A stretch of DNA of 64,000 nucleotides from an uncultured Bacteroidales bacterium (GTDB lineage Bacteria > Bacteroidota > Bacteroidia > Bacteroidales > B18-G4), in NCBI GenBank assembly GCA_964404735.1, contig CAYOLA010000067.1, positions 8,619 to 72,618 on the forward strand. Direction: 5' to 3'. The translations under genes and the position numbers were made by a program. The notes under the pieces were generated by a model. It worked only from the letters and a program-made list of their open reading frames with translations. It was not told where the DNA came from and ran no database searches. Shown here one piece after another: positions 1-64,000 of this stretch (within the stretch, counting starts at the first letter, position 1; each line of letters opens with the position of its first letter).

Positions 1-209
1 ACCGTGAGCTCAAAATCCTCGCTGTCGCGATCAAGCTTGCCTTCGATGAACCTGCTGATCTGCATACAGTCTTCAATGCGCAGGTCCCGGTCGCCATCAA
101 GGATCAGCTGTATCCGGTTGCCCGGCTTTACAATCACCCGTACGACGAACATATCCGTGCCTTCAAGCTGCTGCTGGGCCAGTTCGCGTATGTACCTTTC
201 CTTTATCAT
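1..209 (-). CDS. rimP: Ribosome maturation factor RimP, N-terminal part (3' end runs off the window)
   Basis: Absent from the ORF track because no stop lies in the window. Reverse complement from ATG at 209-207 reads MIKERYIRELAQQQLEGTDMFVVRVIVKPGNRIQLILDGDRDLRIEDCMQISRFIEGKLDRDSEDFELT, which fits the RimP N-domain pattern I recall (GTD.F.V.V...ISR.IE..LDRD.EDFEL). Confidence 0.7.
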   Translation of the reverse strand, partial: MIKERYIRELAQQQLEGTDMFVVRVIVKPGNRIQLILDGDRDLRIEDCMQISRFIEGKLDRDSEDFELT

Positions 210-215
210 TTTTCA

Positions 216-244
216 TCAACAAAAGAGGGGACATCGTCCCCTCT
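216..244 (-). terminator. Hairpin plus U-tract between tRNA-Gln and rimP (terminator, attenuator or processing site)
   Basis: Perfect 9-bp stem AGAGGGGAC (224-232) / GTCCCCTCT (236-244) with a 3-nt loop. On the minus strand TTTTGTTG follows directly. The T-tract ends only about 7 nt before the rimP ATG. Confidence 0.5.
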
Positions 245-262
245 CAAATTACCTTCTTCCGT

Positions 263-338
263 TGGTTGTCCGACCAGGGCTCGAACCTGGACTCTTCTGA
301 ACCAAAATCAGACGTGTTGCCAGTTACACCATCGGACA
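263..338 (-). tRNA. tRNA-Gln (anticodon UUG), CCA encoded
   Basis: Hand-folded cloverleaf on the minus strand. Acceptor is TGTCCGA/TCGGACA (U1-A72), with U8. D stem is GTGT/ACAC and D loop is AACTGGCA (A14, G18 G19, A21). Anticodon stem is TCTGA/TCAGA with loop TT-TTG-GT. Variable loop is 5 nt. T stem is CCAGG/CCTGG with T loop TTCGAGC. Discriminator is A, followed by CCA. Length 76 nt. Confidence 0.9.
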
Positions 339-367
339 ATAAAACCGTCCTTACGATTTTCGGACTG

Positions 368-375
368 CAAAGGTA
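368..375 (-). promoter_or_regulatory. Bacteroidota-type -7 box (TACCTTTG) upstream of tRNA-Gln
   Basis: Minus strand reads TACCTTTG, an exact match to TAnnTTTG, 30 nt upstream of the mature tRNA 5' end. No clean TTTG -33 element. Confidence 0.5.
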
Positions 376-550
376 TAAAAATTATTAATTCTAAAAAAAT
401 CCAGCCCTTTTTTATTCAAAAACAGGACTTTCGGGCAATTTTTTTTCCGTTGCCGCGCTTAAAAAATATTATTTACCGGCTGGCAGGGAATGCAATGGGG
501 CAAATTTCCTATTTTCGCTGTGGCAATTAAACTCTTTAAGAAACCTGCGC

Positions 551-3500
551 ATGGAAAAGCAATATAATAAACTAAACATGTATCTGGGATTTGGGGTGTT
601 TCTCATCGCAACCCTGGTTTATTTCCTTACCCTTGAACCTACTACAAGCTGGTGGGATTGCGGTGAGTATATTGCAACGGCCTACAAGCTGCAGGTTGGC
701 CACCCGCCGGGGGCGCCGCTCTTTCAGATGATCGGAAGGTTTTTTTCCTTGTTTGCGTTTGGCAGCACTGCACACGTGGCTCTGATGGTCAATGTAATGT
801 CGGCGCTCTGCAGCAGCCTCACAATAATGTTTCTTTTCTGGACCATTACCATGCTGGCACGCAAGCTGGTATCCGGAGAGGAGTTGCGTGCAAACAAGAT
901 GTTTGCCGTCCTGGGTAGCGGCCTTGTCGGCGCCCTGGCTTATACATTTACCGATTCGTTCTGGTTCTCTGCCGTCGAAGGAGAGGTGTACGCCATGTCT
1001 TCATTCTTTACAGCCATCACTTTCTGGGCCATCCTTCGCTGGGAAAGGGTTGCCAGTCAGGAACACGCCTTGCGCTGGATCATCCTTATCGCTTTCCTCA
1101 TCGGCCTTTCAATCGGGGTGCACATGCTTAACCTGCTGGCCATACCGGCCATCGCCTTTGTCTACTACTTCAAAAAATACAAGGCCGGCACCCGCGGCAT
1201 CATCCTCACCTTTGTCATTTCCGGGCTGCTGCTCGTTTTTATCATGAATGTTATCATCCCGGGCATTGTAAGCCTTTCTACGGCATTTGAGCTTTTCTTT
1301 GTCAATGGCATGGGCTTTCCGTTCAATTCCGGTACCCTGGTATATTTTATCCTGCTGATTGCCCTGATCGTTTTTGGATTATGGATCACCCATCAGTACA
1401 GGCGGGTGCTCCTGAACACCATCATCCTCTCTTTTCTTTTTATTCTCATCGGATATTCTTCTTTCTTCATGCTCATCATCCGCTCGAATGAAAATACTCC
1501 CATTGATGAAAACAGCCCCGAAGATGCCATCTCGCTGCTTTCTTACCTGAACAGAGAACAATATGGCGACTGGCCCAAGCTGTACGGTCAGTATTACACG
1601 GCTCCCATTGTTGACTACGGCGACGGTAGCCCGCTCTACATCAAGGACCGGGATGCGGGTAAGTATGTGATCACAGATTACCGGCGCGGCACCAAGCCCA
1701 TCTACGACAAGCGGTTCATGACCATTTTCCCGAGGATGTGGAGCAACCAGAAACCCGAACACAAGCGGATGTATAACCGCTATACGAATAATGCCACTAT
1801 CATAAATGTAGACGGGGAACCCCTGAAAAGGCCTTCATTCGGTGATAATCTTTCCTTCTTCCTTGATTATCAGATCGGGCATATGTATCTGCGCTATTTT
1901 ATGTGGAATTTTGTCGGAAGACAGAATGATATTGAAGCCCAGCCCGGTCCGGTCGACGGAAACTGGCTGAGCGGAATCCCCTTTATCGATAATGCCCGCC
2001 TGGGCAGCCAGAAAGACCTGCCGGCCAGCCTTGACAGTCCCGCCCGTAATAAATTCTACTTTCTGCCACTGCTCCTGGGGCTTGCCGGGCTGATCTTCCA
2101 TTTTCAGACTAACAGGCGCGATACGCTGGTGGTGGCTTTGTTGTTTCTCATGACCGGCATCGCCATTGTATTATACCTGAATCAATATCCTTATCAGCCC
2201 AGGGAAAGGGATTATGCCTATGCGGGATCCTTCTATGCCTTTGCCATGTGGATTGGTCTCGGGGTGATGGGCATTAGCCATTGGCTGAAAAAATACCTGG
2301 GCGAAAATAAAAACATTCCTATAGGGGTAACCCTTGTCTGCCTGCTACTGGTGCCGGGGATTATGGCCCGGGAGGGATGGGACGATCACGACCGCTCAGG
2401 CAAATATGCCGCCCGCGATTTCGGGATGAACTACCTCGCCTCCTGCGATCCGCATGCCGTGCTCATCACCAATGGCGATAACGACACTTTCCCATTATGG
2501 TACGCACAGGAGGTGGAAGGCTTTCGTACCGATATCCGGGTGGTAAATTATATGCTTTCCTCAGGTTACTGGTATGTGCACCAGCTGGCGCGAAAGGTAT
2601 ATGATTCCGAACCGATCCCCCTTACCTTAACCCACGATCAGTACGAAAAGGGAAGAAATCAGTATATCATGTACGTCGACAGGGGACTGAAAGATCATGT
2701 GGAATTGAAAGACCTGATCAACTTCATTGCCAGCGAGGATGATCGGACCAAACTTCCGCTCACCACAGGCGAGAAGATCAACTATATGCCGACAAAGAAA
2801 GTCAGGTTAACAGTCGATTCGGCCCGCTGTGTCGACAACGGGATCGTCCCGCCTGAAATGGCCCACCTCATCGTTCCTTATATCGAATGGGAGATCAGGC
2901 AAAATGCCTTGTATAAAAATGACCTGATGCTGCTCGATTTTCTGGCTACCAACAACTGGGAACGGCCATTATACCTGGCCAACCCCGGTTCGCTCGAGAA
3001 GGTTGTTAACATCGATGAGTATTGCCACCTCGAAGGAAATGTGTACAAGTTCATGCCTGTGAAGGCCCGCGACTATATCCGGCAACTCGGCGGTGTGAAT
3101 GCCGGGAAATCATATGATATCGTGATGAATAAATTCCGCTGGGGTAACATCAACGACCCGTCAGTGACCGTTGACCGTGAAAGTTACAGGCATGCCAGGA
3201 TACTGAAACAAAACTTCCTGCGTATTGCCCAAAGCCTGCTGTTTGAAGGGAAATCCGGCCAGGCTGCCGAAATACTGGACACATGCCTGCATTACTTCCC
3301 CCACAACAAGATCCATTATGACATCATCATGATGCCGTTTATAGAGATCTATTATGATGCCGGAAAACTTGAAAGGGCCGTGGAAGAAACCCGCCTGATG
3401 ATGAAGGTTTGCGATGAACAACTGGCCTATTTCACCTCCCTCGATCCCACTTTCGCCGGTATCTATTACGCTACGGAAATTGGCCAGAACCTGGCCGTTA

Positions 3501-3616
3501 TGCAACGGATGTCAGAAGTGGCTGAGGCAAGCGGGCAGGACGAACTCGCCGCTGAATTACAGGAAATATACCAGCAGTATCTGCCTGATGCACAGAGAAT
3601 TCTGAACAGGCCTTGA
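551..3616 (+). CDS. DUF2723/TMEM260-like GT-C-fold membrane glycosyltransferase (putative)
   Basis: 1021-aa ORF. The N-terminal ~600 aa hold more than 10 hydrophobic helices and open with TLEPTTSWWDCGEYIATAYKLQVGHPPGAPLF, which I recognise as the DUF2723 N-terminal signature. The C-terminal ~350 aa are soluble and look helical-repeat-like. Confidence 0.7.
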   Translation: MEKQYNKLNMYLGFGVFLIATLVYFLTLEPTTSWWDCGEYIATAYKLQVGHPPGAPLFQMIGRFFSLFAFGSTAHVALMVNVMSALCSSLTIMFLFWTITMLARKLVSGEELRANKMFAVLGSGLVGALAYTFTDSFWFSAVEGEVYAMSSFFTAITFWAILRWERVASQEHALRWIILIAFLIGLSIGVHMLNLLAIPAIAFVYYFKKYKAGTRGIILTFVISGLLLVFIMNVIIPGIVSLSTAFELFFVNGMGFPFNSGTLVYFILLIALIVFGLWITHQYRRVLLNTIILSFLFILIGYSSFFMLIIRSNENTPIDENSPEDAISLLSYLNREQYGDWPKLYGQYYTAPIVDYGDGSPLYIKDRDAGKYVITDYRRGTKPIYDKRFMTIFPRMWSNQKPEHKRMYNRYTNNATIINVDGEPLKRPSFGDNLSFFLDYQIGHMYLRYFMWNFVGRQNDIEAQPGPVDGNWLSGIPFIDNARLGSQKDLPASLDSPARNKFYFLPLLLGLAGLIFHFQTNRRDTLVVALLFLMTGIAIVLYLNQYPYQPRERDYAYAGSFYAFAMWIGLGVMGISHWLKKYLGENKNIPIGVTLVCLLLVPGIMAREGWDDHDRSGKYAARDFGMNYLASCDPHAVLITNGDNDTFPLWYAQEVEGFRTDIRVVNYMLSSGYWYVHQLARKVYDSEPIPLTLTHDQYEKGRNQYIMYVDRGLKDHVELKDLINFIASEDDRTKLPLTTGEKINYMPTKKVRLTVDSARCVDNGIVPPEMAHLIVPYIEWEIRQNALYKNDLMLLDFLATNNWERPLYLANPGSLEKVVNIDEYCHLEGNVYKFMPVKARDYIRQLGGVNAGKSYDIVMNKFRWGNINDPSVTVDRESYRHARILKQNFLRIAQSLLFEGKSGQAAEILDTCLHYFPHNKIHYDIIMMPFIEIYYDAGKLERAVEETRLMMKVCDEQLAYFTSLDPTFAGIYYATEIGQNLAVMQRMSEVAEASGQDELAAELQEIYQQYLPDAQRILNRP

Positions 3617-3665
3617 TAGAAACCTCTTATTGGTATGGCATTGGTTTAATGCTGCCTTAACGGGC

Positions 3666-4565
3666 TTATTCAGTATTCCTGACTGTTTTGGGCCGGTTTT
3701 TATGATTATCTGTCCCCCGATCTTTGCTGCGATTGATGATGAAAAGGGTCACAACACCCAGCAGCACAAAGGGTATGCTGAGAATCTGCCCCATATTCAG
3801 CATCATATCCTGTTCGAAGCCAACCTGCGGTTCTTTGATGAACTCAATAAGGAACCGGAAAAAGAAGACCAGGATCATAAACATGGCAAAGAGATAGCCG
3901 GGTTTGGGATGCCCCTTCTTCTTCAGGTACACAAACCATAGGAAGAGAAAGATCCCGAAGTAAACGAGCGCTTCGTAGATCTGTGTTGGATGCTTGGGGA
4001 CCAGTGATGGGTCGCTCCTGACAAAAATAAAACCCCATGGCAGGCTGGTCTCATTCCCATAGATCTCCGAATTCATGAGGTTGCCCGTTCGGATAAATGC
4101 GCCCGCCAATGCCACTACGATGCAAATCCGGTCGAAAATCCAGATAAATGGTTTTTTATACTTTTTCGAGAATAACAGCATGGCGATGATGATGGCAATG
4201 CCTGCCCCGTGACTGGCCAGGCCGCCTTCCCATATCTTTAATATATCCAGGGGGTTGCGCAGGTATTCGGCGGGCTCGTAAAAAAGTATGTGCCCGAGCC
4301 TGGCCCCGATGATGGTCGCAACGATCATATATACGGCGAGCTGGTCAAGTACTTTCAGCGGAACACCTTCTTTTTTAAAGATCTTTTGCATGATGATATA
4401 ACCAACCACAAAGCCAAGGGCGAAAAGTAGCCCGTACCAGCGGGGCGCAATGATGCCCAGACCGGGTATGTTAAGTTCAAAGATTTCCGGTGCAGGATTC
4501 CAGGTGATGAAATTGAAGATCATGGGAGCGTTTTTTTTATACAACAAAGATATAAGAATATCCAA
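3666..4565 (-). CDS. lgt: Prolipoprotein diacylglyceryl transferase
   Basis: Polytopic membrane ORF with the Lgt motifs RWYGLLFALGF, GARLGH and HPTQIYEAL. An alternative start exists at ATG 4523 (MIFNFITWNP...). Confidence 0.9.
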   Translation of the reverse strand: MDILISLLYKKNAPMIFNFITWNPAPEIFELNIPGLGIIAPRWYGLLFALGFVVGYIIMQKIFKKEGVPLKVLDQLAVYMIVATIIGARLGHILFYEPAEYLRNPLDILKIWEGGLASHGAGIAIIIAMLLFSKKYKKPFIWIFDRICIVVALAGAFIRTGNLMNSEIYGNETSLPWGFIFVRSDPSLVPKHPTQIYEALVYFGIFLFLWFVYLKKKGHPKPGYLFAMFMILVFFFRFLIEFIKEPQVGFEQDMMLNMGQILSIPFVLLGVVTLFIINRSKDRGTDNHKNRPKTVRNTE

Positions 4566-4568
4566 AGA

Positions 4569-5654
4569 TTAACCAGCACCTTGTAAAAGTGTATCGATCC
4601 TTTGATGCAGGACAGCCTGGTCATTTTCCATCCTGATGCCGGGATAATTCCGTGCTGCCTGAAATATTCTTGCGATGCTGAGTTCTTTTTGCGAAACGCT
4701 GTAATAATTGCGTTTGGCCATATGATAGGAGGCAAGGTATTCCTGTTCGGTTTGCCCCGGCGTGGGAACCAGGACAGCCCTGCTGCCTGTGGCCGCCAGA
4801 TCCATGATGCTTGAGTAGCCTGAGCGGCACAGGATCAGTTCCGACGACATGATGGCTTCCTGCATCATTTCCGTGTCCATATGGGGGCATATGGTAATGT
4901 TGCCACGCTGTTCGGCCTCCATGGCCTTTCCCGGTTTTCCAAGCAGAACCAGTGCCCTTATGCCGGTTTCGCTGAGTTGCCGGATCACCATGGATTCAAA
5001 GATGCTTCGCTGGGGTTCGGGGCCGCTGATGATGGCCGTCAGCTCGTAGGTCTTTGATGTCTTTCCCCTGCGGCTTGTGAACCTCGACTGTGGCCCGATA
5101 AAATATGCAGGGATCCGGGCAGGGCGCTGATGGGCAAGGTCACCGGCCAGCGAGTACGGCCCCTCCGTGTCGGGGATCCAGCATTCGTCAAAATGTTTGA
5201 TGAAACGGCCGTGCAAGCGGTAGAGCAGGCCGCCGGTAAAAGACAGCGGAGCCGGTGCCCTGGCTGCAAGCTGATGCGTGATATAAATGGAGGGGATCCT
5301 TTTTGACCATAAGCCAAAACGATTGTCGGAGATCACCGCATCAAGCCTGTACCTGTCAATAAGGTCGTCCAGCAAACGATGTTCCTTGCGGATCGAGCGC
5401 AGGATTGCCGGCGACTGTTTCATCATATGCCATGCCAAGCTGCCCCCGGCAGGATAAGTGATGCGGTATTCATTGAGCGGCAGTATTTCCAGCCCGGGAA
5501 ACTCCTTCTGCAGAAAAGATGCCCCGGCACCCGAGGCGGCAGGGATCACGTTTACACCCTTTTCGGTCAGGATCCTGATCAGGGGTACGCAACGGCTTGC
5601 ATGCCCAAGCCCCCAATCAAGCGGCCCTGTAAGAATGTTGAAATCTTTTTTCAT
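4569..5654 (-). CDS. GT-B fold glycosyltransferase (GT1/GT28, MurG-like superfamily)
   Basis: 361 aa. N-terminal Gly-rich motif GPLDWGLGHASRC, and a C-terminal nucleotide-sugar half (LILCRSGYSSIMDLAATG...PTPGQTEQEYLA). It lies 3 nt upstream of lgt on the same strand. Confidence 0.6.
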   Translation of the reverse strand: MKKDFNILTGPLDWGLGHASRCVPLIRILTEKGVNVIPAASGAGASFLQKEFPGLEILPLNEYRITYPAGGSLAWHMMKQSPAILRSIRKEHRLLDDLIDRYRLDAVISDNRFGLWSKRIPSIYITHQLAARAPAPLSFTGGLLYRLHGRFIKHFDECWIPDTEGPYSLAGDLAHQRPARIPAYFIGPQSRFTSRRGKTSKTYELTAIISGPEPQRSIFESMVIRQLSETGIRALVLLGKPGKAMEAEQRGNITICPHMDTEMMQEAIMSSELILCRSGYSSIMDLAATGSRAVLVPTPGQTEQEYLASYHMAKRNYYSVSQKELSIARIFQAARNYPGIRMENDQAVLHQRIDTLLQGAG

Positions 5655-5785
5655 TTTTTACCGCATCTTTTTTTAAAAATACTGCGACATTTTCGGAAAA
5701 CGGATATTAATATACAGGGGGATGCCATCAAGCCTGTAAAAAATATGTATCCCTTAACAAAGGTAAACAGAAACCAGACCCGCTT

Positions 5786-6898
5786 ATGAAAACGAAGGAT
5801 GAAAATTTACTTTATTGCATTGCCATAACACTGATACCAAATATTGGCCATGTGAATGCGAAAAAGCTGATTGCCTGGTGCGGCGATCCGAAGGCAGTTT
5901 TCCGTGAACCACGTTCACACCTGGCCAAAATCCCGGGCGTTGCGCGCCTTTTAAGCCAGGACATAAGCTTTAAGGGGTTGCTCGACAGGGCTGAGAAGGA
6001 AGTGAAATTTATTGTCAACAATCGGATCATTCCATTCTATTATTATGAGGATGATTATCCTTCGCGGCTACGCCATTGCGCCGACAGCCCGCTGATGTTG
6101 TATTTTAAGGGAAATGCAAGCCTGAAAGGAAAAAAGGCGCTGGCGGTGGTAGGCACCCGGAAATCCACTCCTTATGGACGTATGATGTGCGAGGAGATCA
6201 TCGAAGGGTTTCGCAATGACGATATCGACATCATCAGCGGTATGGCTTATGGCATTGATTCCTGTGCCCACCGAAAAGCCTTGTCGGCCGATCTGCATAC
6301 AATCGGGGTGCTGGCCCATGGCCTCGACCGCATCTATCCCTGGGAGAACAGACGGATGGCTGCACGCATGATCAGCCAGGGAGGTCTGATCACGGAATTC
6401 CTGAGCGGCTCAGTGCCTGACAGGGAAAACTTCCCGAAACGCAACCGCATCATTGCCGGCCTTTCCGATGCCGTGCTGGTGGTTGAATCAGCGACAAAAG
6501 GCGGTGCCATCATTACTGCTGACATCGCCAATTCATATAACCGGGATGTATTTGCCGTTCCCGGCAGGGTAAATGATGAATATTCCGATGGATGCCACCT
6601 GCTGATCAGGCGTAATGTGGCGGCATTGGCCAGATCAGCAGCTGATATACGCTATTCGATGGGCTGGGCCGAAACAGGCCTGCGGCGGAAGAACCTGGCC
6701 GAACGTTTTGCCCGCTATGGACCCGAAGAAAAAAAAGTGCTGTCGGTGATCATGGAAAAAAACAGGGCTTCCGTCGACGATATCGTGATCATCGCAGGCC
6801 TCGGGGCATCCAAAACTGCAGGGGTGCTGCTGAAACTTGAGTTTGAAGGAGCCATCACAGGCCTGCCGGGCAAGATGTACGAGATCAGGGGATGGTAA
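5786..6898 (+). CDS. dprA: DNA-processing protein DprA
   Basis: DprA Rossmann-like core: ALAVVGTRKSTPYG, IISGMAYGIDSCAHRKAL, RNRIIAGLSDAVLVVESATKGGAIITA. A winged-helix-like C-terminal tail follows. Confidence 0.9.
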   Translation: MKTKDENLLYCIAITLIPNIGHVNAKKLIAWCGDPKAVFREPRSHLAKIPGVARLLSQDISFKGLLDRAEKEVKFIVNNRIIPFYYYEDDYPSRLRHCADSPLMLYFKGNASLKGKKALAVVGTRKSTPYGRMMCEEIIEGFRNDDIDIISGMAYGIDSCAHRKALSADLHTIGVLAHGLDRIYPWENRRMAARMISQGGLITEFLSGSVPDRENFPKRNRIIAGLSDAVLVVESATKGGAIITADIANSYNRDVFAVPGRVNDEYSDGCHLLIRRNVAALARSAADIRYSMGWAETGLRRKNLAERFARYGPEEKKVLSVIMEKNRASVDDIVIIAGLGASKTAGVLLKLEFEGAITGLPGKMYEIRGW

Positions 6899-6945
6899 GA
6901 ATGAATGATGTACCTTTGCATATTGTCAAACAGAATAAATATTTC

Positions 6946-7215
6946 ATGGCAAAAGTGAATATTGAACAGCTCGGCAAGGAAGAAATTGAAGAACGCCGGA
7001 TAAAAAGCTGGCCCCTATGGGAAAAGGAAGTGTCGCGTTTCGACTGGACTTACGATGCCGATGAAGAATGCTATATCCTGGAAGGGGAAGTGGAAGTGCA
7101 AACATCCGAAGGGAATTATCAGATGCGTCCCGGCGATTTCGTTACATTCAACCGGGGACTCAACTGCGTCTGGGATATTAAAAAAAGTATTCGTAAAAAT
7201 TACCGTTTCACATAA
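6946..7215 (+). CDS. Small cupin-domain protein (cupin_3/DUF861-like)
   Basis: Pattern WPLWEKEVSRFDWTYDADEECYILEGEVEV...GDFVTF. Start placed at ATG 6946 (MAKVNIEQL). The track ORF begins at 6892 and would overlap the dprA stop. Confidence 0.7.
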   Translation: MAKVNIEQLGKEEIEERRIKSWPLWEKEVSRFDWTYDADEECYILEGEVEVQTSEGNYQMRPGDFVTFNRGLNCVWDIKKSIRKNYRFT

Positions 7216-7225
7216 GCCCTGCAAA

Positions 7226-8140
7226 GTGAAGGGAATCGTTACCAAATCTACCGGAAGCTGGTATACCGTCATGGATGGTGACGGCCGTGAAACCGACTGC
7301 CGCCTGAAAGGAAAGTTCAAACTGGCCGGAAGTAAATCGACAAACCCGCTGGCAGTTGGCGATCATGTCGAATTTTTGATGCAGCCTGAGGAAGATACCG
7401 GGCTGATCACTGCCATAAGTCCAAGAAAAAACTACATCATCCGCAAGGCTACCAAACTTTCGAAGGTTTCACATGTCCTTGCTGCAAACCTCGATCAGGC
7501 CATGATCATTGCTACCCTGGCCGAACCACGGACTTCAACGGGTTTCATCGACCGATTCCTGATCACGGCTGAAGCATATCACATCCCTGCCGCCGTTTTC
7601 TTTAACAAAACAGATCTCTATAACGAAGGCCAGATGGAAGAACTCAGGGATCTTGAAGATATTTACCGCCGAGCCGGTTATATTACACACAGTGTCTCGG
7701 CCCGGAGCGGACAGGGTCTCGGGCGTTTCCGTGAAGTGCTCAATGATCGTGTTACCCTCATTGCCGGGCATTCGGGGGTCGGCAAGTCAACCCTGATCAA
7801 CTGCATCGAGCCTTCCCTCGACCTGAAAGTGAAGCCCATCAGCAAAGCGCATAAGAAAGGATTGCACACCACCACTTTTGCCAGGATGTTCCGTTTGTCA
7901 TTCGGGGCTTTCATTATTGATACGCCCGGGATCAAGGAGTTTGGTCTATACGAACTCGACCGGGCCACCCTGGCCGAAAGATATCCGGAAATGCGCGCCC
8001 TGATGCACCAATGCCGTTATGCAAATTGCACCCACCTGCATGAACCCGGCTGTGCGGTTAAAAAAGCTGTGGCAGAAGGTGCAATCAGTGAATCAAGATA
8101 CGATGGATACCTCCGCATTATGGCGGGTGAAATCCTGTAA
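7226..8140 (+). CDS. rsgA: Ribosome small-subunit-dependent GTPase A
   Basis: OB-fold N-terminus KGIVTKSTGSWYTV. Circularly permuted GTPase motifs NKTDL, GHSGVGKST and DTPG. Zn-finger CRYANCTHLHEPGC. Start set at in-frame GTG 7226 because the track start (7055) lies inside the cupin gene. Confidence 0.85.
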   Translation: MKGIVTKSTGSWYTVMDGDGRETDCRLKGKFKLAGSKSTNPLAVGDHVEFLMQPEEDTGLITAISPRKNYIIRKATKLSKVSHVLAANLDQAMIIATLAEPRTSTGFIDRFLITAEAYHIPAAVFFNKTDLYNEGQMEELRDLEDIYRRAGYITHSVSARSGQGLGRFREVLNDRVTLIAGHSGVGKSTLINCIEPSLDLKVKPISKAHKKGLHTTTFARMFRLSFGAFIIDTPGIKEFGLYELDRATLAERYPEMRALMHQCRYANCTHLHEPGCAVKKAVAEGAISESRYDGYLRIMAGEIL

Positions 8141-8151
8141 AACCAAACAAT

Positions 8152-8814
8152 ATGACAGCAGTTGAACTGATAAGCGATATCATTGTCCCGCTGAGGACTT
8201 CCGACGCAGTTGGCACGGCATTCAGCCTGATGGCGGAGTTAAAGGTTTCACATCTTCCCGTGGTGAACAACCTGTCTTACCTCGCTCTTTTGTCCGAATC
8301 GGACCTGGAAGCCGGAATAAAGGATAAAACCCCGGTGGGGGATGTTAAACTGACCCTGTCGCGGCCCATGGTGAGCGGTAACCAGCATATCTACGACGTG
8401 ATCAGGATGATGAGCGAACATAAACTGAGTGTCCTTCCAGTAGTGGATGATGACGAAAACTACCTGGGAGCCGTGAGCCTGCAAAGCCTTACGGCCGGCC
8501 TGGCCGGTATGTCGGCCGTTTTTCAGCCGGGTACGGTGGTTATCCTTGAAATGAGCCAGAACAACTATAGCCTATCGCAAATCGCACAGATTGTCGAATC
8601 AAACGATGCCCGCGTGCTGAGCCTTTATCTCTCCCCACAATCCGATTCCACCATGCTGGAAGTCATACTGAAAGTCAATAAAACGGATGTAACCAACATC
8701 ATCAGTACTTTTAACCGCTATGACTATATCATTAAGGCATCATACGGGGAGGATACGGATCCGGCTGATCTGAAAGACCGCTATGATTCCCTGATGAATT
8801 ATCTCAATGTGTGA
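8152..8814 (+). CDS. CBS-domain pair protein
   Basis: Two CBS-like repeats (VSHLPVVNN..., HKLSVLPVVDDDENYLGAV) followed by an ACT-like C-terminal part. Function unknown. Confidence 0.7.
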   Translation: MTAVELISDIIVPLRTSDAVGTAFSLMAELKVSHLPVVNNLSYLALLSESDLEAGIKDKTPVGDVKLTLSRPMVSGNQHIYDVIRMMSEHKLSVLPVVDDDENYLGAVSLQSLTAGLAGMSAVFQPGTVVILEMSQNNYSLSQIAQIVESNDARVLSLYLSPQSDSTMLEVILKVNKTDVTNIISTFNRYDYIIKASYGEDTDPADLKDRYDSLMNYLNV

Positions 8815-8837
8815 TCTTCCTTTATGAACCGCCATTG

Positions 8838-10271
8838 ATGCGATCAATTTTGCCAAATATTGCCCTGCTGTTTCTCATGATGGTTACCCAGCCGCTGCTC
8901 GTGAACGCACAGGAAATTGATTCTGCCGGAAGCTTTATTATTGTCGGGCATATCATTTTCGAGGGAAACAAACAGACAAAGGAAAGGATTATCAGGCGGG
9001 AGCTCATGTTCAGGGAAGGCGATACGCTCAAGCCTGAAAAATTCAATGAACTGCTTGAAAAAAGCCGCGAAAACCTGCTGAACACCTCCCTGTTTAATTT
9101 CGTGGAGGCTGGCATCACTTCTTCTGCAGATTCACCCCCCAGGCTTAATGTGGCATTCACTTTCACCGAACGCTGGTATATCTGGCCCTGGCCCATCATT
9201 GAATTTGCCGACCGTAACTTCAATACATGGTGGAATGAAAACAGGGACCTGTCGCGGATGAGCTACGGTGTGGCACTCAGATGGGAGAATTTCCGGGGGA
9301 GAAAAGAAACGCTTGAATGGACCACCCGTTTCGGTTACAATGAATTTTACGGCCTGCAGTACACCATTCCATACCTCAATAAAAAAGAAACATTGGGTAT
9401 TACTGTGGGCGGAGGCTATGGCAGAACCAGGGAAGTCCCGGTCATGAATGCCGATAACCGGCAGGTTTATTACAAAAATGATGACAAATTCGTATTGCAG
9501 GCAATGGTTTTTCAATTTGACCTAATATACCGTAAGCGCATCCACAATACCCATAACCTGAAACTGAAATATGACCAGCGCGATTATGCCGATACCATTC
9601 TTTCGATCAATCCCGGGTTTATTCCCGGGGGCGGGAATAAGCTGCAGTACTTAACGCTTGTTTATCTGTACAAAAGCGACTTCCGTAATTATAAACTCTA
9701 TCCCCTGAGCGGCCATTATTTCGATGTTGAGGTGGTGAAAAGGGGCCTGGGGCTTATCGGAAATGGCATCGTTGATGAATTTTACGTACAAAGTGCCTTC
9801 AGGAAATATTTTGTCCTCGGACCCAGATGGTACCATGCCACCGGCCTGAATGCCCGCTTTACCAATGGGGCCGACAGACCATATTTCATGGACCGGGCCA
9901 TTGGCTACGGACGCGACCTGGTCAGGGGATATGAGTATTATGTTGTGAATGGAAATAATTTTGGGATCCTCAAAAACAACCTGAAATTTGCACTCGTTCC
10001 TGAAAATTCACTCGAAATGAACTTTATCAGGACTGAAAAATTCAGCAAGGTTCATTATGCCTTTTACCTCAATGCCTTTTTTGACATCGGATATGTTGAC
10101 CAGATGTATCCCCGCCCCGAATTGAACAACAGCCTTGAAAATACGATATTGGTAGGATATGGCCTTGGTATTGACTTTGTTACATATTATGATATGGTTT
10201 TCAGGTTCGAGTATTCATGTAACGGATTGAAGGAACACGGCTTTTTCCTGCATTTCATGGCTCCGATATAG
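8838..10271 (+). CDS. Omp85-family outer-membrane protein with a single POTRA-like domain
   Basis: Signal peptide from M at 8838 (MRSILPNIALLFLMMVTQPLLVNAQ). POTRA-like segment IIFEGNKQTKERIIRRELMFREGDTL. The rest is a long region of alternating aromatic beta-strands. Confidence 0.7.
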   Translation: MRSILPNIALLFLMMVTQPLLVNAQEIDSAGSFIIVGHIIFEGNKQTKERIIRRELMFREGDTLKPEKFNELLEKSRENLLNTSLFNFVEAGITSSADSPPRLNVAFTFTERWYIWPWPIIEFADRNFNTWWNENRDLSRMSYGVALRWENFRGRKETLEWTTRFGYNEFYGLQYTIPYLNKKETLGITVGGGYGRTREVPVMNADNRQVYYKNDDKFVLQAMVFQFDLIYRKRIHNTHNLKLKYDQRDYADTILSINPGFIPGGGNKLQYLTLVYLYKSDFRNYKLYPLSGHYFDVEVVKRGLGLIGNGIVDEFYVQSAFRKYFVLGPRWYHATGLNARFTNGADRPYFMDRAIGYGRDLVRGYEYYVVNGNNFGILKNNLKFALVPENSLEMNFIRTEKFSKVHYAFYLNAFFDIGYVDQMYPRPELNNSLENTILVGYGLGIDFVTYYDMVFRFEYSCNGLKEHGFFLHFMAPI

Positions 10272-10387
10272 TTTCTGCCATCCTTCTGCTGCTTTTCCCT
10301 CTTTATTACAGACTGTTGTTTTTCAGCATGTTTTAGCGCGTTTTTATATTTGTTAATTATTGTTAATCATATATTTATTAATTCCTG

Positions 10388-10395
10388 TATTTTTG
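10388..10395 (+). promoter_or_regulatory. -7 box TATTTTTG upstream of nadK
   Basis: Exact TAnnTTTG match 40 nt before the nadK ATG, in a 164-nt AT-rich intergenic region. A second exact match (TATATTTG) sits at 10345-10352. Confidence 0.5.
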
Positions 10396-10435
10396 TAAAC
10401 TTGCAAGGTTTTATAAATCATATGATATACGGGTA

Positions 10436-11314
10436 ATGAAGCTTGCTTTATTCGGTAAAGGCATCAGTGGGGAAAACAATCAGTATCTGGTACAGTTAAT
10501 TGATAAACTTCTGGACTATCAATGTGAACTGCTCATTTACCGTCCTTTCATGGAAAGCCTGGAAGGGTTGATCCCCTCTGTTGATAAGGTAACCGTTTTT
10601 GAGCATCATCAGGATTTGCATGCCAACACCGGCATGGTGCTTTCTGTCGGTGGCGACGGTACCCTGCTTGACACGGTTGCGCTGGTGCGTGATTCAGGAA
10701 TTCCCGTGCTTGGCATTAATTTGGGCAGGCTGGGCTTCCTTTCCAGTATTGCCCGCAATGATATGATCCCCGCCATCGAAAAGGTGGTTAAGGGTGCGTA
10801 TGCGCTGGAAGAGCGAACCTTGCTACATCTCAGCAAGAAAAACGGAATGTTCTGTGATTTCAGCTATGCCCTCAATGATATTACCGTAACCAGGAAGGAT
10901 TCTACAAACCTTATCGTGATCCATGTTTATGTTGACGGTGTTTTTTTGAATTCTTACTGGGCCGACGGACTGATCGTTGCCACCCCGACAGGCTCAACAG
11001 CTTATTCGATGAGTGGCGGGGGGCCTATCATAACACCCGATTCTGAGAATTTCGTCATCACCCCCCTCGCCCCGCATAATCTCACCATCAGACCCATCGT
11101 TATTCCCGACAGGAGCGAAGTCAGGATCAAGGTTGAAGGCAGGGACCAGGCTTTTCTGGTAAGTCTCGATTCAAAGACCGGGGAGATCAGCCCCGGCGAG
11201 GAGATCGTCATTCGAAAAGCCGCCTTTAAATTTAACCTGGTGAAACCCGAAAACAAGGATTTCTTTACCACCATACGCGATAAACTGAAGTGGGGGCTGG
11301 ATGCCAGAAATTAA
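10436..11314 (+). CDS. nadK: NAD kinase
   Basis: GGDGTLL motif, NDITV, TPTGSTAYSMSGGGPI. Typical 292-aa length. Confidence 0.9.
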   Translation: MKLALFGKGISGENNQYLVQLIDKLLDYQCELLIYRPFMESLEGLIPSVDKVTVFEHHQDLHANTGMVLSVGGDGTLLDTVALVRDSGIPVLGINLGRLGFLSSIARNDMIPAIEKVVKGAYALEERTLLHLSKKNGMFCDFSYALNDITVTRKDSTNLIVIHVYVDGVFLNSYWADGLIVATPTGSTAYSMSGGGPIITPDSENFVITPLAPHNLTIRPIVIPDRSEVRIKVEGRDQAFLVSLDSKTGEISPGEEIVIRKAAFKFNLVKPENKDFFTTIRDKLKWGLDARN

Positions 11315-11362
11315 TTCGAACCGTAAACAAGAAAAACACGAATAATGCGTTTGGGGAACTAT

Positions 11363-12172
11363 ATGAAGAGGATTACATTGTTATTGTTCATTTCTCTGGC
11401 AGGTGTAAGCCTGCAGGCGCAGAAGACAATGGAAGTCGGCGTTTTTGGCGGCGGCTCCTATTATATCGGTGACCTGAACCCGGCCATGCATTTTTTGATG
11501 ACCAGAGCTGCTTATGGCGTGGTAGCCCGCCTGAACCTCGACTCCCGCTGGACGGCAAGGCTGACTGCCTACCGGGGTGAAGTTGCCGGCGATGATCAGG
11601 TTTCCGGGCGTGTGGCCGGGCGCGAACTGAAATTCGAATCCCCAATTACCGATATCTCAGCCGTGATCGAACTCAACTTCTTTAACTATATTACGGGCAG
11701 TACGCGCAATTTCCTGACGCCATACATATTCGGTGGTGTAGGGGTGTTCATGTTCAGGCCCGAATCCGATGGCGTGTCATTGCGTGAACTTGGCACGGAA
11801 GGACAAAATACCGGCTTCGACGGAAGAAGCCCTTATAACCTTACCCAGATTGCCATCCCCTTTGGCTTTGGTTTTAAATACAGCCTTTCCAAAAGGCTGG
11901 CTTTTGCCTTTGAATGGGGAATGCGTAAGACCATGACCGACTACCTTGATGATGTCAGTACAACATATTACCTGGAAGGTGAAAGCATCAGTACCTCCAA
12001 CCAGGCAGGGATGCTGTCAGACCCAACCCGCAGCCACCAGCCATACCAGGCCAGGGGTAATGCCAGTAACAACGACTGGTATTCCTTTTTTGGCGCTACT
12101 GTAACCTACAGGTTTACGATAGGAAAAGACAGGGGGTGCAGCAGCTTTATTGATAAACGCAAAGATTACTGA
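11363..12172 (+). CDS. Outer-membrane beta-barrel protein (DUF6089-like)
   Basis: Signal peptide MKRITLLLFISLAGVSLQAQ, amphipathic beta-strand pattern, barrel-end-like TVTYRF. It occupies the position between nadK and uppS that I recall for this family. Confidence 0.55.
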   Translation: MKRITLLLFISLAGVSLQAQKTMEVGVFGGGSYYIGDLNPAMHFLMTRAAYGVVARLNLDSRWTARLTAYRGEVAGDDQVSGRVAGRELKFESPITDISAVIELNFFNYITGSTRNFLTPYIFGGVGVFMFRPESDGVSLRELGTEGQNTGFDGRSPYNLTQIAIPFGFGFKYSLSKRLAFAFEWGMRKTMTDYLDDVSTTYYLEGESISTSNQAGMLSDPTRSHQPYQARGNASNNDWYSFFGATVTYRFTIGKDRGCSSFIDKRKDY

Positions 12173-12179
12173 TACAGGA

Positions 12180-12935
12180 ATGAATAGGATGGATCTGAAA
12201 AGCCGTATCGACACCGGTCGCCTTCCCCGGCATATAGCCATTATCATGGATGGAAACGGGCGTTGGGCCAGGCAGCGGGGAAAACCCCGTACTTTCGGCC
12301 ATCAGAACGGGGTTACCTCGGTACGGGAAACTACCGAGGCCGCAGCAGAACTCGGAATCGAATATTTTACACTTTACGCATTTTCAACAGAAAACTGGAG
12401 CAGACCCAAATTTGAAATTAATGCATTGATGACACTCCTGCTTCAAACCATCAACAAGGAAACAAAAACCCTGAACGAAAACAATATCCGCCTTCAAACC
12501 ATTGGCGATACCGCAAGCTTTCCGCTACGTACCCGCAAACAACTTGAAAAAGCAATACACGATACAGCCGGCAATTCCCGAATGACGCTTACACTGGCAC
12601 TTTCATACAGCGCACGCTGGGAGATACTAAAGGCTGTAAAAAACGTTGCAGAAGGAGTCCGTGAGGGTAATATCGATCTGAACGACATTAACAGCAATCT
12701 CTTTTCAGGCTTTCTGGAAACAAAGAATATGCCCGACCCCGAGCTGCTCATTCGTACATCAGGCGAATACAGGATATCCAACTTTCTCCTGTGGCAGATT
12801 GCATATACAGAATTGTATTTTACACCGAAACTCTGGCCTGATTTCAGGAAAGACGACCTGTATCAGGCAATCATCGATTACCAAGGACGAGAAAGAAGAT
12901 ACGGAAAAACAAGTGAACAAGTAAAAGCAGAATAA
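12180..12935 (+). CDS. uppS: Undecaprenyl-diphosphate synthase (isoprenyl transferase)
   Basis: HIAIIMDGNGRWA, FSTENWSRP, IRTSGEYRISNFLLWQIAYTELYF. Start placed at ATG 12180. Confidence 0.92.
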   Translation: MNRMDLKSRIDTGRLPRHIAIIMDGNGRWARQRGKPRTFGHQNGVTSVRETTEAAAELGIEYFTLYAFSTENWSRPKFEINALMTLLLQTINKETKTLNENNIRLQTIGDTASFPLRTRKQLEKAIHDTAGNSRMTLTLALSYSARWEILKAVKNVAEGVREGNIDLNDINSNLFSGFLETKNMPDPELLIRTSGEYRISNFLLWQIAYTELYFTPKLWPDFRKDDLYQAIIDYQGRERRYGKTSEQVKAE

Positions 12936-12941
12936 GCAGGG

Positions 12942-15626
12942 ATGAAAAACGATACAAAAAAAGACTTTTCCAGAAATACAATTCCCTGCCGGGCCTGCTT
13001 CACCTGCCTGTTGCTTTTTATGCTATTATTCATCTTTAGTCCACCCGGCTTTTCGCAGAATGCAGGAGATGATGACCCACCATTGGTCGACTACGCCTCC
13101 CAGAAAAAATATGAAATAGGCGGTATCACCATTTCAGGGATCGAACACCTCGATCAAAATGTGCTCATCATGCTTTCAGGCCTGAAAATCGGGGAAAGGA
13201 TCGATGTTCCGGGCGAAAAGATCACCAATGCCATTAATAAACTCTGGGATCAGGGTTTGTTTGAAGACATCAGGGTAACCGCCTCCAGGATACAGGGCGA
13301 ATTGATCTTCCTTGATATCTATCTGCTTGAACGTCCACGCCTTTCGAAGTTTTCTTTTAAAGGTATCCGAAAATCGGAAGCGGACGACCTGCGAAAGGAT
13401 GAATTGCGGCTGACCAGGGGTGATGTAATCACTGATAACCTGCTGATCAGGATCAGGAATTCCATAACATCCTATTATGATAAAAAGGGCTTTCTTGATG
13501 TGGCAGTGGATGTTGTCCAGATCCCCGATACTTCAAGAGTAAACCATATGATCCTTGAAATCAGAATTGATAAGAATGACAGGGTCAGGATACAACAGAT
13601 CAATATCCATGGAAATGATTTTCTGACAGCCCAAAAGATAAAGGCAACACTGAAGGAAACCAAGGAAAAAAGTATGCTGACCCCGCTGTCGGGATTTGAT
13701 AAACTCCTGATTGATCTGGTTTGGGATGCATTGCAGATCAAGTTCCCTAAAATGATCGATGATATTCAATTGTATGTGAATGAGAATTTCCGCCTGAGAA
13801 TATTCAAATCGTCAAAATTCATTGAAAGCAATTATGAAGATGACCGTTTTAAACTGATTGATAAATACAATGACTTTGGATACAGGGATGCTAAGATCAT
13901 AAAGGATTCCATATCCAGGAACCCCGACGGCACACTGAATATCGACATCTGGATCGACGAGGGCAGGCGTTATTATTTTAGGAACATTGCCTGGATCGGG
14001 AATACAAAATATACCAGCGAGTACCTTAACACCATCCTGCGTATTGAAAAGGGAGATGTTTATAATAAAGACCTGTTAAACACAAATCTAACTTTTAATC
14101 CGAACGGATTTGACGTGAGTTCACTCTATCTCGATGATGGCTATCTCTTTTTCTCGGCCGAACCTGTTGAGGTGTTGGTTGAGAACGATTCGATCGATCT
14201 GGAGATCCGTATCAGGGAAGGTAAACAGGCTACCATCAACAAGGTGGAGGTAAGAGGGAATACAAAAACCAATGACCATGTGGTGATCCGTGAAATCAAG
14301 ACCCGACCCGGCGACCTTTTCAGCCGCGATGCCATTATCCGCACAATCAGGGAACTGGGGCAGTTGCGGTATTTCAACCCCGAAACCATTAATCCCGACG
14401 TACTGCCCAACCCGGAAGATGGAACCGTCGATATTATTTATTCTGTGGAAGAGACCTCTGCCGACCAGATTGAATTATCGGGTGGATGGGGATATGGCAG
14501 GATCATCGGCACCCTGGGTGTTTCCTTCAATAATTTCAGCCTTCGAAACTTCTTTAAAAAGGGGGCATGGAAGCCCATCCCTGCCGGCGACGGGCAAAAG
14601 CTTTCAGTCAGGCTGCAGAGTTATGGCAGGGGTTACATCAGTTATAGCGCCTCATTTACCGAACCCTGGCTTGGAGGCCGTAAACCCAATGCATTCAGCG
14701 TATCATATTTCCATTCACTCTTTTCAAACGGACTGCCGCGGAGCGATACAAACAGGTCATATTTCAAGATTAACGGACTAACCTTTGGCCTGGGCCAGCG
14801 ACTCAGATGGCCCGACGACTTCTTTACCCTTTATCAGGCTGTTAACCTGCAGCGTTATGAACTTGACAACTACTCCAGCATTTTTGCATTCGGAGATGGT
14901 TCCGGACATTATAATAACTTTAGCTATAACATTGTTTTTGGAAGAAATTCAACGGCCCCCAGTTATATCTATCCGCGTTCCGGATCAGATCTTTCCTTAT
15001 CACTTCAGCTAACACCGCCATATTCCCTGTTCAGCAATAAGGATTATTCCGTTATGCCTGAAAAGGAAAAATATAAATGGATAGAATATCATAAATGGAA
15101 ATTTGAAGCAACCTACTTTCTTGAAGTCGCACCAAAGTTCGTTATTATGGGAAGGCTGAAATACGGCTTTCTCGGGGCTTACAACAGCAGTATCGGTGTA
15201 ACCCCATTTGAACGCTTTTACCTTGGGGGCGACGGGCTTTCGGGATACAATAACCTGGATGGCCGTGAGATCATCGGCATGCGGGGTTATGGCAATGAAA
15301 CCCTTACACCCTTCTATTACCGGGACAGGAATTCGGGCGGTACGGTTTATTGCAAATATACCCTGGAAATGAGATATCCGCTATCGCTCAACCCCTCTGC
15401 CACCATTTATGCCCTTGCCTTTCTCGAAGCCGGAAAGGCATGGCTGTATCATCCCGAGTTCGATCCCTTCAATGTTTACCGCTCGGCGGGTGTCGGATTA
15501 AGGGTCTTCCTTCCGATGTTCGGAATGCTGGGCCTCGATTGGGGTTATGGATTCGATAAGGTGCCCGGACTGCCGGGAGCCAATGGCGGACAATTCCATT
15601 TCTCTATCAACCAATCAATCGATTAA
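12942..15626 (+). CDS. bamA: Outer membrane protein assembly factor BamA
   Basis: 894 aa with repeated POTRA-like segments (ISGIEHLDQNVLIMLSGLKIGERI, IHGNDFLTAQKIKATL, VRGNTKTNDHVVIREIKTRPGDLF) and a C-terminal Omp85 barrel. It sits in the uppS-bamA-ompH-ompH order. Confidence 0.9.
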   Translation: MKNDTKKDFSRNTIPCRACFTCLLLFMLLFIFSPPGFSQNAGDDDPPLVDYASQKKYEIGGITISGIEHLDQNVLIMLSGLKIGERIDVPGEKITNAINKLWDQGLFEDIRVTASRIQGELIFLDIYLLERPRLSKFSFKGIRKSEADDLRKDELRLTRGDVITDNLLIRIRNSITSYYDKKGFLDVAVDVVQIPDTSRVNHMILEIRIDKNDRVRIQQINIHGNDFLTAQKIKATLKETKEKSMLTPLSGFDKLLIDLVWDALQIKFPKMIDDIQLYVNENFRLRIFKSSKFIESNYEDDRFKLIDKYNDFGYRDAKIIKDSISRNPDGTLNIDIWIDEGRRYYFRNIAWIGNTKYTSEYLNTILRIEKGDVYNKDLLNTNLTFNPNGFDVSSLYLDDGYLFFSAEPVEVLVENDSIDLEIRIREGKQATINKVEVRGNTKTNDHVVIREIKTRPGDLFSRDAIIRTIRELGQLRYFNPETINPDVLPNPEDGTVDIIYSVEETSADQIELSGGWGYGRIIGTLGVSFNNFSLRNFFKKGAWKPIPAGDGQKLSVRLQSYGRGYISYSASFTEPWLGGRKPNAFSVSYFHSLFSNGLPRSDTNRSYFKINGLTFGLGQRLRWPDDFFTLYQAVNLQRYELDNYSSIFAFGDGSGHYNNFSYNIVFGRNSTAPSYIYPRSGSDLSLSLQLTPPYSLFSNKDYSVMPEKEKYKWIEYHKWKFEATYFLEVAPKFVIMGRLKYGFLGAYNSSIGVTPFERFYLGGDGLSGYNNLDGREIIGMRGYGNETLTPFYYRDRNSGGTVYCKYTLEMRYPLSLNPSATIYALAFLEAGKAWLYHPEFDPFNVYRSAGVGLRVFLPMFGMLGLDWGYGFDKVPGLPGANGGQFHFSINQSID

Positions 15627-15695
15627 ATTCGCCTGGCAACTTATGGCAGGCTTTTTGCTTAGGTTTATAAAAATAAAACACCGGAGGATAAAAAA

Positions 15696-16334
15696 ATGAA
15701 AAAACTCACAATTGCACTGGCTGTCTTTTTTGCAGCTTTTACTACCACCTTTGCCCAGAAATATGCATATGTGGATACGGATTACATTCTTTCCAACATT
15801 CCCGAATACCAGGATGCCCTTGATATTTTGGATGAGTTTTCCATCAAATGGCAGAAAGAGATCGAGGCAAAATTTGCCGAAGTGGATGCCTTGTATAAAG
15901 ATTACCAGGCCGAAGCGGTTCTCCTGCCGGAAGACATGAAAAGGCAGCGGGAGAATGAAATAATTAAACGCGAAAAGGAAGCCAAGGACCTTCAGAAAAA
16001 GCGTTTTGGCCGTGATGGCGACCTCTACCTGAAGCGGCAGGAACTGGTTGAGCCCATACAGGAAAAAATATTCAATGCCATACAGGATATAGCAGAAAAG
16101 GAGAACTATGCCATCATTTTCGATAAGGCCGGAAGCCTTACCATCCTTTTTGCCAGGGAAAAATTTGATCTCTCCGATGATGTGCTGGATGAAGTAGGTA
16201 CCGTAATGCAAACCGTAAGGCGGGCCGACAGGAAACGTCCGGGAGCCGGACAGGCCGCTCCTTCCTCTCAGGAAAGCAGCGGAAGCAACAGCAACAATGC
16301 CAATAAAATGATCGAACGCAGCCGGACACAATAA
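15696..16334 (+). CDS. ompH: OmpH/Skp-family periplasmic chaperone
   Basis: Signal peptide followed by a Lys/Glu-rich coiled-coil body (FAQKYAYVDTDYILSNIPEY...). Has a Ser/Asn-rich tail. Confidence 0.8.
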   Translation: MKKLTIALAVFFAAFTTTFAQKYAYVDTDYILSNIPEYQDALDILDEFSIKWQKEIEAKFAEVDALYKDYQAEAVLLPEDMKRQRENEIIKREKEAKDLQKKRFGRDGDLYLKRQELVEPIQEKIFNAIQDIAEKENYAIIFDKAGSLTILFAREKFDLSDDVLDEVGTVMQTVRRADRKRPGAGQAAPSSQESSGSNSNNANKMIERSRTQ

Positions 16335-16414
16335 GTGTTTAATTGCCACATTATCAATTGCTGCGAAAATGCATTAATTCATATGAATAAATGTGGACAA
16401 ATAAAATTATTCCT

Positions 16415-16422
16415 TACATTTG
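16415..16422 (+). promoter_or_regulatory. -7 box TACATTTG upstream of the second ompH
   Basis: Exact TAnnTTTG match 38 nt before ATG 16460. Confidence 0.45.
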
Positions 16423-16459
16423 CGCTGAAATCAGGAATCTAAAACTTATACCTAATAAA

Positions 16460-16972
16460 ATGAAAAGTGTTTTTAAAGTAAGCATGCTGGTTGTTTTAAT
16501 GGCGCTGGCTACCAATGCCTGGTCGCAGACCGGTCTGAAAATCGGGTACATCGATTCGCAGGAACTGATCGAACTAATGCCCGGGAAGGATTCAGTGGAG
16601 AAAGCCCTGATCGCTTACCAGCAGTTGCTGGAAGAGCAGATCGGTGCCATGTACAATGAATACCAGAGTAAAGTTGCCGACTATACCAATAATGTGGATG
16701 CCATGTCGGCCATCATTAAGCAGTCAAAGGAGCGGGAGATCGCTGACCTTGAAAGACGCATTACGGAATTTCAGCAGGGTGCCGAAAATGATTTCGGGGC
16801 CAAACAGGCTGAATTATATGATCCCCTGATCACCAGGGCAAGAAATGCCATCAATGATGTGGCAGCGGAAAATGGATTCACCTACATCCTGGATGTCAGC
16901 ATGGGTACTGTCCTTTACTACGAAGCAGGCATTAATGTTATGCCAATGGTTCGTAAAAAACTGGGATTATAA
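16460..16972 (+). CDS. ompH: OmpH/Skp-family periplasmic chaperone (second copy)
   Basis: MKSVFKVSMLVVLMALATNAWSQ signal peptide, then IGYIDSQELIELMPG and a coiled-coil body. Start placed at ATG 16460. Confidence 0.8.
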   Translation: MKSVFKVSMLVVLMALATNAWSQTGLKIGYIDSQELIELMPGKDSVEKALIAYQQLLEEQIGAMYNEYQSKVADYTNNVDAMSAIIKQSKEREIADLERRITEFQQGAENDFGAKQAELYDPLITRARNAINDVAAENGFTYILDVSMGTVLYYEAGINVMPMVRKKLGL

Positions 16973-16986
16973 GCCGCGTACCTGTC

Positions 16987-17021
16987 AAAAAAATTACCCG
17001 CCCCAAAGGCGGGTTTTTTTG
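16987..17021. terminator. Bidirectional rho-independent terminator between ompH (+) and the cytochrome c gene (-)
   Basis: 7-bp stem ACCCGCC (16996-17002) / GGCGGGT (17008-17014) with loop CCAAA. A7 run upstream and T7 run downstream. Confidence 0.75.
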
Positions 17022-17097
17022 TCTGTTGCCGCAAAATATGTTAGCATGATCGTTGAACTTTCTCATAAGGCTAAGGTCTATCAATGTCCCTTAACCC

Positions 17098-17973
17098 TCA
17101 GGCTCCCAGTTTCCGGATCTTTTTAACCTGCAGCAATACGTATAGGATCACCCCCATGATCCCTGCTATGGTGCCGAAAAAGGAGATCAGCAACCACAGC
17201 GGGACATAGTCGTTGTCTTTCCAGAGTTCCCTTTTTTCGTTCCAGTAAGTCTTTTTTCCGATGCCCCAGGCAATTTCCTGCATGGCTTCCTCCGGGTAGT
17301 ATTCGCTGTCTTCAACCCTGGCAATTACCTGTAAAAGCCCATTCTCTCCCGGTATGCCTTGCGGGAAGTCAATGGAAACAATGCCTTCACTGCCGGTATA
17401 GTTCCTGTTTCCGCCAATCAGCATATCTGCAAAATACCTTTTGATGTAGAAGTTGACCCTGATCTCCCTGGCAGGGGTACGCTCTCCGTTTTCAAGGATC
17501 TCATAAACACGGGCAATAACGGTATTGACGCTGTCGTTTTCGTTGAATTCGAGCACGACCGCAGCGTTTTTCCTCGATATTTCTTCAACCGGTTCAGCGA
17601 AGGTCCGTATGTAATTGATCACATGCCAGAGGTCGGTATCTGCCGATGTTCTGAAGCTGGGCATCAGGCCGCGGCCTTCCTGTAATTTATAGAAGAGGGC
17701 CCCGTCGGTCTGGTCGGTGAAAGCCTTGATGGTCATATTCCCCGAAGGGATCACACCGTCGCCAAGACCTGTGGCTCCATGGCAGGCCTGGCAGTTCATT
17801 TCATAAAAAACTTTTCCGGCATCCAGGGTTTTTTTATTGACTTCGGTGGGGTTGATGATATCATCGGCTTCGGGCGGGACAATCCAGGGCGGGAATTGCG
17901 TGGAAGCCAGCAATACCATACAACTGAATATGAAGAAGGCGCCGAGGAGTTTATTTTTAATGCTTGCTTTCAT
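17098..17973 (-). CDS. Membrane-anchored monohaem c-type cytochrome with extra beta-rich domain and C-terminal TM helix
   Basis: N-terminal hydrophobic anchor, a single CQACHG haem-binding site with a candidate distal Met in GRGLMPSF, a ~150-aa beta-rich region, and a C-terminal helix LWLLISFFGTIAGIMGVILYVLL. Confidence 0.8.
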   Translation of the reverse strand: MKASIKNKLLGAFFIFSCMVLLASTQFPPWIVPPEADDIINPTEVNKKTLDAGKVFYEMNCQACHGATGLGDGVIPSGNMTIKAFTDQTDGALFYKLQEGRGLMPSFRTSADTDLWHVINYIRTFAEPVEEISRKNAAVVLEFNENDSVNTVIARVYEILENGERTPAREIRVNFYIKRYFADMLIGGNRNYTGSEGIVSIDFPQGIPGENGLLQVIARVEDSEYYPEEAMQEIAWGIGKKTYWNEKRELWKDNDYVPLWLLISFFGTIAGIMGVILYVLLQVKKIRKLGA

Positions 17974-17997
17974 GTTTCGGCAGTATTTGGTCTTTGG

Positions 17998-19371
17998 TTA
18001 TTTCTTTAAATCGTCCAGTACAACTTTTTCATGTGGGTTTTCATGGCCGTTTTCCCTGGCCGTTTCCCAGATGGGGACCAGCGGAAAGAACTTTGCAAAC
18101 CAGGTTATTATGAGCAGTACGATGGCAATGGTCATCAACGTGATCACCGATTCATAATACGTAGGAATATAATGATGCCAGCTTTCGGGCACGTTTTGTA
18201 TGGGCAGGGTGGGGTTGAACTGGGTGGGGATAACGATCAGCATGCGTTTTGTCCAGGCAAAGACGATCACCAGCAATGAGATGATGAACAGCGGCAATGG
18301 TTTTCTGACACCTTTAAACAGGAGCAGGATGAGCGGAATGATCATCCCTCCGGTTTGTGTAGCCCAGAAAAGCGGTGCTTCACGGCCGACAAAAAGGTCG
18401 AGCAGGTGCTGGCCCTCGAGTTTCTGCATTTTATAGCCCGGAACCAGAAATTCGTTGATGTTAAAATAGAGGTATACCAGGCCGGTGAGGAAGAGCAGGC
18501 GTCCCATCATGTCGAAGTGCTTTTGGGTGATATAGTTCTTCATCACGGGGCGGCTTTTCAGGATGATGTACATGGCGGCGAGCACGGCAGCAGCCCCCAC
18601 CATGAAGGCACCGGAAACGAAATAGGGGCCGAAGATGGTACTGTCCCATCCGGCTCTGCTGTTAACGGCAAAAAGCCAGGAGGTAACGGTATGGATAGCA
18701 AAGGCTACGGGAAGGACTACAATAAGCATGATACGGATTGACTTTTTAAGAAGCTTCCATTGCGCTGTAGTCCCTTGCCAGTTCAGGGCCAGCAAATGAT
18801 ACATCTTTCGCTGCCAGCGGGGTTTTTCGTTCAGGGTGTCGCGCATGATGGCTATATCCGGTATCATGGGCAGATACAGCAGGATGATACTAATAAGCAG
18901 ATACATGTTTACCACGGTCACATCCCACACAATGGGCGATTGTATCCTGCCGTGGAGAAAGATATTCATGACCCTGTCGGGACGGCCCATGTCGATGATG
19001 ATGGTCACGGCGGCCAAAGCAACCGCAGCCACGGCGATGATCTCCGCAATGCGCGTAATGGGTGTTGCCCATTTGATATTGAGAAGTTTCAGTATGGCTG
19101 TGACCAGTGAGCCCACGAGGCTGACTGCCACCAGGAAGACAAAGTGCCCGATATACATCCCCCATGATGAATAATCACGCATGGACGTTACGCCAAGGCC
19201 CGTAAACAACTGGTAAATATAAGCCATGGCTCCCACGGCAATGAGAAATATCAGCAATCGGGTCCAGAGCTTGTTGCGGAATTTTTCTTTCCTTACCGGT
19301 TCGAGCAGCTCGGTGACGATCACCTTCAGGTCTTTTCCTGTTTTGTTGTTTTCGGTTATTTCAACAGCCAT
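17998..19371 (-). CDS. NrfD/PsrC-family quinone-interacting membrane subunit (10-helix, ActC-like size)
   Basis: 457 aa. I count about 10 hydrophobic helices by eye. It lies directly downstream of a Tat-exported 4-cluster-type ferredoxin, which is the usual NrfC-NrfD pairing. Confidence 0.75.
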   Translation of the reverse strand: MAVEITENNKTGKDLKVIVTELLEPVRKEKFRNKLWTRLLIFLIAVGAMAYIYQLFTGLGVTSMRDYSSWGMYIGHFVFLVAVSLVGSLVTAILKLLNIKWATPITRIAEIIAVAAVALAAVTIIIDMGRPDRVMNIFLHGRIQSPIVWDVTVVNMYLLISIILLYLPMIPDIAIMRDTLNEKPRWQRKMYHLLALNWQGTTAQWKLLKKSIRIMLIVVLPVAFAIHTVTSWLFAVNSRAGWDSTIFGPYFVSGAFMVGAAAVLAAMYIILKSRPVMKNYITQKHFDMMGRLLFLTGLVYLYFNINEFLVPGYKMQKLEGQHLLDLFVGREAPLFWATQTGGMIIPLILLLFKGVRKPLPLFIISLLVIVFAWTKRMLIVIPTQFNPTLPIQNVPESWHHYIPTYYESVITLMTIAIVLLIITWFAKFFPLVPIWETARENGHENPHEKVVLDDLKK

Positions 19372-19382
19372 AATGATAATGC

Positions 19383-20369
19383 TTAAATGGTTGATACCGG
19401 TGTTTCATCATCCCGTTCCTGTTCAAGGTAGATGTTTTCTTTGCGAAACGGGAACCTTCTGTTTTTCGGGGGCAAATAGTAAACCTGCGGTTTTGTTCCG
19501 AGCTCTTCGTGGACCGTATACCCGGCGTTTTCCCTTATCAGTTCACTGAATACGACCGTTTCGCCCGTAGTGCCGTTGGTGACGGCATCTTCTAACCTGT
19601 CGCCGAAGTAATAAACGCCATTGGGGCAGGCCGAAACACAATAGGGCAGTTGTCCCTTACGCAGGCGGTCGGCACTGAACAGGCATTTTGAGATGGTACC
19701 GCGTTTTTGCGGAACATTGAGTTCCACATCGTAAACCCTTTCTTTTTCCTCATCGGTAAGTTGGGGCTCGAACCAGTTAAAAATCCTGGCTGAGTAAGGG
19801 CAACCGGCAATGCAGAAACGGCAGCCGATGCAACGCAGGTTGTCGATCAGCACGATGCCGTCCTTTCTCTTAAAGGTGGCATTGACCGGGCATACTTTGG
19901 TGCAGGGAGGGTTATCGCAATGGTAGCAGGGTTTGGGCATGTAATAGGGGGCAGTATCTTCCGCATCCTGCATTTGTAGTACATTAATATGATGCTGTTC
20001 AGGGCGGAGTTCATGTGCCGATTGGCATGCCGACATGCATTTTCTGGCATTCTGGCATCGCGAGAGGTCGATGACCATCACCCAGTGATGTCCGGTCAGG
20101 CCTTCGCGGCCGCGTTTCTGGTATGTGCTGAGGACTTCATCCCGGTTTTCCGTTGATTCGCCGGTAACTGGCTGAAGCGTGGAAGAGTCTGCTTCGACCA
20201 GCCGTCCGTCGGTGGTCATAACCCTGACCTTTTCATCAGTGCCGGCCTTATCATCGCTGCATGAAGCAAGGATACCACTTCCTGCTACTACACCGGCGCC
20301 AAGCAGAAAACCCGATCGCAAAAAATCACGCCGGGAATCGCTGCCGGTATTTTTCTTTTTTTTCGCCAT
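19383..20369 (-). CDS. Tat-exported NrfC/PsrB-type iron-sulfur subunit
   Basis: Twin-arginine signal SRRDFLRSG with lipobox-like ILASC. Cys motifs are CQNARKCMSAC, CYHCDNPPCTKVCP, CIGCRFCIAGCP and CLFS...CVSACP. Confidence 0.85.
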   Translation of the reverse strand: MAKKKKNTGSDSRRDFLRSGFLLGAGVVAGSGILASCSDDKAGTDEKVRVMTTDGRLVEADSSTLQPVTGESTENRDEVLSTYQKRGREGLTGHHWVMVIDLSRCQNARKCMSACQSAHELRPEQHHINVLQMQDAEDTAPYYMPKPCYHCDNPPCTKVCPVNATFKRKDGIVLIDNLRCIGCRFCIAGCPYSARIFNWFEPQLTDEEKERVYDVELNVPQKRGTISKCLFSADRLRKGQLPYCVSACPNGVYYFGDRLEDAVTNGTTGETVVFSELIRENAGYTVHEELGTKPQVYYLPPKNRRFPFRKENIYLEQERDDETPVSTI

Positions 20370-20376
20370 GTAAAGT

Positions 20377-20400
20377 TTACCTTAGATTTTATCAAGGTAA
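20377..20400. promoter_or_regulatory. Perfect inverted repeat TTACCTT-N10-AAGGTAA just upstream of the Fe-S gene start
   Basis: Read directly: ttaccttagattttatcaaggtaa. It lies 8-31 nt upstream of the ATG (20369-20367). Possible operator or 5'-UTR hairpin. Confidence 0.35.
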
Positions 20401-20576
20401 AAATAACGAAAATAAATATGTCGTAATGATTGAAGTATTCTAATACCTGAATATGACGTGATTTAAAAGCATTCTAAATAAATGCGCAAGCAGCATGAAT
20501 GCGATAGTGCCAGCCGGGCGGCGAAGAACATGGTTTCGGTTATCAGGACCGGGTGCTGCTTGAATGAAGGAAATAC

Positions 20577-21425
20577 TTACCAGCTTCCACCGGCTCCGCC
20601 GCCACCAAAGCTCCCACCACCGAATCCGCCAAATCCGCCACCACCAAAGCTGCTGCCGCCCGATGAACTTCCCCGGCCAATGCTGCCGCTGCCCATCATG
20701 CTCCCCAGCCAGAAAGCAGTCCAGGGGGAAACATTTCTTTTTCCGATGGTACGCGAACGGCGCGAAAGCCTGCTGATGAGAATAAAAATGAGAATAAAGA
20801 TAAAGAAGGGCGCAAAGGCCCACCAATCCGCTTTTCCCGACCTGTTGTACTCGTCGGAAGTGTATTCGCCGGCTGCAAGTTCCATCAGTACGGTGGTGGC
20901 GGCGTCAAGACCGCTATAATAATTGTTTTCCCTGAAATACGGGATCATCTCCTGGTCGATAATATGCCCGGCAGTAATGTCGGGAATGGCACCTTCCAGC
21001 CCATGACCCACTGCGATCCAGGCCTGCCCGCGCTGGCCTGCTGTTTTTGGTTTGATAACCACGATTACCCCGTTGTCGAGATCAGCCTGCCCAACACCCC
21101 ACTGATCGCCGATACGGTCGGCAAATTCAGATATTTCATAGCCATACAGCTCATTGGTGATGATGATCAGGATCTGGTTTGAAGTGGTATCATTGAATCG
21201 CACGAGCTTGTCTTCAAGTGCCATGTTCTCTGAATAACTGAGTATTCCGGCCATATCTGCCAGCAGGCGCGGCGGGTCGGGCGGACCGGGGATATCCTGT
21301 CCGGAGCTTATTGATATACCGAGCATGACAAAAAGAACGCCGAGGGTTCTTTTGATGCAGGTTTGAAGCGATGATAAATAGTTGCCGGCCATGGTCAGAT
21401 GTTTAGTTCGGATGTCATATGTCAT
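20577..21425 (-). CDS. TPM-domain protein (YgcG-like) with TM helix and Gly-rich tail
   Basis: Signal/anchor, then a TPM-like body (ILIIITNELYGYEISEFADRIGDQWGVG...GHGLEGAIPD), a TM helix WWAFAPFFIFILIFILI, and the tail GGSSFGGGGFGGFGGGSFGGGGAGGSW. Its ATG overlaps the upstream stop (ATGA). Confidence 0.75.
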   Translation of the reverse strand: MTYDIRTKHLTMAGNYLSSLQTCIKRTLGVLFVMLGISISSGQDIPGPPDPPRLLADMAGILSYSENMALEDKLVRFNDTTSNQILIIITNELYGYEISEFADRIGDQWGVGQADLDNGVIVVIKPKTAGQRGQAWIAVGHGLEGAIPDITAGHIIDQEMIPYFRENNYYSGLDAATTVLMELAAGEYTSDEYNRSGKADWWAFAPFFIFILIFILISRLSRRSRTIGKRNVSPWTAFWLGSMMGSGSIGRGSSSGGSSFGGGGFGGFGGGSFGGGGAGGSW

Positions 21426-21868
21426 GAACTGCCAAATGAAATGTCGTCGGGGAGTTCGTTAATGTCGTTGGTTTGATAGGGGAAGTGTTTTTTTAGGTAA
21501 GCGCCGGTTCTTGTGATCCCTTTGATCAATCCGTCCGTGAATTTTTCCTCCCGGAAATCATTCAGCATATCGGTTTTCAGCTTTTCCCAGAAATCTTCGG
21601 GAACAATGCGGTTTATTCCTTCATCGCCGATCACGGCAAACTTCCTGTTTTTTACCGCAAGGTAGAACAACACCCCATTACGCTGCCTGGTTTCATTGAT
21701 CTTCAGTTTATTGAAGACAAACATGGCCCGGTTCATCACTTCCCCCGGACAGTGTTTGTCGATATGTACCATGATCTCGCCCGAGGTGTCGAGCTCGGCG
21801 TTCATAATGGCCTGCATGATATCGTCGCGTTGTTCTTTTGTAAAGAATTCCCTGGCTGTTCCCGGCAT
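21422..21868 (-). CDS. TPM-domain protein (short, soluble form)
   Basis: 148 aa with the pattern EIMVHIDKHCPG...RNGVLFYLAVKNRKFAVIGDEGI, which I recognise as TPM/TLP18.3-like. Confidence 0.7.
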   Translation of the reverse strand: MPGTAREFFTKEQRDDIMQAIMNAELDTSGEIMVHIDKHCPGEVMNRAMFVFNKLKINETRQRNGVLFYLAVKNRKFAVIGDEGINRIVPEDFWEKLKTDMLNDFREEKFTDGLIKGITRTGAYLKKHFPYQTNDINELPDDISFGSS

Positions 21869-21883
21869 ACTATATTGTTTAAT

Positions 21884-22498
21884 TTAATTACTGAGGTAAT
21901 CATTCACATCAGGCGCCTGGTCGCTTCCTTCACGTGCTTCAAAATATGCTTTGCCTTCGAAGCCAAACCAGGAAGCCATCATACGCGGGAAGAATCTTCT
22001 CGTATAGGTATTATAATCCCGTGTGGCTTCATTGAATTTTCGCCTGGCATTGCTGATGCGGTTTTCAGTCCCTTCAAGCTGGCGCTGCAGGTCGAGGTAA
22101 TTCTGATTGGCTTTCAGGTCTGGATATTTTTCTACCACCACCAGGAGTTTCGACAAGGCGCTGCTCAACCCTTCCTGTGCCTGCTGAAATTGTTGTATGC
22201 TGGCAGCATCCAGTTTGCCCGGATCAATGGTCACCGATGTGGCTTTCGACCTGGCTTCCACTACTTCGGTAAGCGTTTCCTGCTCGTATTCGGCATACGA
22301 ACGCACTGTTTTTACCAGGTTCGGGATGAGGTCGGCCCGCCTTTGATAGTCGTTTTCGACCTGCGACCATTTTTCGGTCACGGCTTCATCAAGCCTGACC
22401 AGTTTGTTGTAAACCGAAATCCCCGAAAACAATAAAATAATTGCGATGAGCAGGATCAGGGCAATGGCAATGCCCCCGATAATCATTTTTGGTTTCAT
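21884..22498 (-). CDS. lemA: LemA family protein
   Basis: N-terminal TM helix followed by YNKLVRLDEAVTEKWSQVENDYQRRADLIPNLV...YPDLKANQNYLDLQRQLEGTENRI. This is the classic LemA pattern. Confidence 0.88.
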   Translation of the reverse strand: MKPKMIIGGIAIALILLIAIILLFSGISVYNKLVRLDEAVTEKWSQVENDYQRRADLIPNLVKTVRSYAEYEQETLTEVVEARSKATSVTIDPGKLDAASIQQFQQAQEGLSSALSKLLVVVEKYPDLKANQNYLDLQRQLEGTENRISNARRKFNEATRDYNTYTRRFFPRMMASWFGFEGKAYFEAREGSDQAPDVNDYLSN

Positions 22499-22533
22499 GT
22501 TGTTTTATATCTGTTTGAAAAGGGTTTGTTTTG

Positions 22534-24438
22534 TTATTCAATCATGTCAAGGCTTCTCTTAACAAAATCGCTCAGTGCTTTGCCCTTAAGCAGGTTTTGC
22601 GACAGCAGGGCCAGGTCGTAGGCCTGTTTAACGAGATTGTCCTGTTTTTCTTCTTCCTTCTCGTCAAGGATCCTGCTTAGCAGCGGATGGTTCACGTTTA
22701 CCACGAGGTTGTAATGCTCTGGCAGGCGATCCATGCCGGTCATGCCGCCACCCAATGCCGACATGTCTTTCATCCTGCGCATGAATTCGGGCCTGGTGAT
22801 GATGAAAGGTACGTCATTTTCACCCAGGTTTTCGAAAACTACGAAAAACTCTTCCTTCCTGATGTTCCTTTCGATCACCGGCATAAGGCTTTCTTTTTGT
22901 TTTTCATCAAGTTTTGAAGGCGCCTCTTCGTCTTTACTGATCAGCTTGCCTACCGTGTCGGAATCTACGCGGGTAAAACGGATCTTGTCATCTTTTTGCT
23001 CCATGCTGTTGATAAAATGGCTGTCGAGTATGCCGTCAAATACAAGCACATCATAGCCTTTTTCCACGGCTGTCGCGATATAGCTGTGCTGTTCATCCGT
23101 ATCGCCTGCGTAAAGGATTACCAGCTTTCCGTCTTTGTCGGTCTGCAGGTCTTTGATATGTTTTTGATACTCTTCGGGGGTGAAGTATTTGCCTTCGGTG
23201 TTCTTGTAAAGCAAGAATTTCTTTGCTTTGTCGAAGAATTTATCTTCCGTTATCATCCCGTACTGGATAAAGACCCTGATATCGTCCCATTTCTTTTCAA
23301 AGCCTTCACGGTCCTTTTTGAAAAGCTCTTCCAGTTTGTCGGATACTTTTCTCATGATATAACCCGATATCTTCTTTACGCTGGCATCGCTCTGCAGGTA
23401 GGAACGCGAAACATTCAGCGGAATGTCGGGTGAGTCGATCACCCCGTGCAGTAGTGTGAGGAAGTCGGGTACGATACCTTCCACCGAGTCGGTTACAAAA
23501 ACCTGGTTGCAATAGAGCTGGATCTTGTCTTTCTGGATTTCAACATTCCGTTTTACTTTCGGGAAATAGAGTATCCCGGTGAGATTAAAAGGATAGTCAA
23601 CATTCAGATGGATCTGGAACAGGGGTTCCTCCATTGTCATGGGGTAGAGTTCGCGGTAGAACTCTTTATAGTCATCTCCGGTGCAATCGGCCGGCATTTT
23701 TTTCCACAGCGGATCGGTATTATTGATGATCCTGGGCTTTTCAAGCTGTATGGTTTTTGGCTTGCCGTCCTTGTCTGTTTCACCTTCTACCGTTTCGGTT
23801 ACCTTTTCCGTTCCAAACTGTATGGGTACGGGAAGGAATCGGCTGTATTTTTTGAGTAGTGAAAGTATTCTGTACTCCTCAAGGAATTCTTTTGAGTCTT
23901 TATCGAGATAGATGATCACGTCGGTCCCACGACCGGCTTTTTCGGTTTCGGTCAGGGTATATTCGGGGCTTCCGTCGCACTCCCATTGCATGGCCTTTGT
24001 TTGCCCGCCTTTTTTATAGGTTTTGGTACGCAGCACCACTTTATCTGCTACCATGAAAGCCGAATAAAAGCCAAGGCCAAAATGACCAATAATGGAATTC
24101 CTTTCAGCTTCGCTTTTATTCCTGAACTTCTTAACGAATTCTTCGGCACTGGAAAAGGCGATCTGATTGATGTATTTGTCAATCTCTTCGGCATTCATGC
24201 CGATCCCCTTATCCCTGACCGTTAATGTTCCCGCTTTTTTGTCGACTTCCACCACGATGGTAAGGTCGCCCAGTTCTCCGCTGAATTTGCCTGTCGAGGC
24301 AAGGGTCTTCAGCTTCTGGGTAGCGTCGGTCGCGTTGGATATTAATTCCCTCAGGAAAATTTCATGGTCGGAGTAAAGAAATTTTTTGATGATCGGGAAG
24401 ATGTTTTCGGTCTGTACGTTTATTTGTCCTTTTTGCAT
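22534..24438 (-). CDS. htpG: Molecular chaperone HtpG (Hsp90)
   Basis: FLRELISNATDA, DKGIGM, GHFGLGFYSAF in the N-terminal GHKL ATPase domain. 634 aa. Confidence 0.93.
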   Translation of the reverse strand: MQKGQINVQTENIFPIIKKFLYSDHEIFLRELISNATDATQKLKTLASTGKFSGELGDLTIVVEVDKKAGTLTVRDKGIGMNAEEIDKYINQIAFSSAEEFVKKFRNKSEAERNSIIGHFGLGFYSAFMVADKVVLRTKTYKKGGQTKAMQWECDGSPEYTLTETEKAGRGTDVIIYLDKDSKEFLEEYRILSLLKKYSRFLPVPIQFGTEKVTETVEGETDKDGKPKTIQLEKPRIINNTDPLWKKMPADCTGDDYKEFYRELYPMTMEEPLFQIHLNVDYPFNLTGILYFPKVKRNVEIQKDKIQLYCNQVFVTDSVEGIVPDFLTLLHGVIDSPDIPLNVSRSYLQSDASVKKISGYIMRKVSDKLEELFKKDREGFEKKWDDIRVFIQYGMITEDKFFDKAKKFLLYKNTEGKYFTPEEYQKHIKDLQTDKDGKLVILYAGDTDEQHSYIATAVEKGYDVLVFDGILDSHFINSMEQKDDKIRFTRVDSDTVGKLISKDEEAPSKLDEKQKESLMPVIERNIRKEEFFVVFENLGENDVPFIITRPEFMRRMKDMSALGGGMTGMDRLPEHYNLVVNVNHPLLSRILDEKEEEKQDNLVKQAYDLALLSQNLLKGKALSDFVKRSLDMIE

Positions 24439-24545
24439 ATCCGTCGATTTTTTTTATCTACATCCGGCAGGATCAAAGCATGTGCCAATACTTTTATGCT
24501 GACATTTTGGCTGCATTCGTATCTTTATGCAAAAAATTGTCGGTT

Positions 24546-25220
24546 ATGGGAACCCTGATCAATGTCGGTGCCGTGATCCTGGGCAGTCTGATCGGTCTGA
24601 TGATCAACCGGAAGTTGCCTTCTGCCATCGTGCGTGTCCTCTTTCAGGCCATTGGTTTATTTACCCTGGTACTGGGGATGAACATGGCGCTGCGGACTGA
24701 GCATTACCTGATCGTGATCATCAGCCTGGTAATGGGAGCGGTATGTGGTGAATGGATCGGTCTTGACCGGCGCCTGAACCATTGGAGCGAAAGATTGAAG
24801 AGCCGGCTCAAAATGGGAAATGAAAAGTTTTCGGAGGGGATGCTTACAGCATTTCTGCTTTATTGTATGGGGGCCATGACCATTATGGGCGCCATTGAGG
24901 AGGGTGTTGAGGGCACTTATGAGATATTGCTCCTAAAATCTTTGATGGACGGTGTATCTTCCATTGCACTTGCTTCAGGCCTTGGGATCGGGGTGATGTT
25001 TTCATCCATCCCTTTGCTGATATACCAGGGCGGGTTAACGCTCATTTCTTCCCTTATCGGCGAACGCTTTACAGATGTGATCGTAAGTGACCTGAGCGCC
25101 ACCGGCGGCATTCTTCTCATTGGTCTCGGTATCAACATCCTTGAGATCAAGAAGCTGAAGATACTGAACATGATCCCCGCACTGGTATTTGTTGTGTTGT
25201 TGTCCTGGTTTTTTTATTGA
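24546..25220 (+). CDS. DUF554-family membrane protein (YqgA-like)
   Basis: MGTLINVGAVILGSLIGL... followed by a polytopic hydrophobic profile. Start placed at ATG 24546. Confidence 0.7.
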   Translation: MGTLINVGAVILGSLIGLMINRKLPSAIVRVLFQAIGLFTLVLGMNMALRTEHYLIVIISLVMGAVCGEWIGLDRRLNHWSERLKSRLKMGNEKFSEGMLTAFLLYCMGAMTIMGAIEEGVEGTYEILLLKSLMDGVSSIALASGLGIGVMFSSIPLLIYQGGLTLISSLIGERFTDVIVSDLSATGGILLIGLGINILEIKKLKILNMIPALVFVVLLSWFFY

Positions 25221-25224
25221 AGCA

Positions 25225-27321
25225 TCAATCGCTCTTGATGAACTTTCCGCTGCGAATGCCTGATTCTGTGATGACTTTAACGAAGTACAAGCCCTGTCTG
25301 AGCCGGCTGATATCAACCGCATTGATCTGATCAGGCTTTAGTTTCAGGCTCAGTATCCGTGTTGAAAAAGTATTGTAGATCTCAAGGCTTGCATCCAGCC
25401 CGTTCGTGATGCCTGCATCAACATTCAGGATGTTTGTTGCCGGGTTTGGGAACAGGCGCAAATCATCGCCGGAGGCGATCCTTGTATTGATGATCAGTTG
25501 TGAAGTTGCCATGTCGTCCATCGAAATCCCGGCATCCTTCATGAAAACCTGCGCCGATGCATCGTCGGCTGCTCCATCACATTCGAAATACATATCCGGC
25601 GATACCTTGATTGATGCTTCGGCCCCGTGCATCGTCCTGAACCCTTCACGGAGCATGATCTGGCCGGAGGCTTCCATGATGAGGTTTCCTCCGGGCATGA
25701 CCACCACATCGCCCTGGGGGATGAGGCTGCTGATGTAGTTTCCGCTGACAATCTTCCCTCCGATCAGTTCCCATGTGCCAATTATATATTTATTCTGAAA
25801 ATACAAATTTGTCAGGATCACTTCATTAACGATCTCCTCGAGGATGTCGGCCGGCAGTACATCATGATAGGTTGTGTTTTCGGGGATGATGCAAAGGTCG
25901 AAGAGCGACTGCCCGTTTCTGATGTCGAGTGCGCTGTAATAAGGGATATAGGCCGGGTCGCTCAGGCGTTCAAACTCTATGGTTGGATAATAGAGCGGGG
26001 TAATGCCCGGTACCAGCAGTTGCAGCCACCAGTAGCTTGCCTGTTTGATGATGGGCGACATGCTGGTGAGGTCTTTGGGCAGCCATGATCCGGCCTGCAT
26101 TTCGGCGGCGGTAAGGTCGAAAGTCTTCACCGTCCCGCTCAGGGGCCCAATATGGTACTTGATCTTGTACCAGCCCCCTGAATTCGGGTTAGGATCCGTA
26201 TTTGAGAATGAAACGCCTATATTACGGGTCAGGTGCGGATAGCCGTTGCCGTTCATGGTATTGAGTTCATTAAAAAAGGCATCGTGAATCCCTCCGCCGG
26301 GGTCGTAAGCGTTATAAATAAGCAGTTGCTTTGCAGCCGTATTGCTGAGGGCGTGTTTGGCAAATTCGTCATCCTCCTCATTTTCTTTTTTGAAATTCTG
26401 AAGGGGTTCCGATATCACTGCGCCCTGGTGGGGCGAGTCGATGGCAATGAAGGTATGCACAGGCAGCGGGTTGTTGTCCTGTTCAGCTTTGGCGAGGGCA
26501 TAGCGCGAGATGATACCGCCCATGCTCACACCGCCGGCAACAACAAGTTCGTCTCCGTAGAGGTAGGAAACATACTGAATGGCGGAAGCGAATACAGCGG
26601 CATTGTTCCGGATGTCCTGTGTGCCAAAAAAGTTGTCGAGCAGGAATACATCATAACCATGGTCATTGAAGCATTCGATCAGGTCGGCAGCCGCATGGTA
26701 ATACATTTCCTGCGGGTTGGTGTTATAGGCGTCGAAGCCTTCGGAGAACACAATGGCATTGAGCGCTCCTGGTTTGTTTCCGGCCCATTTCCTTAAGGTA
26801 TTGCCCGCATTGTCTTTGTAAAGGCTTTGCGAAGCAGGGATCACCTCCACCTTGTATTGCCTGAAGCGGATGGTGCCATCAGAAAATACCACCCTTACCA
26901 TGAGGTCATAAGATCCTGTTTGCGGGAAGCTGAGGGCCGACTCGAACCAAACAACGTCCTGTTTTGCAGATCCGCTGTAGATCACAAAATAACCGTTGTT
27001 GTTAATGTTCACTTCAACATGAACCATGTAAAGCAGGGCATTGGTCGGGCTGAAGCGGCTGGTGAAATTGATGAAGTTATTCCCCTTTTGAATGTAAACG
27101 GGGATTATATCGGCATTAAGCACGCAGAGATGAACACCCTGCGAATTGTTGCCCAAAGCCTGCCACTGGTAAAAGGTGGGGTCGGCAGGGCTTGAGCCGG
27201 TCAGAACATAGGCCGTCGACTGGGCTTTCCAGTCGTTGCAGATCTGGGCACGAAGTTTTGGATGAAGATTGGCACTGAGCAGTATTGGTATGATGAGCAG
27301 TTTTAGATATGTAGTTTTCAT
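25225..27321 (-). CDS. T9SS-secreted alpha/beta-hydrolase (lipase/esterase-like)
   Basis: Signal peptide, nucleophile elbow GVSMGG, IAIDSPHQG, and a C-terminal T9SS type-A sorting domain (LFPNPATNILNVD...GLYFVKVITESGIRSGKFIKSD). Confidence 0.75.
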   Translation of the reverse strand: MKTTYLKLLIIPILLSANLHPKLRAQICNDWKAQSTAYVLTGSSPADPTFYQWQALGNNSQGVHLCVLNADIIPVYIQKGNNFINFTSRFSPTNALLYMVHVEVNINNNGYFVIYSGSAKQDVVWFESALSFPQTGSYDLMVRVVFSDGTIRFRQYKVEVIPASQSLYKDNAGNTLRKWAGNKPGALNAIVFSEGFDAYNTNPQEMYYHAAADLIECFNDHGYDVFLLDNFFGTQDIRNNAAVFASAIQYVSYLYGDELVVAGGVSMGGIISRYALAKAEQDNNPLPVHTFIAIDSPHQGAVISEPLQNFKKENEEDDEFAKHALSNTAAKQLLIYNAYDPGGGIHDAFFNELNTMNGNGYPHLTRNIGVSFSNTDPNPNSGGWYKIKYHIGPLSGTVKTFDLTAAEMQAGSWLPKDLTSMSPIIKQASYWWLQLLVPGITPLYYPTIEFERLSDPAYIPYYSALDIRNGQSLFDLCIIPENTTYHDVLPADILEEIVNEVILTNLYFQNKYIIGTWELIGGKIVSGNYISSLIPQGDVVVMPGGNLIMEASGQIMLREGFRTMHGAEASIKVSPDMYFECDGAADDASAQVFMKDAGISMDDMATSQLIINTRIASGDDLRLFPNPATNILNVDAGITNGLDASLEIYNTFSTRILSLKLKPDQINAVDISRLRQGLYFVKVITESGIRSGKFIKSD

Positions 27322-27328
27322 GAGAATT

Positions 27329-27991
27329 TTAGAGTTTTAGTCCGATTTTCAATTCTATGGTAACACTGGGGAACCACTGGCTCCCGTTTTCGTAGTCCTT
27401 ATTGTATGGAAACTCATGCTGGCCGGTTCCGACTTGTTTTTTGTTTGCATTACGGCTGCTGATGTAGCGTGTTCCGATACCTATCACAGGGTTGAACATC
27501 AAAGGCCCGGCAATGCGAAGCTGGTAACCGGCCATTGCATGAAATGCCAAAAGGTTGCGGTAAACAAAGTAAATGTTTTGAATGCCGTTATTATAGGTTT
27601 CCTGCATATCCGATTCGGTATATTGGTATAGGATCTGCGGTCCGATATGGAATCCTTTGAATCCGGGTTCCCCCGGAAACAAATAATAGCGGTACCCGGC
27701 CGATATTGAAAACCCCCTCGTTTTATCTGTATATATTGTTGTGTAAGGCTTTCCGCAGGATGCGCATGGGAAGATGAACATGGCATCGGTTTCGAGGCTT
27801 TGATTGTTACCAATGGCAAATTCAACTCCCATTCTGAGACCGGCACTCTTGCTTACCTGGTCGCCAAGCAGGCTGATAACATCATATTTTACCATGATTC
27901 CCGTTCTGCCTGATGGTGATTCCTGGGCTGTTGCCATAAAGGCCATAAAAAGGCACAGAAGTCCTGCGTTTATTCCACTCAGATTTTTCAT
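27329..27991 (-). CDS. Small outer-membrane beta-barrel protein (possibly DUF3575-like)
   Basis: Signal peptide ...AFMATAQE, alternating aromatic/hydrophilic strands (GFSISAGYRYYLF, AFHAMAGYQLRI), and the terminal strand VTIELKIGLKL. Family call is tentative. Confidence 0.5.
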   Translation of the reverse strand: MKNLSGINAGLLCLFMAFMATAQESPSGRTGIMVKYDVISLLGDQVSKSAGLRMGVEFAIGNNQSLETDAMFIFPCASCGKPYTTIYTDKTRGFSISAGYRYYLFPGEPGFKGFHIGPQILYQYTESDMQETYNNGIQNIYFVYRNLLAFHAMAGYQLRIAGPLMFNPVIGIGTRYISSRNANKKQVGTGQHEFPYNKDYENGSQWFPSVTIELKIGLKL

Positions 27992-28064
27992 AACAAAGGG
28001 TTTTAGATTATTGGTTTCTAATTTCGGAAAGGTATTTCAATATAAAATTAAAAAATTTACCGGT

Positions 28065-29684
28065 TTACCTGGCAGTGAACAGTTCTTCTATTTTGTTGAT
28101 CCTTGCTTCCTGTTCAATAATATAAAGTGTCAGCTCCTCAATTTTCCGGAGCAGGCTGATATGCATTTCCCCTGTTTTCAGGCCATTCATCATTACTTCC
28201 TGTGCAGAGGGAATTCCCGGCAGATGACCGTTTTCGCGGATATATTCTTCGAGACGGGGCAGCGCTGGTAGCTCATAATTCTTGTCGAATACGTAGTCGG
28301 GCCAGTTTTCGCTGACTTTTACGGTAACTTCTTCGGTCAGGATAGCACCGTCTACAGCCAGTTTATAGCTATAGGTTTCCCCTGTCCCGATGCCCACATT
28401 CCCGTTTGGTTTTATGGTGATGAGGTTTGCATATCCCTGATTCAGAACTGCCAGGTTACCGATCAGCAGGTCGTTCTGATTTTTCTGGTCCCCGTTCATT
28501 CCGATAAACCACTTGTTTGTTTCGCTATTGCTAACACAGAGGCCGACGGTGCCGCCTGTATTCAGGTTCCTGAATAGCTCAAGTGTGCTGGCGGGGTTTC
28601 GTGTACCTATTCCAAGCTTTGTTTCCGTGCCAAAAAGCACGGGCCCTGAATTCCCCAGTTTTACTGCCCCTGCCTGCGGGTCACTGGTGCTGAATATGCC
28701 GAGGGTATGTCCAATGTCAATATCGGTGAGGTAGGCATCGTTTCCCACCCTGAGGTTCATCCCTCCGGGCGGAAAAATGTCGGCCAGGTCGAGCTGCGCC
28801 ACTGGATTGGCCGTGCCAATCCCGACATTGCCTTCCAGGCGGAAAACGTTATTTTCTCTGACTGTCCAGTCATGGTCATCCAGGTCGGCCGGGTCGCTCC
28901 ACCTGGCGCGCCCTTCCGCATCGGAGCGCAGCACCCAACCCTCGATATTCCCCTGGGCATGCTCACGGTCGTAAATGGTCAGCTCTTTTGTGAATGTGCT
29001 TCCGCGCACATCCAGGTCGAAATCCGGCGAATACGTGCCGATGCCCACATTCCCTTCATGGAAGACATAGTTTTTTTCGGTACGGAACAAGAGACCGTGG
29101 TCGTCGGTACTCCTGATCCCGTGCCCTGTATTCCCCAGCAGGATGTCGGCACTTCTGAAGTCAGGCTGTTCGATAAAAAGCTTCGGGAACTCCCCCTGGT
29201 CGGCCCTGATATGGAGCTTGGCCTGGGGTGTGATAACATTTCCGATGCCAACGTTACCGGTTCGGTTCCTGCTGTTGGCCGGGCTTACAAAGAGGGTGGG
29301 GTAGATGCTGTTAAATCCGATCATCAGGCTGTTTTCGTTCGTGTTGACGAGCCGGTCCTGGATATCCTCTCCATATCCGTGGCCAATGATCATCGACCGA
29401 TCTGCGTTGCAGTAAGCATTGCTGCCGATGGTAAATGAAAAGTCGCCGGAAGCCTCACTCCGGCTGCCAAGGCTGCCGGAATTGTCGCCGCTGGCAATGG
29501 TGTGCGAACCGCTTGCAAAGGCTGCAAAGCCGTTGGCAACAGTCCTCAGGCCAATGGCACTGGAAACTTTTTCGGAACTTGAGATTGAATGCTGGCAATT
29601 GGTGCATTGTGCATTCAGCCTGTATGGCTGGATTATGCAAAACAGACCCGCCAGCAGCAGTAAGCTTGTGTGTCTTTTTTTCAT
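28065..29684 (-). CDS. Secreted fibre-like protein: heptad beta-roll head, GNVGIG repeats, and a conserved C-terminal domain with coiled coil
   Basis: Signal peptide. Seven consecutive heptads each end in Gly (KVSSAIG LRTVANG FAAFASG SHTIASG DNSGSLG SRSEASG DFSFTIG). There are five GNVGIG/KLGIG motifs. The C-terminus reads WPDYVFDKNYELPALPRLEEYIRENGHLPGIPSAQEV...LLRKIEELTLYIIEQEARINKIEELF. No T9SS CTD and no barrel anchor. Confidence 0.7.
   Translation of the reverse strand: MKKRHTSLLLLAGLFCIIQPYRLNAQCTNCQHSISSSEKVSSAIGLRTVANGFAAFASGSHTIASGDNSGSLGSRSEASGDFSFTIGSNAYCNADRSMIIGHGYGEDIQDRLVNTNENSLMIGFNSIYPTLFVSPANSRNRTGNVGIGNVITPQAKLHIRADQGEFPKLFIEQPDFRSADILLGNTGHGIRSTDDHGLLFRTEKNYVFHEGNVGIGTYSPDFDLDVRGSTFTKELTIYDREHAQGNIEGWVLRSDAEGRARWSDPADLDDHDWTVRENNVFRLEGNVGIGTANPVAQLDLADIFPPGGMNLRVGNDAYLTDIDIGHTLGIFSTSDPQAGAVKLGNSGPVLFGTETKLGIGTRNPASTLELFRNLNTGGTVGLCVSNSETNKWFIGMNGDQKNQNDLLIGNLAVLNQGYANLITIKPNGNVGIGTGETYSYKLAVDGAILTEEVTVKVSENWPDYVFDKNYELPALPRLEEYIRENGHLPGIPSAQEVMMNGLKTGEMHISLLRKIEELTLYIIEQEARINKIEELFTAR
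28386..29258 (-). repeat. Five dispersed GNVGIG(T)-x-x-P-x-x-x-L repeat units within the fibre-like protein
   Basis: Located at residues 143-148, 211-216, 285-290, 356-360 (KLGIG) and 428-433 of the 539-aa product. Confidence 0.8.
29424..29570 (-). repeat. Seven tandem 7-residue repeats ending in Gly (YadA-head/Hep_Hag-like periodicity)
   Basis: Residues 39-87 of the 539-aa product show exact 7-residue spacing of the terminal Gly. Confidence 0.75.
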
Positions 29685-29736
29685 TTCTTCTTCTTTTTAG
29701 TTAGGTTAGCATTGAATGAGTTAATTGTGTTTGATC

Positions 29737-29765
29737 ACAGATAATAAGAGTACTCTCATATCTGT
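29737..29765. promoter_or_regulatory. Nested imperfect palindrome in the fibre-gene/ilvE divergent intergenic region
   Basis: Sequence acagataataAGAGTACTCTcatatctgt. The inner palindrome AGAGTACTCT (29747-29756) is a perfect 10-mer. Outer 7-nt arms ACAGATA/TATCTGT are offset by 1 nt. Confidence 0.3.
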
Positions 29766-29950
29766 TAATACCCAAAAAGTGAAAATGTCCGCATTTTTTT
29801 TTGACTTTTTTTTCAATTCCTTACCAATAAACTTGAAACAGGCAGTAAGGGCTTACTTTTTATTGATTTTTCGGGAAGATTTCGGTTAGTCACGAATATA
29901 TTTTTTAACTTAGCCCCTGCTGTTTTTATCAACATTTTAAATCGGTTCTT

Positions 29951-30967
29951 ATGCAAAATATTGATTGGGCAAGTTTACCATTCGGGTATTTCAAGACAGA
30001 ATATAACGTAAGGTGTTATCATCGTTACGGGGAATGGGGCGAGATCGAGATCTCATCTTCCGAAATCATTAACATCCATATGGCGGCTACCTGCCTTCAC
30101 TACGGGCAGGAAGCATTTGAAGGGATGAAGGCCTTCAGGGGCGTTGACGGAAAGATCAGGGTCTTCAGGTGGGAGGAAAATGCCAGGAGGATGCGGCGTT
30201 CTGCCGAAGGCATCATGATGGCCGAAGTGCCGGAAGAATTGTTTTATCAGATGATGGTGAAGGTGATAAAGCTTAATGAGAAGTTTATCCCTCCCCATGG
30301 CACCGGTTCAGCTTTATACCTGCGGCCTTTGCTTATCGGTACGGGGCCTCAGGTTGGTGTAAAACCTGCTGAAGAATACCTGTTTGTAATCTTTGTTGGC
30401 CCGGTGGGTCCTTACTTTAAGGAAGGATTCAAGCCTGTAAGGATGCAGATCGTAAAAGATTATGACCGTTGTGCTCCGCTGGGTACCGGGCATATCAAGG
30501 TGGGCGGTAATTATGCGGCCAGCCTGAAGCCGGCCGTACGTGCCAAAGAGGAAGGCTTTGCTTCGGTGATCTTTCTGGAGGCCAAAGGGAAGAAATACAT
30601 TGATGAGGCCGGGCCGGCCAACTTCTTTGGCGTGAAAGGCAACAAATATATTACCCCTGATTCCAGTTCCATCCTTCCCTCTATCACGAATATGAGCCTT
30701 CGTACGCTTGCAAAGGATATGGGGCTTGAGGTAGAAATGCGCCATGTGACGGTTGATGAACTTGCCGAATTTGATGAGGCGGGGGCATGTGGGACAGCCG
30801 CCATCATTTCACCTATTCGTGAAATTGAAGACCGTGAAACCGGCAGGAAGTTTACCTATGGAACCGGTGAGGCGGGGCCTGTTTCCACAGCCCTGTACAA
30901 TAAATTGCGCGCGATCCAGTATGGTGAGACCCCGGATACCTATGGCTGGACCCATGTTATTGAATAA
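29951..30967 (+). CDS. ilvE: Branched-chain amino acid aminotransferase (fold type IV)
   Basis: HYGQEAFEGMKAF, YLRPLLIGTG, KVGGNYAASL, GTAAIISPI. Confidence 0.9.
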   Translation: MQNIDWASLPFGYFKTEYNVRCYHRYGEWGEIEISSSEIINIHMAATCLHYGQEAFEGMKAFRGVDGKIRVFRWEENARRMRRSAEGIMMAEVPEELFYQMMVKVIKLNEKFIPPHGTGSALYLRPLLIGTGPQVGVKPAEEYLFVIFVGPVGPYFKEGFKPVRMQIVKDYDRCAPLGTGHIKVGGNYAASLKPAVRAKEEGFASVIFLEAKGKKYIDEAGPANFFGVKGNKYITPDSSSILPSITNMSLRTLAKDMGLEVEMRHVTVDELAEFDEAGACGTAAIISPIREIEDRETGRKFTYGTGEAGPVSTALYNKLRAIQYGETPDTYGWTHVIE

Positions 30968-30979
30968 CCTTCAGGTTAT

Positions 30980-31807
30980 TTACCGGCAGATGCCGGCTTT
31001 TTCCAGGATTATTTGCATTTGCTGTTGCACTGTTTCGGCGGCATTTTTGGCATGTGTGGCAAATTCTGCATCCCGGCCTGCATAGATGATATTTCTTGAT
31101 GAATTTACCAAAAGCCCGCAGTCATTGTTAAGCCCGTATCTGGCCACTTCTTCCAGGCTGCCGCCCTGGGCCCCCACGCCCGGCACAAGCAGGAAATGAT
31201 GCGGGATGATCTTTCTGATTCCCGCCAGCATCTCCGCTTTCGTGGCACCGAATACAAACATCAGGTTATCTTCATTTCCCCAGCCACATGCTGTTTCCAC
31301 AACCTTTTCAAAGAGGGGTGTGCCGCCTGCATCACTGAACATCTGGAAATCATCTGATCCCCTGTTCGATGTGAGGGCCAGCAATATGGTCCACTTCCCG
31401 GGAATATCAAAAAAGGGCTTAACGGAATCACTGCCCATATAGGGGGCCACCGTTATGGCGTCGAAGCCGAGTTCTTCCAGAAAGGCACGGGCATAACGGC
31501 CTGAAGTATTCCCGATATCGCCGCGTTTGGCATCGGCAATGCTGAAAACCTCAAGGGTTTTCAGATAGGCGATGGTTTTTTCAAGACTTTCCCAGCCGCC
31601 CGAGCCATAGGCTTCGTAAAAGGCAATGTTGGGTTTATAGGCAACAGTGAGGTGGTGGGTGGCATCAATAATGGCTTTGTTGAATGCAAAAATGGGATCG
31701 CTTTCGTCAAGCAGATGCCCTGGTATCTTGTCGAGGTCGGTGTCGAGGCCGATGCAAAGGAACGACTTCTTTTTTTTGATGAGGTTGGTTAACTCCCGGC
31801 GTGTCAT
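30980..31807 (-). CDS. pyrF: Orotidine 5'-phosphate decarboxylase (type 2)
   Basis: [34 protein letters not shown]. Confidence 0.9.
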
Positions 31808-31837
31808 CTTTGTATTTTGATAAGGTTGCTGTGTTTT

Positions 31838-32911
31838 TTATTTTTCCAGTTCCTGTTTCAGCCGTTCGGCATTTTCGGCCAGTTGCAGTTTGTCGATCAT
31901 TTCCTGTATGTTCCCGTTTATGATCTCCTGCAGGTTATACATGGTCAGGTTGATGCGGTGGTCGGTCACCCTGCCCTGCGGCCAGTTGTATGTGCGGATC
32001 TTGGCTGACCTGTCGCCCGTGCTGACCATGGTTTTCCTTTGTGAGGCAATTCCGTCGAGGTATTTCTTGTATTCCCTTTCATATAGCCTTGTACGCAAAA
32101 CCACGAGAGCCTTTTCATAATTCTTGATCTGCGATTTCTGATCCTGGCAGGTAACAACAATATTGGTGGGAATATGCGTGAGCCTGACGGCTGAATAGGT
32201 AGTGTTGACCGATTGCCCCCCGGGCCCGGATGAGCAATAGGTATCCTTACGGATGTCTTCGGTCTTCAGATCAATGTCGAATTCATCTGCCTCGGGCAGG
32301 ATCACAACGGATGCGGCCGAAGTATGCACACGTCCCTGTGTTTCTGTTTTCGGTACGCGCTGTACGCGATGTACGCCCGATTCGTATTTCATCTGTCCGT
32401 ATACCAGCTCACCCCTAACATTGAAGATGATCTCCTTAAAGCCTCCCGCCGTGCCTTCTGTCAGGCTCACCTGCTCAATTTTCCAGCCCTTGATCTCGCA
32501 GAATTTGGTATACATACGGTACAGGTCTCCGGCAAAGATGCTGGCTTCATCACCGCCGGTACCCGCCCTGATCTCAACAAGGGCGTTCTTGTCATCCTGC
32601 GGATCCTTGGGGATGAGCATATAACGGATCTCTTCTTCCAGTTGTTCCTTTTTTTCGGTTAGTTCGGCGAGTTCCTGCTTTGCGAGTTCTCTGAATTCTT
32701 CGTCCTTCTCGGTTTTAAGCACCTGTTTGGCCGAATCCAGGTTGGCCGTGATGTTCTTATATAACAGATAGGCATCGACAATGGGCTGCAGGTCTTTGTA
32801 ATCCTTGTTCAGCTTGATAAACCTGTTCATGTCGGACATTACGTCCGGGTCGTTCATCTTGTCTTCCATCTGCAGCCAGCGATTGTATATGCCTTCCAGT
32901 TTTTCGATCAT
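31838..32911 (-). CDS. prfA: Peptide chain release factor 1
   Basis: RF1-type PxT tripeptide ([17 protein letters not shown]) and the GGQ motif ([12 protein letters not shown]). Confidence 0.93.
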
Positions 32912-32933
32912 TTAAATGAAGTTTTTCGGTGTG

Positions 32934-32941
32934 CAAAGGTA
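32934..32941 (-). promoter_or_regulatory. -7 box TACCTTTG upstream of prfA
   Basis: Minus strand reads TACCTTTG, 23 nt upstream of the prfA ATG (32911-32909). Confidence 0.5.
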
Positions 32942-33001
32942 AGCATTAAAATGATCCGGGCTGCCACAGGCGATGCCGGGCGCGGAAAGTGGTTTCTGTC
33001 T

Positions 33002-34171
33002 TTACCAGGTAAAAGTGCCGGCAGCACCGCTGATGGTCAGGCTGGCCTTGCCGGCTTTTTCCACATGGCCAATGATTCTTGCATCAATGCCGAATGATTG
33101 GCTGATGGCGATTACATCCCGGGCAATGCTTTCGGGCAGGTAGAGCTCAAAGCGGTGCCCCATGTTAAACACCTGGTACATCTCTCTCCAGGGCGTGCCT
33201 GATATTTCCCTGATCATCCTGAACAGGGGCGGTAAAGGGAATAAATTATCCTTGACAATATGCAGTTTGTCGATGAAATGAAGCACTTTTGTTTGCCCTC
33301 CGCCGCTGCAATGTATCATCCCGTGGATTTGCTTCCTGTGTTCCCTGAGTATACCGGCAACCACCGGTGCATAAGTCCGGGTGGGCGACAAAACGAGGCT
33401 GCCGGCGTCAACGCCCGGCACTTCCGTCGGATCTGTAACGCTCAGTGTGCCTGCATATGCGAGGTCGTAAGGGAGCGAGGGGTCGAAGCTTTCGGGATAT
33501 TTTCCTGCATATTCTTTTTTGAAGATGTCGTGCCGTGCCGAGGTAAGCCCGTTGGAACCCATCCCCCCGTTGTATTTTTTTTCATAGCTTGCCTGTCCGA
33601 ATGAGGCAAGTCCTACGATGACATCGCCCGGTTTTATCCGGTCATTGCTGATGATCTCATCACGTCTGGCGCGCGCCACCACGGTCGAGTCTATGATAAC
33701 GGTTCTTACAAGGTCACCCACATCGGCCGTTTCGCCGCCCCCCGGCCATACCCCGATACCCATGTCGCGTAATTCAGACAGAAAGTTTTCTGTACCCTCA
33801 ATGATTGCGGAAATAACCGTTCCCGGGATAAGGTTTTTGTTTCTGCCTATGGTTGATGATAAAAGGATGTTGTTGGTGATACCCGCACAAAGCAGGTCGT
33901 CGAGGTTCATCACAACGGCATCCTGTGCAATTCCTTCCCATACGGAAAGGTCGCCGGTTTCTTTCCAGTAGATGTATGCAAGGGATGATTTTGTGCCGGC
34001 ACCGTCGGCATGTATGATACAGCAGTGTTCTTCACTGCCATGCATAAAGTCGGGGATGACTTTGCAAAAAGCCTTTGGAAACAGGCCCTTGTCGATATTT
34101 CTGATGGCATGGTGAACATCTTCCTTGGAAGAGGAAACACCGCGTTTTTCGTATCTCTGGCCTGCGTCCAA
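33002..34171 (-). CDS. purM: Phosphoribosylformylglycinamidine cyclo-ligase (AIR synthetase, long form)
   Basis: PurM-like N and C domains: IHADGAGTKS, VVMNLDDLLCAG, GGGETADVGD, IHCSGGGQTK. Confidence 0.85.
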   Translation of the reverse strand: MDAGQRYEKRGVSSSKEDVHHAIRNIDKGLFPKAFCKVIPDFMHGSEEHCCIIHADGAGTKSSLAYIYWKETGDLSVWEGIAQDAVVMNLDDLLCAGITNNILLSSTIGRNKNLIPGTVISAIIEGTENFLSELRDMGIGVWPGGGETADVGDLVRTVIIDSTVVARARRDEIISNDRIKPGDVIVGLASFGQASYEKKYNGGMGSNGLTSARHDIFKKEYAGKYPESFDPSLPYDLAYAGTLSVTDPTEVPGVDAGSLVLSPTRTYAPVVAGILREHRKQIHGMIHCSGGGQTKVLHFIDKLHIVKDNLFPLPPLFRMIREISGTPWREMYQVFNMGHRFELYLPESIARDVIAISQSFGIDARIIGHVEKAGKASLTISGAAGTFTW

Positions 34172-34174
34172 GGA

Positions 34175-36646
34175 TTAATTGTCTTTATATTCGAAAGTGA
34201 TCGTCTTCTGCCCTTCATCAATGGAATAATCCCCGATCCTTTGGAGTATCTGACGGCCGAGGGTGATGGGGTTTTGCTGACGGTGGACAACGGTGAAGGG
34301 CACATCCCTGATGGTTTTGGCCCCGATCCTGAGTTCACCGATCACAAATATGCTGTTGTTCCTGATGGAGTTGTCGGCGAGTATCTGTTCAGGATCGCCG
34401 TCAAAATTCTCCTTGCTGATGATCCCTTCGTTCAGCAATTGCAATGCCTTTTCCAGGGAAACCTGTGCCGGTGCCCGGTCTTCATAAATAAACTCGTCTT
34501 TATATCCATTGAGGATAAGCGGAATGATATAGAGCCCGGTTTTGTCCTGTGTTCTGAAGGTTACCGCATTTTCTTCGGGATTCACCTGGATCACGACTGC
34601 AACCGGGTCTTCGCTGATCACGGTTTTCGGGACATAGTCTTTCCGTAGTACGCTGAATTCGGTCCGCCTGTTCATCTGGTGGGCCGCTTCACGGATCTCC
34701 TCCGAAGGAAGGGCTGCGATATATTCTTCGGTCAGCACATCACCTTTTTTAAATGTATACCCCTCCCGGGTGATATCTTTATATATTTTTCGGGGGACTC
34801 TCTCGCCATAACCTTTGGCTACCAGCCGGTCGGGGTCGATGCCCCTGAGAATAAGGTAGTCAACCACTGATTGTGCCCTGCGCTGCGACAGGATGTCGTT
34901 GCGTTCATAGGTGTCGCGTGCATCGGTATGGGCTGCCAGCTCAACCACGATCCTCGGGTTATCATCAAGGGTTCTGATCAGGCCCTGAAGGGAGTCTTCG
35001 TACTGCGGCTTCAGATCCCATTTGGCGAGGTCATAAAGTATTTCGGGCAGAAGGATCGGCTCGTCCGGAATTGGTTGAAGGATGAAATCCTGCACAAAGT
35101 CTTTGCCCTTTTCATGGCCAACGGTGGTGATCATGGCTGAGCTGTTGAAGTAATTGACCTTGCTCACCACGATCTCGTAGGTCGTGTTCTGCATCACCTG
35201 CGATTTGCCAAAAAGGTAAACCCCCTTGTCGGTTGTCCTGGTCGTTACCGAAGTGCCATCCGAACCATTAAGGCTGACGATGGCGTCGGAGACGAACTGC
35301 AGCGTACGGTCATCGGTAACCACTCCGGTTATCGTGAAGTCGACAGGCGGCACATAGAAATAGAAAATATCTTCAAGTCCCTTTCTTCCCCGCCGGTCAC
35401 TGGTAAAAAAGCCTTCGGGTTCTTCGGGGTGGAAGATGACCGCGAAATCATTGTATTCGGAATTCAGGGGTGGCTTTACGTTTTCGGGTTCGCTCCAGTT
35501 GCCTTCTTCGTCGATGGAAGTGACAAAAATGTCGAGGCCGCCCATGCCCGGGTGTCCATCGGAGGCAAAATAAAGTACAGTGTCGGATCTCAGGAAGGGA
35601 AACATCTCATCGCCGGGTGTATTGATGACGGGGCCCAGGTTAAAGGGCCTGCCGAAAGGTTCATCTTTACTGTCGCGAACGGCTACCCAGATATCATTGC
35701 CTCCAAAACCGCCTTTACGGTCTGATGAAAAATAGATGATCAGTTCGTTTTCACTCAGGGTGGGGTGGCCAAAGGCATCCGAAGAGTCATTGCTCAACTT
35801 CAGCATTTCAGGTTTGCTCCACATACGTCCGGTGCGCCGTGAGGTATAGATCTGGCATCCGTTTATCTTTTTATCTTCGTTCGGGCAACGTGTAAAATAC
35901 AAGGTATTGAATGAGCTGTTCATGGTGCCGCTGCCTTCGTTGGCTTCTGAGTTCACCCCTTCTTCAGTGTTGTCGAGTAGCACAGGTTCACCCCATTCGC
36001 CTTTTCTGTCGAGGCGTGTGGTAAAAAGGGCGCTGAATTTCTGGTCTGTCCATTCGTCATTGTTTTTGCCTTTGGCACCGTCGCGGGCCGAGGTAAAGAT
36101 GAGTTCGTTATAATTATTGCTGGCATAGGCAGGTGCGAAATCCGAAGCGCGGCTGTTGACCTTCTTGATATATTCAAGTTCGTAATTGGATGGGTATTCA
36201 AGCCATTCATCCATCATCTCTATGCTTTTCAAACCGGCCGGGCCTCGCGGGTCGTCAGGTACCGCTTCGGCATAGAGTGCGTACATCTCGCGTGCCTCAT
36301 CATAATTACCTTCGGTTTTGAGGATATTTGCATAATGAAGCAGTAGTATGGGCTCCTTTTTATCGTAACCGGTTTTTTGCAGCCTTTTGTATTGTGCCTT
36401 GGCTGCCTTCGGGTTGCCGGTCAGGCGGTAGCTCTCTGCCAGCCTGAATGATACACGGTCTTTTTCGGCCTTGTTGTTCTTTATTTTTGACTGGGCTTTT
36501 TTATACTTTTCAATGGCTACCACATATTTCCTGTCGTCAAAAGCTTCATCGGCGCTTTTGGCATGGTTTCTTCTTTGCGCCATCGAGGCCCCCGAAGTAA
36601 TCAGGATCATGAAAATGAGCAATACGGATATTTTATAGAGGTTCAT
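34175..36646 (-). CDS. OmpA-family protein (TPR, PD40/TolB-like repeats, CarboxypepD_reg-like domain, OmpA_C) with a ~155-aa C-terminal extension
   Basis: Signal peptide. TPR-like helices. PD40-like segments (ELIIYFSSDRKGGFGGNDIWV, TVLYFASDGHPGMGGLDIFV). FTITGVVTDD... OmpA_C (ELAAHTDARDTYERNDILSQRRAQSVVDYL...NRRTEFSVL). An unassigned tail follows. Confidence 0.85.
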   Translation of the reverse strand: MNLYKISVLLIFMILITSGASMAQRRNHAKSADEAFDDRKYVVAIEKYKKAQSKIKNNKAEKDRVSFRLAESYRLTGNPKAAKAQYKRLQKTGYDKKEPILLLHYANILKTEGNYDEAREMYALYAEAVPDDPRGPAGLKSIEMMDEWLEYPSNYELEYIKKVNSRASDFAPAYASNNYNELIFTSARDGAKGKNNDEWTDQKFSALFTTRLDRKGEWGEPVLLDNTEEGVNSEANEGSGTMNSSFNTLYFTRCPNEDKKINGCQIYTSRRTGRMWSKPEMLKLSNDSSDAFGHPTLSENELIIYFSSDRKGGFGGNDIWVAVRDSKDEPFGRPFNLGPVINTPGDEMFPFLRSDTVLYFASDGHPGMGGLDIFVTSIDEEGNWSEPENVKPPLNSEYNDFAVIFHPEEPEGFFTSDRRGRKGLEDIFYFYVPPVDFTITGVVTDDRTLQFVSDAIVSLNGSDGTSVTTRTTDKGVYLFGKSQVMQNTTYEIVVSKVNYFNSSAMITTVGHEKGKDFVQDFILQPIPDEPILLPEILYDLAKWDLKPQYEDSLQGLIRTLDDNPRIVVELAAHTDARDTYERNDILSQRRAQSVVDYLILRGIDPDRLVAKGYGERVPRKIYKDITREGYTFKKGDVLTEEYIAALPSEEIREAAHQMNRRTEFSVLRKDYVPKTVISEDPVAVVIQVNPEENAVTFRTQDKTGLYIIPLILNGYKDEFIYEDRAPAQVSLEKALQLLNEGIISKENFDGDPEQILADNSIRNNSIFVIGELRIGAKTIRDVPFTVVHRQQNPITLGRQILQRIGDYSIDEGQKTITFEYKDN

Positions 36647-36697
36647 AAACCGTCATTATTGTATTATAAAATGTTAACGAAAAACTATTGTTTTTAT

Positions 36698-36997
36698 TCA
36701 GCCATTTTTTTTAATTTCTTCATTTGATGTGGGATGGTCTTTTATCCCGGGCTCAGGTTTTGTGTCTGTACTTTCATTCACCATGCGTTCCACATCCAGG
36801 TCGGTTTTATATTGATTTACTTCTGTGTTGATCTCACGCCGTATTTCTGAGGAGGCTTTCCTGACCTCCCTGAGCCCCCGGCCGAAGATCCTTGCAAATT
36901 CAGGTATCTTTTGCGGTCCGAAAATGATAAAGATCACCACAACAATGATAAATATCTCACCAAAGCTGATATCGAGGAAAAGCAGGGAGGTGCTCAT
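36698..36997 (-). CDS. tatA: Twin-arginine translocase subunit TatA/E
   Basis: FGEIFIIVVVIFIIFGPQKIPEFARIFGRGLREVRKA: a TM helix plus an amphipathic helix. Confidence 0.88.
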   Translation of the reverse strand: MSTSLLFLDISFGEIFIIVVVIFIIFGPQKIPEFARIFGRGLREVRKASSEIRREINTEVNQYKTDLDVERMVNESTDTKPEPGIKDHPTSNEEIKKNG

Positions 36998-37023
36998 ATA
37001 TTTGATTGTTGTGCTCTTTCATG

Positions 37024-37031
37024 CAAAAATA
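37024..37031 (-). promoter_or_regulatory. -7 box TATTTTTG upstream of tatA, embedded in the secDF terminator U-tract
   Basis: Minus strand reads TATTTTTG, 26 nt upstream of the tatA ATG. Confidence 0.5.
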
Positions 37032-37070
37032 ATAAAAAAGCGCCTGTTTGATACAATTCTGCAAACAGGC
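37026..37070 (-). terminator. Rho-independent terminator after secDF
   Basis: Perfect 9-bp stem GCCTGTTTG (37042-37050) / CAAACAGGC (37062-37070) with an 11-nt loop. On the minus strand it is followed by GCTTTTTTATTATTTTT. Confidence 0.75.
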
Positions 37071-37127
37071 ACTTTATATCATCCCCGCAATCGGTTGCCG
37101 GGATGATCAATGGGGCTTCCCGGCCGC

Positions 37128-40100
37128 TCAGGCAACGGGTTGTTTATCTTTCTTTTTTCTGTGCAGTTGTTTTACCTGACGCGTAGGTACGCCTTTTAGC
37201 TTGCGGTCTCCGCCAAGAAGGTCATAGGCGATGGGACTGGCATTGAATAACGATGAATAGGTTCCGACGAGGATACCCATTAAAAGCGCAAAGGTAAATC
37301 CCCTGATCACTTCCCCGCCAAAGAGGAAAATGATCAGCAGCACAATGAGTGTTGTACCTGAAGTGTTCAGTGTTCTGACCAGGGTGCTGTTGAGGGCATT
37401 GTTCATATTCTCCCGCATGTCTTTTTTAGGGAATAATCCGCTATACTCCCTGATACGGTCGAATATGATCACCGTGTCGTTGATCGAATACCCCACAATG
37501 GTGAGGATGGCCGCAATAAACGCCTGGTCGATCTCCAGCCCGAAAGGCAGGATGTTATAAAACATGGAGAAAAGGCCAATAACGATAAGTGTGTCGTGAA
37601 GCAGGGCTGCCAGGCCCGCCAGCCCGAATTGCCATTTTTTGAACCTGATAGCGATATATACAAAGATCACCAGGAGGGCGATGATCACCGAACGCCAGGC
37701 CCTTCGCATGATATCGTCGGCGATCACCGGGTCCACTTTCTGGGAGCTGAGTATCCCGATCAGCTTGTCTTCGGTTTCCACGTCGGTGCTGAAGGCTTTG
37801 TAACCGAACGACTGGTCGACGTAAAACTTCTTGAGGCTGTTGTAAAGTTTTGTCTGGATAATGGAGTCAACTTCGGGTGATTTGTCTTCGATCAGGTATT
37901 TGGTTGTGATCTTGACCTGGGATGTCGGGCCGAAAGTCTTGATCTCAGGCGAGATATTCTCAAATTCGGCTGTAAGGGCATTTCGGACATCGCCGGTTGA
38001 AACGGGCTGGTCGAAACGTACCACATAGCTCCGTCCGCCGCTGAAATCGATGCCAGGGTTCAGTCCTCTTGTAAAGAGGGAAACAATACCGGCAAGGATG
38101 ATGAGGCTGGAAAGGATGTATGCCTTTTTTCTCATGCCCAGAAAATCGAAATGTATATTGGCCAGCCAGTTTCTTGTGTATTTATTGTCGAAGGAGAGTT
38201 TTTTGTTCTTGTTGAGCAGCGTGGTGAAAACCAGCCTTGAGATAAAAATGGCTGAGAAGAGCGATGACAGGATGCCGATGATGAGCGTTGTGGCAAAACC
38301 CTGCACCGGTCCGGTTCCGAATACATATAAAACGATACCTGTAAGGAGGGTTGTGATATTCCCGTCGATGATGGCGGAATAGGCATTCTTATAACCGTCG
38401 GCGATGGCAAGCCGCATTCCTTTGCCGGCCCTGATCTCTTCTTTGATACGTTCATAGATGATCACGTTGGCATCAACGGCCATACCGATGGTAAGCACGA
38501 TACCTGCAATACCCGGGAGTGTGAGTACCGCCTGGAGTGAAGCCAGAACGCCAAAAATAAAGAATATATTCGTTACCAATGCCAGATTGGCTACCCATCC
38601 GGCCCTGCTGTAAAACAATACCATGTATATCAATACCAGTGCAAAAGCGATCAGGAAGGATGATAAACCCGCACTGATGGCTTCGGCACCAAGGGATGGG
38701 CCAACCACTTCTTCTTCAACGATCCTGGCGGGAGCGGGAAGTTTTCCGGCTTTCAGGATGTTGGCAAGGTCTTTGGCTTCGTTCAGGTCGCCGATACCGG
38801 TAATGCTCGACATCCCGTTGGGGATCTCGCCCCTTACATTCGGGTAGGAATATACATAATCGTCGAGGACGATGGCGATCTGTTTGCCGACATTGTCGCG
38901 TGTGAGCCTTCTCCACACTTTTGCACCATCGCTGTTCATGGTCATGGAGACCTCAACATTTCCCAACTGGTCGAAATCCTGCCGGGCATTTACGATCACT
39001 TCCCCGGTAAGGGGTGCGCGTTTGTCGCGTGTGGTGATCTTCAGGGCCACCAGTTCCAGAATATCCGAACCCACTTCGCGGGGCTTGCTTGTCCAGGCAA
39101 GTTTCAGGTCGATGGGGAGCACTTCTTTGCCTCTTTTCAGCATATTGTTGATGCGGGCAGTGTCCTTGATCAGCGCATATCCCACCGTGGCCGAGCTAAA
39201 GGGCCTTCCTTCCTGATCGACCGATAACTGCAGGAGTGAGCGCAGGGGATAATTCTTTTCAACTTCTTCATCATCAACATCGGCCATGTCGGAGATGGGA
39301 TCGATCTCCAGTTGATCGAGCAGCGCAGTAGAGGCATCGGTGGTGTCTTCCGCTGTTCCTTCCGGCAAGGTTTCCAGTTCTGCGGTTTCCTGTCCAGCAG
39401 GGCTTGAATCTGCGGAACCGGCAGCTTTCAGGCTATCTGCCGAAAGCATCATTTCCTCTCTGGCATTCTGCTGGCGGATCAGCTCTTCAACCTCCAGCAG
39501 GTCATTGGCAATATCCGGGAAGCTGTATGTTTCCCAAAATTCAAGCTGGGCGGTACCCTGCAGGAGCTTCCTGATCCTTGCCGGATCCTTGATGCCGGGA
39601 AGTTCAACCAGGATCCTTCCTGCCGTAGCCAGTCTTGAGATATTGGGCTGGGTTACGCCAAAACGGTCGATACGGGTACGCAGGATGTTGAAAGCCCTGT
39701 CGATGGCATCATCGGTTTCCTCCCTCAGCACCTGTATCACTTCTGCATTGGTGCTGCTGAAGGTTATTTTATCCCTCAGGTCGATTGAAGTGAAGTGCTG
39801 GGATAGATTTTGTCCCGCGGCCATTTCTTCCCACGTCTCACCAAAGATGGTGATGAAATCTCTTGAACTTTTACGTTGCCTCAGTGAGGTTTCCTGCAGG
39901 ACGGACTGGAAAAGAGGGTCTTCATTATAGTCCGAAAGTGCTTCAACGATGTCGCCAACCTTGACTTCGAGGATCACGTTCATTCCGCCTTTCAGATCAA
40001 GGCCAAGGTTTAGTTCGCGTTCCTTTGCTTCCTTGTATGAATATTTCCTGATCAGGATGTTGTAGGTTCCCGCCAGGTTATCGAGATAATACTGTTCCCT

Positions 40101-40307
40101 GTCTTTCGAAATTGAATCAATCAGGTAAATCTCCCTCAGGGCATCCCCTCCTGCCAGTTTCCCGGCCATGACATAAGTTTCTTCAGCAAATGCATACTTC
40201 TCTGCATCTTTTTCAACCTTTGCCGTGAAAAAAGAGAAGGATAACTGGAAAAGACAAACCACTGCGAAAGCGACAGCAAAAACGATAATGGCACCTCTGC
40301 TCTGCAT
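37128..40307 (-). CDS. secDF: Fused protein translocase subunit SecDF
   Basis: 1059 aa with a large periplasmic domain and two 6-helix blocks (GLDLKGGM, GPSLG..., IGYSINDTVIIFDRIRE). Confidence 0.93.
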   Translation of the reverse strand: MQSRGAIIVFAVAFAVVCLFQLSFSFFTAKVEKDAEKYAFAEETYVMAGKLAGGDALREIYLIDSISKDREQYYLDNLAGTYNILIRKYSYKEAKERELNLGLDLKGGMNVILEVKVGDIVEALSDYNEDPLFQSVLQETSLRQRKSSRDFITIFGETWEEMAAGQNLSQHFTSIDLRDKITFSSTNAEVIQVLREETDDAIDRAFNILRTRIDRFGVTQPNISRLATAGRILVELPGIKDPARIRKLLQGTAQLEFWETYSFPDIANDLLEVEELIRQQNAREEMMLSADSLKAAGSADSSPAGQETAELETLPEGTAEDTTDASTALLDQLEIDPISDMADVDDEEVEKNYPLRSLLQLSVDQEGRPFSSATVGYALIKDTARINNMLKRGKEVLPIDLKLAWTSKPREVGSDILELVALKITTRDKRAPLTGEVIVNARQDFDQLGNVEVSMTMNSDGAKVWRRLTRDNVGKQIAIVLDDYVYSYPNVRGEIPNGMSSITGIGDLNEAKDLANILKAGKLPAPARIVEEEVVGPSLGAEAISAGLSSFLIAFALVLIYMVLFYSRAGWVANLALVTNIFFIFGVLASLQAVLTLPGIAGIVLTIGMAVDANVIIYERIKEEIRAGKGMRLAIADGYKNAYSAIIDGNITTLLTGIVLYVFGTGPVQGFATTLIIGILSSLFSAIFISRLVFTTLLNKNKKLSFDNKYTRNWLANIHFDFLGMRKKAYILSSLIILAGIVSLFTRGLNPGIDFSGGRSYVVRFDQPVSTGDVRNALTAEFENISPEIKTFGPTSQVKITTKYLIEDKSPEVDSIIQTKLYNSLKKFYVDQSFGYKAFSTDVETEDKLIGILSSQKVDPVIADDIMRRAWRSVIIALLVIFVYIAIRFKKWQFGLAGLAALLHDTLIVIGLFSMFYNILPFGLEIDQAFIAAILTIVGYSINDTVIIFDRIREYSGLFPKKDMRENMNNALNSTLVRTLNTSGTTLIVLLIIFLFGGEVIRGFTFALLMGILVGTYSSLFNASPIAYDLLGGDRKLKGVPTRQVKQLHRKKKDKQPVA

Positions 40308-40348
40308 ATGTTCTAGTTTAGGTTATTGTACTTTGATTTTTGAGGGTG

Positions 40349-40356
40349 CAAAAATA
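40349..40356 (-). promoter_or_regulatory. -7 box TATTTTTG upstream of secDF
   Basis: Minus strand reads TATTTTTG, about 42 nt upstream of the secDF ATG. Confidence 0.5.
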
Positions 40357-40525
40357 GAACAATATTCTTTAAATACCAATTAATAATGTACGGAAAAATG
40401 GCTTTGCAGTTGAAGGGCTTGAACTGAGTGAAGTGCTTCAGGTGATTGCAGTTAGGGGACGACGGTGAGGTGTCGGACTATGAGAATAGATTTCTCCCTT
40501 TCCTGGTATCATCATTTACGACCAC

Positions 40526-41785
40526 TCATTGAACAATGAATTTTTGGTAAAGGGAAGGTCCTTCAGGGTTTGCAAGCTGGAAAATGTATATTCCCGGAAC
40601 GAGGCCTGAGGTATTGATCTCTGGTATTTCTGTCGCGTAAGGGAAATGTCTCTCGAGAACCACCCTCCCGCTGATGTCGCGGATAAACACCATGGTGTTG
40701 CTTAGGGGTTTTCCGGATTTGCAAAAGAGGTTCGAGGTGCATGGATTAGGGTAAAGCCAGATCGTTTCCCGTTTCCTGTAGGTCTTGTCCTTCATTCCCA
40801 CAATGCCTCCGCTGGCGGTATGCACGATGGCCCCGTTGGTTCCTGCCGCCCAGCCATGCAGACTATCGGCAAAATGGATGCAAGCAAAATAATCTGCCGG
40901 GTCTTCGTACTGCAAGTAAGTCTCCTGCTCCGGCGGGTAGAGGTGAAAGATGCGTTTTGACCCCGTGACCCAACCGTGATCCGCATCGGGGAAATGGATA
41001 CTGTAGAAGACAGAGTAATAATCGCCAACGTACCAGTCCCAGTCAACACCACCGTTCGACGAGTTCCAGACCACTCCTCCATCTATGAAATAATACTCCC
41101 TCATATATCCGCTGATCCAGATGTTCAGGCTATCTGCCACGCAGAGATCATGGAACTGGTAAATGATGTAATCCGGGTTATATGGCCATGTGTAGCGTGT
41201 AGTCCAGGTATTCCCGCCGTCACTTGTCATCATGATATGATGAAGATGCGGAAGGTCATAATTCCGGCAAAGTAACCAGCCTTTGCTTGTGTCTGCAAAC
41301 CCGATATCGATCAGGAACCTTTCGCTGTTCCCGATGCTCAGGTCTTGCCAGGTCAGTCCGCCATCGCGGGTCCTTACGATCACCTGGTTCCCGTTGCCGG
41401 TTAGCCAGCCGTTGAGCGAATCGGTGAACGACATGCCGGTATAGGAAGCCAAAACCCCGGTTGGTAAGAGGTTCCAACTCGTACCCCCGTCGGCGGTGAG
41501 CAGCACCTGTGAACTAGCCCCCGCAATGATCCCTTTTTGTGTATCGAAGAAATGCATGCACTTTGCCGTGTAGGGGATTGTGCTGTTTTCCCAGGTGATG
41601 CCGCCGTCAGTGGTGTGTAAGAGCGTACCTCCTTCGCCAGCCGCCCATACATGCAGGGAGTCGACGGCAAATACCTCAATAAGATCTGTTTCAATGCCAC
41701 TTTCCTGCCCCAACCAGGCTGTTTCCTGCCCTTGTAACGCGGCGGGGAATAATAACAGGGCAAGTATGATACGGTTTGCTTTCAT
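40526..41785 (-). CDS. T9SS-secreted Asp-box (BNR) beta-propeller protein, Ycf48-like
   Basis: Five Asp-box motifs (TTDGGITW, TADGGTSW, TRDGGLTW, TSDGGNTW, SSNGGVDW) and a T9SS CTD (LYPNPCTSNL...GIYIFQLANPEGPSLYQKFIVQ). Start set at ATG 41785 (MKANRIIL signal) because a -7 box lies inside the longer track ORF. Confidence 0.75.
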   Translation of the reverse strand: MKANRIILALLLFPAALQGQETAWLGQESGIETDLIEVFAVDSLHVWAAGEGGTLLHTTDGGITWENSTIPYTAKCMHFFDTQKGIIAGASSQVLLTADGGTSWNLLPTGVLASYTGMSFTDSLNGWLTGNGNQVIVRTRDGGLTWQDLSIGNSERFLIDIGFADTSKGWLLCRNYDLPHLHHIMMTSDGGNTWTTRYTWPYNPDYIIYQFHDLCVADSLNIWISGYMREYYFIDGGVVWNSSNGGVDWDWYVGDYYSVFYSIHFPDADHGWVTGSKRIFHLYPPEQETYLQYEDPADYFACIHFADSLHGWAAGTNGAIVHTASGGIVGMKDKTYRKRETIWLYPNPCTSNLFCKSGKPLSNTMVFIRDISGRVVLERHFPYATEIPEINTSGLVPGIYIFQLANPEGPSLYQKFIVQ

Positions 41786-41802
41786 CAGGGATACTGCATG
41801 AT

Positions 41803-41810
41803 CAAAAATA
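41803..41810 (-). promoter_or_regulatory. -7 box TATTTTTG upstream of the Asp-box propeller gene
   Basis: Minus strand reads TATTTTTG, 18 nt upstream of ATG 41785. Confidence 0.5.
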
Positions 41811-41878
41811 CAATAAAAGATCAGGAAAGTCAAGTTCGTGACCGTAGTAAGCAGAATGGTATTTAGTCTGGAAAAAGC

Positions 41879-42844
41879 TCAGAAGTGCCTGTTCTTCACC
41901 AGAAAGCCCTGAACATATTCTTCTATCCCCTCTTCAAGGGAGTAGAAAGGGCGCGTATAGCCCGTAGAACGGAGTTTTTGCATCCCGGCTTCGGTGAAAT
42001 ACTGGTATTTGTCGCGGATATCTTCGGGCGTGTCAATGAATTCGATCACAGGTTCCATGTTGAGTGACCTGAAAGTTCCGTGGGCCAGGTCGAGGAAGGC
42101 ACGGGCATGTCCGGTACCAAGGTTGTAAATGCCAGAATGTTCCCGGAAGGTCATCATGAAATACATCACATCGGCCACATCTTTCACGTAAATAAAATCG
42201 CGGAGCTGCATGCCGTCTTCATAATCGGGATGATGCGACCTGAAAAGCTTCACTTTACCCGTTTCCATGATCTGCCTGTAGGCGTGGAAGATCACTGATG
42301 CCATCCGCCCCTTATGGTATTCATTAGGCCCGTAAACATTAAAGAATTTCAAACCGGCCCAGAAAACAGGCTTTTCGCTTTGCTGCAATACCCACTTGTC
42401 GAATTCGTTCTTGGATTCACCATAAGGATTGAGGGGTTTAAGTTCGGGGATGATGTCGTGCCTGTCATCATAACCCAGTTCGCCCATTCCATAAGTGGCC
42501 GCAGAAGAAGCGTATACCAGCGGAATACTGTATTCAGCGCATGCCCGCCACATTTTTTTGGAGTAGCCCAGATTGAGTTCGTCAAATATGCTTTTATCGA
42601 ACTCTGTGGTGTCGGTGCGTGCCCCCAGATGGAAAATGAAATCCACATCCTTGTGGTTTTTATCAAGCCATTTGAAAAACTCATCCCGCTTAACCAACTC
42701 GCGGATGGCCTTGTTCGCCAGATTTTTCTCTTTTTCCGGCCGTGTAAAGTCATCAACCGGGACGATGTCGGTAAAACCCTTGTTGTTGAGTTTGCCAACC
42801 ATGACGCTGCCGATAAAGCCTGCCGCTCCGGTAACAATGATCAT
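41879..42844 (-). CDS. hldD: ADP-L-glycero-D-manno-heptose 6-epimerase
   Basis: Collinear by eye with E. coli HldD: MIIVTGAAGFIGS, YASSAATYG, FNVYGPNEYHKGRMASV, NLGTGHARAF. Confidence 0.88.
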   Translation of the reverse strand: MIIVTGAAGFIGSVMVGKLNNKGFTDIVPVDDFTRPEKEKNLANKAIRELVKRDEFFKWLDKNHKDVDFIFHLGARTDTTEFDKSIFDELNLGYSKKMWRACAEYSIPLVYASSAATYGMGELGYDDRHDIIPELKPLNPYGESKNEFDKWVLQQSEKPVFWAGLKFFNVYGPNEYHKGRMASVIFHAYRQIMETGKVKLFRSHHPDYEDGMQLRDFIYVKDVADVMYFMMTFREHSGIYNLGTGHARAFLDLAHGTFRSLNMEPVIEFIDTPEDIRDKYQYFTEAGMQKLRSTGYTRPFYSLEEGIEEYVQGFLVKNRHF

Positions 42845-42860
42845 GTTTAATGCTTTTCTG

Positions 42861-42868
42861 CAAAATTA
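42861..42868 (-). promoter_or_regulatory. -7 box TAATTTTG upstream of hldD
   Basis: Minus strand reads TAATTTTG, 17 nt upstream of the hldD ATG. Confidence 0.5.
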
Positions 42869-42998
42869 ATCCCTTCCGGGCTCTAAAGCAAGTAAAACTA
42901 ATATTTATGATCTGCGCCAGGCGGCGAAATCACAAATAGCAGCAATGCACCCATTCAAAAACAGGCATGGCTGGTGGCGCTACCTGAAACTTTATGAT

Positions 42999-43006
42999 TA
43001 TCTTTG
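42999..43006 (+). promoter_or_regulatory. -7 box TATCTTTG upstream of protease gene 1
   Basis: Exact TAnnTTTG match within TGATTATCTTTGT, 38 nt before ATG 43044. The same 13-mer precedes protease gene 2. Confidence 0.5.
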
Positions 43007-43043
43007 TCGCAATATAATAACACATCAAAACAAAAAATTAAGC

Positions 43044-45470
43044 ATGAAAAAGCTATTCTCTATGATGATCATGGTGGCTGCATTCACAATGTTTCTGCCC
43101 ACCCTTGTTCTCTCTCAGGTCAGCCGTCCGGGGATACCCCCGAGTTCGATATATGAGGATCTTCCGGTAATGATTGACTACAGAGAGTTTCAGGCTCCCG
43201 ACATGGCCCAGATCGAGGCCGAAGACCTCGAAAACGAATTTGCGATTAACCCCATGCCCTACCGTGCAGGTGTGGCCGTTCCGGTGAACCTCGACATTGA
43301 AAAGGCCGGAGAATGGACTGCGCTGCCCGATGGGGGCAGGGTCTGGCGGCTTTCACTGAAAGTGGAAGGCGCACTGGCGCTGGGTGTTTACTATGACGAT
43401 TTCTGGCTGCCCTACGGAGGAGAATTATATCTGTATAACGAAGATAAGACCCAGGTGCTGGGTGCCTATACCGAAGACAATAACAACCCCGAATGCGTTT
43501 TTGCCAATCAGCTGGTGCAGGGCGATTTGGTAACCCTCGAATATTATCATCCGGCCGGACAGGAAATAGAACCATTGATCAGCATCTCGGAACTGGCCTT
43601 TACATACCGCGGCGTCAGCTTTGAAAATATGCCCGGTAAAGGCGGCTCTCTCTGGTGTATGATCAATGTGAACTGCTCCCCGGAAGGCGATAACTGGCAG
43701 GATGAAAAACGGGGCGTGGTAAAACAGTATATGAAGATCGGCTGGGGTTATTACCTCTGCTCAGGAACCTTGGTCAACAATACGGAACAGGATCTCACAC
43801 CCTATGTCCTTACGGCTTATCACTGCGGCGAAGGCGCCACGGCAGCCGACCGTAACCAGTGGATATTCTATTTCAATTATGAATCGGCTACCTGTACGGG
43901 CAACTGGGGCCCGTCAAACCAGACCATGACAGGCTGCGACCTGCGTGCCCAGGGCGATTACGATACGGGTTCCGACTTCCTTCTGATTGAAATGAAATAC
44001 AATGTGCCGGCAAGTTACAATGCCTATTTCAACGGTTGGGACCGGACCAATATCGGTGCCGACAGCGGGGTGAACATCCATCATCCGGCAGGGGACATTA
44101 AAAAGATATCAACCTATACATACCAACTCACCTCCTCGCCCTGGAACAACAATGGCGTACTTTCGCACTGGAAGGCATACTGGGCTGAAACCGTGCACGG
44201 AACCTCCATTACCGAAGGCGGGTCTTCCGGTTCCCCGCTTTTCAGCCAGGAAGGACTGGTGGTTGGCGATCTTACGGGTGGCCCCCCCGATAATTGTACA
44301 AACCCGCTTTACAGCCTGTATGGCAAGGTATACTGGTCGTGGGACAAAATGGGGACGGCCAACAGCCAACGGCTGAAACCATGGCTCGACCCGGGTAATT
44401 ACGGACCGGAAAAATGGGAAGGAACCTATACGGGAACCATCCCTTCACCGGATTTTACCGCCGACAAGACAAACCTTCAAACAGGCGAATCAGTGACATT
44501 TGAGGATATGACGACGGGGAATCCCCTCGACTGGGAATGGACTTTCAACGGAGGAACCCCCGGTAGCCATACCGGCCAGGACCCACCCTCCATTACCTAT
44601 AACACGCCGGGTATTTACGCTGTTGTGCTCACAGCAACCAATACACTGGGCTCCGGAACCAAAGACAGTGTTGATATGATTGTTGTTGGTGCTCCTTCTG
44701 CCAATTTCTCATCAACAAACACTTATTTGGTGTCGGGAGAAACGGTTGATTTTACAGATGATTCAGAAGGTGATCCCATCGAATGGAACTGGACCTTTTA
44801 CGGCGGAACACCGGAGTTTTCCGATGAACAAAACCCGGCCGGCATCCTTTATGATGCGCAGGGTAGTTATGATGTAAAACTGTTGGTAACCAACCAGTAT
44901 GGTACCGACTCCATTACAAAGGAAGCCTATGTAACGGTTGACGGACCCTTTGCCGATTTTACCGCGGATGCTACCAATGTCCTGGTAGGAGAGAGTGTTA
45001 CATTTTCAGATCTTTCCATCAATGACCCCGATACATGGTCATGGAAGTTCTTTGGCGGAAGTCCGGGAAGCCATACAGGCCAGGATCCGCCTGCAGTCAG
45101 CTATAACGCCCCTGGTAGCTATAACGTTAAACTAACCGTTTCGAATGACCTGGGAACACATTTTATGGTCAGGGAAAGTTATATCAACGTGGGCGGGGTC
45201 GGCCTGAACGATAATATCCCCGATGAGGCCGTGAATATTTATCCCAATCCCACCCAGGGAAGTTTTTCCGTTGATGCCGGGGATATTCGCCTCGAAGGTG
45301 CACGGCTCCGGGTCCTGAACGCGGCCGCGGAAGTGGTTTATGATCAAATTATCGGTAAAGAGGTTGGTAATGTCATGGTTGACATGGGCGACCAGCCGGC
45401 CGGGATATACCTTGTCAGGATCACGCTCGGCGAAGAGGCGTTCAGCAGGAAAATAAGCCTGGTAAAATAA
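43044..45470 (+). CDS. T9SS-secreted S1-family serine endopeptidase (lysyl-endopeptidase-like) with 3 PKD domains
   Basis: Signal peptide and pro-region. Catalytic His in LTAYHCG, Asp in GSDFLLIEM, Ser in EGGSSGSPLF. Three PKD-like domains. T9SS CTD (IYPNPTQGSFSVD...GIYLVRITLGEEAFSRKISLVK). Start placed at ATG 43044. Confidence 0.8.
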   Translation: MKKLFSMMIMVAAFTMFLPTLVLSQVSRPGIPPSSIYEDLPVMIDYREFQAPDMAQIEAEDLENEFAINPMPYRAGVAVPVNLDIEKAGEWTALPDGGRVWRLSLKVEGALALGVYYDDFWLPYGGELYLYNEDKTQVLGAYTEDNNNPECVFANQLVQGDLVTLEYYHPAGQEIEPLISISELAFTYRGVSFENMPGKGGSLWCMINVNCSPEGDNWQDEKRGVVKQYMKIGWGYYLCSGTLVNNTEQDLTPYVLTAYHCGEGATAADRNQWIFYFNYESATCTGNWGPSNQTMTGCDLRAQGDYDTGSDFLLIEMKYNVPASYNAYFNGWDRTNIGADSGVNIHHPAGDIKKISTYTYQLTSSPWNNNGVLSHWKAYWAETVHGTSITEGGSSGSPLFSQEGLVVGDLTGGPPDNCTNPLYSLYGKVYWSWDKMGTANSQRLKPWLDPGNYGPEKWEGTYTGTIPSPDFTADKTNLQTGESVTFEDMTTGNPLDWEWTFNGGTPGSHTGQDPPSITYNTPGIYAVVLTATNTLGSGTKDSVDMIVVGAPSANFSSTNTYLVSGETVDFTDDSEGDPIEWNWTFYGGTPEFSDEQNPAGILYDAQGSYDVKLLVTNQYGTDSITKEAYVTVDGPFADFTADATNVLVGESVTFSDLSINDPDTWSWKFFGGSPGSHTGQDPPAVSYNAPGSYNVKLTVSNDLGTHFMVRESYINVGGVGLNDNIPDEAVNIYPNPTQGSFSVDAGDIRLEGARLRVLNAAAEVVYDQIIGKEVGNVMVDMGDQPAGIYLVRITLGEEAFSRKISLVK
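44454..45191 (+). repeat. Three tandem PKD-like domains (~82 aa each)
   Basis: The units begin FTADKTNLQTGESVTFED..., FSSTNTYLVSGETVDFTD... and FTADATNVLVGESVTFSD.... Units 1 and 3 share GG(T/S)PGSHTGQDPP. Confidence 0.8.
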
Positions 45471-45490
45471 AATCCGCATACTGTTCTTTC

Positions 45491-45537
45491 AGAAAGCCAT
45501 TCGTGAAATTATATTCACCGGATGGCTTTCTTATTTT
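45491..45537 (+). terminator. Hairpin plus T-tract after protease gene 1
   Basis: 10-bp perfect stem AGAAAGCCAT (45491-45500) / ATGGCTTTCT (45522-45531), extendable by 2 bp, with a 17-nt loop. TATTTT follows. The loop is long for a canonical terminator. Confidence 0.5.
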
Positions 45538-45567
45538 GGCGTTTTGTATTTTTTCTGATCAATTGAT

Positions 45568-45575
45568 TATCTTTG
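45568..45575 (+). promoter_or_regulatory. -7 box TATCTTTG with -33 TTTG upstream of protease gene 2 (near-leaderless)
   Basis: TTTG (45543-45546), then 21 nt, then TATCTTTG, then 7 nt, then ATG 45583. Confidence 0.6.
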
Positions 45576-45582
45576 TTTGGGT

Positions 45583-47436
45583 ATGAAAAGAATAGCCATA
45601 ATATTAAGCCTGCTCCTGCCTGTATTTTTGCAGGCCGGCCGGTTGCCCGAAAATTTGCCCCTTGTTTTTAACCAAAATATTCAGGGCGATTCCCTGCCAT
45701 TCATTTTGCTAACAGCACCGGATACAAGCCTGAGGCCGGAAGGTAAGCAGCCGCAGCCATACCGGATTGCTGTGGGCACCGAAGTGAATATCGATCTGGC
45801 CGGGGAAGCAAAAAGATTTATTCACAGCAGCGGCAGGGAGGTCATGATGCTGGGTATCCGAATGAAAGGGGCCCGTGGCCTCATCCTGTATTTTAATGAG
45901 TTTTTTATCCCCGAAGGGGGAAAGCTTTATATTTATTCCCGCGACCGGAGTCACCTCACAGGCGCCTATACAGCTGAAAGTAACCGCCCGGGCGGGTATT
46001 TTGCAGCAGAAATGGTCGAAGGCGATGAGATCATTATCGAGTATGATGCCCCGGAAGGGAAACCGGCCGATCCCCGTATCAGTATCTACCAGGTGCATTT
46101 CGTTTACCGCGATCCCGCTACCTTTCTGAAAGGGCAGTCGGGGCCATGCGAAGTAAATGTCAACTGCCCCGAAGGCCAGGCGTGGCAGAATGAAAAAAGA
46201 AGCGTAGTAAAAATCGTGCTGAAATCCGGATTAGGTTCCTATCTGTGTACCGGGGCGCTGGTTAACAATACGCGGCAGGATAGTACACCCTATTTCCTCA
46301 CGGCGCGGCATTGCGGCAGTAATGCTTCCATCAGCGACTATTCTCAATGGCAGTTCTTCTTTAATTATGAATCCCTTAGCTGTGAGAATCCCCCCGAAGA
46401 CCCTTTTTCAAACAAGATCACGGGATCGACACTGCTTGCGGAGGCACCTGATGATATTTCGAGCGGATCCGACTTCAAATTATTGCTGCTGAGCCAAAAG
46501 GTCCCCGATTCCTATAACCCATTCCTGGCGGGTTGGGACAGGAGCGGGTTGCCGGCCCAACATGGCGTGGGCATCCATCATCCAAAAGGTGATATCAAGA
46601 AAATCTCCACCTATACCAACCCTCTTGTTTCAACGGAATACGGCGTATCGGCATCCAATCCGGATGGTTTATACTGGAAAGTTGTTTGGGCTGAAACCGA
46701 AAGCGGACACGGCGTTACGGAAGGCGGTTCTTCGGGTTCCCCGATCTTTAACCAGAACGGCAGAATTGTTGGAACCCTGACCGGTGGCGGAGCCAGTTGC
46801 AATGCACCTACTGCTCCCGACTATTATGGCAAGTTTTCCTACCACTGGTCTTCGAACGGAAGTCCGGGAGGAGCCCAACTCAGGCCTTACCTCGATCCCG
46901 ATAATACAGGTGTGACAGGCATTGACGGCTTTGGTTATGGTAACCTGCTCAGTGCAAATTTTAAGGCGGATACTACCACCATCAGCCTCGGGGGGAAAAT
47001 CAATTTTATCGACCAGTCAAACGGCATTCCCCTCGAATGGGAATGGAGTTTCCCGGGTGCGGTGCCGGCTTCCTTCTCCGGCCCCTACCCGACACAGATC
47101 GCATACCAGGATTATGGTACCTATGATGTTAGGCTGATCGTAAGTAACGGTCAACAGAGCGATACCATTGTCAGGAAAGATTATATACGGGTCATCCCGA
47201 ACCTGTATCCGAACCCTGCCCGGGAGTATGTGATCCTGGACTTTGGGAATCGGGAACTGGCATATATAGCGGTTACTGTTTTCAATCTGAATGGATCGTT
47301 TGTGAAAGAATTCAGGAATGACGAGATCGTAACGGGAATTTATAAGGTGCCGGTGGCTGACCTGAATGCCGGTAATTATATTTTCAGGGTCAAAACCAAC
47401 ATCATGGAAACCCCGATTCCGCTGATCGTATTCTGA
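45583..47436 (+). CDS. T9SS-secreted S1-family serine endopeptidase (lysyl-endopeptidase-like) with 1 PKD domain, paralog of the upstream gene
   Basis: Same pro-region and catalytic layout as gene 1 (LTARHCG, GSDFKLLLL, EGGSSGSPIF). One PKD-like domain. T9SS CTD (LYPNPAREYVILD...GNYIFRVKTNIMETPIPLIVF). Confidence 0.8.
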   Translation: MKRIAIILSLLLPVFLQAGRLPENLPLVFNQNIQGDSLPFILLTAPDTSLRPEGKQPQPYRIAVGTEVNIDLAGEAKRFIHSSGREVMMLGIRMKGARGLILYFNEFFIPEGGKLYIYSRDRSHLTGAYTAESNRPGGYFAAEMVEGDEIIIEYDAPEGKPADPRISIYQVHFVYRDPATFLKGQSGPCEVNVNCPEGQAWQNEKRSVVKIVLKSGLGSYLCTGALVNNTRQDSTPYFLTARHCGSNASISDYSQWQFFFNYESLSCENPPEDPFSNKITGSTLLAEAPDDISSGSDFKLLLLSQKVPDSYNPFLAGWDRSGLPAQHGVGIHHPKGDIKKISTYTNPLVSTEYGVSASNPDGLYWKVVWAETESGHGVTEGGSSGSPIFNQNGRIVGTLTGGGASCNAPTAPDYYGKFSYHWSSNGSPGGAQLRPYLDPDNTGVTGIDGFGYGNLLSANFKADTTTISLGGKINFIDQSNGIPLEWEWSFPGAVPASFSGPYPTQIAYQDYGTYDVRLIVSNGQQSDTIVRKDYIRVIPNLYPNPAREYVILDFGNRELAYIAVTVFNLNGSFVKEFRNDEIVTGIYKVPVADLNAGNYIFRVKTNIMETPIPLIVF

Positions 47437-47443
47437 TCAGGTA

Positions 47444-48475
47444 CTACAACTTTTGATAGGTGGTATAAGTGTCCCATTTTTTAATCACCTCCTGCATGTC
47501 GGTGGGCAATTCCGAGTCAAAAAACATCTCTTCGCCGCTCAGCGGGTGCTGAAAACCCAGTGATTGTGCATGCAGGGCCTGGCGGGGAAGCAAGGCAAAG
47601 CAGTTGATTACAAATTGCCGGTATTTTGTAAAGGTTGTCCCTTTCAGGATGCGGTTTCCGCCGTAAGCGGTATCGTTGAAAAGGGGATGCCCCGCATATT
47701 TTAAATGTGCCCTGATCTGATGAGTCCTGCCTGTTTCCAGGGTGCACTCGAGGAGGGTAACATAGTTGAACCTGCGAAGGACTTTCCAGTGTGTGACTGC
47801 ATATTTGCCAGTTTCCCCATCTTCAAAAACGGTCATCACCTTTCTGTTTTTGGGGCTGCGTGCCAGATTGCCGGTAATGGTTCCTGAATCTTCTTCCATG
47901 TCGCCCCATACCAGCGCGTTGTATTTGCGCCTGATGCGATGATTGTAAAAGTCCCTTGCCAGGATGGTCTGGGCTATCTCGTTTTTTGCTGCCATCATGA
48001 TGCCCGAAGTATCTTTGTCGATGCGGTGTACCAGGAAAGGTAATGCCTCAGGGTCGGATGTGGTTTCCCTCAGGTGATGGGCCAGCGCATTCACCAGGGT
48101 GCCGGTATAATTTGCATAGGCGGGATGCACCACCATGCCCGCAGCCTTGTTGATCACCAGGATGTCGTCATCTTCATAAACAATGTCGAGGGGAATATCT
48201 TCGGGCAGGATCTCCGTATCACGCGGAGCTTCCGGCATCACCACCGAAATTTGGTCGCCGGGTTTAACCCTGTAGTTTTGTTTTACCGCCTGTTCGTTCA
48301 CCAGGATACAGCCTGCCTTTGCTGCCTGCTGTATCTTGTTCCGCGAAGCATTCTCGATGCGGGTCATCAGGAACTTGTCGATGCGCAGCAGGCCCTGGCC
48401 GGGATCGGCTATAAAACGGAAATGTTCATACATTTCCTGTTCCTGCTCCATCGGTTCATCCGCTTCGCGCATCAT
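47444..48475 (-). CDS. rluD: RluA-family 23S rRNA pseudouridine synthase (RluD-like)
   Basis: S4-like N-terminus (LRIDKFL...SRNKIQQA) and catalytic motif LVHRIDKDTSGIMMAAK, RTHQIRAHL. Confidence 0.88.
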   Translation of the reverse strand: MMREADEPMEQEQEMYEHFRFIADPGQGLLRIDKFLMTRIENASRNKIQQAAKAGCILVNEQAVKQNYRVKPGDQISVVMPEAPRDTEILPEDIPLDIVYEDDDILVINKAAGMVVHPAYANYTGTLVNALAHHLRETTSDPEALPFLVHRIDKDTSGIMMAAKNEIAQTILARDFYNHRIRRKYNALVWGDMEEDSGTITGNLARSPKNRKVMTVFEDGETGKYAVTHWKVLRRFNYVTLLECTLETGRTHQIRAHLKYAGHPLFNDTAYGGNRILKGTTFTKYRQFVINCFALLPRQALHAQSLGFQHPLSGEEMFFDSELPTDMQEVIKKWDTYTTYQKL

Positions 48476-48481
48476 GCCTGA

Positions 48482-50635
48482 TCACTGGTTAATAAGAATT
48501 TTCCTGACAGCATGGATGCTGCCGTCATCACCGTGAATATGCACAAGATACATGCCTTTTTGTAAATGGCCCAGCATGGTTTCATTGCTGAAGGCCTGCC
48601 TGTGCACCACCCTTCCCAACATGTCATGAATGGTAATTGTCAGGCCTCCATATTTCCCTGAATGAATGTCGATAATGCTGTTGTCGATATACATAATGCC
48701 GTTTAAAAGGGGATTGGGATAAACCCGCCAGGCTTCATTCAACAGGGTGTTATCGTTAACAATAAACGGATCGTAATACTGGTAAAGTACCGGTCTCATT
48801 AAAAGTGAACCCTGGTAGGCCGAGGATTCCCATTCCCCGTTGACATTAAAGAAAAGGTTTGCCGAAGCGTCATTGTAGGTGTCGAAGCCAACATTCAGGT
48901 TGTCGGGCGTGGTCTGCTCCCATCCGATAAAAAAGGTGCCAATGACCGGAACGGGCGGATCAATTTCATAAATATGCATCCGGTATAAGTCATCACTGAA
49001 TTTTGGCTTCAGGTTTTCCTTTTCCCATATTACGTTCCCGGGCCTGCCATTGTTGTTGTCCCATACTTTCAGGGTGAAGAATTGGTCGTTCTGGTTGTTT
49101 TGAACATGGTTGAAGAACATGGCAATTCCCTTGAGCGAATCGGCGATGTTCAAAGAAAACCTAAACCCGACCTGGCCTCCGGAAAGGCTGAGGCCGTACC
49201 CCAGCTCAGGTGTGCCATCATCGTAGGCATAATAATTATAAAACTTTTGTATAAAACTGATGGTATCGCCAAGATCGGGGTTGCTTTGGTCGCGGATCAC
49301 ATGCCTGATGCGGAAGCTGCTGCTGTCGGCCTGGCTGCTCAGTGGGAAAAGGAAAGTGCGCGGCGGACAGGCATGCTGAGGTACGTTGTCGCAGCTCTGA
49401 TAACCGGCGCTAATAAACGGGTAAAGATTGGCAAAGCCTCCGTTATAAGTTGTGGTGAAGGGGCCTCCTGTTTCGTCAACGAGATATTCGTAGTAAACAT
49501 TGAAGGTATCGGCACTGAGATTGGTAATAAATAACTGAATTGCATCCTTTAGCTGATTGGTTGGATCGTTACGGTATTGCCGCAGGGGCATGGAGGTAAA
49601 GTCTTTAAGAAAGGAGGGAGCCCTTTCGGCAAAGGTGATGGTCCTGTATAAGCTATCACCTGCCGACCGGTTTGTGTTCAGGTATATGTAATCGATATTC
49701 CACTGGTCGCAGTTGCCTCTCCAACTGGGATTGAACTCGCTCGACAGGCTTGCGTAATTATAAAAGCGAAAGAAAAAGTTCTTCCTGTAGTAGCGGGCAC
49801 TGTCGCCGACCGGAATGAGCACCTGCCTGCAGTAAGTGTTGTAGGTATCGTAGAATGATTCAAGTGACATTCCTTCCGTTGACCATATATGTTCCCACTG
49901 AATGGCCGGAAAATAAACAGAATCGCAGGGCAGGGTTATCACATCGCCCCATACGATGGTATCGTAGTTGATCAGGTAAATTCCCGGGTTACACTGTGGT
50001 GGTGCAAAAATGGTGTCCCCCGGAAAGATGGTGTCGCCCGGCCCGCTAAGGTAATTACTTGCCGAAACGGTAACAGAGTCAATGTAGGCAAATATGGAAT
50101 CGCCGGCAAAATAGCCAAATTGCAGTACAAGTGAATCAAATGATTCGGGCTGATTTCCCCTGCCCTGGGGCTGGTAATAAAAGCTGAAGTAAACAGAATC
50201 GGCTACCGTGATAGCCCTGGTCTCTCCCGGAAGGAAAAGGGAGTCGAGGCGGATGGGCCGGGAAGTAAGGTGGTCGGCAATAAAGGGGAAGGTACTGGCA
50301 TTGGCATAAAGATTTCCATGCTCATCAATGGCATCCAGTGTGGCAACACCGATGTTAACCGAACGGTAGGCAAAATCATCATTGATGTATGCATCCCTGT
50401 CGGTAAAAAGGGCAGTATCAGGGAAAATATGGTCGGTATGGAAATCAGTGAATACGGGCAGCCTGATGGGAGCCGGATAGCCTGTTTCAAAGGATCTTTC
50501 TGTACCGCTGACCATATTTGCTTTCAGCTCATGCAGTATCCTCGGGTTCTGATATAATCCCATAAGCTGTTCCTGGCCGGTTGAAACTTCTCTGACCAGC
50601 AGAAAGGCAAATAAGAGGAGGAGGGTTCGTATCAT
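48482..50635 (-). CDS. T9SS cargo protein of unknown function (717 aa)
   Basis: Signal peptide MIRTLLLLFAFLLVREVSTGQ. The ~620-aa body has no motif I recognise. T9SS CTD (VYPNPLLNGIMYID...GMYLVHIHGDDGSIHAVRKILINQ). Confidence 0.7.
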   Translation of the reverse strand: MIRTLLLLFAFLLVREVSTGQEQLMGLYQNPRILHELKANMVSGTERSFETGYPAPIRLPVFTDFHTDHIFPDTALFTDRDAYINDDFAYRSVNIGVATLDAIDEHGNLYANASTFPFIADHLTSRPIRLDSLFLPGETRAITVADSVYFSFYYQPQGRGNQPESFDSLVLQFGYFAGDSIFAYIDSVTVSASNYLSGPGDTIFPGDTIFAPPQCNPGIYLINYDTIVWGDVITLPCDSVYFPAIQWEHIWSTEGMSLESFYDTYNTYCRQVLIPVGDSARYYRKNFFFRFYNYASLSSEFNPSWRGNCDQWNIDYIYLNTNRSAGDSLYRTITFAERAPSFLKDFTSMPLRQYRNDPTNQLKDAIQLFITNLSADTFNVYYEYLVDETGGPFTTTYNGGFANLYPFISAGYQSCDNVPQHACPPRTFLFPLSSQADSSSFRIRHVIRDQSNPDLGDTISFIQKFYNYYAYDDGTPELGYGLSLSGGQVGFRFSLNIADSLKGIAMFFNHVQNNQNDQFFTLKVWDNNNGRPGNVIWEKENLKPKFSDDLYRMHIYEIDPPVPVIGTFFIGWEQTTPDNLNVGFDTYNDASANLFFNVNGEWESSAYQGSLLMRPVLYQYYDPFIVNDNTLLNEAWRVYPNPLLNGIMYIDNSIIDIHSGKYGGLTITIHDMLGRVVHRQAFSNETMLGHLQKGMYLVHIHGDDGSIHAVRKILINQ

Positions 50636-50660
50636 GATCTGATTATTTCATCATTTATAA

Positions 50661-51506
50661 TTAAAACTCCGGAAACACCTTGTTGGTTGTATCAATTATG
50701 TTTAATGTATCGGGCCTGAGCTGTTCGATCAGTGCCTGGAAATCGAAATACAGGTCTGACCGAAGGGAAATATCGATGGTATTGCCCTTGAAGAACAAAG
50801 CATTATCTGACCAGGCGGGGTTTTGTCTGTATACCCTTGCATGTCTGGCATCCACCTCGTCGAGGTAGTAGACGCTTCCGAGGTTGAAGGAAGCGATATT
50901 GATCGCATCCTTTGCCTCCCTGAAAGTCAGTCCGGCCAGGAATGGAACCGGTACATAATGGTCCCGGCCAAGGCCGACCACCAGGTCAATGGCCGCCCCT
51001 TTTTCGATGAAGGTGCCCGCTTCGATCACCTCATCATCGAATAATTGCTCAAGGACGGCATTTCCCGCAAAATCTTCAACATATTGAAGGCTGTTTATCT
51101 CCAGCCCTTTCGACCTGAGGGTATTTACTGCCTGCCGCAGGCTCAGGTCGATCAGGTCGGGCATTTCTGTCTTTTCTACCGAAAAAGCCACGGTTGTTAT
51201 GTATACCTTGCGGTGTTTCTTAACCATCGAACCTGCCGGCGGATTTTGAATAACCACTGAGCCTTTGGGATTTTGATTGTCAAAAATCGAGTCGATAACC
51301 ACAAACTCATACAGCTTATGATAATTTTCGTTTTCAATATCTGCCATGGTTTTTCCGGTCAGGTCCGGAAGGATATAGGTATCGCCATGATCTGTATAAA
51401 CCTTGATGAACTGCAGGGCCAGAAAAAACAGGATGATGGTCAGCAGCACGCTAAGACCCAGGTGCAGATAAAACTTTTTTTTGAACAGGAAACCGACAAA
51501 AGACAT
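50661..51506 (-). CDS. Membrane-anchored PASTA-domain protein (three PASTA repeats)
   Basis: N-terminal TM helix, then three ~65-aa repeats starting LPDLTGKTMADIE, MPDLIDLSLRQAVNTL and VPFLAGLTFREAKDAI. Confidence 0.8.
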   Translation of the reverse strand: MSFVGFLFKKKFYLHLGLSVLLTIILFFLALQFIKVYTDHGDTYILPDLTGKTMADIENENYHKLYEFVVIDSIFDNQNPKGSVVIQNPPAGSMVKKHRKVYITTVAFSVEKTEMPDLIDLSLRQAVNTLRSKGLEINSLQYVEDFAGNAVLEQLFDDEVIEAGTFIEKGAAIDLVVGLGRDHYVPVPFLAGLTFREAKDAINIASFNLGSVYYLDEVDARHARVYRQNPAWSDNALFFKGNTIDISLRSDLYFDFQALIEQLRPDTLNIIDTTNKVFPEF

Positions 51507-51598
51507 GTGGCTGTTTGTGTTAAATTCCGGATATTTGCAGGCAGCAGCCGGCTTTGCAGATTTAACTGTAAAACCCGGCGGATATTGCCTGAAACAGG

Positions 51599-51606
51599 CA
51601 AAGATA
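51599..51606 (-). promoter_or_regulatory. -7 box TATCTTTG upstream of the PASTA operon, abutting a 7-bp hairpin
   Basis: Minus strand reads TATCTTTG, 93 nt upstream of the PASTA ATG. It overlaps the hairpin TTGCCTG-aaa-CAGGCAA (51585-51601). Confidence 0.35.
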
Positions 51607-51735
51607 TGAATTTATTATATAAATTTACCGGATGCCGGCGTTATCAACAGGTGATGCATATACGGATGCAGGTTCCGGTTTTCAGTACTATCTTGGCCTA
51701 TTCTTATAATTTCGGCAGGAGAAAATAATATAATC

Positions 51736-52716
51736 ATGATAAAAAGGGTGGCAATTGTTGCAGGTGGTGACTCCGGTGAGTATGAGGTCTCGCTGAAAAG
51801 CGCCGAAATCGTCCGGCAAAGCCTTGATGCGGAGAGGTATGAAGCATATCTGTTGATCATGCGTGGCAAACAGTGGGTCTTTAACGGAAAGGATGGCGAA
51901 AAAATCCCGGTCAATAAGGATGACTTCAGCCTGCTGCTCGATGGTATGAAAATTACTTTTGATGTTGTTTTTATTGCCATTCACGGTACGCCGGGTGAAG
52001 ACGGGAAACTGCAGGGCTACCTCGACATGCTGGGGATTCCCTATACCTCCTCGGGGCAGGTCACTTCGGCGCTGACTTTCGATAAAGACCTTTGCAAGCG
52101 TGTTGTTGCTTCCTGGGGGATCCGTGTTGCCCCTTCCGTTACACTTGGAAGAAAGGAATCCTTCGATATCTCTGATATTATCAAAACAACAGGCCTTCCC
52201 TGTTTTGTCAAGCCCAACAAGGGCGGTTCAAGCGTTGGCATGTCGAAGGTAACCGTTGCAGAAGAGCTGGCAGATGCCATTCATTTGGCCTTTGTGGAGG
52301 ATGACCAGGTGATGATCGAAGCTTTTATTCCGGGTCGTGAAATAACCTGCGGGGTTATCCCGGGTGAGAAGGGCATACAATCACTGCCTGTTACCGAGAT
52401 CATCACCAAGAACGCGTTTTTTGATTATGAAGCGAAATATACGGATGGCGTGACGGATGAGATCACTCCTGCCGACATTCCTTCCGAAATCAGCCTTCGG
52501 TGCCGCCAATTGTCTGAAATGCTCTACCGTAAACTTAATTGCAGGGGTTTTGTGCGTTGCGATTATATTTATAACAATGAGGGGATGTTCTTACTCGAAG
52601 TGAATACGGTGCCCGGCCTTAGCCCGAACAGCATCCTTCCGCAACAGGCCTGCGCTAAAGGCATCAGCCTGCAACAACTATTTTCTGCCGCCATAGAACA
52701 GGCCCTGAAATATTAG
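51736..52716 (+). CDS. ddl: D-alanine--D-alanine ligase
   Basis: [31 protein letters not shown]-grasp body ([12 protein letters not shown]), EVNTVPGLS. Confidence 0.92.
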
Positions 52717-53303
52717 GTGTTTTCTGTTCCCGCCAGGTAAGAAACCAGTTTATGGATCGCTTTTCCCCTGTGGCTGATTTGATTCTTTAGCTCAAGCGGC
52801 ATTTCCGCAAAACTATGTTCGTATCCGTCGGGAACAAATACCGGGTCATAACCAAAACCTTCTTTTCCCCTTGCGGCTTCAATGATCCTTCCTTCTGCAA
52901 TACCTTCGAAGTGTTTGATATTTCCATTGGATATCAGCGAAATGACTGTTCTGAACCTGGCGTTGCGATCCCTTATGCCTTCCATTTCCGTAAGCAGGCG
53001 GTAAATGTTTTTTTCTGCATTCCCCTCTTCGCCGGCATAACGGGCCGAGAACACACCGGGCCTTCCATCCAGCGTTTTAACTTCCAGGCCGGTGTCGTCG
53101 GCAAAGCAGTCGAGACCGTATTTTTCATAAACATAGCGGGCTTTCAGGTCTGCATTTCCCTCCAGGGTCAGTGCCGTTTCCTCAATTGCTTCAACACAGC
53201 CGATATCATGAAGCCCCAACAGCATATATCCCTGCGGGATGATCTTTCTCACCTCCTCAAGCTTATGCTTGTTCTGTGTGGCGAAAACGAGTTTTTTCTT
53301 CAT
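52713..53303 (-). CDS. rdgB: Non-canonical purine NTP pyrophosphatase (RdgB/HAM1)
   Basis: [44 protein letters not shown]. Confidence 0.9.
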
Positions 53304-53311
53304 AGGTTCTT

Positions 53312-53353
53312 AAATAGAAAAAGGGGGAAACCAAAGATATCATGGTTTCCCCT
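53312..53353 (-). terminator. Rho-independent terminator after the SGNH gene, with the rdgB -7 box in its loop
   Basis: Perfect 9-bp stem GGGGAAACC (53324-53332) / GGTTTCCCC (53344-53352) with an 11-nt loop. On the minus strand it is followed by CTTTTTCTATTT. Confidence 0.65.
53332..53339 (-). promoter_or_regulatory. -7 box TATCTTTG upstream of rdgB
   Basis: Minus strand reads TATCTTTG, 29 nt upstream of the rdgB ATG. It lies in the loop and 3' arm of the hairpin above. Confidence 0.45.
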
Positions 53354-53407
53354 TGTTTTATCAGCCGATTAACAATGAACTGCAGCTAATGATTGATAAT
53401 GTTGGGT

Positions 53408-54808
53408 TTACGGATATTGAACGGCTGCATAATCGGTAATGTTCACTTGTGGCAGGGATGCGCCATACGCCTGGTTGATGGCCGCTATAAAATAATGTGC
53501 CACCATGGCATTCCCTACGGGGGTCAGATGTATGCCGTCGAGTGAGAAAATGTTGCCCTGCACAAAAGTGGCATTCAATTCCACGCCGTCGATGATCAGG
53601 CCTTCGGTCGACAATGTGCTCATGGCTTTGTTCAGGTCGACATGGGCCAGGTTGTTCAGTACACTTACATCCCTGATCTTATCATTGAAGGCATTGATCG
53701 CATTCTCGATATTTTCAACTTCGTGGCCAATTAAGGTGAACTGGGCCGGTATGGGCTTTTGTGAGCCCCAGCCGGCACAGAACAATGAATCCTGCGGACA
53801 TGATAACAATATCAGTTCGTTGGCACCGATCTGCCTGAATCCGCCCAGCAGGTTGTATGGCTGGTTGGTGTCGGCAATGATAAAAGCATTGTATCCGGCG
53901 CTGAATTCTATTTTTGGTACGGGAAGCTGGAACTGGTCGATGGCTGCATTGTAGGGTGCGTATGCGGCATTAAGCTGCCCGGCCTGGTCGGCATCGAGTT
54001 GCAGTGCGTTGTATTTTACTGTAGTGAAGAAAGGGATACTGGTAATATCCGGTATGTTTGCGATGGCTCCTTTCTGGTTACCGGCCGTCAGGCTTGCGAT
54101 GATGGCATCATAGGCTCCGCTGAACTGTTGTTCGGGTGTGATGGCAGTGGTCGGGTTCATGGGGTTGATCTCGCCTCCGGCAAGTGCATACCCGAGCACA
54201 TCGTTATTCCCGATCCACAGGCTGAAGAAGGTGAAAGGGAGCTTATCCACTTCACCAATGATTGCATCTGTCTGGGGGTTTTCGGCAAAACGCCCGTAAT
54301 AATTATTGAGTTGACCGTAACCGGGGAAGAGCAGATCAACCGATCTGGCACCCGGAACGCCGATATTGTTAAAAGGCCCCTGTGCCGACACAGAAGTGGT
54401 AAGCGCCAGGAACAATTCCTGCTGGTTGGCATTTGGATCGGCCAGGACCGGGCCCAGCGAGGTTCTGTCCAGGCAGTCCTGCCTGTAACCCAAAACATAT
54501 TTTGTGTTCAAAACAGGGGTGAGGCCTGTACCGCCCACGCCCACACCCAGCTCGGTGTTTATAAGCGGTTGTTTGAAATCACCCCCGCCAACAGTTTTAA
54601 ACTGCATGGCAAGGATATTGGGAAAGGAATTTTCCTGTCCGGAAGTGTATAGGGCACCGTCGGCAAAGCCGGCAGTGAGGGAGTTTCCGGCTGCGAGGTA
54701 GACCGTAAAGTCGGCCGTGCCTTTATTGATGTCAAATTCGTCAATTTCAGGCTTGCAGGAAGCAATCGCAGCGATGATAATGATCAATATATAATATTTG
54801 TATTTCAT
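53408..54808 (-). CDS. SGNH/GDSL-family hydrolase lipoprotein
   Basis: Lipobox AAIASC. Block I is AAGNSLTAGF (Ser nucleophile position), and block V D-x-x-H is SLDGIHLT. Confidence 0.75.
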   Translation of the reverse strand: MKYKYYILIIIIAAIASCKPEIDEFDINKGTADFTVYLAAGNSLTAGFADGALYTSGQENSFPNILAMQFKTVGGGDFKQPLINTELGVGVGGTGLTPVLNTKYVLGYRQDCLDRTSLGPVLADPNANQQELFLALTTSVSAQGPFNNIGVPGARSVDLLFPGYGQLNNYYGRFAENPQTDAIIGEVDKLPFTFFSLWIGNNDVLGYALAGGEINPMNPTTAITPEQQFSGAYDAIIASLTAGNQKGAIANIPDITSIPFFTTVKYNALQLDADQAGQLNAAYAPYNAAIDQFQLPVPKIEFSAGYNAFIIADTNQPYNLLGGFRQIGANELILLSCPQDSLFCAGWGSQKPIPAQFTLIGHEVENIENAINAFNDKIRDVSVLNNLAHVDLNKAMSTLSTEGLIIDGVELNATFVQGNIFSLDGIHLTPVGNAMVAHYFIAAINQAYGASLPQVNITDYAAVQYP

Positions 54809-54825
54809 GGCTAAGTGCTTTTAAA

Positions 54826-56040
54826 TTAGAAATTATAACTGAGACCGATTCCCGGAATAGCCGTGATGACTTTATACTTTCCGCCAAAATTTGCCGGTTC
54901 GTAACGCTTTTCTGTTTCCAGTCCGTGCAACTGAATGTAGGAAAGGTCTATGCTCAGGTTTTTCACCGGGGCAATGCTTATGCCCAATGTCCATCCAATG
55001 GTGTTCAGGCTCACGGTTTCGGGGTTGAAGTAGTCGTCATTGGTTGGGGAGGGGTCGTAATACAAGCCGGCCCTGAAAGTGAAAGTATTGTTCATGGCAT
55101 ATTGTGCACCGATGCGCCCGATAAAAGAGTCCTTGTATTTTCTGGGATTAACAGAACCAAGCAGATCATTTTGCTCTTCGAAAGTAAATTCCAGTTCTTC
55201 ATAAATGCTCCACATTACGTAGTTCATTTCAAGGGCTAAAGTGAACTTTTCAGTGAATTCATATGCAATGCCGATATCAAGATTGGCAGGCATGGGAAGT
55301 TCGGCATTGAATTTATTCTTTTCGGGGATGCTTGATGAAAGGGCATCGGGTACATTGAAAGTGGCATCACCGTCTTCAACTTTCATCAATACTTTTGAAC
55401 GATAGTCAATCCCGATGCTGAGGTTTTCCAACGGTCTTACCATCACACCTGCATTAAAACCGATGTTGCCGGCTGTCCCGCTCAGTTCCACCGAGGAATT
55501 GTCATTATAAGGCAGGGCCTTGTTCAGGTCAACGGTTCCATAGGCATATACAAAACCGGCGCCGATGGAAATAAACTCGTTGATCTTATACCCGATGGTG
55601 GGTTGAAAGTAGATGGCCGAGAGCGAAATGTTCTGTATCAGGTAGCGACCGGCCCAGTCGTCATCCCATTTGGCCGTGCTGCCAAAGGGTGTATACACAC
55701 CAAGGCCGATTGACAGCTTATCGGTGATCATGCCGGCTCCGTAAAAATAGAAGGGAGTACCCATCGGGTTATCGGTGCGTGCCTGGTAATCGGTAGCATC
55801 TTTCTGAAACACGGCATTGGCCATAATTCCGCTAACACCTGCGGAAAAACTGAATTTCGTGTCCATCATCGAGAGACCGCCGGGGTTGTAAAAGATGCTG
55901 CTTGCACCCAGCGCAAAAGGGGAACCCACTAACCCCATTCCGGTTTGTTTCTGACCCTGTAACCGGACCTGATAACCACCCGCAGTGGCTGCCCATGACA
56001 CAATCGTTACAAGGAACACAAATAATAATAGTCTTTTCAT
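54826..56040 (-). CDS. FadL/OMPP1/TodX-family outer-membrane transporter for hydrophobic compounds
   Basis: Signal peptide MKRLLLFVFLVTIVSWAATAGG. N-terminal GYQVRLQGQKQTGMGLVG hatch-like region. Long barrel ending GIGLSYNF. Start placed at the internal ATG 56040. Confidence 0.75.
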   Translation of the reverse strand: MKRLLLFVFLVTIVSWAATAGGYQVRLQGQKQTGMGLVGSPFALGASSIFYNPGGLSMMDTKFSFSAGVSGIMANAVFQKDATDYQARTDNPMGTPFYFYGAGMITDKLSIGLGVYTPFGSTAKWDDDWAGRYLIQNISLSAIYFQPTIGYKINEFISIGAGFVYAYGTVDLNKALPYNDNSSVELSGTAGNIGFNAGVMVRPLENLSIGIDYRSKVLMKVEDGDATFNVPDALSSSIPEKNKFNAELPMPANLDIGIAYEFTEKFTLALEMNYVMWSIYEELEFTFEEQNDLLGSVNPRKYKDSFIGRIGAQYAMNNTFTFRAGLYYDPSPTNDDYFNPETVSLNTIGWTLGISIAPVKNLSIDLSYIQLHGLETEKRYEPANFGGKYKVITAIPGIGLSYNF

Positions 56041-56135
56041 GGTGAGATTTTTGGTTAATAATAGCGGCAAGATAGAAAAATTTTTAACAAAAAATTAATA
56101 TTGATAAAAAAGCATTTTTATATATGTCCGATTTT

Positions 56136-57884
56136 TCAGAATCTGGCGGTCATGCCAAAATGAACTTTTGCAGTCTTAAACTGCAGGGTTTGTCCGTATC
56201 CGCTGCCAAGGGCATAACTCAGGTTAAAGATGCCTGCCCGGGTTTCGAAACTAACACCGGCGCCAAGGCCATAGGGAGTATCATCCATGTATCCCGAATA
56301 TAAGTTCCGTTCATAAAACGCCCCGTCGAAGAACAATTGAAAGAAGGAGTTTCTGTCGAACAGGAAACGGAATTCAAAGGTGATAATGCTATAGAGCGAA
56401 GCGGTGATTGCTTCCTCATCAAAACCTCTCAGGCTTTTTAGTCCGCCGATACGGAAGAGCTCATTACTGAAAAGATTCTTGTTTTCCAGGTATCCGCTTT
56501 TATTGCCGATCATGAACGTTGTCTTCATGAACAGGGGGATGAAAAGCTGCGCATTCAGCCTGAGCTTATAAATGTTGCTGCTGAGGGGAATGCCTTCGTA
56601 CAACTCTTGTTTGATATCATCATTTTTCCTGATCTTCCTGTTGCCGGTAGAGCCGCTGAAATCCATCCTGTAGCCCCTGCGCGGGTTAAAACGGTAATCC
56701 AGCCTGCTGTAATTAAGCTGTAATCCGTACATATTTGATGTAACATCGGCATATTCAGGAAGCGTACTTACTGATTCAAGCCCCTCGCTGCTCAAAAGGT
56801 TCGAACGCTGATTTTCGTAAAAGGCCATCACATGGTTGTTGCCGTTGAACAATACCTGTATACCCAAATTATTGGACAGGGTAAGGTAAGAAGTATCTTT
56901 TTTGAATAACTGCAGTTTGTAGTCGAACCCAAATGGTGTGGAGAAAAGGAAAGGGTAATTCAGGTGGATATTCAGGTCCTGGCTTTGGGCTTCAAGTTTT
57001 CGCCAGTTAAAATCGATGAGTTCGCCACGGTTCAAAGCATTTAGAAGTTTCAGTTTTACATCGCCCGTCAGGAGCAATCCTCCGCTGGTAGTCTCATTCG
57101 GGGCAATCCCGATAATACCGTCGAACTGGCTTGCACGCTGCTTGTCAAGGTAAAGAATAATCTTTGCCTTATCATCCATAAAGGCCACTTCGGGCAGGCG
57201 TATCATTTGCAAATACGGCAATTCGCCCAATCGCCTCTCCATCTTCATGATTCGTGCCTCATTGTATAAATCACCTGCTTTTATCCTGAGGTAATTGGTA
57301 ATGAATTTAATATGCAGATTCGAGCTTCCTTTTACCATGAGGGTGTCAATGGTAACCTGATGGTGGATATCAAGTTTCAGGCTTGCCGAAATACTATTGT
57401 CCGGTTCAATGCGGATGCTGTCGAGTTGCACACTGGCAAAGGGGTAACCATTGTTTTCACAGTATCGGAGAATGCTTTCAGCAAGCCTGGTAATATCCTT
57501 CCCATTGAAAGGCTTACCGCTGTAAAATCGTTCTTTGTAGCCACTTTGGGCAAGTATGTTGCGGTTGGCATTGCCGGGCCTGATCATGGAAAGCGTATAG
57601 GTATCGCCTGTGTAAAGCCATGCTGTTAGTGCGAGGGAGTCTTCTTTCAAAGAATCTATGCTTGCCGTTAAATAACCCTTGCTATAGAAATACTGCAAAA
57701 CCTTGTTCAGTTCCTTGTGCGCGTTTACCGGGCCGGCAGGCCTGGCATTATAGTTCAGTCGCTTCATGTTTTGCATGGAATTGCTGTCGGCAGGAAGAAT
57801 ACTCAGCGAAAACTGTTGGCTGAAGGTTATCTGCTGCAACAACACCATAAAAGTAAGTGAACATATGAATAATGCTTTGGGCAT
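56136..57884 (-). CDS. Omp85-superfamily protein with POTRA-like N-terminal domains (ShlB/FhaC- or TamA-like)
   Basis: 582 aa with a signal peptide. POTRA-like segments (VKGSSNLHIKFITNYLRIKAGDLYN). Barrel with RIGGLKSLRGFDE and the terminal strand KVHFGMTARF. Confidence 0.65.
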   Translation of the reverse strand: MPKALFICSLTFMVLLQQITFSQQFSLSILPADSNSMQNMKRLNYNARPAGPVNAHKELNKVLQYFYSKGYLTASIDSLKEDSLALTAWLYTGDTYTLSMIRPGNANRNILAQSGYKERFYSGKPFNGKDITRLAESILRYCENNGYPFASVQLDSIRIEPDNSISASLKLDIHHQVTIDTLMVKGSSNLHIKFITNYLRIKAGDLYNEARIMKMERRLGELPYLQMIRLPEVAFMDDKAKIILYLDKQRASQFDGIIGIAPNETTSGGLLLTGDVKLKLLNALNRGELIDFNWRKLEAQSQDLNIHLNYPFLFSTPFGFDYKLQLFKKDTSYLTLSNNLGIQVLFNGNNHVMAFYENQRSNLLSSEGLESVSTLPEYADVTSNMYGLQLNYSRLDYRFNPRRGYRMDFSGSTGNRKIRKNDDIKQELYEGIPLSSNIYKLRLNAQLFIPLFMKTTFMIGNKSGYLENKNLFSNELFRIGGLKSLRGFDEEAITASLYSIITFEFRFLFDRNSFFQLFFDGAFYERNLYSGYMDDTPYGLGAGVSFETRAGIFNLSYALGSGYGQTLQFKTAKVHFGMTARF

Positions 57885-57923
57885 CTTTCTTTGCTATTAC
57901 GAATAAACGACAAGCCGGCAGGA

Positions 57924-58610
57924 TTAGTCTATTCTCCAGTCGATTTCGGTTTTGCCTGTTTTAAGTAGTATTTCGTTGGTTTTTGAAAAATGCCTGCAGC
58001 CAAAAAATCCTCTTTGGGCCGACAGGGGAGAGGGGTGTGCAGCTGTCAGCACATGATGCCGTGTGCTGTCGATCAATGCTCTTTTAGCGATAGCGTAGTT
58101 GCCCCATAGCAGAAAAACGAGGCCGGTTTTTTCCTGCGAAAGGATGCGGATTACCGCGTTGGTAAAATCCTCCCATCCTTTGTTCTGATGAGAGCCGGCT
58201 GTATTGGCGCGTACTGTAAGGGTGGCATTGATGAGCAGTACGCCTTGCTTTGCCCACTTTTCAAGGTTACCGTTTTTAGGAATTGGATAGCCCAAATCCT
58301 GACTGATCTCTTTAAAGATATTTATCAGCGAGGGCGGTTTCGCAACCCTTTCCGGAACCGAAAAACAGAGGCCGTGTGCCTGTCCCGGGCCGTGATAGGG
58401 GTCCTGTCCGATGATTACCACCTTAACCGCTTCAAAAGGCGTATGGTCAAACGCGGCAAAGATCATGGATCCGGGCGGGTAAACTTTATAGTGCTGCTTT
58501 TCAGCTATCAGGAAACTTTTCAGTTTAAGGAAATAGGGCGACTGGAATTCACTGGCCAAATGGTTTTTCCAGCTTTCTGCAATTATTGGATTTACAGGTG
58601 TATCACTCAT
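57924..58610 (-). CDS. ung: Uracil-DNA glycosylase (family 1)
   Basis: VVIIGQDPYHGPGQAHGLCFS, LLWGNYA, HPSPLSA. Confidence 0.93.
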   Translation of the reverse strand: MSDTPVNPIIAESWKNHLASEFQSPYFLKLKSFLIAEKQHYKVYPPGSMIFAAFDHTPFEAVKVVIIGQDPYHGPGQAHGLCFSVPERVAKPPSLINIFKEISQDLGYPIPKNGNLEKWAKQGVLLINATLTVRANTAGSHQNKGWEDFTNAVIRILSQEKTGLVFLLWGNYAIAKRALIDSTRHHVLTAAHPSPLSAQRGFFGCRHFSKTNEILLKTGKTEIDWRID

Positions 58611-58830
58611 TTTTTTGTCATTATTTAAAGCCGGTTGTTAATTGATGTTAAAACACGCGCGCTGCAATAACTCTGAAATTCCAGGAAGCCGGCTTTCATA
58701 TCTGCCGGCTTTCTGCCAAAGCCCGTCTGCAGGCCGGGTTTGTTAAGAAATAAACTGACATCGTTACCATACATTTATTTTGCATAAACAACATTATTTC
58801 ATTTTTTTTGTTATTATTACGAAATGCAGT

Positions 58831-58838
58831 TATATTTG
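58831..58838 (+). promoter_or_regulatory. -7 box TATATTTG with -33 TTTG upstream of a small lipoprotein ORF
   Basis: TTTG (58807-58810), then 20 nt, then TATATTTG, then 27 nt, then ATG 58866. Confidence 0.55.
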
Positions 58839-58865
58839 TGACCTTAACGATTGAAATTCAAAAGC

Positions 58866-59006
58866 ATGTTTAAAAATATTAAAAAAATTGCGATAATTGC
58901 TTCTGCGGTAGTATTATTTGCAATACTGGCTTCTTCCTGCCAAACAAATGAACGTTGCGCTGCTTACGGTGAATCATATAAATACCAGCGGGAACAAAAT
59001 TACTGA
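58866..59006 (+). CDS. Small putative lipoprotein (46 aa), below the ORF-track cutoff
   Basis: Hand translation: MFKNIKKIAIIASAVVLFAILASSCQTNERCAAYGESYKYQREQNY. It has a signal peptide with lipobox LASSC and is preceded by a good promoter match. Confidence 0.45.
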   Translation: MFKNIKKIAIIASAVVLFAILASSCQTNERCAAYGESYKYQREQNY

Positions 59007-59063
59007 TCTCCTGCTGATCTATTGGTATACCGGTGCCGGCAGCAAATTAAAGCCTGATCGTCC

Positions 59064-59864
59064 ATGACATCATCGGTAAAAAACATACTTCTTTTTACCC
59101 TCCTCATTATGGCGGGTTTTTTTGTTTATGGACAGGAACAAACCGCCGGGCCTATAAAAAAAGAAAAGGATCATCAGGCAATTTATGATTCAATTTCGGA
59201 AAGGGTATTGCTCAGAAGTGAGTTTGCGGGCGGGCTGTTATTACATTCGCGCGGATGGGGTCTTCATTTCAGGAAAGGCAGAAATATCAGTTTTTTTAAG
59301 TCTCTGCATTGGGAAGTTGATGCAGTTAGTATGAAATCGCCCAAGCAGATCAAAACGATCAATCCTTATTTTACGAACTCAAAAAGTTACGTTTATGGCA
59401 AATTGAACTACATGTATGTAGTTCGTGCCGGTCTGGGCTATAAACGGCTGCTTAACCGTAAGCCATACTGGGGCGGTGTTGAGTTGAGGTTTTCGTATTT
59501 CGGGGGTTTCTCCCTGGCACTGGCTAAGCCCGTGTATTTGTATATTATGAATTATTCTGTGGAAACGGATGATTTTACCATTGATATTGAAAAATATAAT
59601 TCAACGATTCACGGGCTTGACAATATTTATGGCAGGGCACCTTTTACCCACGGCATCGGGAATACGACACTGCATCCGGGTCTATACCTGAAGACCGGGT
59701 TGAACTTTGAGTTTGGTGAATACAATACTTCTGTAAAAGCGGTGGAGGTAGGTGCCATCCTCGATTATTACCCCATACCGGTTGCCATTATGGCCTACGA
59801 ACCCAAACAATCATTTTTCCTTACATTTTATCTGGGGTTCAGCATTGGGAAAAGATATGATTAA
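59064..59864 (+). CDS. Hypothetical secreted/outer-membrane protein
   Basis: Signal peptide (LLFTLLIMAGFFVYGQ) and a beta-strand-rich body with aromatic alternation. No motif I recognise. Confidence 0.5.
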   Translation: MTSSVKNILLFTLLIMAGFFVYGQEQTAGPIKKEKDHQAIYDSISERVLLRSEFAGGLLLHSRGWGLHFRKGRNISFFKSLHWEVDAVSMKSPKQIKTINPYFTNSKSYVYGKLNYMYVVRAGLGYKRLLNRKPYWGGVELRFSYFGGFSLALAKPVYLYIMNYSVETDDFTIDIEKYNSTIHGLDNIYGRAPFTHGIGNTTLHPGLYLKTGLNFEFGEYNTSVKAVEVGAILDYYPIPVAIMAYEPKQSFFLTFYLGFSIGKRYD

Positions 59865-59898
59865 AAAAAAAGGCCGCTTTGAAGCGGCCCTTTTTTTT
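59863..59898. terminator. Bidirectional rho-independent terminator between convergent genes
   Basis: A9 run, GGCCGC-tttgaa-GCGGCC, then C and a T8 run. The T-run overlaps the stop codon of the minus-strand gene. Confidence 0.8.
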
Positions 59899-61399
59899 AT
59901 CTGTGAATCGTTATCTTTTGTGAATAAGTTTGTGTTCCGTTTGTTAACCTCAGGATATAAATCCCATTGGCCAGCTTGCCCAGATCGAATGAATGCATGG
60001 TGTTACCCTGGATAACACTGATCTCTTCCGATACATGGATCTGTCCGAGAAGGTCCATCACATGCAACTTAATTGAAGTATGGCCTGTTTCCCGAATGTC
60101 GACATGCAGTATACCGCTTGTGGGGTTGGGAAAGATGCTGATGTTACCGGCATCGAAGGCCGTTTCGCCAATCCCGATCTCTTCTTCGGTGGTGAATGAC
60201 CAGACATTGCTCCATTGCGTTGTGTCGAGGGCGTGTATTGCACGGCACCTCCAGTAATAGGTGGTGCCTTTTTCAAGGATGAAGACCACCTGGAAGAAAT
60301 TTTCGCTTCCTTGAATTGTGTCGTCGCAGCAGGGGTTGGTAAATACCGGTGAGGTGTTATATTGTACATGGAAATAATCGACTCCCGTTACCGGAGCCCA
60401 TTCCAGGCGCGGGTTGATCGGTACGCCTGTGGCTTCATTTGCTGGTGATGTCTGGTTAACCGTGTTGATAACAGTAAAATTCCTTACTTCAGACCAAACG
60501 GAGGTGTCATTGGCATGATTGGCCCTTACACGCCAGAAATACTGATTGCCAAAGTGCAGGTATCCGTCAGTGGTATATGACAATTCTTCAATGATCATTG
60601 AGGTGGCGCCGGTAAATCCGTCATTGTCGGCAATTTGTATTGTATAGTTAATGACACCCGGGATCGTTTTCCACGTTAAATCATTCTTCAGACCCAGGTC
60701 AACTGAATTATTGTTGGGTTTGTCGAGTGTAACGGTTTCAAGAACAGTAAATGTCCTGACCTCCGACCATTCACTGACACCGGCAGCATGTCCGGCCCTG
60801 GCCCTCCAGTGATACTCCTCTCCAAAGAGCAGGAAACTGGCATTGACCTCATAGAACGAATTTGTTTTATGGAAGAGCGCCGGGCTGTCGAAATTAGTGG
60901 ATGTATCTGCTTCAAATTCGAAATAGTCAACGCCGGTAATGATGACAGGGCCGATCCTGTCTCTGCATGCAAGCAGAACGTTTGGATTTTGATTGGTGGC
61001 ATTATTGTTGGGCTTGTTCAATGCCGGTGCATCGAAGACCGTGAATGAGAAAATCTCCGACCAATCTGAAATATCACTGCCTTCAATGGCCCTGACCCTC
61101 CAGAAATATTCCTGGTCAAAAATCAGATCTTCCATCTGGATCCCTGTGAACTCGGTCAGGTCAAAAACAACCGGTGTATCGAAGGCATCGGTCAGGTCAA
61201 GTTGTAGTTCGTATTGTACAATACCACCGGTGCCTGCAACAGCTCCCCAGTTAAGGATAACGTCAGGCATCTGTCCGCTGGCACCATTCGATGGTTCCTG
61301 TGGATTGGGAGGATAGACCCTGTCCTGGGCAGATAAACCGGTGATGGCGATCACCATGATTATAAGCAGTGTGGATAACAAATTTTTCATCTTGTTCAT
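59897..61399 (-). CDS. T9SS cargo with four tandem ~95-aa FN3-like repeats
   Basis: Signal peptide. Four repeats each end with Y(F/H/Y)WR(V/A/C)RA...(S/T)xWS...F(T/S)(V/T). T9SS CTD (IFPNPTSGILHVD...GIYILRLTNGTQTYSQKITIHR). Confidence 0.75.
   Translation of the reverse strand: MNKMKNLLSTLLIIMVIAITGLSAQDRVYPPNPQEPSNGASGQMPDVILNWGAVAGTGGIVQYELQLDLTDAFDTPVVFDLTEFTGIQMEDLIFDQEYFWRVRAIEGSDISDWSEIFSFTVFDAPALNKPNNNATNQNPNVLLACRDRIGPVIITGVDYFEFEADTSTNFDSPALFHKTNSFYEVNASFLLFGEEYHWRARAGHAAGVSEWSEVRTFTVLETVTLDKPNNNSVDLGLKNDLTWKTIPGVINYTIQIADNDGFTGATSMIIEELSYTTDGYLHFGNQYFWRVRANHANDTSVWSEVRNFTVINTVNQTSPANEATGVPINPRLEWAPVTGVDYFHVQYNTSPVFTNPCCDDTIQGSENFFQVVFILEKGTTYYWRCRAIHALDTTQWSNVWSFTTEEEIGIGETAFDAGNISIFPNPTSGILHVDIRETGHTSIKLHVMDLLGQIHVSEEISVIQGNTMHSFDLGKLANGIYILRLTNGTQTYSQKITIHR
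60188..61318 (-). repeat. Four tandem protein-level repeats (residues ~28-121, 122-219, 220-310, 311-404)
   Basis: Recurring motifs are EYFWRVRA..SDWSEIFSFTV, EYHWRARA..SEWSEVRTFTV, QYFWRVRA..SVWSEVRNFTV and TYYWRCRA..TQWSNVWSFTT. Confidence 0.8.
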
Positions 61400-61439
61400 T
61401 TTTATAATGCGTTTTTTTTATATATCTGACCTCATCATG

Positions 61440-64000
61440 TTATTTTACAACAATGAACTTCCCTGTTTCAATCCGCTTGCCGGTATTGATGCTGACCACA
61501 TAGCTTCCACGCGGCAGACTTCCGCAATCGAGCCTGTATTGGTTGTGGCCGGGCGCCTGTTGCTGCAGTTGTTCGCTGATCAGCATCCTGCCGTTCAGGT
61601 CGAACACGGCAATTAACACATTTGATCTTTCATCAAGTGTGTATTCCACGGTTGCATTTTGACTTACCGGATTGGGATAGATCTTGAGGGATGAAGCGTT
61701 GAGTTCCGGATCGGGATTGAATATGCCAACGGGTTTCTGGTATTTTTGATTATAGAACAAACCCCTGCCATAGGTGGCAGCATAGATCACGCCATAGTTT
61801 TCAGTGCCCGGATAAGTCATGGTAATAGTATCCAGGCCGTTCCAGAGTTTTATCACTACCTCTTCTTTTGCGATCAGTTGCTGTTTCAGTTTGAATACCT
61901 GTACATCGCCGATGTTATTCTCTATAGCAGCCCAGGTGGGACTTCCGCTATTGATATTTTCAGAGATATAGAGGCCCATGTCGGTACCAATCATAACTGT
62001 GTTGGAATTGCTCATCTCGATCAGTGATGAAAATACCGGCATTTTCGGGAGGTTGGATTGTACGGAAGTAAACACAGGCTCCGCATCAAGCGCATTGTTT
62101 GACCGGAAAATATAATGATCGTTGCCGTAATTGCCCATGGTGACGATCACATGGGCGGGATTTTGCGGGTCAACGGACACCGAAGTTACAACCTGGGTGT
62201 TTTGCGCCTGCGTGGCAGGATCGATCAGCGGGATGATCGAGGTTGCAATGATACAGTAAGGACTGTTCACATCGGCGCGGTCGTAATCATAGGCATATTT
62301 TATGTTGGCGATCCTGTAAAGTAAGCCTTCCCTGGTTCCGATAAAGAGATAGTTTGCATCGGCCGACATTCCCATTGAGATGGGCGTTCCTTCGAAACCT
62401 GATTTAACCTTGCTGGCAATATTGTACCAGACCGGCTCGCTTGCGAAATCAAGCAGGTCGGTCGACAGGTAAACATTATCGTTTGTGGCCAGGAAGAACC
62501 TGGATGAAATAATGTCTTTTACCCTGAGCGTATCACCGGGATTAAGGGTAACCGGCAGGGTGTATTCGAAGGGATAGTCCCTGTTCTTACTGTGAACCAT
62601 CACCTTGGTGCCCGAAGGAAGATCTTTATTTGCAACGAAGTCAACAGAGTCCCTGCTGTATTCGTTTTCAAAGTCTTCCCAGTAAAGGCATGGTGTGATA
62701 AATGCCGTGGCCGGAACCTGGACGGCTGCAGGGAGGAAGGTATTGGAAAAGTTTAGGCCTTCATCTTCCGATCTTCTGAAGAATTCGCCGGGGGTACGGG
62801 TATAGAAGAAGACCAATGGGTCGATGGCTGAAATGAAACATTCTCCGCCATTGCCTCCGCTGTGGAAGTATCCTGACCATATCTGCGTACCGTATTTGGC
62901 TGTTGCGGGATTGCTATGGCCGTTTATGAATTGGGTGCCTGCGCCTTGTGTGCCTCCTGCAACTTTTTTGATCTTGCCGCTGAAGGCGACGGTAGAAAAT
63001 TGGGAGGTATTATAAGTTTTGTTGCGCAGCACATAGGTGTTGAAGTCGGGGTTGATATAGGCCTGTGAGATACCCCCGTCGTGACCAATGAAGAACTGGT
63101 TTGAACTTCCCGGTCTGAAGACGTAGGTGTGATGGTTTTGTTGCACATATTGCGGGAAGAATTCGGGCGGAAGGGTTCCATCCGACTTTCGTGTCCATTC
63201 AAAGAAACCTGTTTCGCTGATCTTGTTGCCTTCCCAGAGGTTGATGCCTCCCAGCAATATGCGGTCAGGGTTGTCAGTGAATACGGCCAGCGTATTGTTG
63301 TAAAGACCCCGGCCCTGACCAACGTTGTTGTCGGGGGAGAAAAAGTTAAGGTTAACACTTCCGCCCGGGGCAATGATCCTCCAGTTAATACCGCGGTCAT
63401 CCGACCTGTAAACGTTTATTAGCCCGCCCAGGTTGTTAACAGCCGTGGCATAAAGGATGTCGGGGTTGGAAGGGGCGATGGCGAATTCAACGCGTCCAAC
63501 ATTTTGGTAGGGAAGGTTGAAAGTGTCATAGGCGTGAAGAACGAACTGATTGGGCTGACCGATATCGGAAATATAGGCCAGTCCGTTAACACAAGCTGCC
63601 GTTATTCCGTCTGAACCAGTCTTTACGTCGTAGGAATTCCCTGCAAGGAATGCCGTGTCCCCGACTTTTGCCATGTTCCAGCTGACCCCTTCATCGGACG
63701 AATACCAGAGGCCTTTGTTGGTGGCGGCGTAAACCACGTTGCTGACGGGATTTACAGCAAGGCGGTTGACATAGGCAAAGTTGACGGTGTCATTGTTGGT
63801 TGCCGGGGCGGTTGCACCCAAAAGGCTGAAGCTTTCACCATCGGTTGATTTATAAATACCCGACCCGACAAAGGCTCCTTTATAATTCAGGTCCTGAAAA
63901 AGGGAATAATCCTGGATTGTAAAGCCTTCGCCTGTACCTGCATAAAGGGTTCCGTCCGGAGCCTGTGCAAGGCATGAGACATTCAGGTTGGTTTTATTCC
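61440..64000 (-). CDS. T9SS cargo, large Asp-box (BNR)/sortilin-like beta-propeller protein (5' end beyond the window)
   Basis: Asp-box-like motifs YSSDEGVSW and YRSDDRGINW. T9SS CTD (IYPNPVSQNATVEY...GSYVVSINTGKRIETGKFIVVK). I translated 63822-64000 by hand: the frame stays open to the window edge (...YKSTDGESFSLLGATAP...). The track start at 63821 is therefore only an internal TTG. Confidence 0.75.
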   Translation of the reverse strand, partial: NKTNLNVSCLAQAPDGTLYAGTGEGFTIQDYSLFQDLNYKGAFVGSGIYKSTDGESFSLLGATAPATNNDTVNFAYVNRLAVNPVSNVVYAATNKGLWYSSDEGVSWNMAKVGDTAFLAGNSYDVKTGSDGITAACVNGLAYISDIGQPNQFVLHAYDTFNLPYQNVGRVEFAIAPSNPDILYATAVNNLGGLINVYRSDDRGINWRIIAPGGSVNLNFFSPDNNVGQGRGLYNNTLAVFTDNPDRILLGGINLWEGNKISETGFFEWTRKSDGTLPPEFFPQYVQQNHHTYVFRPGSSNQFFIGHDGGISQAYINPDFNTYVLRNKTYNTSQFSTVAFSGKIKKVAGGTQGAGTQFINGHSNPATAKYGTQIWSGYFHSGGNGGECFISAIDPLVFFYTRTPGEFFRRSEDEGLNFSNTFLPAAVQVPATAFITPCLYWEDFENEYSRDSVDFVANKDLPSGTKVMVHSKNRDYPFEYTLPVTLNPGDTLRVKDIISSRFFLATNDNVYLSTDLLDFASEPVWYNIASKVKSGFEGTPISMGMSADANYLFIGTREGLLYRIANIKYAYDYDRADVNSPYCIIATSIIPLIDPATQAQNTQVVTSVSVDPQNPAHVIVTMGNYGNDHYIFRSNNALDAEPVFTSVQSNLPKMPVFSSLIEMSNSNTVMIGTDMGLYISENINSGSPTWAAIENNIGDVQVFKLKQQLIAKEEVVIKLWNGLDTITMTYPGTENYGVIYAATYGRGLFYNQKYQKPVGIFNPDPELNASSLKIYPNPVSQNATVEYTLDERSNVLIAVFDLNGRMLISEQLQQQAPGHNQYRLDCGSLPRGSYVVSINTGKRIETGKFIVVK

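Follow-up and report, generated by a model that had tools for sequence, protein, structure and literature searches.

A conserved ferredoxin, NrfD and cytochrome c gene trio as a probable compact menaquinol:cytochrome c oxidoreductase in Bacteroidales

Schemes of aerobic and microaerobic respiration in Bacteroidota usually place alternative complex III (ACIII) at the step from menaquinol to the cytochrome c oxidases. ACIII (ActABCDEF; 6F0K, 6BTM, 6LOD and 8K9E), which carries electrons from quinol to cytochrome c or caa3 oxidase, includes the pentahaem ActA, an ActB protein that combines a molybdopterin-like B1 domain with a Tat-exported four-motif iron-sulfur module, two NrfD-like subunits (ActC and ActF) and the cytochrome ActE. 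Cytochrome bc1/b6f complexes, which hold the same role of quinol:cytochrome c oxidoreductase ahead of cytochrome c oxidase, are built around cytochrome b, a Rieske protein and a Q-cycle architecture. Smaller modules are also described: QrcCD, NrfCD and PsrBC each join a cofactor-free NrfD-family quinone site to a periplasmic four-cluster ferredoxin, and such dimeric redox modules are thought able to act without a catalytic subunit (PMC6303296; PMC3534657). Within DsrMKJOP, DsrP is a demonstrated quinol-oxidising site from which electrons pass to a periplasmic iron-sulfur protein and on to a c-type cytochrome, and in cable bacteria a “DsrOhPh-tetrahaem” cluster has been put forward as a candidate alternative complex III (PMC13047784; bioRxiv 10.64898/2026.08.25.746951).

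Here we describe a three-gene unit from an uncultured Bacteroidales bacterium, found in a 64,000-nt stretch of DNA that was analysed as a whole (the window). Its genes lie adjacent to one another on the minus strand and encode, in order of transcription, an iron-sulfur protein (328 aa; 19383..20369), an NrfD-family membrane subunit (457 aa; 17998..19371) and a membrane-tethered one-haem cytochrome c (291 aa; 17098..17973). Judging from sequence and gene context, we propose, with a probability of roughly 0.7, that this trio is a compact menaquinol:cytochrome c oxidoreductase standing in for complex III. The open reading frame positions agree with the first-pass annotation of the window, which reported three co-oriented genes separated by gaps of 11 and 24 nt, and the gene content around the trio (BamA, two OmpH genes, two TPM genes, LemA and HtpG) matches the ompH and TPM/LemA flanks that it listed. 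The 207 nt between the iron-sulfur gene and its upstream neighbour (20370..20576, minus strand) presumably hold the promoter and leader of the unit. A GC-rich hairpin (16996..17014) that has T-runs on either strand and lies between the convergent ompH and cytochrome c genes is probably a bidirectional terminator that closes it. No multihaem gene was found in or beside the trio in the window, and no dsr-like gene within ~10 kb of it.

The iron-sulfur protein (Fer4_11, 78.3 bits in profile search) carries both export features attributed to it at the outset, a twin-arginine motif (SRRDFLRSG) and a lipobox (LASC), together with four cysteine motifs; of the 16 cluster cysteines that such motifs canonically supply, 14 are present. 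Alignment with PsrB, ArrB and ActB showed motifs II and III to be canonical and placed Ala108 at the second cysteine position of motif I (C105-x2-A108-x2-C111-x3-C115) and Ser232 at that of motif IV (C229-x2-S232-...-C244-x3-C248-P), just as first read from the letters. Whether neighbouring residues might supply the missing ligands had been raised as a check; both positions, like the 14 cluster cysteines, show no variation across 34 orthologues, being Ala and Ser in every one, and motif III (CIGCRFC) is likewise invariant. Each of the two distal three-cysteine sites, at Ala108 and Ser232, probably holds either a [3Fe-4S] or a Cys3Ser cluster with a raised potential, and we infer [3Fe-4S] chemistry as the candidate state of both. 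Pattern searches recovered the RR motif in 32 of the 34 orthologues and the lipobox in just 6 (the sequence L023, with ...GGSC, may be one more), for which reason we treat the lipobox as a lineage trait. PsrB (2vpw_B) is the nearest solved structure, and the top NCBIfam profile is DsrO (179.8 bits, below its cut-off of 200).

The membrane subunit matches PF03916 at 98.9 bits (gathering score 25.8) and is devoid of cofactor motifs. Ten hydrophobic peaks and an end-to-end alignment with ActC bear out its initial description as an NrfD-family protein of about 10 helices and ActC size. Among solved structures it matches ActC chains only (6f0k_C, 8e-48, full length), PsrC giving no match at an E-value of 0.01 in the structure database; in NCBIfam, it reaches 136.9 bits against DsrP, for which the cut-off is 350. 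Residues W82, I86, F89, D169 and H247 of ActC correspond to W70, I74, F77, D150 and H227 here, while ActC His139 and Asp253 are replaced by D127 and L233, so that among His139, Asp169 and Asp253 of ActC only Asp169 is retained (D150). The putative quinol-pocket residues W70, F77, D127, D150 and H227 are invariant in 36 orthologues, as is L233, and position 74 is I in 33 and L in the remaining 3.

The cytochrome subunit (PF13442, 39.8 bits) contains a single CQACHG site and a Met104-Pro105 pair. An N-terminal signal/anchor helix is followed by a cytochrome c domain (residues ~30-127), an Ig-like beta-sandwich (~135-234) and a C-terminal transmembrane helix (~259-290), the last three of which are reproduced in the predicted structure (pLDDT 88). 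By fold, the cytochrome c domain matches cytochrome c552, ActE and c6. C61xxC64H65 and M104, the class I cytochrome c pattern, do not vary among 31 sequences, and a high potential is expected of class I Met/His cytochromes. The one-haem assignment, the beta-rich domain and the C-terminal anchor of the first-pass annotation therefore stand; anchoring at both ends is doubtful, since the N-terminal hydrophobic stretch ends in sites resembling A/S-x-A↓Q across orthologues and is probably a cleaved signal peptide.

Compared with ACIII, the trio shares the Tat-exported four-motif iron-sulfur module, a cytochrome c domain resembling ActE and a position upstream of SCO-cox genes. It differs in composition: the trio has no counterpart of ActA and one NrfD-like subunit rather than two, no ActD was seen (a subunit for which no search profile exists), and its iron-sulfur protein matches ferredoxin-type families only and has no B1 domain, whereas a genuine ActB of the same order (locus L056) is 986 aa long with a QrcB-like N-terminal part. 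A genuine ActC of this order is just 28-32% identical to the trio's membrane subunit. Furthermore, the three-cysteine site of ActB is motif III (CIGTRYC in R. marinus), which is membrane-proximal, whereas those of the trio are the distal motifs I and IV. The originally suggested kinship with a stripped-down ACIII was not upheld, as DsrO and DsrP are the best profiles and the 3Fe position of ActB is an ordinary cysteine here; descent from ACIII was rejected on the strength of the profile scores, the residues of the quinol pocket and the way the clusters are laid out.

DsrOP provides the top curated profiles for both subunits, although neither subunit reaches its family cut-off and no dsr gene context surrounds the trio over ~10 kb. 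According to the preprint (bioRxiv 10.64898/2026.08.25.746951), DsrP has Asp at the position of ActC His139, as the trio does, and the DsrOhPh-tetrahaem cluster resembles the trio in standing alone with a cytochrome c partner. That partner is tri- or tetrahaem in DsrOP/DsrOhPh, in contrast to the one-haem class I cytochrome with beta-sandwich and membrane helix found here, and the trio is distinguished further by its linkage to oxygen reductases. The QrcCD, NrfCD and PsrBC modules share the overall plan of quinone site and ferredoxin, but PsrC and NrfD have 8 helices rather than 10, Qrc works in the direction of quinone reduction, opposite to that proposed below, and none of these modules shows a subunit that joins cytochrome c, beta-sandwich and anchor, the replacement of two cysteines by Ala and Ser, or the oxidase operon linkage. 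Cytochrome bc1/b6f, in spite of a presumably equivalent role, has no homology to the trio, which includes neither cytochrome b nor Rieske protein and has no Q-cycle architecture.

To describe the distribution of the trio, we used a sample of 201 Bacteroidales genomes. An orthologue, with an identity of at least 49%, is present in 41 genomes, 38 of which also encode a haem-copper oxidase (COX1). Conservation as a unit in relatives, a check proposed with the first reading, is evident from the FeS-NrfD-CytC order, which is retained at 35 of 39 places. At 17 of these 39 places the trio is followed directly by SCO-CoxI-III-IV-II-CtaB (caa3 oxidase), and at one by CcoNO-CcoP-CcoG-...-CcoI (cbb3 oxidase); one complete genome reads HMA-FeS-NrfD::CytC-SCO-COX1-3-4-2-CtaB. 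Natural NrfD::CytC fusion proteins number at least 20 distinct sequences, which argues that the cytochrome is a dedicated partner of the membrane subunit. An AlphaFold2 model of one such fusion (771 aa) had a mean pLDDT of 54.5, with the cytochrome part below 50, too poor for reading an interface. A phylum-wide search with the fused cytochrome returned, outside the order, only small, split cytochromes and, apart from them, beta-sandwich proteins, and so added nothing on oxidase linkage.

The trio and ACIII show a nearly complementary distribution over the caa3-bearing genomes. The 54 genomes that encode an A-type oxidase divide into 26 with the trio alone, 24 with an ACIII-like ActC alone, 2 with both and 2 with neither, and in one of the latter two a cytochrome b adjoins COX1; no strong cytochrome b match was obtained in any of the 26 trio-only genomes. 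The sample includes closed genomes that combine the trio with caa3 and lack ACIII (for example G153). One genome (G178) holds an ACIII-caa3 string and a trio-caa3 string in tandem, which indicates that the trio takes the operon position of ACIII. Operon linkage to oxidases, the fusions and the complementarity with ACIII/bc complexes together favour the suggestion, made when the locus was first read, of a minimal quinol:cytochrome c oxidoreductase without a catalytic subunit.

The genome from which the window derives fits this pattern. In the assembly, which is 89% complete, the trio's membrane subunit is the sole PF03916 match, and neither cytochrome b nor a Rieske protein was found; the recommended search for bc1 or ACIII elsewhere in the genome recovered neither in the assembled 89%, and their absence from this strain holds only as far as such an assembly shows. 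A same-genus genome (94% complete) presents a like pattern, including a single PF03916 match. A complete caa3 operon (SCO-CoxI-CoxIII-CoxIV-CoxII(cyt c)-CtaB) lies on another contig. Two other c-type enzymes, which account for the multihaem proteins of the genome and are each also on another contig, have quinol dehydrogenases of their own: NrfA is paired with NrfH, and an octahaem cytochrome of the tetrathionate-reductase family with cytochrome b561, for which reason the latter was rejected as a partner of the trio. Two di-haem proteins, one of the CCP_MauG family and the other a PSCyt1/cytochrome c lipoprotein, are encoded with no obvious quinol dehydrogenase.

These last two proteins raise the alternative that best survives, although we consider it unlikely: the trio could be a general outlet from menaquinol to the periplasm whose main acceptor here is some periplasmic enzyme other than the oxidase, such as a MauG/MbnH-type di-haem peroxidase or di-haem lipoprotein, with a role in peroxide detoxification or other periplasmic reduction. 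Gene context at this locus lends it some weight. The term “orphan” in the first-pass annotation is apt in this lineage only, the trio lying inside oxidase operons elsewhere, and a quick tree restricted to Bacteroidales sequences places the window's copy, itself unlinked to an oxidase, in a subclade none of whose members sits in an oxidase operon. In a neighbouring subclade, orphan copies coexist with an oxidase-linked copy (genomes G001 and G200), so that orphan-type copies may have diverged in partner. Set against this, such a role would leave the caa3 oxidase of the genome without an electron donor, and even within the window's own subclade one locus (L012) has a caa3 operon ~7 kb away and another (L019) a ctaB-like gene ~1.3 kb away. 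The alternative is also partly compatible with an oxidoreductase that feeds the oxidase, as one cytochrome c reductase can serve both acceptors.

Reverse operation, in which a periplasmic donor would reduce menaquinone by way of the cytochrome c, is very improbable. QrcABCD shows that NrfD-type modules can act as quinone reductases (PMC6303296), and the iron-sulfur and membrane proteins do match the QrcC and QrcD profiles, if weakly; however, at no locus is the trio linked to a periplasmic hydrogenase, a formate dehydrogenase or a multihaem c3-type donor, its linkage being instead to terminal oxidases and to the genes for their assembly, SCO and CtaB, and a class I Met/His cytochrome c of the expected high potential would be a poor reductant for menaquinone. 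That the trio supplies the membrane subunit and electron transfer for a larger enzyme, whose molybdopterin or multihaem catalytic subunit is encoded elsewhere, has equally little to recommend it: NrfC/NrfD-type pairs serve a catalytic subunit in most described complexes, but a gene for a molybdopterin or multihaem protein adjoins the trio at none of the 39 orthologous places, and the check for a distant partner in this genome found none, one molybdopterin-family ORF (at the edge of contig C77) having been rejected as formate dehydrogenase-alpha/NuoG-like and lying beside a rubrerythrin gene, outside any respiratory cluster.

Under the favoured reading as a menaquinol:cytochrome c oxidoreductase, menaquinol would be oxidised at the membrane subunit with release of its protons to the periplasm, and electrons would enter the membrane-proximal [4Fe-4S] cluster, whose expected ligands are the last cysteine of motif II and cysteines one to three of motif III. 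They would then travel along the four-cluster wire of the Tat-exported protein, including the two distal three-cysteine sites, to the haem of the third subunit, whose beta-sandwich and C-terminal helix would tether it to the complex. From a putative docking site of this haem domain, electrons would pass to the cytochrome c domain of caa3 subunit II, encoded on the other contig, and finally to O2. Domain content, conserved residues, the three-gene unit, its operon linkage and fusions in relatives and its complementarity with ACIII are observed, and outward electron flow, the cluster types and the docking site of the haem domain are inferred. Proton translocation is possible, and a minimal complex III of this kind might conserve energy through its NrfD-like subunit.

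A broader formulation, to which we give even odds, is that the trio represents a third, minimal “complex III” that replaces ACIII and bc1 in many Bacteroidales and feeds caa3 as well as cbb3 oxidases. Its quinol subunit would be DsrP/ActC-like, its ferredoxin would hold two [3Fe-4S] clusters at the distal sites, and its one-haem cytochrome would be tethered. No description of the module was found in the searchable literature; Duarte et al. 2021 (BBA Bioenergetics 1862:148416), a survey of the NrfD family, may already name the group. In public records the proteins of the trio are labelled only “polysulfide reductase NrfD” or “4Fe-4S protein”.

If the proposal is correct, about one-fifth of the sampled Bacteroidales genomes would use an undescribed and much smaller enzyme at this step, and metabolic reconstructions based on the presence of bc1 or ACIII would mistake their hosts for organisms unable to use their cytochrome c oxidases. 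The complex would also offer the simplest natural test bed for asking whether a lone NrfD-type subunit can couple quinol oxidation to charge separation, and how three-cysteine clusters function when they occupy the distal part of a PsrB-type wire.

We first considered the locus itself, in which three minus-strand ORFs encode an FeS protein (328 aa; 19383-20369), an NrfD-family membrane protein (457 aa; 17998-19371) and a cytochrome c (291 aa; 17098-17973), their coordinates confirming the 11- and then 24-nt gaps noted in the first-pass annotation. A 207-nt intergenic region lies 5′ of the FeS gene, and at the far end a GC-rich hairpin (16996-17014), which has T-runs on either strand and is probably a bidirectional terminator, separates the cytochrome c gene from a convergent ompH gene; given these two boundaries, the trio seems to form a transcription unit of its own. 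The flanking genes (BamA, two OmpH/Skp, two TPM, LemA, HtpG, a DUF554 protein and a T9SS hydrolase) are all of non-respiratory type, and the earlier statement that no catalytic or other respiratory gene lies nearby in the window held.

Across 201 genomes drawn evenly from Bacteroidales, matches to the membrane protein fell into three identity tiers: orthologues (at least 49% identity; 41 of 201 genomes), a paralogue (32–36%) and ActC-like proteins (28–32%), the last checked as alternative complex III (ACIII) in the closed genome G178 only and defined elsewhere by identity tier and cox-gene adjacency. COX1 was present in 38 of the 41 orthologue-bearing genomes versus 42 of the 160 others, and the assemblies of the three lacking it run to 440–990 contigs. 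Fetching 39 orthologous places and mapping their gene content by tblastn showed the FeS-NrfD-CytC order at 35, so the proposed conserved unit stands; its orphan state is not general, as SCO-CoxI-CoxIII-CoxIV-CoxII-CtaB (a caa3 operon) directly follows the trio at 17 of the 39. A caa3 operon lies ~4–7 kb away at two further places, and in genome G025 a cbb3 oxidase cluster (CcoNO-CcoP-CcoG-...-CcoI) comes after the trio. In G178 (loci L056/L057, ~1,555,000–1,586,000), an ActB(986 aa)-ActC-...-cox string adjoins the trio-cox string in tandem, ACIII being followed by one caa3 operon and the trio by a second. Genome G120 (locus L054, contig C145) carries the trio, a probable cbb3 CcoNO (called from COX1 score class alone) and a caa3 operon in one same-strand row. 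Of the genomes encoding an A-type oxidase (54 in all), 26 held only the trio, 24 only the ActC-like tier, two both and two neither; cytochrome b adjoins COX1 in one of the last two, and a strong cytochrome b match occurred in none of the 26 trio-only genomes.

Gene fusions join the same components. In genome G018 (L053:9283-11595) the membrane and cytochrome genes form a single 771-aa ORF, and a database search returned at least 20 further distinct NrfD-like::cytochrome c/beta-sandwich/anchor fusions of 750–771 aa (P0124-P0145), one of them within an HMA-FeS-fusion-SCO-COX1-3-4-2-CtaB string of a closed 5.4-Mb genome (L069). In such fusions an eleventh membrane helix would arise from the cytochrome signal segment, unless this is still cleaved. 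The HMA-domain copper chaperone gene of this oxidase-linked version (L069:7684-8010) is immediately 5′ of the FeS gene; none is present upstream of the window's trio. Taken together, oxidase operon linkage, fusions and complementarity with ACIII lend strong comparative-genomic support to the functional reading of the first-pass annotation, and we consider that the trio probably functions as a quinol:cytochrome c oxidoreductase, presumptively using menaquinol (probability roughly 0.7). A haem docking position on the module, like energy conservation by it, is a proposal only.

The cytochrome subunit was modelled (pLDDT 88) as an N-terminal helix, a class I cytochrome c domain resembling cytochrome c552, ActE and c6, an Ig-like beta-sandwich and a C-terminal transmembrane helix, with C61xxC64H65 and M104 invariant in orthologues. 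It had been described as anchored at both ends; the C-terminal anchor is borne out by the model, whereas the N-terminal helix, which ends in signal-peptidase-like sites in orthologues, is probably cleaved. A paralogous split module found in five Bacteroidales genomes (L064-L068: G122, G071, G065, G094, G070) and in Danxiaibacter flavus of the Chitinophagales (L011) consists of four separate genes, for a Tat FeS protein, an NrfD-like protein (32–36% identical), a beta-sandwich-plus-helix protein and a small one-haem cytochrome c, and is present in three tandem copies in G065. Because the beta-sandwich/anchor is separately encoded in these related forms, it is a distinct subunit. In 400 phylum-level genomes, no complete fused cytochrome (haem plus beta-sandwich) was found outside Bacteroidales.

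Descent from ACIII by reduction, as the phrase "stripped-down" had implied, was weighed against these proteins. The membrane protein matches PF03916 and has ten hydrophobic segments, in agreement with the ~10-helix description, and its solved-structure matches were four ActC chains only, full-length, with no match to PsrC. Quinol-pocket residues of R. marinus ActC (PMC5928083) were transferred through the ActC alignment: W82, I86, F89, D169 and H247 correspond to W70, I74, F77, D150 and H227, while His139 is replaced by Asp127 and Asp253 by Leu233, all positions being invariant in 36 orthologues except I74 (I in 33, L in 3). DsrP has a strictly conserved Asp at ActC's His position (recent DsrMKJOP preprint, bioRxiv 10.64898/2026.08.25.746951). 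The DsrP profile scored 136.9 bits against the membrane protein, 88 against the split paralogue and only 60 against a true ActC of the same order. On alignment, pocket residues and profile scores, the membrane protein belongs to the 10-helix DsrP/ActC/QrcD group and lies nearer DsrP, yet in neither curated family (DsrP, ActC).

The FeS protein carries a twin-arginine motif, a LASC lipobox and a Fer4_11 match; by the pattern used, 32 of 34 orthologues have the RR motif and only 6 the lipobox. Its top curated profile was DsrO (179.8 bits versus a cut-off of 200), ahead of TtrB, QrcC and NrfC, and its closest solved structure PsrB, with a weaker match to ActB. Alignments to these structures upheld the earlier motif reading, in which motif I is C-x2-A-x2-C-x3-C, motif IV is C-x2-S-...-C-x3-CP and motifs II and III are canonical; Ala108, Ser232 and 14/14 cluster cysteines are invariant across 34 orthologues. 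Split-paralogue FeS proteins retain Ala in motif I, or Val in a single copy, with a normal motif IV Cys, so Ser232 is confined to the trio form. In the 2x[4Fe-4S] ferredoxin fold, each motif gives its first three Cys to one cluster and its fourth to the neighbouring one. By this logic, and with the NarH ligand numbering, with which the alignment's residue offsets agree, the 3-Cys sites would be FS1 and FS2, in the half of the wire remote from the membrane; their [3Fe-4S] assignment is a candidate only. Motif III serves the membrane-proximal cluster, and its second position is Trp in NarH and Thr in ActB. In the trio protein all four Cys are in place, so with distal 3-Cys sites the predicted layout is opposite to that of ACIII. 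Profile scores, pocket residues and layout leave ACIII ancestry unsupported.

That NrfCD-type modules can stand alone is recognised in broad outline (PMC6303296; PMC3534657), and a DsrOP-homologue-plus-tetrahaem cluster of cable bacteria has been termed a candidate alternative complex III (PMC13047784). We found no description of the Bacteroidales FeS/NrfD/one-haem module or its oxidase linkage in the searchable literature, which does not cover the key survey.

A quick tree of orthologues gave three groups: a large clade with all oxidase-linked and several unlinked copies, and two smaller clades of unlinked copies only, one containing the window's. Since genomes G001 and G200 carry a caa3-linked copy together with an unlinked one from the other small clade, some functional divergence of unlinked copies is possible. 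Within the window's clade, a caa3 operon lies ~7 kb from the trio at L012 and a ctaB-like gene ~1.3 kb away at L019. In genome G198 (L034:3680-10712), a second NrfD-like orthologue stands alone, without FeS or cytochrome partner, directly 3′ of narH-narJ-narI-like genes and two MFS transporter-like ORFs (named by eye from ORF N-termini).

The host assembly (2.87 Mb, 169 contigs, 89% complete) encodes a cytochrome bd oxidase and a complete caa3-type operon (SCO, CoxI, CoxIII, CoxIV, CoxII with a cytochrome c domain, CtaB). It contains one PF03916 match, and neither cytochrome b nor a Rieske protein was found in it. NrfA is accompanied by NrfH, and an octahaem tetrathionate-reductase-family cytochrome by cytochrome b561; the latter locus (contig C71:1447-5567, L058), where the octahaem protein has an N-terminal helix and its gene is followed by those for the cytochrome b561, two sulfur-transport-family proteins and a rhodanese domain, is possibly a sulfur-compound respiratory unit. 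The sole molybdopterin ORF is formate dehydrogenase-alpha/NuoG-like, and the only other cytochrome c-dependent candidates are a MauG/MbnH-type di-haem protein and a di-haem lipoprotein. Given the single PF03916 match, the missing cytochrome b and Rieske protein, and the separate partners of NrfA and the octahaem cytochrome, the trio is the only known quinol:cytochrome c link to the caa3 oxidase in this 89%-complete genome; both it and its same-genus counterpart G123 have the orphan copy as their sole NrfD-family gene, alongside an otherwise donor-less caa3.
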